Positions 1-14,452 of a DNA stretch of 14,452 nucleotides are shown one piece after another. Each line of letters opens with the position of its first letter. Positions within the stretch are counted from its first letter, which is position 1. The notes under the pieces were generated by a model. That model made no database searches, had not been told where the DNA came from, and saw only the letters and a program-made list of their open reading frames with translations. Source of the stretch: a virus; the IMG/VR virus record IMGVR_UViG_3300045988_109471, positions 1 through 14,452 of that record; one strand, written 5' to 3'. A program made the translations under genes and the position numbers.

Positions 1-300
1 GCGTACTATATACAGAATTCTGTAATATTCCAGTTCCCACCGTTACAGATTTCTGAACAGTTGCTTGTACATGTCCTGCGAACACATGTCCGAAGTGCGT
101 GCGCACACCTGCAAGCAGGGCAGTGCGTGCGTGCCGGTGTACATAGTAACAATTGCTAGTTATAAGAATGATACAATTGTGCATAGTATGGTTATATAGT
201 ACATGTACCTGAAAGGCGCTCTGTGCTATACTATAATTGTACTATAAGGGTACTTATCGCTATATGACATACCGACACAGAAAGGGAGAATTTGAAATGA
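1..300. repeat. Left inverted terminal repeat (ITR-L), 300 bp
   Basis: Read directly: 1..300 is the exact reverse complement of 14153..14452, compared block by block over all 300 nt. Identity breaks at 301 vs 14152. The repeat sits at the exact window end, as expected for a linear protein-primed replicon. Confidence 0.97.
204..237 (+). promoter_or_regulatory. Candidate early promoter inside ITR-L, pointing inward
   Basis: Tandem -10-like boxes: TGcTATACT (224-232, extended -10) and TATAAT (232-237). CTGAAA (209-214) lies exactly 17 nt upstream of TATAAT. The 10-nt palindrome GTACATGTAC (199-208) abuts the -35 position. The promoter faces RBS AGGGAG (283-288) and ATG 297. This is sequence pattern only. 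Confidence 0.5.
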
Positions 301-545
301 AAAAACGCGTTATCACACCACTGGATTTTTACCGCACCTGTTACGATCTGGCACCCGACATTTTAGTTAGTGTGTACAGTGCAACGAAAGATGAAATGCC
401 CCTTTGGACTGGTGAGTTTAGGTCGATGCCCGTTGCATACCGCGATGCAATTATTGACTATATGTTTATTTGCTCGGATGGGTCAAAGATTAGAAAATTG
501 ATTTTTGCCCTGCAAGATAGGAGTATTGACTATGGCAAAGCGTAA
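297..545 (+). CDS. Hypothetical small early protein, 82 aa (DFYRxC / TGE motif family)
   Basis: ATG 297 is preceded by AGGGAG (283-288) with an 8-nt spacer. The longer track ORF from 237 starts at a TTG inside the -10 box and is not favoured. No family recognised. It shares a DFYRxC ... VY ... (W/Y)TGE(F/Y)xx(M/L)P pattern with the ORF at 13596..13778. Confidence 0.6.
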   Translation: MKKRVITPLDFYRTCYDLAPDILVSVYSATKDEMPLWTGEFRSMPVAYRDAIIDYMFICSDGSKIRKLIFALQDRSIDYGKA

Positions 546-1158
546 ACCTACGCAATACGCGTGGCAAGATCTTGAATATACCCCGTATTATCTCAATAAG
601 CACACAGAAGCAGAACTACGCAAAGAGTATAGCAAGCTCCGCTCGATTGTGCGCAAACGTCAAGAGCGTCTGGAAAAATCAGAATTTGCAGATCTCGAAG
701 AAGTCAAGCATTATGGCAAGTTGCCACCTGTTGCGCAAATCAAGAATAAAGAGCAACTTGTCTATGCGCTTGCAGAAGCTAAACGCTTTTTGTCTGAAGA
801 TATATCAATTACTCGTTTTAAGCGTGAACGCAAAGACATGATTGCAAAACTTAATGCCAACGGTTATAAATTTGTTACAAGCAAGAATTTTTTATCATTT
901 GTCATGTTTATGGAGACAATGCGAACCATTGCGCAGAATATGCATTTTGACTCGGAAGTGATCGCGAACGCTTACGAAAATGTGACAACCGGCAAAATTC
1001 CGGCATCAAAACTGCAAAAGTGGTTTACAAATTTTATCAAAAAGCAAGAAGAAGCTGCCCGCAACTTTCCTGATAAATATTCCCGTACAAAAGGGGGCAA
1101 GGTGAAAATTGAAAGTAAAGACCTTGAAGAATGGGCAAGCCATTTGTTCGGTTATTGA
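532..1158 (+). CDS. Putative terminal protein (protein primer), 208 aa
   Basis: ATG 532 has AGGAG (519-523) 8 nt upstream; the track start at 505 is a TTG without an RBS. The gene lies immediately upstream of, and overlaps, the protein-primed polymerase gene, as phi29 gene 3 does with gene 2. It has a basic N-terminus (MAKRKPT...) and a charged helical block (AELRKEYSKLRSIVRKRQERLEKS), resembling by eye the phi29 TP N-terminus as I recall it. No motif-level proof. Confidence 0.5.
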   Translation: MAKRKPTQYAWQDLEYTPYYLNKHTEAELRKEYSKLRSIVRKRQERLEKSEFADLEEVKHYGKLPPVAQIKNKEQLVYALAEAKRFLSEDISITRFKRERKDMIAKLNANGYKFVTSKNFLSFVMFMETMRTIAQNMHFDSEVIANAYENVTTGKIPASKLQKWFTNFIKKQEEAARNFPDKYSRTKGGKVKIESKDLEEWASHLFGY

Positions 1159-3205
1159 CTTTCCGCTTGAGAAATTTGCCGCGCTGCCTGTTTTGGAGCG
1201 GAAAATCACAAGAACTAAAAAGACAAAATTGCTTGATATTGTGACAGCGTTTGACATTGAAACAACCCGTATTAAGTCAATCGAACAAGCTGTGATGTAT
1301 ATTTGGCAATGGCATTTTGCAGAACCCATCAATCTAACTGTTGTTGGCAGAACATGGGATGAATTTGAAGCATTGTGTGCCAGCCTTGAAGCCTGCATGC
1401 AAGAACAATCTCAAGAAGATTATCATTTGCAGCTGTGTGTATATGTCCACAATCTGTCATATGAGTTTCAGTTTTTACGCGGTATCTACCATTTTACAAA
1501 TGATGAGATTTTTGCAGTTGATTGCCGTAAAGTCCTGAAATGCGCGATGTACGATGATTTTTTTGAATTCCGTTGCAGCTATTTGCATAGCAATATGAGC
1601 CTTGATGCATACACCCACAAAATGGGCGTTGCCCACGGCAAACTATCCGGTGTAAAATTTGACTATAACAAACTGCGCTATCCATGGACGGCGTTGACGG
1701 ATGATGAACTTGAATATTGTGTAAACGATGTACTCGGCTTGTGTGAAGCCCTGACCATTGAAATGCACCACGACAATGATAACCTGTACACAATCCCGCT
1801 TACCTCAACCGGTTATGTGCGCCGCGATGCACGCGCCGCAATGAAACGCGCCGGAATGGAACGTCTTGGTGCTATCCAGCCCGATGCAGAATTATACACA
1901 ATGCTGCGTGAAGCGTTCCGTGGTGGCAACACCCACGCAAACCGTTATTATACCGGTCAAGTGCTGCGCGGCAAAATACAGAGCGCAGACCGCAGCAGCA
2001 GTTATCCGGATGTGCTGTGCAATTGCCTTTACCCAATGCGTGCTTTTGAGCCCATTGGCGAAATAACACTAGACGGCCTTAAACGCAAACTCAACAAGCA
2101 CAGAAAAGCATTGATAATGCGTATTGCATTAACAGACGTTGAGTTAATCAACCCTTGCTGGGGTTGCCCATATCTTACGATTGATAAGAGCCGGAACGTA
2201 ATTGACCCCGACCGCGACAACGGGCGAATATTGAGCGCAAAATATCTCGAAACAACCGTGACTGACGTTGACTTAGCAATCATTCTTAAAGAGTACAAGT
2301 TTAGCGGTTTTCGGGCATTTGACTGCTGGCAATCCACCTATGCCAAATTGCCCCGCGACCTGATTGAATGTGCAATATATTATTACCGCGCAAAAACCAG
2401 TCTTAAGAACGTAACCGGGCAAGAGTTGTACTACATGAAGAGTAAAAACAAGCTGAATAGCATATATGGCATGATGGCACAAGACCCCGGCAAACGCTCC
2501 ATTTTATACACACCGGAAGAAGAATTTGAAATTGATGAAAAAACGCCAATCGAAAATATCTTGTCGCAAAATCTGCGCAACGCCTTTTTGTGCTATCAAT
2601 GGGGCGTATGGGTGACAGCCAATGCACGCTATCGGCTTGAAGAGGGCATAGAGCTTGCAGGGGATGGCTTTGTCTATTGTGATACCGACTCTGTAAAATA
2701 TCTTGGTGACATTGACTGGACAAAATACAACAAATCCAGAATCAAAGACAGCAAAGCATCCGGTGCTTATGCAGCAGATCCATCCGGCAAAATGCATTAC
2801 ATGGGTGTTTTTGAACCTGAACATGATATGTGCGAATTTGCCACACTGGGCGCGAAAAAGTATTGTTACCGCGAAACGCCGGAAAGCCCTTTGTGCTGTA
2901 CAATCGCTGGTGTAAATAAAAAAGAGGGTGCAAAAGAGTTGGAACGCCACGGCGGCATTGATGCATTTAAGCCGGGCTTTGTTTTTAAGGATGCCGGTGG
3001 TACAGAAGCCGTATATAATGATAGTCCAGAGATGGACAGCATTACAATAGACGGTCATGTCCTGCCGATCACATCCAACGTTGTGATCCGTGAAAGCACA
3101 TACAAACTAGGAATTACTGCGGAATATATGGACTTGCTTTTGCGCTGCGACTATACCCGAAAAGGTATTGGCAGGCTGGATGAATATTTTGAAAATGGGT
3201 GTTGA
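1109..3205 (+). CDS. Protein-primed family B DNA polymerase (phi29 gp2-like), 698 aa
   Basis: Motifs seen in the translation: ExoI FDIETT (about nt 1250-1267), ExoII YCVNDV, motif A DRSSSYPDV, motif B KSKNKLNSIYGMMAQ, motif C YCDTDS (nt 2675-2692), KxY LGAKKYCY. The first in-frame ATG lies after ExoI, so the start must be non-ATG. TTG 1109 (or TTG 1124) fits, with AAGGGGG/AAGGTG (1091-1104) upstream. Confidence 0.95.
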   Translation: MKVKTLKNGQAICSVIDFPLEKFAALPVLERKITRTKKTKLLDIVTAFDIETTRIKSIEQAVMYIWQWHFAEPINLTVVGRTWDEFEALCASLEACMQEQSQEDYHLQLCVYVHNLSYEFQFLRGIYHFTNDEIFAVDCRKVLKCAMYDDFFEFRCSYLHSNMSLDAYTHKMGVAHGKLSGVKFDYNKLRYPWTALTDDELEYCVNDVLGLCEALTIEMHHDNDNLYTIPLTSTGYVRRDARAAMKRAGMERLGAIQPDAELYTMLREAFRGGNTHANRYYTGQVLRGKIQSADRSSSYPDVLCNCLYPMRAFEPIGEITLDGLKRKLNKHRKALIMRIALTDVELINPCWGCPYLTIDKSRNVIDPDRDNGRILSAKYLETTVTDVDLAIILKEYKFSGFRAFDCWQSTYAKLPRDLIECAIYYYRAKTSLKNVTGQELYYMKSKNKLNSIYGMMAQDPGKRSILYTPEEEFEIDEKTPIENILSQNLRNAFLCYQWGVWVTANARYRLEEGIELAGDGFVYCDTDSVKYLGDIDWTKYNKSRIKDSKASGAYAADPSGKMHYMGVFEPEHDMCEFATLGAKKYCYRETPESPLCCTIAGVNKKEGAKELERHGGIDAFKPGFVFKDAGGTEAVYNDSPEMDSITIDGHVLPITSNVVIRESTYKLGITAEYMDLLLRCDYTRKGIGRLDEYFENGC

Positions 3206-3235
3206 CATTTGGCCGAACTTACAGTATCATATAAT
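3202..3235 (+). promoter_or_regulatory. Promoter for the SSB gene
   Basis: TTGACA (3202-3207, overlapping the polymerase stop codon), a 17-nt spacer, then TATCAT (3225-3230), followed directly by TATAAT (3230-3235). The block TATCATATAATTGTA (3225-3239) matches the ITR block TATACTATAATTGTA (227-241) at 13/15 positions. An 8-bp hairpin ATTGTAGC-gagaa-GCTACAAT (3234-3254) follows. Confidence 0.6.
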
Positions 3236-3288
3236 TGTAGCGAGAAGCTACAATACAAATACACACGAACACAAAGGAGTAAACAACT

Positions 3289-3639
3289 ATGGAAATCATC
3301 AAGAGCTATCCCGAAAATCTGACCCTGAAGCAGGCTTACAGCCTGACCCGCAACCCCAACTCCCGCTCGATGAAAACGCTTGAGGGCGCGACTTTTAACA
3401 TTGACGCTTACGCCCTGTATGAAGACGTCAACGCTAAGGGTGACAAACAGGCAGTTCTTGCCGTGCTTACAAGCGAGGGCGACACGTTTAGCACAATCTC
3501 CGAAACTTTTAAGCGAGACTTTGAGGCAATCGTTGATATGGTTAACCAGTACAAAGCCGACCTTGCCACTGTTGATATTGAGGTTATCGGTGGCGAAAGC
3601 AAATCTGGCAGACACTATATCGGTTGCAAGATGAATTAA
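3289..3639 (+). CDS. Putative single-stranded DNA-binding protein (phi29 p5-like), 116 aa
   Basis: ATG 3289 has strong RBS AAAGGAG (3273-3279), its own promoter and a downstream terminator, which suits a highly expressed gene. By-eye similarity to phi29 p5 as I recall it: VLAVLTSEGDTFSTISETF...VDIEVIGGESKSGRHY vs TTIFAADGSLYSAISKTV...KVKVVQGTSSKGNVF. This needs a profile search. Confidence 0.6.
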   Translation: MEIIKSYPENLTLKQAYSLTRNPNSRSMKTLEGATFNIDAYALYEDVNAKGDKQAVLAVLTSEGDTFSTISETFKRDFEAIVDMVNQYKADLATVDIEVIGGESKSGRHYIGCKMN

Positions 3640-3670
3640 CCAGTTCCATTCTTGACATAATTCCTCCCAC

Positions 3671-3704
3671 AAAAGGGCGGCGGCTTGAAAACCGCCGCCC
3701 TTTT
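3671..3704 (+). terminator. Rho-independent terminator after the SSB gene
   Basis: GC-rich 9-bp stem GGGCGGCGG (3675-3683) / CCGCCGCCC (3692-3700), 8-nt loop, flanked by AAAA (3671-3674) and TTTT (3701-3704). Confidence 0.7.
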
Positions 3705-3728
3705 GAAATATATGAAAGCGAGTAAAAG

Positions 3729-4793
3729 ATGAAAAAGAACAAACTGTATCTAGAATCTGGATACCTGAACATGGATTATATTATGGCTCTGAAAACACCC
3801 TATATTATGGTTGTCGGCGGACGTGCCACCGGTAAAACATACGGTGCATTAAAATATGTACTTGAGCACCGGATCACTTTCATGCTCATGCGCCGCACAC
3901 AAACCGCCATTGACCTTGTCAATAAACCAGAGTTCAGCCCCATCAAGCCGGTCTGTGAAGATATGGGCTTGAGCATCAAACCTTTTCCGATCTCCAAAGG
4001 TAGCAGTGCTTTTTACGATGTGGATGAAGAGGGCAAATGCACCGGCGGCCTGCCGTATGGTTACACCTGCGCACTGTCCACAATCTCCAATATGCGCGGT
4101 TTTAGCGCAGAGGATTGCAAAATCTGTATTTATGATGAATTCATCCCCGAAAAACACGAACGTCCGCTAAAAAATGAAGCTGCGGCATTTTACAACGCTT
4201 ATGAAACTATCAACCGAAATAGAGAATTAAAAGGCGAACCGCCCCTTAAAATGCTGTGTCTTGCCAATGCAAACGATATTGCAAACCCGCTATTTTTGGA
4301 TATGGGGCTTGTAGCACGTGCGCAGCGGATGATTGATACCAAAACAGAGATGTGGCAAGATAATGAGCGTGGTATTACATTGATTATGCTCCAGCACTCC
4401 CCGATCTCTGCGGAAAAAGCAAATACTGCACTATACCGGCTTACAAAAAATACATTGTATAGCGCAATGGCGCTGGATAATGATTTCAGGCAAGAGTATA
4501 GCCGGATCACCCCTCAAAAAATCATTGAGTATAAGCCGGTGTGCGTTGTGGGTGAGCTGGAAATCTACCAACACAAATCCCGCGATCAATATTATGTAAC
4601 AACCCACAAATCGGGCGTTTGCCCAACCTATAAGAGCACAGAGCGCGGGATTCAGATGTTTAACGCGCACTTTTCATGGTTTAGGCTCACATACTATTTA
4701 AGCAATACCGTGTTATTTGAGTCTCCTATCTGTGAAGTTTTACTAGATAAGTATTTTCGGGAAGGTGCGAAAATCTCAAGTCGAAAAGCATAA
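3729..4793 (+). CDS. DNA encapsidation (packaging) ATPase, phi29 gp16-like, 354 aa
   Basis: Walker A GGRATGKT (nt 3816-3839) and Walker B-like ICIYDEFIPE. The block YETINRNRELKGEPPLKMLCLANANDIANPLFLDMGLV matches by eye phi29 gp16 MDTVFRNRERVRCICLSNAVSVVNPYFLFFNLV (recalled). Confidence 0.9.
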   Translation: MKKNKLYLESGYLNMDYIMALKTPYIMVVGGRATGKTYGALKYVLEHRITFMLMRRTQTAIDLVNKPEFSPIKPVCEDMGLSIKPFPISKGSSAFYDVDEEGKCTGGLPYGYTCALSTISNMRGFSAEDCKICIYDEFIPEKHERPLKNEAAAFYNAYETINRNRELKGEPPLKMLCLANANDIANPLFLDMGLVARAQRMIDTKTEMWQDNERGITLIMLQHSPISAEKANTALYRLTKNTLYSAMALDNDFRQEYSRITPQKIIEYKPVCVVGELEIYQHKSRDQYYVTTHKSGVCPTYKSTERGIQMFNAHFSWFRLTYYLSNTVLFESPICEVLLDKYFREGAKISSRKA

Positions 4794-4794
4794 A

Positions 4795-4825
4795 AACAGC
4801 CCCTGCCGTATTGGCAGGGGCTGTT
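4795..4825. terminator. Bidirectional rho-independent terminator between convergent ATPase and tail-spike genes
   Basis: 13-bp stem AACAGCCCCTGCC (4795-4807) / GGCAGGGGCTGTT (4813-4825) with a 5-nt loop. On the minus strand it is followed by TTTTTA (complement of 4790-4794); on the plus strand only a weak T-rich tail follows. Confidence 0.8.
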
Positions 4826-4829
4826 GCTG

Positions 4830-7298
4830 TTAAGAAATGTTAGGGCGCAAAACCTTGATAGCAGTCATGCCGTCATGATTCTTCCACCGCGGGAAATCCA
4901 TGGGAGTGCCGTCCATGTTGCGGATCCGGTCAAGCATTACCGGGGAGTTGCCCGGCTGGAATCCCGATACCTGCACAGTATACGCATAGGATGCAGGACG
5001 CTTGCAATACAGAATAATGGCATTGCCGTCATTGACATAATACAGTTTGTCTGTGTTGCTGACAACATCCCATGTAACTTTTTTGTCTGCCCCGGTCATT
5101 GCTTTGTAAATCGACAGATTAAGTTTGCGGTTATCAACTGCACTGATTGCAAATAGGCCACCGGTTGCGGGGTTGTTGGAAATATAGATGGTATAGTCTA
5201 CATCATTGATGTCACAGATACGGATGCATCCCTGGGAGTTGATGCCCTCGGTCGGAATAGGCAGATAAGCAAAAGCCTTGTACTGTTCGGGATCGCCGGT
5301 CTCCGATTGCCCTGCGACTGTGTACTGTGTCTGATCTGTAATTGACAGGTCAATGCACCGATGCTCTCCGGCCTTGCAAATATACTGGTTATTGCCGCTA
5401 AAAATATATTCGCGCTTGGTATAGATATACGCATTATTGATCTTGCACATCATGGCAGTGACGGGGTACTTGCCGATTGTCTGCACCGTGGTGGATACTT
5501 TGGAACTGCGGTTAATGATGCCCCCGTCAACGGTTAACTGCGGGCTGGGACTTGTGCCAATCAGTGCAATTGCTGCGTTGCCATTTCCGGTGGTTGCCGT
5601 GTCGTCATTGATCGTATAAATCAGGTTGCTGATATATGCGGCAGCCTTGCCCGGCCCGTCAAATACAATGCCCCTGCGGCAGGTATCAAGATACAGGTTG
5701 GTAATATGCACATCATTGTTTGTGACTTTAAGGCCGTTGGTATCCTCCCACCAAGTATTTGCGTCAACTCCACCGGCGCCGCCGGAGGGGATACCGTTAT
5801 AGGTGATCCAGTTACAGCCAAACACATTAGTCCGACAGTCAAAACCGGTCTGGCATACCATTGCTAGCAGGTTATTGCAATCGCAATCCGGCGACTTGTC
5901 GCCCCAATAAAACGCAACGTTACCGGCAACACGCTCTGCCGGGTGGACATCGCTAAAGCCCCATACCGAAACATTATCCATATAGCAGTACCGGCTTAAC
6001 GTGCTGGTACTGGGCTGTAAGTACACACCATAGGATTTTACACTGCCGATACTGACATTTGCGATATAGTTATCGGTGTAGTTGTCGGTCGTAAACACAA
6101 TACCGCCGATCATGCCGTTGCAAATAATATCAAGATTTGCGATAACAACGTTTCCATCCACATCATTACCGGATACGGTAAGCACTCCAAGGCTGCCAAA
6201 TGCAGTAGGGTTGCCGGTATACTTCAAAATTGTGTCACTACTGCCGCGTGCAGGGTCGCGGGACGCGCTTGCACCGTACAAGCTATGTTTGAGCTGCACC
6301 GGGGCGCTAATCTTGTATGTGCCAATAGGGACAGACAGCGGGAATTGTTTGGTATAGGTGTTTAAGGTTGCTGTGATGTCGTCCGTGCCGTCCTTTTTGA
6401 GCTTTTGAAACTCCTCGATGCTACGCGGGGAAGGCTTGATACTGTCGGGAATTTTGCCGGTGCGGCTAACCAAAAAATCTGTGTCACGGTTAGCTACTCG
6501 GATGTTGACGACAGCATAATTGTCATCAATATTGGTGGTGTGAAGCGAACTAAAGTTTGGTACACCATAGATATCTAGGGGTGTATTTCTGCTGCTGCTG
6601 CCCACTGTAATGGCATAATTTGTTGCCGTTAGTACAGACATATCGTTTTGCCGGATGCCAAAAGCACCACCGGAATTTAAGCGCAAAGTTCCGTCAACCG
6701 TCTGATTAAAGTTTCCGCTGACCGTCTGCGCAAGGTCCCCGGTGGTGTCCTTATCAATCTTGTTAGGCAGTGCTGTGTTAATAGCCGTAACGTCATTTTG
6801 CAGCGTGCTCACAGCATGCGCCAAATTGGCAAGTCTTGCATCAATCGTGGTTTTTGCCGTGTTGTTGGTGCCGTACTCGGTGCCGCGTGTAATTGCGGTG
6901 GTGCAGACATATAGGGTATTATTGAGCCATACAAGGTCGCCGTTTGCCCGGTCTGCGCTTGCCGTGGTTTTGAGTCCCTCATCTGCTGCCGCGATTGCCA
7001 ATTTGACCGTGCTCCATAGCTCGGAAAAATTGCCAATCTTTGTCCAGTAGTCGGTGTTGTCGATTTCCACGCCGACCGGCACCGGCTGCACGCTTAAATA
7101 GCCGTCTCCGTTGGTATCAAGCACAACCTGATTTTTAGGGTACTGCCGCGTAATATCCCATTGCAGCGGGTTTGCATAGGTAATGCTATTGAGCGAGATA
7201 AAATCCGCAATAGCTGCATCCTGCTTTTTGAGCGTCTCCAAAATCCAGTCAAGATTTAGCTCGTGGAAATTGGTATAAGGCCATCTGGTATCAAACAT
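4830..7298 (-). CDS. Tail spike / appendage protein with right-handed beta-helix (pectin-lyase-like) central domain, 822 aa
   Basis: ATG 7298 has AAGGAG 8 nt upstream. The N-terminal FHELNLDWILETLKK-type virion-attachment domain is common in Firmicute phage fibers. A short coiled segment (RLANLAHAVSTLQNDVTAINTAL) follows. A long Gly/Asn/Thr/Val-rich repetitive beta region (e.g. VTNNDVHITNLYLDTCRRGIVFDG) is typical of beta-helix depolymerase spikes. It is the last gene of the late operon, as phi29 gp12 follows the collar genes. Confidence 0.8.
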   Translation of the reverse strand: MFDTRWPYTNFHELNLDWILETLKKQDAAIADFISLNSITYANPLQWDITRQYPKNQVVLDTNGDGYLSVQPVPVGVEIDNTDYWTKIGNFSELWSTVKLAIAAADEGLKTTASADRANGDLVWLNNTLYVCTTAITRGTEYGTNNTAKTTIDARLANLAHAVSTLQNDVTAINTALPNKIDKDTTGDLAQTVSGNFNQTVDGTLRLNSGGAFGIRQNDMSVLTATNYAITVGSSSRNTPLDIYGVPNFSSLHTTNIDDNYAVVNIRVANRDTDFLVSRTGKIPDSIKPSPRSIEEFQKLKKDGTDDITATLNTYTKQFPLSVPIGTYKISAPVQLKHSLYGASASRDPARGSSDTILKYTGNPTAFGSLGVLTVSGNDVDGNVVIANLDIICNGMIGGIVFTTDNYTDNYIANVSIGSVKSYGVYLQPSTSTLSRYCYMDNVSVWGFSDVHPAERVAGNVAFYWGDKSPDCDCNNLLAMVCQTGFDCRTNVFGCNWITYNGIPSGGAGGVDANTWWEDTNGLKVTNNDVHITNLYLDTCRRGIVFDGPGKAAAYISNLIYTINDDTATTGNGNAAIALIGTSPSPQLTVDGGIINRSSKVSTTVQTIGKYPVTAMMCKINNAYIYTKREYIFSGNNQYICKAGEHRCIDLSITDQTQYTVAGQSETGDPEQYKAFAYLPIPTEGINSQGCIRICDINDVDYTIYISNNPATGGLFAISAVDNRKLNLSIYKAMTGADKKVTWDVVSNTDKLYYVNDGNAIILYCKRPASYAYTVQVSGFQPGNSPVMLDRIRNMDGTPMDFPRWKNHDGMTAIKVLRPNIS

Positions 7299-7310
7299 GC
7301 TATAATCTCC

Positions 7311-7922
7311 TTAATATACAAGCAGCAAAAATTGTTGCTTAAACTTGTCAATCAGATACTCGTACATATTCCAATCGGCAACCCGGCGTTCTTCTTCAAT
7401 CATCTGCTGTGATGTGGTCACGCCGATATTGCCATGTACCCGCCCTGTGTGTTTTAACTCTTCGTTGCTGTTGCCTTCGCTGTTTCCGATTTGCGTACTC
7501 TCGTTATTGCTGTCGTTGTCATTTTGACCACTGGTAACAAGGTTTCCGCTATCAAAACCTGCGGCCTTGCTGATATCGGTACTATGATTTTTGCCGGTGC
7601 CAACGTCCTTACTCTGTACTTTGCTGTTGGTTTTGTTGTTGTCTGTCCAGTCCTCTTTTCTATCATAGTTTTCAATCGGATTGTATTCCAGCTTCGTTGT
7701 GTTCCACATCTTACTCCAACTGTCCAGATGTGCGCTTGACCAAATGCCAATAACAGAGCGCATAGTTGCGGGGTTTGAAAACAGCACTTCCATTTCTGCC
7801 GTTTCCATCAGCAGATTGTTAATGTATAACTGTTTATCCATGCCCTCCGGCAATACCAACTCGTTAAAAATTGTGTTGTCGTACTGGTACAGCCCTAACA
7901 GTGACAAGGTTGCTTTACTCAT
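7311..7922 (-). CDS. Hypothetical structural protein in the lower-collar (gp11) position, 203 aa
   Basis: ATG 7922 overlaps the portal stop by 8 nt (GAAGATGAGTAA) with GAGGG upstream. The track's longer ORF (to 8033) runs inside the portal gene and is rejected. There is a conserved-looking N-terminal half (...LEYNPIENYDRKE...) and an Asn/Ser/Asp/Gly-rich low-complexity middle. The function call rests on gene order only. Confidence 0.4.
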   Translation of the reverse strand: MSKATLSLLGLYQYDNTIFNELVLPEGMDKQLYINNLLMETAEMEVLFSNPATMRSVIGIWSSAHLDSWSKMWNTTKLEYNPIENYDRKEDWTDNNKTNSKVQSKDVGTGKNHSTDISKAAGFDSGNLVTSGQNDNDSNNESTQIGNSEGNSNEELKHTGRVHGNIGVTTSQQMIEEERRVADWNMYEYLIDKFKQQFLLLVY

Positions 7923-8826
7923 CTTCACCGCCCTCACTTTCCGCGCTGATCTGCGGCTTGTTGCGCCACTCCACGCCAAGTTTGATGCCAAACATTTTGT
8001 TAGTTTGGGCAAAACTCTTTTGCAGCTGATCAAGCCACAAATCCGCTTTGCTGGTTACTTCCACATTATTGGCGTTCACCTCATCGCTGATAAGACGTTC
8101 TTTTTTGTCTGTGTTGGCGTTAGGGATGCCGACATCTGTATCAAACATCATTTCCCATTTGCGCAGATCCGCCAGTGCATCGCCCGCAATATAGTTTTGC
8201 CCGACATTCTGCTGAAAAGGTATCCAAGAGGGGTTGCCGCTCTGCACGTCATACAATGCTGTATCCACAAATGTTGCAGGCTCGCCGCTTGCAACCCGGT
8301 CAAACAGTTTCTTTTGACTTTCGGCAGTATTTTTATTTTTGCCAAAAAACACATAGGATAGACGGCTGTTGACAAGGTTTACTCCGGCGGTTTCGGCTGT
8401 TAAGGCCATCATATCGGCGTAAAACCCAACCAAATCCATGACGCTGCCATAATCAGGTTGCAGCTTGATTAGTGTGCATTGCGTGCCAATATCCAGACTG
8501 CGCAAACCTCTAAGCAAGGGATTTGTGACAAGGGCGCGTTTGGGCTGGTAAAAAATGTTGTACCCATCAAGCCCGCACTGCTGCGGGATAACTCCGTACT
8601 TGTCAGTGTTGAGTACGGCAATATAGCCGATGCCGTACAAAACATACAAAAAATAGTCTCTGTCCCACGTTTCCGGCAAATCCCACTTAAATACAGACAT
8701 TGCTTTTTGCAGCAAGTAGCGGGCAAAAAAGCGTTGCAGCTCTGTGTTTTTGGTGTGTACCGTGCTAGGGCTGTGCTGACTTACTTCTGCGTTGATGTAA
8801 TCGTACATATAAGGCGCGGCCTGCAT
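7915..8826 (-). CDS. Portal (upper collar / connector) protein, phi29 gp10-like, 303 aa
   Basis: Strong by-eye match to phi29 gp10 (recalled): WEMMFDTDVGIPNANTDKKERLISDEVNANNVEVTSKADLWL...MFGIKLGVEWR vs [41 protein letters not shown]...LYGLNVKVKFR, plus an acidic C-terminus. ATG 8826 has GGGGGTG (8839..8833) 6 nt upstream and is preferred over the track's GTG 8835, which lies inside that RBS. It overlaps the M23 stop as TAATG. Confidence 0.92.
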   Translation of the reverse strand: MQAAPYMYDYINAEVSQHSPSTVHTKNTELQRFFARYLLQKAMSVFKWDLPETWDRDYFLYVLYGIGYIAVLNTDKYGVIPQQCGLDGYNIFYQPKRALVTNPLLRGLRSLDIGTQCTLIKLQPDYGSVMDLVGFYADMMALTAETAGVNLVNSRLSYVFFGKNKNTAESQKKLFDRVASGEPATFVDTALYDVQSGNPSWIPFQQNVGQNYIAGDALADLRKWEMMFDTDVGIPNANTDKKERLISDEVNANNVEVTSKADLWLDQLQKSFAQTNKMFGIKLGVEWRNKPQISAESEGGEDE

Positions 8827-9377
8827 TATTTGCACCCCCTTGCCATTTTAAGCAATAGCCATACCGGGATTGCTTTTTTCCCGGGCGTGGGCGGCTCTGG
8901 GCCGGGGCCGGGCGGATTGTCTGCACTCCACGTTACATCATACTTACCAACCGCGTTTGGGATGCCCAAAATCTGGGATGGATCTTGACGGTATCGGGTA
9001 GAGCGACCGCCTACCCAATATTCCCAATGGGTATGCACACCGGTTGCATTGCCGGTCTGACCCTGTGTGCCGATCAAATCGCCCGCTTTGAGCACCTCTC
9101 CGACCTTATGTGTCTGTGCCTTAAAATGTGCAGCCAGCCAATAACGCTTATTGCCCATATCAACCACTATATAGTTGCCCCAACTGTCGTTACCGGTTTT
9201 GCCGCCTTGCCAAGTGTGCGCAATGACAATTGTACCGGCCTGCGGCGCAAACGCCAAAAAATCAGTTGGATGCTTGGTGTCAATGCCGCCGTGATGTGAT
9301 CCATCCGAATAATACGGATATGCTGCGGTCACTGTGATTGTGCTTTCATCTGTGATACATTGTGGATAGCTTGCCAT
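8826..9377 (-). CDS. M23 (LytM-type) zinc metallopeptidase, peptidoglycan hydrolase, 183 aa
   Basis: HxxxD motif HHGGID and HxH motif HTHWE are in the expected order and spacing. ATG 9377 has GAGGTG 7 nt upstream. A C-terminal Pro-rich linker (PPGPGPEPPTPG) is followed by the hydrophobic tail AIPVWLLLKMA. Confidence 0.9.
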   Translation of the reverse strand: MASYPQCITDESTITVTAAYPYYSDGSHHGGIDTKHPTDFLAFAPQAGTIVIAHTWQGGKTGNDSWGNYIVVDMGNKRYWLAAHFKAQTHKVGEVLKAGDLIGTQGQTGNATGVHTHWEYWVGGRSTRYRQDPSQILGIPNAVGKYDVTWSADNPPGPGPEPPTPGKKAIPVWLLLKMARGCK

Positions 9378-9388
9378 ATAATTTCACC

Positions 9389-10861
9389 TCACTCATAAAA
9401 AAACCCATCTGACATAAAATTATTAACAGCGCCAATTTCCGTACTGGTTGCGGGCGCGTTAAAATCTGGATTGTAAACCTGCACATAACCGTATAAGTTG
9501 CCGATTTTAACAGATTTACAGAGCGGTCTCCCTCGCCGCTCTTTGTCAGTTTCAACTAGCGGCATAAATGTTGCATATAGTTGTGGGGGATTCTGCCGCC
9601 ACGTCATGCACCCCTGTGCGCCGCGTGTTTCTACTTCCGCGTTGGCACTTTGCAGCGCATCACCCACGCCGCTTACAATATTGCTTGCAGTCGTGCCGAT
9701 AACATCACCCATTGACTTATCAGGGTTAAGCCAATTTTTCACATCGCTAAATAAGCCCCTCATAAAAGCCCCGCCCACGGCAATACCCGTATTTACGGCA
9801 TTGCTTCCCGGTGTTGTGGGCGCCATCGAAATCTGCGTAATAGTTAATGGGATGCCGATCTGTGCAGTGCTAGTGCGGATAACGTGATTATGTTCAGGAT
9901 CTGTGCATATACGCAAAATCGCAAAACCGGTATACTGATCAATCTGATAATGTAAATATAGACGTGATACATTAACAATTTTGGTGCTGTCTAGCGGTAT
10001 ATCGCCAAAGGGTGGTACATTGATATTGTATCTACTGTAAGGCTCCAAGTTAATCCAACTTCCCAGGTCGGCTGCCTGCGGATGTTTCGGGATTTGCAAC
10101 TCTGTGTACACGTCTTTTTTTGCATACTCCCCCAGCAGCGGATAAGCTTGTACACCTTCCATTTCCCACCAGCCAAACGGTAATGGGGTGGTTGCGCTAT
10201 CTGTGCTATAATTCAGCGCAAACGGAAAATATAACAGACTTGAAACATATTGTGTCGGATTAAAAAGCGCTTTTGCAAGACTGTCTGATATTTCTTCTGC
10301 CTGCAAATTAAGGTAGTCAACAGAGCCCAAAAGCTTGTTCGCAAGAATCTGCATGTTCTGGAGGTCAAGTCTCCAATATTTCAAAAAACCGCTTCCATAA
10401 CCGCCTTTTGAGCTAATGGCTATACAATAATCGCCATTGTCCCATGCTCTGTTAGGCGCGAATGGATTATTTGCGGTTGTAACTTCGCGCGAAACTTGCA
10501 CGTTTGTTGGATACAGCGAATCAACAATACTACCATCATAAGCACTAGCCGAACGTGTTACATATTCTACGCTATCCGCAATATTTGTGCGCCACGTTGC
10601 AAGCACATCAACAGACATGCTTGCATACCACATGCCCGCCGTCCAAGTCCAGTTGTCGATAAAATAAAATCTGCCAAAATCTGGAATATATGCATAGTTC
10701 CACGCGTGAGGGCTTTCCGTCTGCCCAAACGCCACAAAACCAATTTCCGGCGCTAACATGCTGCATGATTCACGCAACTGACCTTGCACGCCTTTTGACG
10801 TTCCGGCGGGGCGGGCGGTACTGTTCAATTTTTTGGCAAATTGATATAGCGTAATATTCAC
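9389..10861 (-). CDS. Tail knob / major tail protein, phi29 gp9-like, 490 aa
   Basis: GTG 10861 has AGAGGTG 7 nt upstream. N-terminal block YIPDFGRFYFIDNWTWTAGMWYASMSVDVLATW resembles phi29 gp9 NKWFYAFVTELEF...HFEIDVLQTW (recalled). There are Gly/Ala-rich hydrophobic loops (NTGIAVGGAFMRGLF, IGTTASNIVSGVGDAL). The C-terminal block G.P...V.IGNL.GYVQV...T..E...V..FM..GFFYE is typical of this family. Confidence 0.7.
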   Translation of the reverse strand: MNITLYQFAKKLNSTARPAGTSKGVQGQLRESCSMLAPEIGFVAFGQTESPHAWNYAYIPDFGRFYFIDNWTWTAGMWYASMSVDVLATWRTNIADSVEYVTRSASAYDGSIVDSLYPTNVQVSREVTTANNPFAPNRAWDNGDYCIAISSKGGYGSGFLKYWRLDLQNMQILANKLLGSVDYLNLQAEEISDSLAKALFNPTQYVSSLLYFPFALNYSTDSATTPLPFGWWEMEGVQAYPLLGEYAKKDVYTELQIPKHPQAADLGSWINLEPYSRYNINVPPFGDIPLDSTKIVNVSRLYLHYQIDQYTGFAILRICTDPEHNHVIRTSTAQIGIPLTITQISMAPTTPGSNAVNTGIAVGGAFMRGLFSDVKNWLNPDKSMGDVIGTTASNIVSGVGDALQSANAEVETRGAQGCMTWRQNPPQLYATFMPLVETDKERRGRPLCKSVKIGNLYGYVQVYNPDFNAPATSTEIGAVNNFMSDGFFYE

Positions 10862-10878
10862 GCTCTTTCACCTCTTTC

Positions 10879-10909
10879 AAAAATACCCCGTGCCATAACT
10901 GACACGGGG
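10879..10909 (-). terminator. Intra-operon rho-independent terminator/attenuator after the capsid gene
   Basis: On the minus strand: CCCCGTGTC-agttat-GGCACGGGG (10909..10886; 9-bp stem including one G-U pair), followed by TATTTTT (10885..10879). It lies between the capsid stop (10923) and the tail-knob RBS. Confidence 0.6.
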
Positions 10910-10922
10910 CTATTATTAAGAG

Positions 10923-12137
10923 TTAGTCAAGCAGCAGCACAACGGCCTTTTCGGTGTTGTCCTGGATAGTCTTGATGGTTGCATGCTCCGCGGTGTTCCA
11001 ATAGCCGCCGTCAATGTTGAGCGGGGTGGTCGCGCTCCACTTGTTGGTGTAGCAATAGCCCAGCGCGTCACGGTCGTGCATGATGCCGAAAATACCGGCC
11101 TGCTCCACGGCCTTGGATGCCTTTTTGACTGCACCGGCGGTGCTGGTGTATACTGGCGTGATGTTCACGCTGTCGGGGGTTTCGATAGACTGCCAGAAAT
11201 TGACGCCCTCAAACTTGGCAAGCTTGAGATAATCGTCATGAAACGTGGTAGACAGTGCCATGGTGCGCATCTGCTCATATGCCTTACTGTACAGAGCCAC
11301 GCGAAGGTCACTACCACGGGTGTGGCGGAGAACGGGCTTTGCGTTAATAACGGTCTGGTAGAGCTGACTGCGCTCGCCCATAAAACGGGCAATCACGTTC
11401 AGACGGGCATACACCCAACGCATAAAGGGCGCAAAATTATCGGGCTGGTATACGCTCTGCGCCGACAGGCTCAAGCCGGTTTCAGCGTTGTACTCGGACA
11501 ACAGGTGGACAACGCGGGACTTCTGGCCCTCGTCAAGGATTGCCGCGATAAAGTTCGCCTGCATACCGCGAGCAACCGCTTCACGATAGGATTCTTTATC
11601 GTTATTGCGCTCCGTCATGTTCATGGCGTTAAAACGCATAAATTCATCGGCAGAAGACATTGCCACATCAAACTGGTCTTTAAACGTGGTGTAGCGCTGC
11701 TGGTAAACTGCCGTGCCGTAAAAGTTGGTCTGCAAGACTTCCTGCTTGCTAATCTTGTACATGTCAACACTTTCGCCATTACCCAGAGCGTTTGCCTTAT
11801 GATTAGTTGCATCATAGGCAACGGGCCAGATAAAACGCTGGTCGTCCTGCATCTTTGCGGCAATGGGACTAATCTTGCGCAGCGCGTTGCCGTAACGGGT
11901 CAAATCCATTTCAAGACTGGTTAGAGGGCTGGAATAATCGCGCACTGCGTAAATGGAGCTGCTCCAAATCTGCGACAGTGCGTTAATAATGGGGTCATAC
12001 CCGGTTTTAAGAGCGGTCTGGGCAACCGAAACAAACTGCTCCGGCGTGTCAATGCTGGTAATTACTTTCTGCCCGGTTGCCTGTTCAACGGCCTCACCAA
12101 GGATGGTTGCGGCCTGGGAAATAGTCATATCATTCAT
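10923..12137 (-). CDS. Major capsid protein (phi29 gp8 position/size class), 404 aa
   Basis: ATG 12137 has GAGGTG 7 nt upstream. About 400 aa, located after the scaffold gene and followed by an attenuating terminator. General resemblance to small-podovirus HK97-fold capsid proteins. No diagnostic motif could be verified by eye. Confidence 0.78.
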   Translation of the reverse strand: MNDMTISQAATILGEAVEQATGQKVITSIDTPEQFVSVAQTALKTGYDPIINALSQIWSSSIYAVRDYSSPLTSLEMDLTRYGNALRKISPIAAKMQDDQRFIWPVAYDATNHKANALGNGESVDMYKISKQEVLQTNFYGTAVYQQRYTTFKDQFDVAMSSADEFMRFNAMNMTERNNDKESYREAVARGMQANFIAAILDEGQKSRVVHLLSEYNAETGLSLSAQSVYQPDNFAPFMRWVYARLNVIARFMGERSQLYQTVINAKPVLRHTRGSDLRVALYSKAYEQMRTMALSTTFHDDYLKLAKFEGVNFWQSIETPDSVNITPVYTSTAGAVKKASKAVEQAGIFGIMHDRDALGYCYTNKWSATTPLNIDGGYWNTAEHATIKTIQDNTEKAVVLLLD

Positions 12138-12151
12138 TGCTTGTCACCTCA

Positions 12152-12475
12152 CTATTTCAAAAAATAGGAATCATCACCGCTATTGATGTCACCGTATTCA
12201 ATCACACTAATTCTGACACCGTTCACGTTAGCCGACTCATTGCGAACGGTTAAGCGATTCAATCCTTTTCCCGTATTTTTCGATTGGAAATCATATTCCA
12301 CAACCATATTACCCGGTTGGGAAAAAAACTGATCATCTTTAAATGCAGTCCCTGGGGTCATTTGAAAACTAAAAGCGCTCTTTATCAAAATTTTTCTAAC
12401 AGGTTTTTCAAAAAGAAAAGTAAACATAGCGCCTTGTTCAGCTGGTAATACATAAGAGTAAAACTGTCGCGCCAT
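12152..12475 (-). CDS. Hypothetical beta-rich protein between scaffold and capsid genes, 107 aa
   Basis: ATG 12475 overlaps the scaffold stop by 1 nt (TAATG), which suggests translational coupling. It fills the whole gap to the capsid RBS. No family recognised. Confidence 0.6.
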   Translation of the reverse strand: MARQFYSYVLPAEQGAMFTFLFEKPVRKILIKSAFSFQMTPGTAFKDDQFFSQPGNMVVEYDFQSKNTGKGLNRLTVRNESANVNGVRISVIEYGDINSGDDSYFLK

Positions 12476-12786
12476 TACTTATCCCCACCCCTCGGCATAA
12501 TGATATTTGCGAGCACATCTTCTGCGGTCTGCGGCTTTGGCTGTTCAGTCGCCGCAATGTTCATGGTTTTAATTTGAGCGCCCAATGCATTGATAGCCGC
12601 AATAATGCCGTTTGCATCCTCAACGGGTGCAGCGGGGGCAGCGGGCGCGGCAGGGGCAGCGGGTGCGGCGGGGGCAGCGGGCGTTGCAGGGGCAGCGGGT
12701 GCGGCGTTGTCAAAAGTGACAAGCTTTGCAAGGTCGTCTTTGGTATAACCTGCACGGCACAGAGCAATAATATCATCAATAGTCAT
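12475..12786 (-). CDS. Putative scaffolding protein with (Ala-Ala-Pro)9 linker, 103 aa
   Basis: ATG 12786 has GAGGTG (12800..12795) 8 nt upstream. The track's longer ORF (to 12960) overlaps the upstream gene and lacks an RBS. It is small, helical and acidic, lies upstream of the capsid gene like phi29 gp7, and ends ...AEDVLANIIMPRGGDK. Confidence 0.6.
   Translation of the reverse strand: MTIDDIIALCRAGYTKDDLAKLVTFDNAAPAAPATPAAPAAPAAPAAPAAPAAPVEDANGIIAAINALGAQIKTMNIAATEQPKPQTAEDVLANIIMPRGGDK
12625..12705. repeat. Tandem 9-nt repeat x9 (two 36-nt super-units) encoding AAPAAPATPAAPAAPAAPAAPAAPAAP
   Basis: Read directly: nine 9-mers lie between 12625 and 12705. The 36-nt unit 12634-12669 is repeated at 12670-12705 with 2 mismatches. 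It is in frame within the scaffold CDS. Confidence 0.85.
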
Positions 12787-12791
12787 GTATA

Positions 12792-13004
12792 TTACACCTC
12801 TTTCAATACGGTTGTTTTGGTTTGGTCGTTGATAAGTTTGACAAGTGTGTCTTTGTCGCCTGCCGTCATGGGGCCGCATACAGCGTTTTGATTGTAATTG
12901 TGGGTGTATTCGCTGTAATAGCCAATACCCAATTGCTTGCATTTGCTGTATACAATCCACGCCTGTGCGCTAGTAATGTCGGCATACATTACAACATACA
13001 TCAT
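12792..13004 (-). CDS. Hypothetical protein, 70 aa
   Basis: ATG 13004 overlaps the stop of the upstream small ORF (ATGA overlap). Its stop at 12792 lies inside the scaffold RBS region. No family recognised. Confidence 0.55.
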   Translation of the reverse strand: MMYVVMYADITSAQAWIVYSKCKQLGIGYYSEYTHNYNQNAVCGPMTAGDKDTLVKLINDQTKTTVLKEV

Positions 13005-13153
13005 GCATCACCGTCCTGTTTGCTCATGTGCTCGCAGAGTTTTACGATGGCAGCGGTGTTTTCTTTGATCGTGGTGTTACTCTGCCACCACATAAGCAAA
13101 AATGCTGCAATCGGAAAACCAACCTGCTGGATGATAGTGATAATCTCTTCCAT
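13001..13153 (-). CDS. YvrJ-like small single-pass membrane protein, 50 aa (holin candidate)
   Basis: Not in the supplied ORF track (below the size cutoff); I translated it by hand. ATG 13153 has GAGGTG (13165..13160) 6 nt upstream. Product: MEEIITIIQQVGFPIAAFLLMWWQSNTTIKENTAAIVKLCEHMSKQDGDA. The N-terminal ...VGFPIAAFLL... hydrophobic helix followed by a polar helical tail matches the YvrJ-family pattern as I recall it. Confidence 0.6.
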   Translation of the reverse strand: MEEIITIIQQVGFPIAAFLLMWWQSNTTIKENTAAIVKLCEHMSKQDGDA

Positions 13154-13180
13154 GGTTTACACCTCACTTTCAGGGGACGG

Positions 13181-13270
13181 AAATACAAAAAGCGGGAAAA
13201 GACTCTTGACCCGCTACAAGGTCGTGCGCCGGATTCCGTCCGTATAGCTTGCGCATCTTTTCCCGCTTTC
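13181..13270 (-). ncRNA. Structured RNA element: three-way-junction fold closed by a 14-bp stem and followed by a U-tract (terminator-like leader or small RNA)
   Basis: Minus-strand RNA. AAAGCGGGAAAAGA (13269..13256) pairs perfectly with UCUUUUCCCGCUUU (13202..13189). Inside are helix UGCGC/GCGCA (13255..13251 / 13229..13225), hairpin CGGA-CGGAA-UCCG (13242..13230) and hairpin CUUG-UAGCGGGU-CAAG (13220..13205). The 3' side runs into UUUUUGUAUUU (13191..13181). Hand-folded; no energy calculation. Confidence 0.5.
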
Positions 13271-13299
13271 ATAATATCATATTAAGTTATTGATGTCAA
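13271..13299 (-). promoter_or_regulatory. Near-consensus sigma-A/sigma-70 promoter with extended -10, reading leftward
   Basis: Minus strand: TTGACA (13299..13294), a 17-nt spacer ending in TGa, then TATTAT (13276..13271). It overlaps the stop codon (13282-13284) of the upstream early gene. Confidence 0.75.
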
Positions 13300-13581
13300 G
13301 TGCCGTGATCCGAAATCAAGATAAACCTCGTTGTATGATAATTTCCGCGACCACCCACCAAACCCATAATCATGTTCGTGGTATTCATACGAGATTTTGA
13401 CATTCTCTTCCCGCGCAATCAAATACAGATACTCTTCAATTTGATTCAAGGCCCCGCGATTCCATTGTAAAGTGCCAGCATCGCACTCGCCCCTCTTAAG
13501 CTGTTCCTTGTTGAGAGCGACTAGCTCGGATCTGCGGTTGTACTCTGCTGCAAGCCGACATAATAATTTGTCCATCGTCAT
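13282..13581 (-). CDS. Hypothetical early protein, 99 aa
   Basis: ATG 13581 has GGGGGA 7 nt upstream. The track start (13614) is a GTG overlapping the previous gene. No family recognised. Confidence 0.6.
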   Translation of the reverse strand: MTMDKLLCRLAAEYNRRSELVALNKEQLKRGECDAGTLQWNRGALNQIEEYLYLIAREENVKISYEYHEHDYGFGGWSRKLSYNEVYLDFGSRHLTSIT

Positions 13582-13595
13582 AATATATTCCCCCG

Positions 13596-13778
13596 TTACA
13601 AGTAAAATTTCCACTCCATGTTCGGATTGACTAGCACGATTTCAAACTCATGTTTTGCAAGTGTGTAAGGCAAGTCACCATATTCACCGGTGTAAATACA
13701 ACGGTCTTTATCATACACGCGAATACTTGTTTTAGACTGCATTGACAGGCATGCACGGTAAAAGTCACGGATTGTCAT
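13596..13778 (-). CDS. Hypothetical small early protein, 60 aa (DFYRxC / TGE motif family, paralog of 297..545)
   Basis: ATG 13778 has AAGGGGA about 10 nt upstream. The track start at 13784 is a TTG. Motif sharing with the left-end gene is described under 297..545. Confidence 0.55.
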   Translation of the reverse strand: MTIRDFYRACLSMQSKTSIRVYDKDRCIYTGEYGDLPYTLAKHEFEIVLVNPNMEWKFYL

Positions 13779-13995
13779 TGCCAAACATCCCCTTTATATA
13801 CTCATCTGCCCATACGGCAAAATCATTATTACATTCGTTGCGTTTATCCTCATTGATAAGGTGCTTTGTTCTGCGTGCCATTGCGCACACGGGCAAGTGG
13901 TCACATGTTGCGCATGATTCATTCACACCGCAATTACACAAAAGGTCATTGATTGCACGCTCAAGCGCGGTGCGCTTTGCTGTGTAGGTTGTCAT
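13765..13995 (-). CDS. Hypothetical Cys-rich small protein, 76 aa (possible zinc-binding)
   Basis: ATG 13995 has a strong RBS (GGAGGAGGTGG) and an ATGA overlap with the upstream gene. Cys residues at 20, 22, 28, 31, 37 and 55 form C-x-C-x5-C-x2-C-x-H-x3-C. Confidence 0.6.
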   Translation of the reverse strand: MTTYTAKRTALERAINDLLCNCGVNESCATCDHLPVCAMARRTKHLINEDKRNECNNDFAVWADEYIKGMFGNDNP

Positions 13996-14156
13996 TTGTA
14001 GACCACCTCCTCCTGTATGGACTCATCAGAAATGCCCATAAAGGACATATAATCTTTTGTCGCAATCAATGCTTCCCTAGTGCTCATGCCCACATATACC
14101 TGCACATGATTAAGCATATCAATTACAAAAATCACCGCTGCATCTCTAATAATCAT
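13992..14156 (-). CDS. Hypothetical small early protein, 54 aa (first gene of the right arm)
   Basis: Its ATG (14156..14154) and RBS AGGGAG lie inside ITR-R and are identical to the initiation region of the left-end gene. The sequence diverges one base after the ATG. Confidence 0.5.
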   Translation of the reverse strand: MIIRDAAVIFVIDMLNHVQVYVGMSTREALIATKDYMSFMGISDESIQEEVVYK

Positions 14157-14452
14157 TTCAAATTCTCCCTTTCTGTGTCGGTATGTCATATAGCGATAAG
14201 TACCCTTATAGTACAATTATAGTATAGCACAGAGCGCCTTTCAGGTACATGTACTATATAACCATACTATGCACAATTGTATCATTCTTATAACTAGCAA
14301 TTGTTACTATGTACACCGGCACGCACGCACTGCCCTGCTTGCAGGTGTGCGCACGCACTTCGGACATGTGTTCGCAGGACATGTACAAGCAACTGTTCAG
14401 AAATCTGTAACGGTGGGAACTGGAATATTACAGAATTCTGTATATAGTACGC
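14153..14452. repeat. Right inverted terminal repeat (ITR-R), 300 bp
   Basis: Exact reverse complement of 1..300 and ends at the last base of the window. Confidence 0.97.
14216..14249 (-). promoter_or_regulatory. Candidate early promoter inside ITR-R, pointing inward (mirror copy)
   Basis: Identical sequence to 204..237 by ITR symmetry. It would drive the leftward right-arm genes starting at ATG 14156. Confidence 0.5.

Follow-up and report, generated by a model that had tools for sequence, protein, structure and literature searches.

A conserved three-armed RNA shaped like phi29 pRNA in the late operon of small gut phages, a candidate packaging RNA

Small gut phages carry what appears, from their sequences, to be a compact gene for a conserved three-armed RNA of ~75 nt that is shaped like the prohead RNA (pRNA) of phi29. 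In the window, by which we mean the whole 14,452-nt stretch of DNA analysed here (IMG/VR record IMGVR_UViG_3300045988_109471), this three-way-junction RNA lies on the minus strand at about 13266..13187 (roughly 75-80 nt), at the head of the structural (late) operon of 8.3 kb. We consider it rather probable that this is the gene of a miniature pRNA-like packaging RNA, in which helix A and the following U-tract would double as a leaky terminator and the late operon would be expressed by read-through. The first-pass annotation had taken the same place primarily for an attenuator or an antitermination switch of the lambda Q or HK022 put kind, and this was not supported as its primary meaning, because the conserved part is the three-way junction with its bulge-loop pairing and not termination. 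The fallback offered there, a self-contained small-RNA gene, is near to what the evidence favours.

The promoter in front of the RNA (TTGACA/TATTAT, Table 1) has 11 of 12 matches and was ranked first among the sigma-70-like sites of the window by the promoter scan, which found the extended -10 TG at no other of these sites; as a class, the sites are only mildly enriched (39 vs 27.4 +/- 5.4 in shuffles). In the alignment of the close relatives TTGAC is invariant (11 relatives) and ATATGATA of the extended -10 is unchanged, while the spacer is variable. The start was placed by the usual distance of 5-8 nt past the -10 hexamer, and transcription would thus begin at the first pairs of helix A. The same layout recurs in the relatives: 12 of the 15 sequence types have a promoter, matching at 9-11 of 12 positions, that stops 2-11 nt short of helix A. 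Checked against the sequence and the ORF list, the promoter, its spacer and the stop codon of the upstream gene were all where the first-pass annotation had put them, and so were the 3' arm leading into the U-tract, the GAGGTG and ATG 13153; the order that it described, from a strong promoter through a stable structure and a U-tract to the first late gene within about 30 nt, was confirmed. It had also seen no -35/-10 pair between the U-tract and ATG 13153, where the promoter scan likewise calls no promoter-like site, and therefore transcripts entering the late operon must pass the RNA element, as it had claimed for any transcript reaching the structural operon.

Table 1. Features of the RNA locus and of the two packaging genes in the window
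Feature	Position	Strand	Basis or remark
Upstream ORF	13282..13614	-	TAA stop 13284..13282 within the promoter spacer
-35 hexamer TTGACA	13299..13294	-	17-nt spacer to the -10
Extended -10 (TG, A, TATTAT)	TG 13279..13278; TATTAT 13276..13271	-	sequence read
Predicted transcription start G/C/G	13266..13264	-	first base pairs of helix A
Helix A, 5' strand GCGGGAAAAGAU	13266..13255	-	MFE fold
Helix C, 5' strand GCGC	13254..13251	-	fold, covariation
5' bulge AAGCUAUA, 8 nt	13250..13243	-	counterpart of the pRNA CE loop
E hairpin CGGA / CGGAA loop (13238..13234) / UCCG	13242..13230	-	4-bp stem
Helix C, 3' strand GCGC	13229..13226	-	adjoins the E stem directly, no 3' bulge
D hairpin GACCU / loop UGUAGC (13218..13213) / GGGUC	13223..13208	-	5-bp stem
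Helix A, 3' strand GUCUUUUCCCGC	13203..13192	-	MFE fold, covariation
U-tract UUUUUGUAUUU	13191..13181	-	with the G+C-rich base of helix A (GCGGG/CCCGC), an intrinsic-terminator-like 3' end
CCGUCC box in the read-through leader	13180..13175	-	complementary to GGACGG of the E arm, 13241..13236
RBS GAGGUG	13165..13160	-	DNA GAGGTG, before ATG 13153
First late gene	13001..13153	-	50 aa, GFPIA-motif membrane-like protein
gp16-type DNA-encapsidation ATPase	3729..4793	+	Pfam PF05894, E=5.4e-14
gp10-type connector (portal)	7915..8835	-	Pfam PF05352, E=2.1e-19

The fold of the element is more stable than expected by chance. The 96-nt stretch scored -36.3 kcal/mol against -25.95 +/- 3.36 in shuffles (z -3.08), with none of 200 shuffles as good. 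The perfect 14-bp stem described there was borne out by the fold, since 13269..13256 and 13202..13189 form 14 Watson-Crick pairs, with one G.U wobble at each end. The description "terminator-like structure" was right as to the presence of stem and U-tract; as to the rest, the element is more than a hairpin, because the stem encloses a 51-nt branched structure and not a loop of 3-8 nt. The simple terminator scan of the window did not list the element for the same reason, the loop enclosed by the stem being 51 nt long. The duplex of helix A is unbroken in the window and in most clades, the only exceptions being a 1-nt bulge in L022 and a U.U mismatch in L029. The D loop UGUAGC has its complement, GCUAUA, in the bulge, and the E loop is CGGAA in most types and CAGAA, CCGAA or AGCC in distant ones. 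This CGGAA loop and the A residues of the bulge are the unpaired nucleotides that are kept in relatives. The D/A linker is longer than the C/D linker, from which the D arm presumably points away from the C/E arm, a rule that we use as a lead only.

All five helices covary, the bulge-loop pairing included. Plain MAFFT misaligned the 3' half of the divergent members and was replaced by covariance-model alignments. In the alignment made in this way (A8), 97.9% of cells were paired as compared to 37-49% with the partners slid, 21 of 25 pairs were changed on both sides, and the covariation score was 0.933 vs 0.234 in shuffles. Both-side changes were found in all 12 pairs of helix A, and all pairs of the E stem (4/4) and of the D stem (5/5) covary; in helix C covariation is confined to the inner two pairs, the outer two being invariant. 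Even the base pair of helix A adjoining the U-tract is swapped from G-C to U-A in L012. The loops of A8 are not in register, so the pseudoknot was not countable on it, and the bulge-loop helix was included in a hand-fitted alignment (A6), in which N padding and artificial spacer tags were scored as unpaired. Here 95.6% of cells were paired and 31 of 37 pairs were changed on both sides; the central three bulge-loop pairs were 100% paired, with 3-4 pair types each. Because A6 had been fitted to the structure, a register-free permutation test was added. The complementarity of each bulge to its own loop was 106, against 65.7 +/- 7.3 when loops were swapped among nine clades, and none of the 20,000 permutations reached this value. 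The complementarity of bulge and D loop was kept in all 18 parsed sequences in eight distinct combinations (bulge/loop: GCUAUA/UGUAGC, GAACA/UGUUC, GGACA/UGUCC, GAGU/ACUC, UGUGC/GCACA, UGCAC/GUGCA, GACC/GGUC and UGC/GCA). Further combinations were AAUCA/UGAUU, GUCCA/UGGAC and GAUCA/UGAUC, and L008 has GCUAUG/UAUAGC with all six bulge-loop pairs retained.

All related phi29-like contigs that extend far enough upstream have the same RNA, in about 15 sequence types. Across distinct close relatives the RNA body is 97% identical, vs 90% for the 170-column region including the flanks. The covariance model built from the clade of the window (R1) recovers L021-L028. Conversely, the model built from L021-L028 alone (R2), i.e., from another clade, matches the element of the window at 13183..13270 on the minus strand (66 bits, E=3e-17), as well as L013, L016, L029, L030 and L034 at 41-60 bits; it also matches MT836263 and MT836115, and weakly MT836587 and MT835901. 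A further model, R3, recovers L032, L033 and L036. With filters off, R3 gave nothing beyond simple hairpins in phi29, Av-1, phiCP7R, Enterococcus phage CUB-FM, Bifidobacterium phage BadAztec1, Acinetobacter phage Phanie, MT836155 and MT836125. The same cassette is readable in Amedibacillus phage AD70P3, a cultured phage, at 6296-6367 between the packaging ATPase gene and the late genes. A generic structural descriptor recovers eight known members and AD70P3, with one match in 151 kb of shuffles; a few further matches are spurious, one of them to a tRNA, so that it is unusable alone. Searching the 4227 Rfam families against the whole window and the 161-nt region 13150-13310 gave nothing relevant and no family at E<=1 at the locus, the sole match being a chance one to mir-H20 (E=4.6), and the tRNA/tmRNA search of the window found none. 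An ORF of 76 aa (13042..13272), which starts inside the -10 and spans the RNA, was rejected as coding because relatives carry indels of non-multiples of three just downstream and because the covariation is of the RNA type.

In the window, the 3' arm of helix A runs into TTTTTGTATTT (13191..13181, minus strand), so that CCCGC is followed by UUUUUGUAUUU with 8 U in the first 10 nt, and TTTTTGTAT is invariant in 11 close relatives. In the clade of the window, termination at helix A and UUUUUGUAUUU is a putative one, suggested by sequence. The canonical U-tract (8 U in 10) occurs only in this clade, and 0-6 U are found in the 10 nt past helix A in the 14 other types. In the other clades an RBS and a start codon lie 13-61 nt past helix A, with the exception of L041, in which the RNA is directly followed by a tRNA-Gln, as in a stable-RNA operon, and the next start codon is 102 nt downstream. 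The gene downstream of the RNA varies between clades. Homologues of the first late gene of the window immediately follow the RNA in L029 and L030 and immediately precede it in L021-L028, a clade in which the RNA is placed after the first small gene of the late unit. In collinear relatives the RNA is found 15-215 nt after the ATPase gene.

The genome encodes the packaging proteins of the phi29 type. The gp16-type ATPase is 27% identical to phi29 gp16 over residues 1-253 (E=2e-11) and, by analogy, is the presumed protein partner of the RNA, as the gp10-type connector is its presumed docking site. The N-terminal RKR of phi29 gp10 binds pRNA; no basic cluster or RNA-binding motif was seen at the N-terminus of the connector in the window (MQAAPYMYDY...). 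The window also encodes a DNA_pol_B_2 polymerase (PF03175), a type-B polymerase of the organellar/viral family that includes that of phi29, and has ITRs of 300 bp; this polymerase family and the ITRs point to protein-primed replication. In the proposed mechanism, the near-consensus sigma-70 promoter would start the RNA, which would fold into helix A made from its ends, a C/E arm with the bulge and the CGGAA-capped stem, and a D hairpin complementary to the bulge. The pRNA of phi29-type phages attaches to proheads, is indispensable for packaging and is no part of mature virions. On this model, one molecule may pair through its bulge with the D loop of the next; the pairing could be intermolecular in this way or could form an internal pseudoknot. 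Intermolecular pairing would build an RNA ring on the connector of the prohead, where helix A may recruit the gp16-type ATPase to package a genome presumably linked to a terminal protein. In the clade of the window, the G+C-rich base of helix A and UUUUUGUAUUU would act as an intrinsic terminator freeing the RNA, and the 8.3-kb late operon would be expressed by the fraction of polymerases reading through, by which the amounts of RNA and late mRNA would be coupled. In the other clades the RNA would be the 5' leader of the late transcript, or lie between its genes 1 and 2, and would be released by processing; such a step is proposed because most clades have no terminator after the RNA and free RNA therefore requires it. 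In the related phi29-like phage asccphi28, no evidence for a pRNA was reported (PMC7823558), which means that a pRNA is not needed by every gp16-type motor.

That the RNA keeps its place at the start of the late transcript is just as compatible with a cis-acting leader. As such a leader, the RNA could be an attenuator, in which helix A and the U-tract stop most polymerases until a phage factor acts, or it could modify the RNA polymerase in the manner of put or EAR, so that a terminator-resistant polymerase crosses the 8.3-kb operon and its internal terminators. The RNA is always within the late transcription unit, in 12 of 15 types as the first element past the promoter, and with no other promoter called before ATG 13153 in the window, and most clades have no terminator after it, which implies co-transcription with the late genes; moreover, the terminator scan found a strong hairpin with a U-tract past the capsid gene (10910..10885) that late transcription must pass. 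We nevertheless judge a purely cis-acting leader unlikely. No cis-regulatory or antitermination family of Rfam matches, and attenuation cannot be the conserved function when the U-tract is confined to one clade. The downstream gene differs by clade and is a tRNA in L041, where processing by RNase P would cut the RNA off the operon, and nothing would explain why phages whose motor is of the pRNA-dependent type have an RNA that matches pRNA in such detail. The CCGUCC box, which is nearly invariant in close relatives and absent from other clades, could by its complementarity to the E arm support an alternative pairing, but in the MFE structure of the 147-nt read-through RNA the three-way junction is retained and the box is unpaired, and no alternative antiterminator pairing is predicted there. 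It is also possible, though improbable in our view, that one RNA has two successive jobs, gating polymerases into the structural operon and then serving as a minimal ring-forming packaging RNA on the prohead; the helix-A terminator of the window's clade might then be modulated when the connector or the ATPase captures the RNA.

Another trans-acting or protective role, such as regulation as an sRNA, the titration of a host factor or defence system as a decoy or sponge, or the stabilising of the 5' end of late mRNA against 5' exonucleases, would agree with the strong promoter, with the stable 5'-terminal helix that has little or no 5' overhang, and with the fact that the RNA matches no known family in Rfam; the conserved unpaired CGGAA loop and the A residues of the bulge resemble a putative binding site for a protein or another macromolecule. 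We hold such a role to be doubtful, because a stabiliser needs only a terminal hairpin and not a covarying three-way junction with bulge-loop pairing, the only complement of a loop seen in the window is the clade-specific CCGUCC box, and the pRNA-like layout and the linkage to the ATPase gene would have no reason. That the locus is only the junction of two transcription units, a terminator of the right-arm early operon beside an unrelated promoter, with a functionless inner sequence, was suggested by the stop codon of the last early ORF within the promoter spacer and by the A residues 13269..13267, which would extend the stem against the U-tract only in transcripts from upstream. This is hardly credible and is already contradicted by the comparative sequence data, as conservation in the region is highest in the inner 51 nt, which hold three further covarying helices in about 15 types, and covariance models find the element in clades without the U-tract.

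To our knowledge, prohead RNA is the only known RNA that is integral to a viral DNA-packaging motor. In reviews it is said to occur in phi29 and its relatives among Bacillus phages only (PMC5066667; PMC11476376), and a Lactococcus relative was chosen as a model precisely for "no evidence for a pRNA" (PMC7823558). In the literature, no prior description was found of a pRNA outside Bacillus phages, of a pRNA-like RNA or of a pRNA in Guelinviridae, and no RNA of this shape appears to have been reported from small gut phages before. If the packaging-RNA reading is true, this would be a second RNA family, unrelated in sequence but equivalent in architecture and about two-thirds of the size of the minimal phi29 pRNA. 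Its presence across a radiation of 11-15-kb gut phages would make RNA-scaffolded motors broader than thought, would bear on whether pRNA is ancient or was repeatedly recruited, and would offer a natural minimal design for dissecting the essential features of pRNA. If the RNA has both jobs, RNA-dependent packaging would be widespread in small gut phi29-like phages and hard-wired to late transcription, and would be no peculiarity of Bacillus phages. RNA nanotechnology uses self-assembling three-way-junction scaffolds, of which the RNA may be a new example. An RNA gene overlooked by current annotation pipelines would stand at the beginning of the late operon in these phages. AD70P3 is a cultured phage that apparently carries the RNA, which makes the idea directly testable.

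As compared to known regulatory elements, the RNA shares with HK022 put, lambda Q/qut and the EAR of B. subtilis a promoter-proximal position upstream of a long terminator-bearing operon, here as an RNA of ~70 nt. The put element of HK022 consists of two stem-loops and not of a three-way junction with bulge-loop pairing, and in contrast to put and EAR the RNA described here is directly followed by a terminator in one clade only and by a tRNA in another. Like intrinsic terminators and attenuators, the RNA in the clade of the window has a G+C-rich stem base followed at once by UUUUUGUAUUU; unlike them, it has a 51-nt branched and covarying "loop", and the U-tract is missing in other clades. A pRNA had been claimed outside Bacillus phages for the Actinomyces phage Av-1, whose genome is phi29-like. 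The annotated "packaging RNA" of Av-1 (NC_009643.1, 16295-16402) overlaps a coding sequence, folds no better than shuffles (z +0.53) and gives no match to R3; structural support for the annotation is not visible, and the stretch bears no relation to our RNA.

The closest likeness in shape is to phi29 pRNA itself. The Rfam model RF00044 (Phage_pRNA) gave no match at E<=10 in the whole window or in the 161-nt region 13150-13310, phi29 itself scoring 145 bits, and R3 does not find phi29 pRNA, so homology is undemonstrated, and convergence or coincidence could account for the resemblance. The RNA here is smaller (~75 nt vs 120-174 nt for phi29-type pRNA), with a helix C of 4-5 bp instead of 9 bp. 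Its helix A of 9-17 bp is without the CCA bulge of phi29 pRNA, which was described as necessary for packaging and ATPase binding in a 2016 review (PMC5066667). The A-C linker is 0-1 nt here and 1 nt in phi29, whereas the D-A linker is 2-5 nt here and 0 in phi29, and the contiguous junction strands are A/C here and D/A in phi29. The E loop is CNGAA in place of UUGAGU. The phi29 pRNA lies at the left end of the genome, whereas the RNA here opens the late operon or follows the ATPase gene, in most clades without a terminator of its own, unlike phi29 pRNA. On the other hand, the topology equals that of RF00044 when the Rfam consensus is read off phi29. In both RNAs helix A is made by the 5' and 3' ends, and the order is A, C, a bulge of 8-9 nt on the 5' side only, a 4-bp E stem, the 3' strand of C, the D hairpin and the 3' strand of A. 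In both, the D loop has its complement in the 3' part of the bulge, and the two remain complementary as the sequences change. Promoter A1 of phi29 (328-356) lies just upstream of its pRNA, as the near-consensus promoter here leads directly into the RNA, and both belong to small phages with ITRs, a DNA_pol_B_2 polymerase, a gp16-type ATPase and a gp10-type connector.

Our results showed that the element between the right-arm early genes and the late operon is predicted to fold as a three-way junction and not as a hairpin (see table). The fold energy was -36.3 kcal/mol as compared to -25.95 +/- 3.36 for shuffled sequences (z -3.08; 0 of 200 shuffles equalled it), and the fold was retained in the 147-nt read-through transcript. 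The final six bases of the bulge in the window RNA, GCUAUA, complement the entire D loop, UGUAGC. The first-pass annotation had described a promoter firing into a terminator-like stem, and the minus strand indeed carries the -35 hexamer TTGACA (13299..13294), a 17-nt spacer with TG at 13279..13278 and the -10 hexamer TATTAT (13276..13271), with the last right-arm ORF (13282..13614) ending inside the spacer (TAA, 13284..13282). This promoter ranked first among the sigma-70-like sites of the window in the promoter scan (11/12) and is the only one of them with an extended -10 TG. The stem was also found as described, with 14 perfect pairs (13269..13256 with 13202..13189) and a G.U wobble at either end, and is followed on the minus strand by the tail UUUUUGUAUUU (13191..13181), by GAGGUG (13165..13160) and by ATG 13153, which starts a 50-aa ORF (13001..13153); between the U-tract and this ATG, the promoter scan called no promoter-like site. 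The element was passed over by a simple terminator scan, since its stem holds 51 nt and not a small loop. Just 3' of the U-tract lies a CCGUCC box (13175-13180, minus strand), the complement of GGACGG in the E arm (13241..13236); it hardly varies among 11 close relatives, is missing in other clades and is unpaired in the MFE structure of the longer transcript. A 76-aa ORF (13042-13272, minus strand), which has its ATG within the -10 hexamer and spans the whole RNA, was judged spurious.

Table. Predicted parts of the RNA and domain-matched genes of the window
Feature	Position	Strand	Sequence or basis
Helix A	13266..13255 with 13203..13192	minus	GCGGGAAAAGAU / GUCUUUUCCCGC
Helix C	13254..13251 with 13229..13226	minus	GCGC / GCGC
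5' bulge	13250..13243	minus	AAGCUAUA
E stem and loop	13242..13230	minus	CGGA / CGGAA / UCCG
Linker	13225..13224	minus	AC
D hairpin	13223..13208	minus	GACCU / UGUAGC / GGGUC
Linker	13207..13204	minus	AAGA
DNA_pol_B_2 polymerase	1109-3205		domain match
Podovirus_Gp16 encapsidation ATPase	3729-4793		domain match
GP10-type connector	7915-8835		domain match

Covariation was counted in two alignments. In A8, made by covariance model from 21 sequences, standard pairs occupied 97.9% of the cells, as compared to 37-49% when the partners were slid by 1-3 columns; both sides had changed in 21 of 25 pairs, and the covariation score was 0.933 versus 0.234 +/- 0.022 in shuffles. The bulge-loop helix was counted in A6, a hand alignment whose register was held by N padding and artificial spacer tags (scored as unpaired) and in which each concatenated row was checked to be a contiguous genomic string. 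Here 95.6% of the cells were paired and both sides had changed in 31 of 37 pairs (helix A 15/17, C 2/5, E 4/4, D 5/5, bulge-loop helix 5/6), the central three bulge-loop pairs being 100% paired with 3-4 pair types each; A6 was fitted to the structure, so these pseudoknot counts rest on a hand-fitted alignment. Alignment bias was avoided by a register-free test, which sums the best complementary run between each bulge and its own D loop: own pairs summed to 106, versus 65.7 +/- 7.3 with loops swapped among nine clades (0 of 20,000 as high) and 65.6 +/- 5.8 with loop bases shuffled (0 of 5,000 reached 106). The bulge/loop combinations were GCUAUA/UGUAGC, GAACA/UGUUC, GGACA/UGUCC, GAGU/ACUC, UGUGC/GCACA, UGCAC/GUGCA, GACC/GGUC and UGC/GCA, to which distant members added AAUCA/UGAUU, GUCCA/UGGAC, GAUCA/UGAUC, GGC/GCC and UCC/GGA.

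The unannotated human-gut phage contig MT835998 is 87.7% identical to the window across 78% of the window's length, and an IMG/VR search with the capsid protein gave 35 related contigs (capsid identity 39-98%). The element is present in eleven close relatives, in which the RNA body is 97% identical versus 90% for the region with its flanks, and the promoter hexamers are kept with a variable spacer. In helix A of contig L012, a G-C pair has become U-A by compensatory change, and L008 has a double change in bulge and loop (GCUAUG/UAUAGC) with all six pairs retained. The covariance model R1, from the window clade, matches the element in contigs L021-L028 (capsid identity ~61%), and R2, trained on these eight sequences alone, matches the window element (66 bits; E=3e-17, the E-values of R1-R3 being rough). 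R2 also matches L034, L030, L013, L016 and L029 at 41-60 bits, at positions already given by an earlier descriptor scan, as well as MT836263 and MT836115, and weakly MT836587 and MT835901; a third model, R3, matches L032, L033 and L036. From these matches and the close relatives, the RNA is carried by every related contig with sufficient upstream sequence. The divergent variant of MT835901 (6021-6107, plus strand) has almost no D stem and an 8-nt bulge AAAAGGAA opposite UUCCUUUU; its model match is weak (E=0.037), yet it lies at the expected place behind a TTGACA-17-TATGAT promoter.

Among cultured phages, AD70P2 and AD70P3 of Amedibacillus (Guelinviridae) are the nearest relatives (capsid identity 29%). 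An unannotated candidate RNA was found in AD70P3 (OP172639, 6296-6367, minus strand), in the 124 nt that separate the packaging ATPase gene from the gene after it, with a TTGACA-16-TATATT promoter containing TG. It would comprise helix A UGAGGG/CCCUCA, helix C GUUGC/GCAAC, the bulge AUAUCCAA, the E hairpin UAGUG-CCGAA-CACUA and the D hairpin AGUA-GGGA-UACU, with UCC/GGA complementarity. The covariance models gave this candidate no score, so its membership rests on inspection and a generic descriptor.

With its perfect 300-bp inverted terminal repeats (ITRs; 1-300 and 14153-14452), much longer than the 6-bp ITR of phi29, the window has the look of a complete linear genome. Each ITR has an inward promoter-like CTGAAA-17-TATAAT (209..237, plus; 14244..14216, minus). 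An M23 peptidase is also encoded (domain match), and the ATPase shares 27% identity with phi29 gp16 (E=2e-11). The position of the RNA differs by clade. It lies 15-215 nt 3' of the ATPase gene and immediately before the late genes in the collinear contigs L013, L022, L029, L030 and L034, and L021-L028 have a TTGACA-17-TATACT promoter, a small GFPIA-motif gene, the RNA and the remaining late genes, the reverse of the RNA/GFPIA-gene order in the window. This membrane-like gene (window 13001-13153, minus; L025 72-260; L021 141-338), possibly a holin, is thus locally swapped with the RNA, being 3' of it in the window, L029 and L030 and 5' of it in L021-L028. In 12 of 15 sequence types, helix A is preceded by a sigma-70 promoter (9-11 of 12 matches) whose end is 2-11 nt away, and most types have an RBS and start codon within 13-61 nt on the 3' side of the RNA; the 10 nt 3' of helix A contain 8 U in the window and just 0-6 elsewhere. 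A tRNA-Gln (8489-8564, minus) begins ~6 nt past helix A in MT836587, forming an RNA-tRNA tandem with one promoter; MT836263 has a tRNA-Pro (3917-3993, minus) elsewhere in its genome. Right after the capsid gene, a strong hairpin with U-tract (10885-10910, minus) and then a weak promoter-like site (10853-10880, minus) lie within the late operon, and the hairpin looks like an internal terminator setting stoichiometry. Two palindromic, G+C-rich hairpins are flanked on either side by U/A tracts, one preceding the ATPase gene (3663-3707) and one between the convergent ATPase gene and late-operon end (4795-4825). They are probably bidirectional terminators; Rfam matches there were spurious, arising from the palindromes.

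The cassette is probably a gene for a miniature packaging RNA resembling pRNA, its phi29 counterpart, and acting as follows, although here, as for all functions assigned in this study, termination, read-through, ring formation and binding are what we infer. Transcription would start at ~13264-13266, which would place helix A at the extreme end of the RNA. The arms would fold first and the G+C-rich base of helix A would then close beside the U-tract, which may terminate part of the transcripts and give a free RNA of ~75-80 nt, with late mRNA coming from read-through; no other promoter for the late operon is visible in the window, and in other clades, too, the promoter of the RNA is the only one that can be seen for the late genes. 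On the phi29 model, molecules would join into a ring on the connector by pairing bulge to D loop, with helix A serving as the dock for the gp16-type ATPase. In clades without the U-tract, the RNA would have to be excised from the late transcript. RNase P could make the cut where a tRNA follows, and the A+U-rich linker may be the site elsewhere; this putative excision is the weakest link of the argument.

A leader that acts in cis, as attenuator or as put/EAR-like antiterminator, is possible but unlikely: the constant place at the start of the late transcript and the apparent internal terminator downstream of the capsid gene would fit it, but the pRNA-like design, the clade-restricted U-tract and the adjoining tRNA would be left unexplained. 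Some other trans-acting or stabilising role is improbable, and a plain junction of terminator and promoter is hardly credible, being at odds with inner arms that are conserved and covary. The RNA is of interest to specialists in packaging and RNA structure, and it is directly testable in AD70P3.

Published descriptions restrict pRNA to phi29 and its relatives among Bacillus phages (PMC11476376; PMC5066667), no evidence of pRNA was reported for the phi29-like Lactococcus phage asccphi28 (PMC7823558), and a paper on Clostridium podoviruses named pRNA solely as the ATPase partner (PMC3362512). No description of pRNA-like RNAs in other phages was found in the literature searched, the coverage of which was incomplete. 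The GenBank record of Actinomyces phage Av-1 (NC_009643.1) does annotate a "packaging RNA" (16295-16402), which overlaps coding sequence, has a fold no more stable than that of shuffles (z +0.53) and is not matched by R3, and is unrelated to the window-type RNA. In the RF00044 consensus structure, as output by the Rfam run on phi29, pRNA is composed of helix A, a 1-nt linker, a 9-bp helix C and a 9-nt bulge solely on the 5' side, with its four 3'-most bases (AACC) paired to the D loop, then a 4-bp E stem with 6-nt loop, directly the 3' strand of C, a UUU linker, a 6-bp D stem capped by a 5-nt loop that includes GGUU, and the 3' strand of helix A. The window-type RNA is smaller (~75 nt versus 120-174 nt), with shorter helices A and C, no CCA bulge in helix A, a different linker arrangement and the E loop CNGAA, and Rfam runs on the window and on the locus gave it no RF00044 score; with these differences and the absent score, its membership of RF00044 is not demonstrable. 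On the other hand, its elements are those of phi29 pRNA and stand in the same order, and it shares the 5'-only bulge (7-8 nt, the 3' part pairing with the D loop) and the 4-bp E stem. A 2016 review stated that pRNAs have a sequence similarity of only 12% with conserved secondary structure, and that the CE/D loop pairing is the basis of their self-association on the prohead (PMC5066667). On paper, the RNA works like pRNA.

What the first reader, a model, noticed from the sequence alone, without database searches (positions are those of the whole stretch)
13189..13269. The ~80-nt element folds like a miniature pRNA: closing helix, three-way junction, complementary bulge and hairpin loops
Hand-folded minus-strand RNA. 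Helix A is AAAGCGGGAAAAGA (13269..13256) paired with UCUUUUCCCGCUUU (13202..13189), 14 bp. Arm 1 is UGCGC/GCGCA (13255..13251 / 13229..13225), an 8-nt bulge AAGCUAUA (13250..13243), then hairpin CGGA-CGGAA-UCCG (13242..13230). Arm 2 is CUUG-UAGCGGGU-CAAG (13220..13205). The bulge GCUA (13248..13245) is complementary to the arm-2 loop UAGC (13216..13213). The phi29 pRNA is required by the gp16 ATPase and docks on the portal. It likewise has paired 5'/3' ends, a three-way junction and a 4-nt bulge-loop/hairpin-loop pairing (AACC/GGUU) that links monomers into a ring. This genome has gp16-like and gp10-like proteins but no other obvious pRNA locus, and the element has its own strong promoter and a U-tract end. 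Caveats: 4-nt complementarity is easily chance, the RNA is shorter than phi29 pRNA (about 120 nt minimal), and the fold was not energy-evaluated.
Basis: inference. Interest (0 to 1): 0.75.

Follow-up and report, generated by a model that had tools for sequence, protein, structure and literature searches.

The report
Conserved pRNA-like RNA in gut podophages

Summary
The fold is real. RNAfold reproduces helix A, arm 1, the 8-nt bulge and the E hairpin (-34.9 kcal/mol, z -4.5).

The window is a complete 14.4-kb phi29-like genome with 300-bp terminal repeats, PolB, a gp16 ATPase and a gp10 connector. The element lies directly behind the best sigma-70 promoter, upstream of a holin gene, the capsid gene and other structural genes.

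Covariance models and a descriptor find the same RNA, once per genome, in about 85 related gut and rumen phage contigs (capsid identity down to about 30%). A probable copy occurs in the cultured Amedibacillus phage AD70P3.

Across 43 distinct sequences, 97-98% of helix cells pair and 20 of 22 pairs show double changes. The bulge/hairpin-loop complementarity is kept through more than 20 different sequences. The E pentaloop CGGAA is nearly invariant.

The RNA matches no Rfam family, including pRNA (RF00044).

The most likely reading is a miniature packaging-RNA analogue (about 0.45). The main rival is a cis-acting leader of the structural operon with an internal pseudoknot (about 0.3). Function is untested.

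The parts
13271..13299 (-). Sigma-70-type promoter: TTGACA (13299-13294), 17-nt spacer ending in TGa (extended -10), TATTAT (13276-13271). The transcript should start at about 13266-13262, inside the outer part of helix A.
   Evidence: Best of 39 promoter-like sites in the window. A TTGACA-16/18-TAnnnT promoter sits 0-11 nt before helix A in most relatives.
13256..13269 (-). Helix A, 5' strand: AAAGCGGGAAAAGA. G13270 can add one further pair.
   Evidence: MFE fold. The inner 9 pairs are paired in 99.5% of cells, and all 9 show double changes. L012 carries a G-C to U-A double change and L008 a G-C to G-U change.
13251..13255 (-). Helix C, 5' strand: UGCGC. The junction-closing U pairs with A13225.
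   Evidence: The four inner pairs are 100% paired. The fifth is paired in 28 of 35 sequences (UA, UG or CG).
13243..13250 (-). One-sided 8-nt bulge AAGCUAUA, the counterpart of the pRNA CE loop. GCUAUA (13248-13243) is complementary to the D loop.
   Evidence: In L008 both partners change and pairing is kept: GCUAUG with UAUAGC.
13230..13242 (-). Helix E with its pentaloop: CGGA-CGGAA-UCCG. The loop is 13238-13234.
   Evidence: Helix E covaries. The loop is CGGAA in nearly all members and CAGAA, CGAAA or CCGAA in a few. It never varies among close relatives.
13225..13229 (-). Helix C, 3' strand: GCGCA.
13208..13223 (-). Helix D with its loop: GACCU-UGUAGC-GGGUC. The loop (13218-13213) pairs with the bulge. 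One unpaired nucleotide, C13224, lies before it.
Evidence: The arm is paired in 94.9% of cells and 4 of 5 pairs show double changes.
13203..13207 (-). Junction strand AAGAG between helix D and helix A. The family consensus is about A-N-G-A-G.
13189..13202 (-). Helix A, 3' strand: UCUUUUCCCGCUUU.
13181..13193 (-). U-rich tail GCUUUUUGUAUUU. It overlaps the last helix-A pairs and looks like a terminator only if the outer A-U pairs are absent from the RNA.
   Evidence: Sequence. A U run of at least 4 within 16 nt occurs in 25 of 49 family variants.
13001..13165 (-). Ribosome-binding site GAGGUG (13165-13160) and the 50-aa holin gene (13153-13001). This is the first gene of the operon that holds the capsid and other structural genes, and it lies downstream of the RNA.
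   Evidence: phrog_4898 holin, E 2.8e-7. Gene map.

Best explanation
The element is one member of a previously undescribed family of structured RNAs of about 70-100 nt. The family is carried once per genome by small phi29-like phages of gut and rumen Firmicutes (protein-primed, with a gp16 ATPase and a gp10 connector).

Shown:
- It is transcribed in the sense of the capsid-gene operon, directly from a strong host-type promoter.
- It folds into a long closing helix A and a three-way junction.
- One arm (C, 5 bp) is interrupted on its 5' side by a 7-8-nt bulge and capped by a 4-bp hairpin with the near-invariant loop CGGAA (E).
- A second hairpin (D) has a loop that is Watson-Crick complementary to the bulge.

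Inferred mechanism: it works like a miniature prohead/packaging RNA.
- The invariant E loop contacts the capsid, as the phi29 pRNA E loop does.
- Helix A projects as the docking spoke for the gp16-like ATPase.
- The free RNA would come from termination at the U tract where there is one (as in this window), or from cleavage in the AU-rich linker before the next gene.
For: Structure in the window:
- MFE -34.9 kcal/mol, z -4.5.

A family exists:
- Model R1 was built from 12 sequences. It finds unseen members at E 1e-5 to 1e-10, always on the capsid-gene strand and upstream of that gene.
- Model R2 adds more.
- A strict descriptor gives exactly one hit per genome in the window, L032, L036, L120 and the cultured Amedibacillus phage AD70P3. 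It gives none in phi29, phiCPV4 or astrithr.
- Every locus that has sequence at the expected place carries the RNA, except one incomplete contig.

Covariation:
- 97.9% of cells pair, and 20 of 22 pairs show double changes.
- The covariation score is 0.96, against 0.21 for shuffles and at most 0.18 for slid controls.
- U-G pairs fix the transcribed strand.

Bulge/D-loop pairing:
- The mean longest complementary run within a molecule is 4.4.
- It is 2.8 for cross-pairings and 2.9 for shuffled loops (maximum 3.3 in 200 shuffles).
- More than 20 different pairing sequences occur. Close relatives differ only by compensating changes: GGUCA/UGACC against GACCA/UGGUC, and GGACA/UGUCC against GAACA/UGUUC.

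Likeness to phi29 pRNA:
- The order of elements is the same. phi29 has an 8-nt 5'-side bulge (AUUAAACC) before a 4-bp E helix, and its pRNA starts just after a consensus promoter.
- Covarying CE/D loops and conserved structure with little sequence identity are described hallmarks of pRNA (PMC5066667).
- The phi29 E loop is what binds the capsid (PMC6542822, PMC8104870). Here the E loop is the most conserved part.

Host phage:
- It has gp16 and gp10 homologues.
- Neither the Rfam scan nor my models found another candidate RNA in the window; the other non-coding stretches were not folded.

Junction geometry:
- Linker lengths are A/C 0, C/D 1 and D/A 4-5 nt.
- By the three-way-junction family rules, as I recall them from Lescoute and Westhof 2006 (not readable here) and as illustrated in PMC4536322 and PMC3258123, this predicts A-C stacking with D folded along A.
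- D would then point away from the bulge, which favours pairing between molecules. This is inference.
Against: - No experiment exists. No RNA ends are known, and no prohead association is known.
- The Rfam pRNA model does not match.
- The RNA is about half the size of the pRNA domain. With C at 5 bp, D at about 5 bp and about 5 kissing pairs, each ring side is about 14 bp; phi29 has about 21. A pentamer could not enclose a connector: the phi29 ring has an 85 A inner diameter (PMC6542822). Eight or more copies, or a different geometry, would be needed. This is my estimate.
- The C and D arms are of similar length, so an intramolecular pseudoknot is sterically conceivable.
- The RNA is always in sense orientation at the head of the operon that holds the capsid and other structural genes, or after its first gene in the rumen clade.
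- Half of the variants have no U tract after helix A. This is what a cis-acting leader would look like.
- There is no conserved bulge in helix A (phi29 needs its CCA bulge) and no domain II.
- The alignments used for the pair counts were fitted to the model.
Confidence: 0.45

Rival explanations
1. Cis-acting leader RNA of the structural (capsid-gene) operon. The bulge/D-loop pairing is an intramolecular pseudoknot that locks a compact fold. The fold acts on the transcribing polymerase or on the mRNA it belongs to. Candidate roles are processive antitermination in the manner of HK022 put or the Bacillus EAR element, attenuation at the U tract, or binding of a phage or host protein that times expression.
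For: - Position is invariant: sense strand, 0-11 nt after the -10 box of the operon promoter, or right after the first (holin) gene in the rumen clade. It is always upstream of the capsid and other structural genes.
- 24 of 49 variants lack a U run, so the RNA is simply the 5' part of the operon mRNA.
- The operon contains an internal terminator-like hairpin after the capsid gene (10910-10885).
- The C and D arms have similar lengths, so cis pairing is conceivable.
- Ring geometry is awkward for a pRNA (my estimate from PMC6542822).
Against: - Helix A is 9-20 bp and very stable. No alternative pairing with the ribosome-binding site or a terminator is conserved, which is unlike riboswitches and attenuators.
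- put RNAs, as I recall them, are two simple stem-loops without a junction or covarying loop pairing.
- The junction linker lengths predict that D folds away from the bulge (inference from PMC4536322 and PMC3258123).
- The pairing sequence turns over quickly between close relatives, while helix C and the E loop stay fixed.
- Moving the element from before to after the holin gene does not fit a regulator of the adjacent gene.
Confidence: 0.3
2. Trans-acting small RNA with another job. Examples would be a decoy or sponge for a host protein or defence system, or a scaffold for a non-packaging step of assembly.
For: - Strong promoter, compact stable fold and an invariant apical loop that looks like a protein-binding site.
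- U tract in the window clade.
- No match to any Rfam family.
Against: - Nothing points to a specific target.
- The family follows the capsid and packaging module across very divergent genomes.
- The covarying self-complementary loops are unexplained by a decoy model.
Confidence: 0.12
3. A plain structural signal with no specific tertiary function. It would be an intrinsic terminator for the upstream small-ORF operon, or a 5' stabiliser hairpin for the downstream structural-gene mRNA.
For: - Helix A plus GCUUUUUGUAUUU resembles a terminator.
- The L012 double change preserves an outer helix-A pair that the promoter-derived RNA may not even contain.
- The helix lies at the 5' end of the mRNA.
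Against: - A terminator or stabiliser needs only a hairpin.
- Here three inner helices, a fixed 5-bp C arm, an invariant pentaloop and a covarying bulge/loop pairing are all conserved down to about 30% capsid identity.
- Half of the variants have no U tract.
- In the rumen clade the element is not at the 5' end.
Confidence: 0.08

Closest known systems
phi29-family prohead/packaging RNA (pRNA; Rfam RF00044), known from Bacillus phages phi29, PZA, M2/Nf, B103, SF5, GA1 and relatives
   Same: - It is encoded by a protein-primed podophage with a gp16 ATPase and a gp10 connector.
- It starts right after a consensus sigma-70/sigma-A promoter.
- Its 5' and 3' ends pair (helix A), and it has a three-way junction.
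- The 5'-to-3' order is the same: A, C, one-sided 7-8-nt bulge, 4-bp E hairpin, C, D hairpin, A.
- The bulge and D loop are Watson-Crick complementary and covary between phages.
- Structure is conserved with very little sequence identity.
   Different: - There is no detectable sequence or profile similarity: RF00044 scores 145 bits on phi29 and nothing here.
- The core is about 65-72 nt (81 nt with the full helix A); pRNA domain I is about 117 nt.
- Helix C is 5 bp where phi29 has about 11.
- The unpaired junction nucleotides lie between D and A instead of between C and D. The stacked pair of helices should therefore be A/C, not A/D.
- It has no CCA-type bulge in helix A, no domain II and a different E loop.
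- It is placed at the head of the structural (capsid-gene) operon instead of at the genome end.
- It often has no terminator.
- Its function is untested.
Cis-acting processive antitermination RNAs (HK022 putL/putR; Bacillus EAR element). Comparison from general knowledge.
   Same: - A structured RNA in the sense strand.
- It is promoter-proximal or early in a long operon that contains internal terminators.
- It needs no terminator or processing of its own.
   Different: - As I recall them, put RNAs are two stem-loops with no three-way junction and no covarying loop-bulge pairing.
- No Rfam family of this type matches.
- No terminator read-through has been tested here.
Three-way-junction riboswitch aptamers with long-range loop pairing (purine and THF-I types). 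Comparison from general knowledge.
   Same: - A closing helix, a three-way junction and a tertiary pairing between an arm loop and another loop or bulge.
- Located in a 5' leader.
   Different: - Helix A is 9-20 bp and static.
- There is no expression platform.
- Few nucleotides in the junction are conserved.
- The pairing sequence itself changes freely between close relatives.
- No Rfam match.

Membership tests
phi29-type pRNA (RF00044) | Match to the curated covariance model of the family | tested here: not met
   The window has no RF00044 match even at E up to 10. In a control the model hits phi29 at 145 bits, and it hits nothing in the window, AD70P3 or phiCPV4.
phi29-type pRNA (RF00044) | Encoded by a protein-primed phi29-like phage with a gp16 packaging ATPase and a gp10 connector | tested here: met
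   - 300-bp perfect terminal repeats.
- Pfam DNA_pol_B_2, Podovirus_Gp16 and Phage_connector.
- PDB matches 7JQQ and 1H5W.
phi29-type pRNA (RF00044) | Paired 5' and 3' ends (helix A) closing a three-way junction, with the order A, C, CE bulge, E hairpin, C, D hairpin, A | tested here: met
   - MFE fold of the window element.
- MFE fold of phi29 pRNA.
- Covariation across the family.
phi29-type pRNA (RF00044) | CE-bulge and D-loop Watson-Crick complementarity that covaries among phages | tested here: met
   Mean longest run within a molecule is 4.4, against 2.8-2.9 in controls. More than 20 different pairing sequences occur.
phi29-type pRNA (RF00044) | That complementarity acts between molecules, so that the RNA forms a ring or multimer | not testable with these tools
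   Only an indirect argument from junction linker lengths is available (PMC4536322, PMC3258123). It needs native gels, ultracentrifugation or trans-complementation.
phi29-type pRNA (RF00044) | Arm lengths that give a pentameric ring wide enough for the connector (85 A inner diameter in phi29), and a domain I of about 117 nt | tested here: not met
   C is 5 bp and D is 4-6 bp in all members. In phi29, C is about 11 bp. Ring size is from PMC6542822.
phi29-type pRNA (RF00044) | Bulge in helix A needed for ATPase binding (CCA in phi29), and a 3' domain II | tested here: not met
   Helix A of the window is an uninterrupted run of 14-16 bp. Bulges in relatives are not conserved. No second domain lies before the ribosome-binding site.
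phi29-type pRNA (RF00044) | Separate small transcript with its own strong promoter and a terminator | tested here: inconclusive
   The promoter is present. A U run follows helix A in 25 of 49 variants, this window included. The ends of the RNA are unknown.
phi29-type pRNA (RF00044) | Bound to proheads and required for DNA packaging, with packaging sensitive to RNase | not testable with these tools
   Experimental only.
Cis-acting antitermination or leader RNA (put/EAR type) | Sense orientation, promoter-proximal, upstream of terminators in the same operon | tested here: met
Cis-acting antitermination or leader RNA (put/EAR type) | Similarity in sequence or structure to a described family of that type | tested here: not met
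   No Rfam match of any kind over the element.
Riboswitch | Expression platform: alternative pairing of the closing helix with a terminator or ribosome-binding site | tested here: not met
   Helix A is 9-20 bp. The spacer to the ribosome-binding site varies in length and sequence, and no competing pairing is conserved.

The most novel reading that the evidence does not exclude
Packaging RNAs are not a peculiarity of Bacillus phages. A second, sequence-unrelated and much smaller class of prohead RNA serves the gp16 motors of Guelinviridae-like gut, rumen and clostridial podophages. Because its arms are short, it would use a stoichiometry or geometry different from the phi29 pentamer.
Probability: 0.4. 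Interest if true: 0.9.

Novelty: new variant of a known kind. Interest (0 to 1): 0.78.

Why it matters
Reviews from 2016 and 2024 (PMC5066667, PMC11476376) describe pRNA as unique to phi29 and its Bacillus relatives. How other phi29-like phages dock a gp16-type ATPase on the prohead is, as far as I know, unresolved.

This analysis provides several things:
- A conserved, covariation-supported RNA with the pRNA branch plan in a large set of uncultured phages.
- A probable copy in a cultured phage (Amedibacillus AD70P3).
- A look-alike in the Clostridium perfringens phages.

Together these make the question directly testable.

If the reading is confirmed:
- It would bear on the origin of pRNA.
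- It would give a natural minimal self-assembling RNA unit for motor studies and RNA nanotechnology.
- It would explain a non-coding region left without any feature in the deposited records examined (C. perfringens phages; AD70P3).

If the RNA is instead a cis-acting leader, it is still a new and widespread structured RNA that controls the structural-gene operon of phages.

Tried and rejected
- Sequence search (nhmmer) with the element found only relatives above about 87% identity. Covariance models were needed.
- An Rfam scan at E up to 10 gave nothing over the element. The weak hits at 3663-3752 are chance matches to a terminator hairpin.
- Reading the element as coding: a 76-aa ORF starts in the -10 box at 13272. 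Its ATG is absent in L002, L003, L005 and L007, and the spacer carries indels that shift the frame. Rejected.
- Plus-strand RNA: it folds equally well in the window. But U-G pairs in the family and strand-specific model hits fix the minus strand.
- A connector N-terminal basic patch as a test for RNA binding: it is absent here. The test was dropped because cryo-EM shows that phi29 pRNA barely touches the connector (PMC6542822, PMC8104870).
- A universal terminator after helix A: not found.
- A hot-spot test for the kissing nucleotides among close relatives: they vary about as much as the other loops, so this does not discriminate.
- Models R1 and R2 do not detect phi29 pRNA, AD70P3, L123 or phiCPV4, even with filters off. 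Those rest on architecture only.
- L097 has no element in the 4 kb upstream of its capsid gene. This is unexplained; the contig is incomplete.
Full report
**Context**

The window is a complete linear phage genome of 14,452 bp with perfect 300-bp inverted terminal repeats. The plus strand carries:
- a type-B DNA polymerase (1109-3205);
- a phi29-type SSB (3289-3639);
- a Podovirus_Gp16 packaging ATPase (3729-4793).

The minus strand carries, in order:
- four small ORFs (14216-13282);
- the element;
- a 50-aa holin (13153-13001; phrog_4898);
- three small ORFs;
- the capsid gene (12137-10923);
- a 490-aa ORF;
- an M23 peptidase;
- a gp10-type connector (8835-7915);
- tail genes.

The ATPase and connector match the phi29 structures 7JQQ and 1H5W by sequence.

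**The observation**

RNAfold of the minus strand 13269-13189 gives -34.9 kcal/mol. Shuffles give -22.4 +/- 2.8 (z -4.5, none of 200 as stable). MFE and centroid are identical.

Arm 2 comes out as GACCU-UGUAGC-GGGUC, not CUUG-UAGCGGGU-CAAG. With this arm the whole hairpin loop, UGUAGC, is complementary to GCUAUA in the bulge. That is six pairs, one of them G-U, instead of four.

The promoter TTGACA-17-TGaTATTAT (13299-13271) is the best consensus match in the genome. The tail after helix A is GCUUUUUGUAUUU.

The plus strand folds about as well, so the window alone does not decide the strand.

**Close relatives**

GenBank MT835998 and ten IMG/VR contigs (88-98% capsid identity) carry the element almost unchanged, while the promoter spacer and flanks vary. 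The few changes are informative:
- L012 changes G-C to U-A in helix A.
- L008 changes G-C to G-U in helix A.
- L008 also changes the last bulge base (A to G) and the second loop base (G to A), and both predicted bulge/loop pairs remain pairs.

**Distant relatives**

Contigs with 39-66% capsid identity have, at the same place, a consensus promoter followed by an RNA of different sequence. RNAfold folds each of these independently into the same shape.

- Model R1, built from 12 sequences, recovered members it had not seen in the viral-contig set (L021, L023-L028, L034, L035) at E 1e-5 to 1e-10.
- The metagenome scan added 42 further loci that R1 matches at E up to about 0.005.
- All hits are on the capsid-gene strand, upstream of that gene.
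- Model R2 added six loci. With filters off it added MT836263, MT836115 and MT836587, and it gave the top hit at the expected place in MT835901.
- A strict descriptor found exactly one hit per genome in the window, L032/L033, L036, MT836263 and the cultured Amedibacillus phage AD70P3 (Guelinviridae). The descriptor requires C of 4 bp, a bulge of 6-9 nt, E of 4-5 bp, loop YNRAA, a D hairpin, helix A of at least 6 bp, and bulge/loop complementarity of at least 3.
- The descriptor found none in phi29, phiCPV4 or Salmonella phage astrithr.
- MFE folds of these divergent versions again show the same architecture.
- Of the loci without a hit, all but one are contigs that end before the expected position. 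The exception is L097, an incomplete contig.

**Covariation**

On 43 distinct sequences (alignment A6):
- 97.9% of cells form standard pairs, and 20 of 22 pairs show changes on both sides.
- The covariation score is 0.96. Column shuffles give 0.21 and slid partners at most 0.18.
- Frequent U-G pairs (for example 21 of 43 at the top of helix D) would be A-C on the other strand, so the RNA is read in the sense of the capsid gene.

These alignments were fitted to the model, which inflates pair counts somewhat. The independent MFE folds and the hits to unseen sequences argue that the structure is real.

**The bulge/hairpin-loop pairing**

For each distinct RNA I took the bulge and the D loop and measured the longest antiparallel complementary run.
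- The mean is 4.4 within a molecule.
- It is 2.8 for bulges paired with loops of other members, and 2.9 with shuffled loops. The best of 200 shuffles gave 3.3.
- The pairing sequence differs between clades. Examples: GCUAUA/UGUAGC, GCACAA/UUGUGC, UGUGC/GCACA, UGCAC/GUGCA, GGUCA/UGACC, GACCA/UGGUC, CAAAUC/GAUUUG, UGUUGC/GCAACA, GGACA/UGUCC, GAACA/UGUUC, GAGU/ACUC, GAUCA/UGAUC, GUCCA/UGGAC, AAUCA/UGAUU and AAAGGAA/UUCCUUU.
- Two clades have only three G-C-rich pairs: UGC/GCA and CGC/GCG.
- L073 and L075 are identical in helices C, E and D and differ by two compensated pairs in this interaction.
- One variant, L046, lacks the complementarity.

The pairing is therefore under selection. Whether it forms within or between molecules cannot be read from sequences.

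**Other conserved features**

- The E pentaloop is CGGAA in nearly all members and CAGAA, CGAAA or CCGAA in a few.
- The C helix has a constant length, and its pair next to the bulge is always C-G.
- The bulge starts with A.
- The strand between D and A is about A-N-G-A-G.
- Among close relatives, helix C and the E loop never vary.
- Helix A is long (9-20 bp), sometimes with bulges that are not conserved.

**Position**

- In most clades helix A begins 0-11 nt after the -10 hexamer, so the RNA forms the 5' end of the transcript.
- In the rumen clade (L021-L028, L062, L065 and others) the promoter is followed by the holin gene, and the RNA sits right after its stop codon.
- In MT836115, MT836155, MT835901, MT836587 and AD70P3, the promoter and RNA lie just downstream of the gp16 gene and upstream of the capsid gene.
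- An AU-rich spacer and a ribosome-binding site always follow.
- A U run of at least 4 within 16 nt of helix A occurs in 25 of 49 variants, this window included.
- In the window the expected start point lies a few nucleotides inside helix A. The promoter-derived RNA then has a helix A of about 10-11 bp followed by GCUUUUUGUAUUU, which is terminator-like.
- L012 nevertheless preserves an outer pair. That pair would matter for transcripts reading in from the upstream ORFs.

**Comparison with pRNA**

- The phi29 record places pRNA at 320-147 on the minus strand, starting just after the consensus promoter A1.
- Its MFE fold shows A, C, an 8-nt 5'-side bulge (AUUAAACC), a 4-bp E helix, C, D and A. 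This is the same order as here.
- Reviews state that pRNAs share about 12% sequence identity but a conserved structure, that the CE and D loops pair between molecules, and that pRNA is known only from phi29 and related Bacillus phages (PMC5066667, PMC11476376).
- Cryo-EM shows a pentameric ring of 85 A inner diameter that barely touches the connector and binds capsid E loops through pRNA E-loop bases (PMC6542822, PMC8104870).

Differences here:
- No match to RF00044, which scores 145 bits on phi29 in the same run.
- About half the size, with C of 5 bp where phi29 has about 11.
- Junction bulge between D and A instead of between C and D.
- No helix-A bulge and no domain II.
- Located as an operon leader.

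**Geometry (my inference)**

- With about 14 bp per ring side, a pentamer would be too narrow for a connector. A ring would need eight or more copies, or the assembly would have to be different.
- Linker lengths are 0 (A/C), 1 (C/D) and 4-5 (D/A). By the three-way-junction family rules these predict A-C stacking with D folded along A. In family C junctions, as I recall the classification of Lescoute and Westhof 2006 (which I could not read here), the third stem lies beside the stem it joins by the long linker; PMC4536322 shows this arrangement. Stacking across the longest linker is rare (PMC3258123).
- D would then point away from the bulge, which favours intermolecular pairing.
- Both arguments are rules of thumb.

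**Verdict**

- The pRNA-like reading is the best single explanation (about 0.45). It rests on architecture, covarying loops, an invariant apical loop, a long helix A, the phage type, and no other RNA candidate found in the window by the Rfam scan or by my models.
- A cis-acting leader with an internal pseudoknot is the main rival (about 0.3), because of the invariant operon-leader position and the frequent lack of a terminator.
- Other trans-acting roles (about 0.12) and a plain terminator or stabiliser (about 0.08) are less likely.

No paper in the searchable library describes a pRNA outside Bacillus phages or this motif.

Noticed in passing
L119 (Clostridium phage phiCPV4, NC_018083) 16131-16343, minus strand: The 213-nt gap upstream of gp22 and the capsid gene carries no annotated feature in most of the 17 matching records; two annotate a hypothetical protein there. 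It is strongly structured (z -5.2) and 97.7-100% identical in 15 of those C. perfringens phage records, about 90% in CPS2.

It contains a look-alike of the element:
- helix AACAACG/CGUUGUU;
- C arm CACAGAC/GUCUGUG, with a compensated A-U to G-C change in phiZP2;
- 5' bulge CGCCA;
- E hairpin GGG-GUGGAA-CCC;
- D hairpin GGG-UUGGCA-CCC, whose loop UGGC complements the bulge GCCA.

My models do not detect it.
   Followed up: partly
L117 (Amedibacillus phage AD70P3, OP172639) about 6296-6367, minus strand: A cultured Guelinviridae phage has a probable family member after the promoter TTGACA-16-TATATT, between the gp16 gene and the capsid-gene block. Its bulge is AUAUCCAA, its E loop is CCGAA, and the bulge/loop complementarity is UCC/GGA or UAUCC/GGAUA. 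It was found by the descriptor and the MFE fold, not by the covariance models. It is a possible experimental system.
   Followed up: partly
window 1-300 and 14153-14452: Perfect 300-bp inverted terminal repeats carry repeated palindromes TACAGAATTCTGTA (11-24, 44-57 and their mirrors) and a promoter-like site (209-237, mirror 14244-14216). The terminal ORFs 237-545 (+) and 14216-13992 (-) start inside the repeat, so they share their first 21 codons.
   Followed up: no
window 12612-12710: Eight in-register 9-nt tandem units (CAGCGGGNG on the plus strand) lie inside the 161-aa minus-strand ORF 12960-12475. This is a short repeated peptide tract in a protein with no family match.
   Followed up: no
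window 3663-3710, 4795-4825 and 10885-10910: Three strong terminator-like hairpins. The first is a 17-bp palindromic hairpin between the SSB and gp16 genes, and it is the source of the weak chance Rfam hits. The second lies between the convergent gp16 and tail genes. The third follows the capsid gene inside the structural operon.
   Followed up: no
L021-L028, L058-L065 (rumen and other metagenome contigs): In this clade the operon promoter lies within about 100-200 nt of the contig (genome) end. The holin gene comes first, and the RNA follows its stop codon. The next gene begins with a CW_7-like 'AGKWGNG' motif (recognised by eye, not tested against a family library). The RNA module has therefore moved relative to the holin gene.
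   Followed up: partly
L097 2840-3005; L046 2648-2711: Two exceptions. L097 has 4 kb upstream of its capsid gene but no element. The L046 RNA has no bulge/D-loop complementarity, and its bulge holds the palindrome GUAC.
   Followed up: partly
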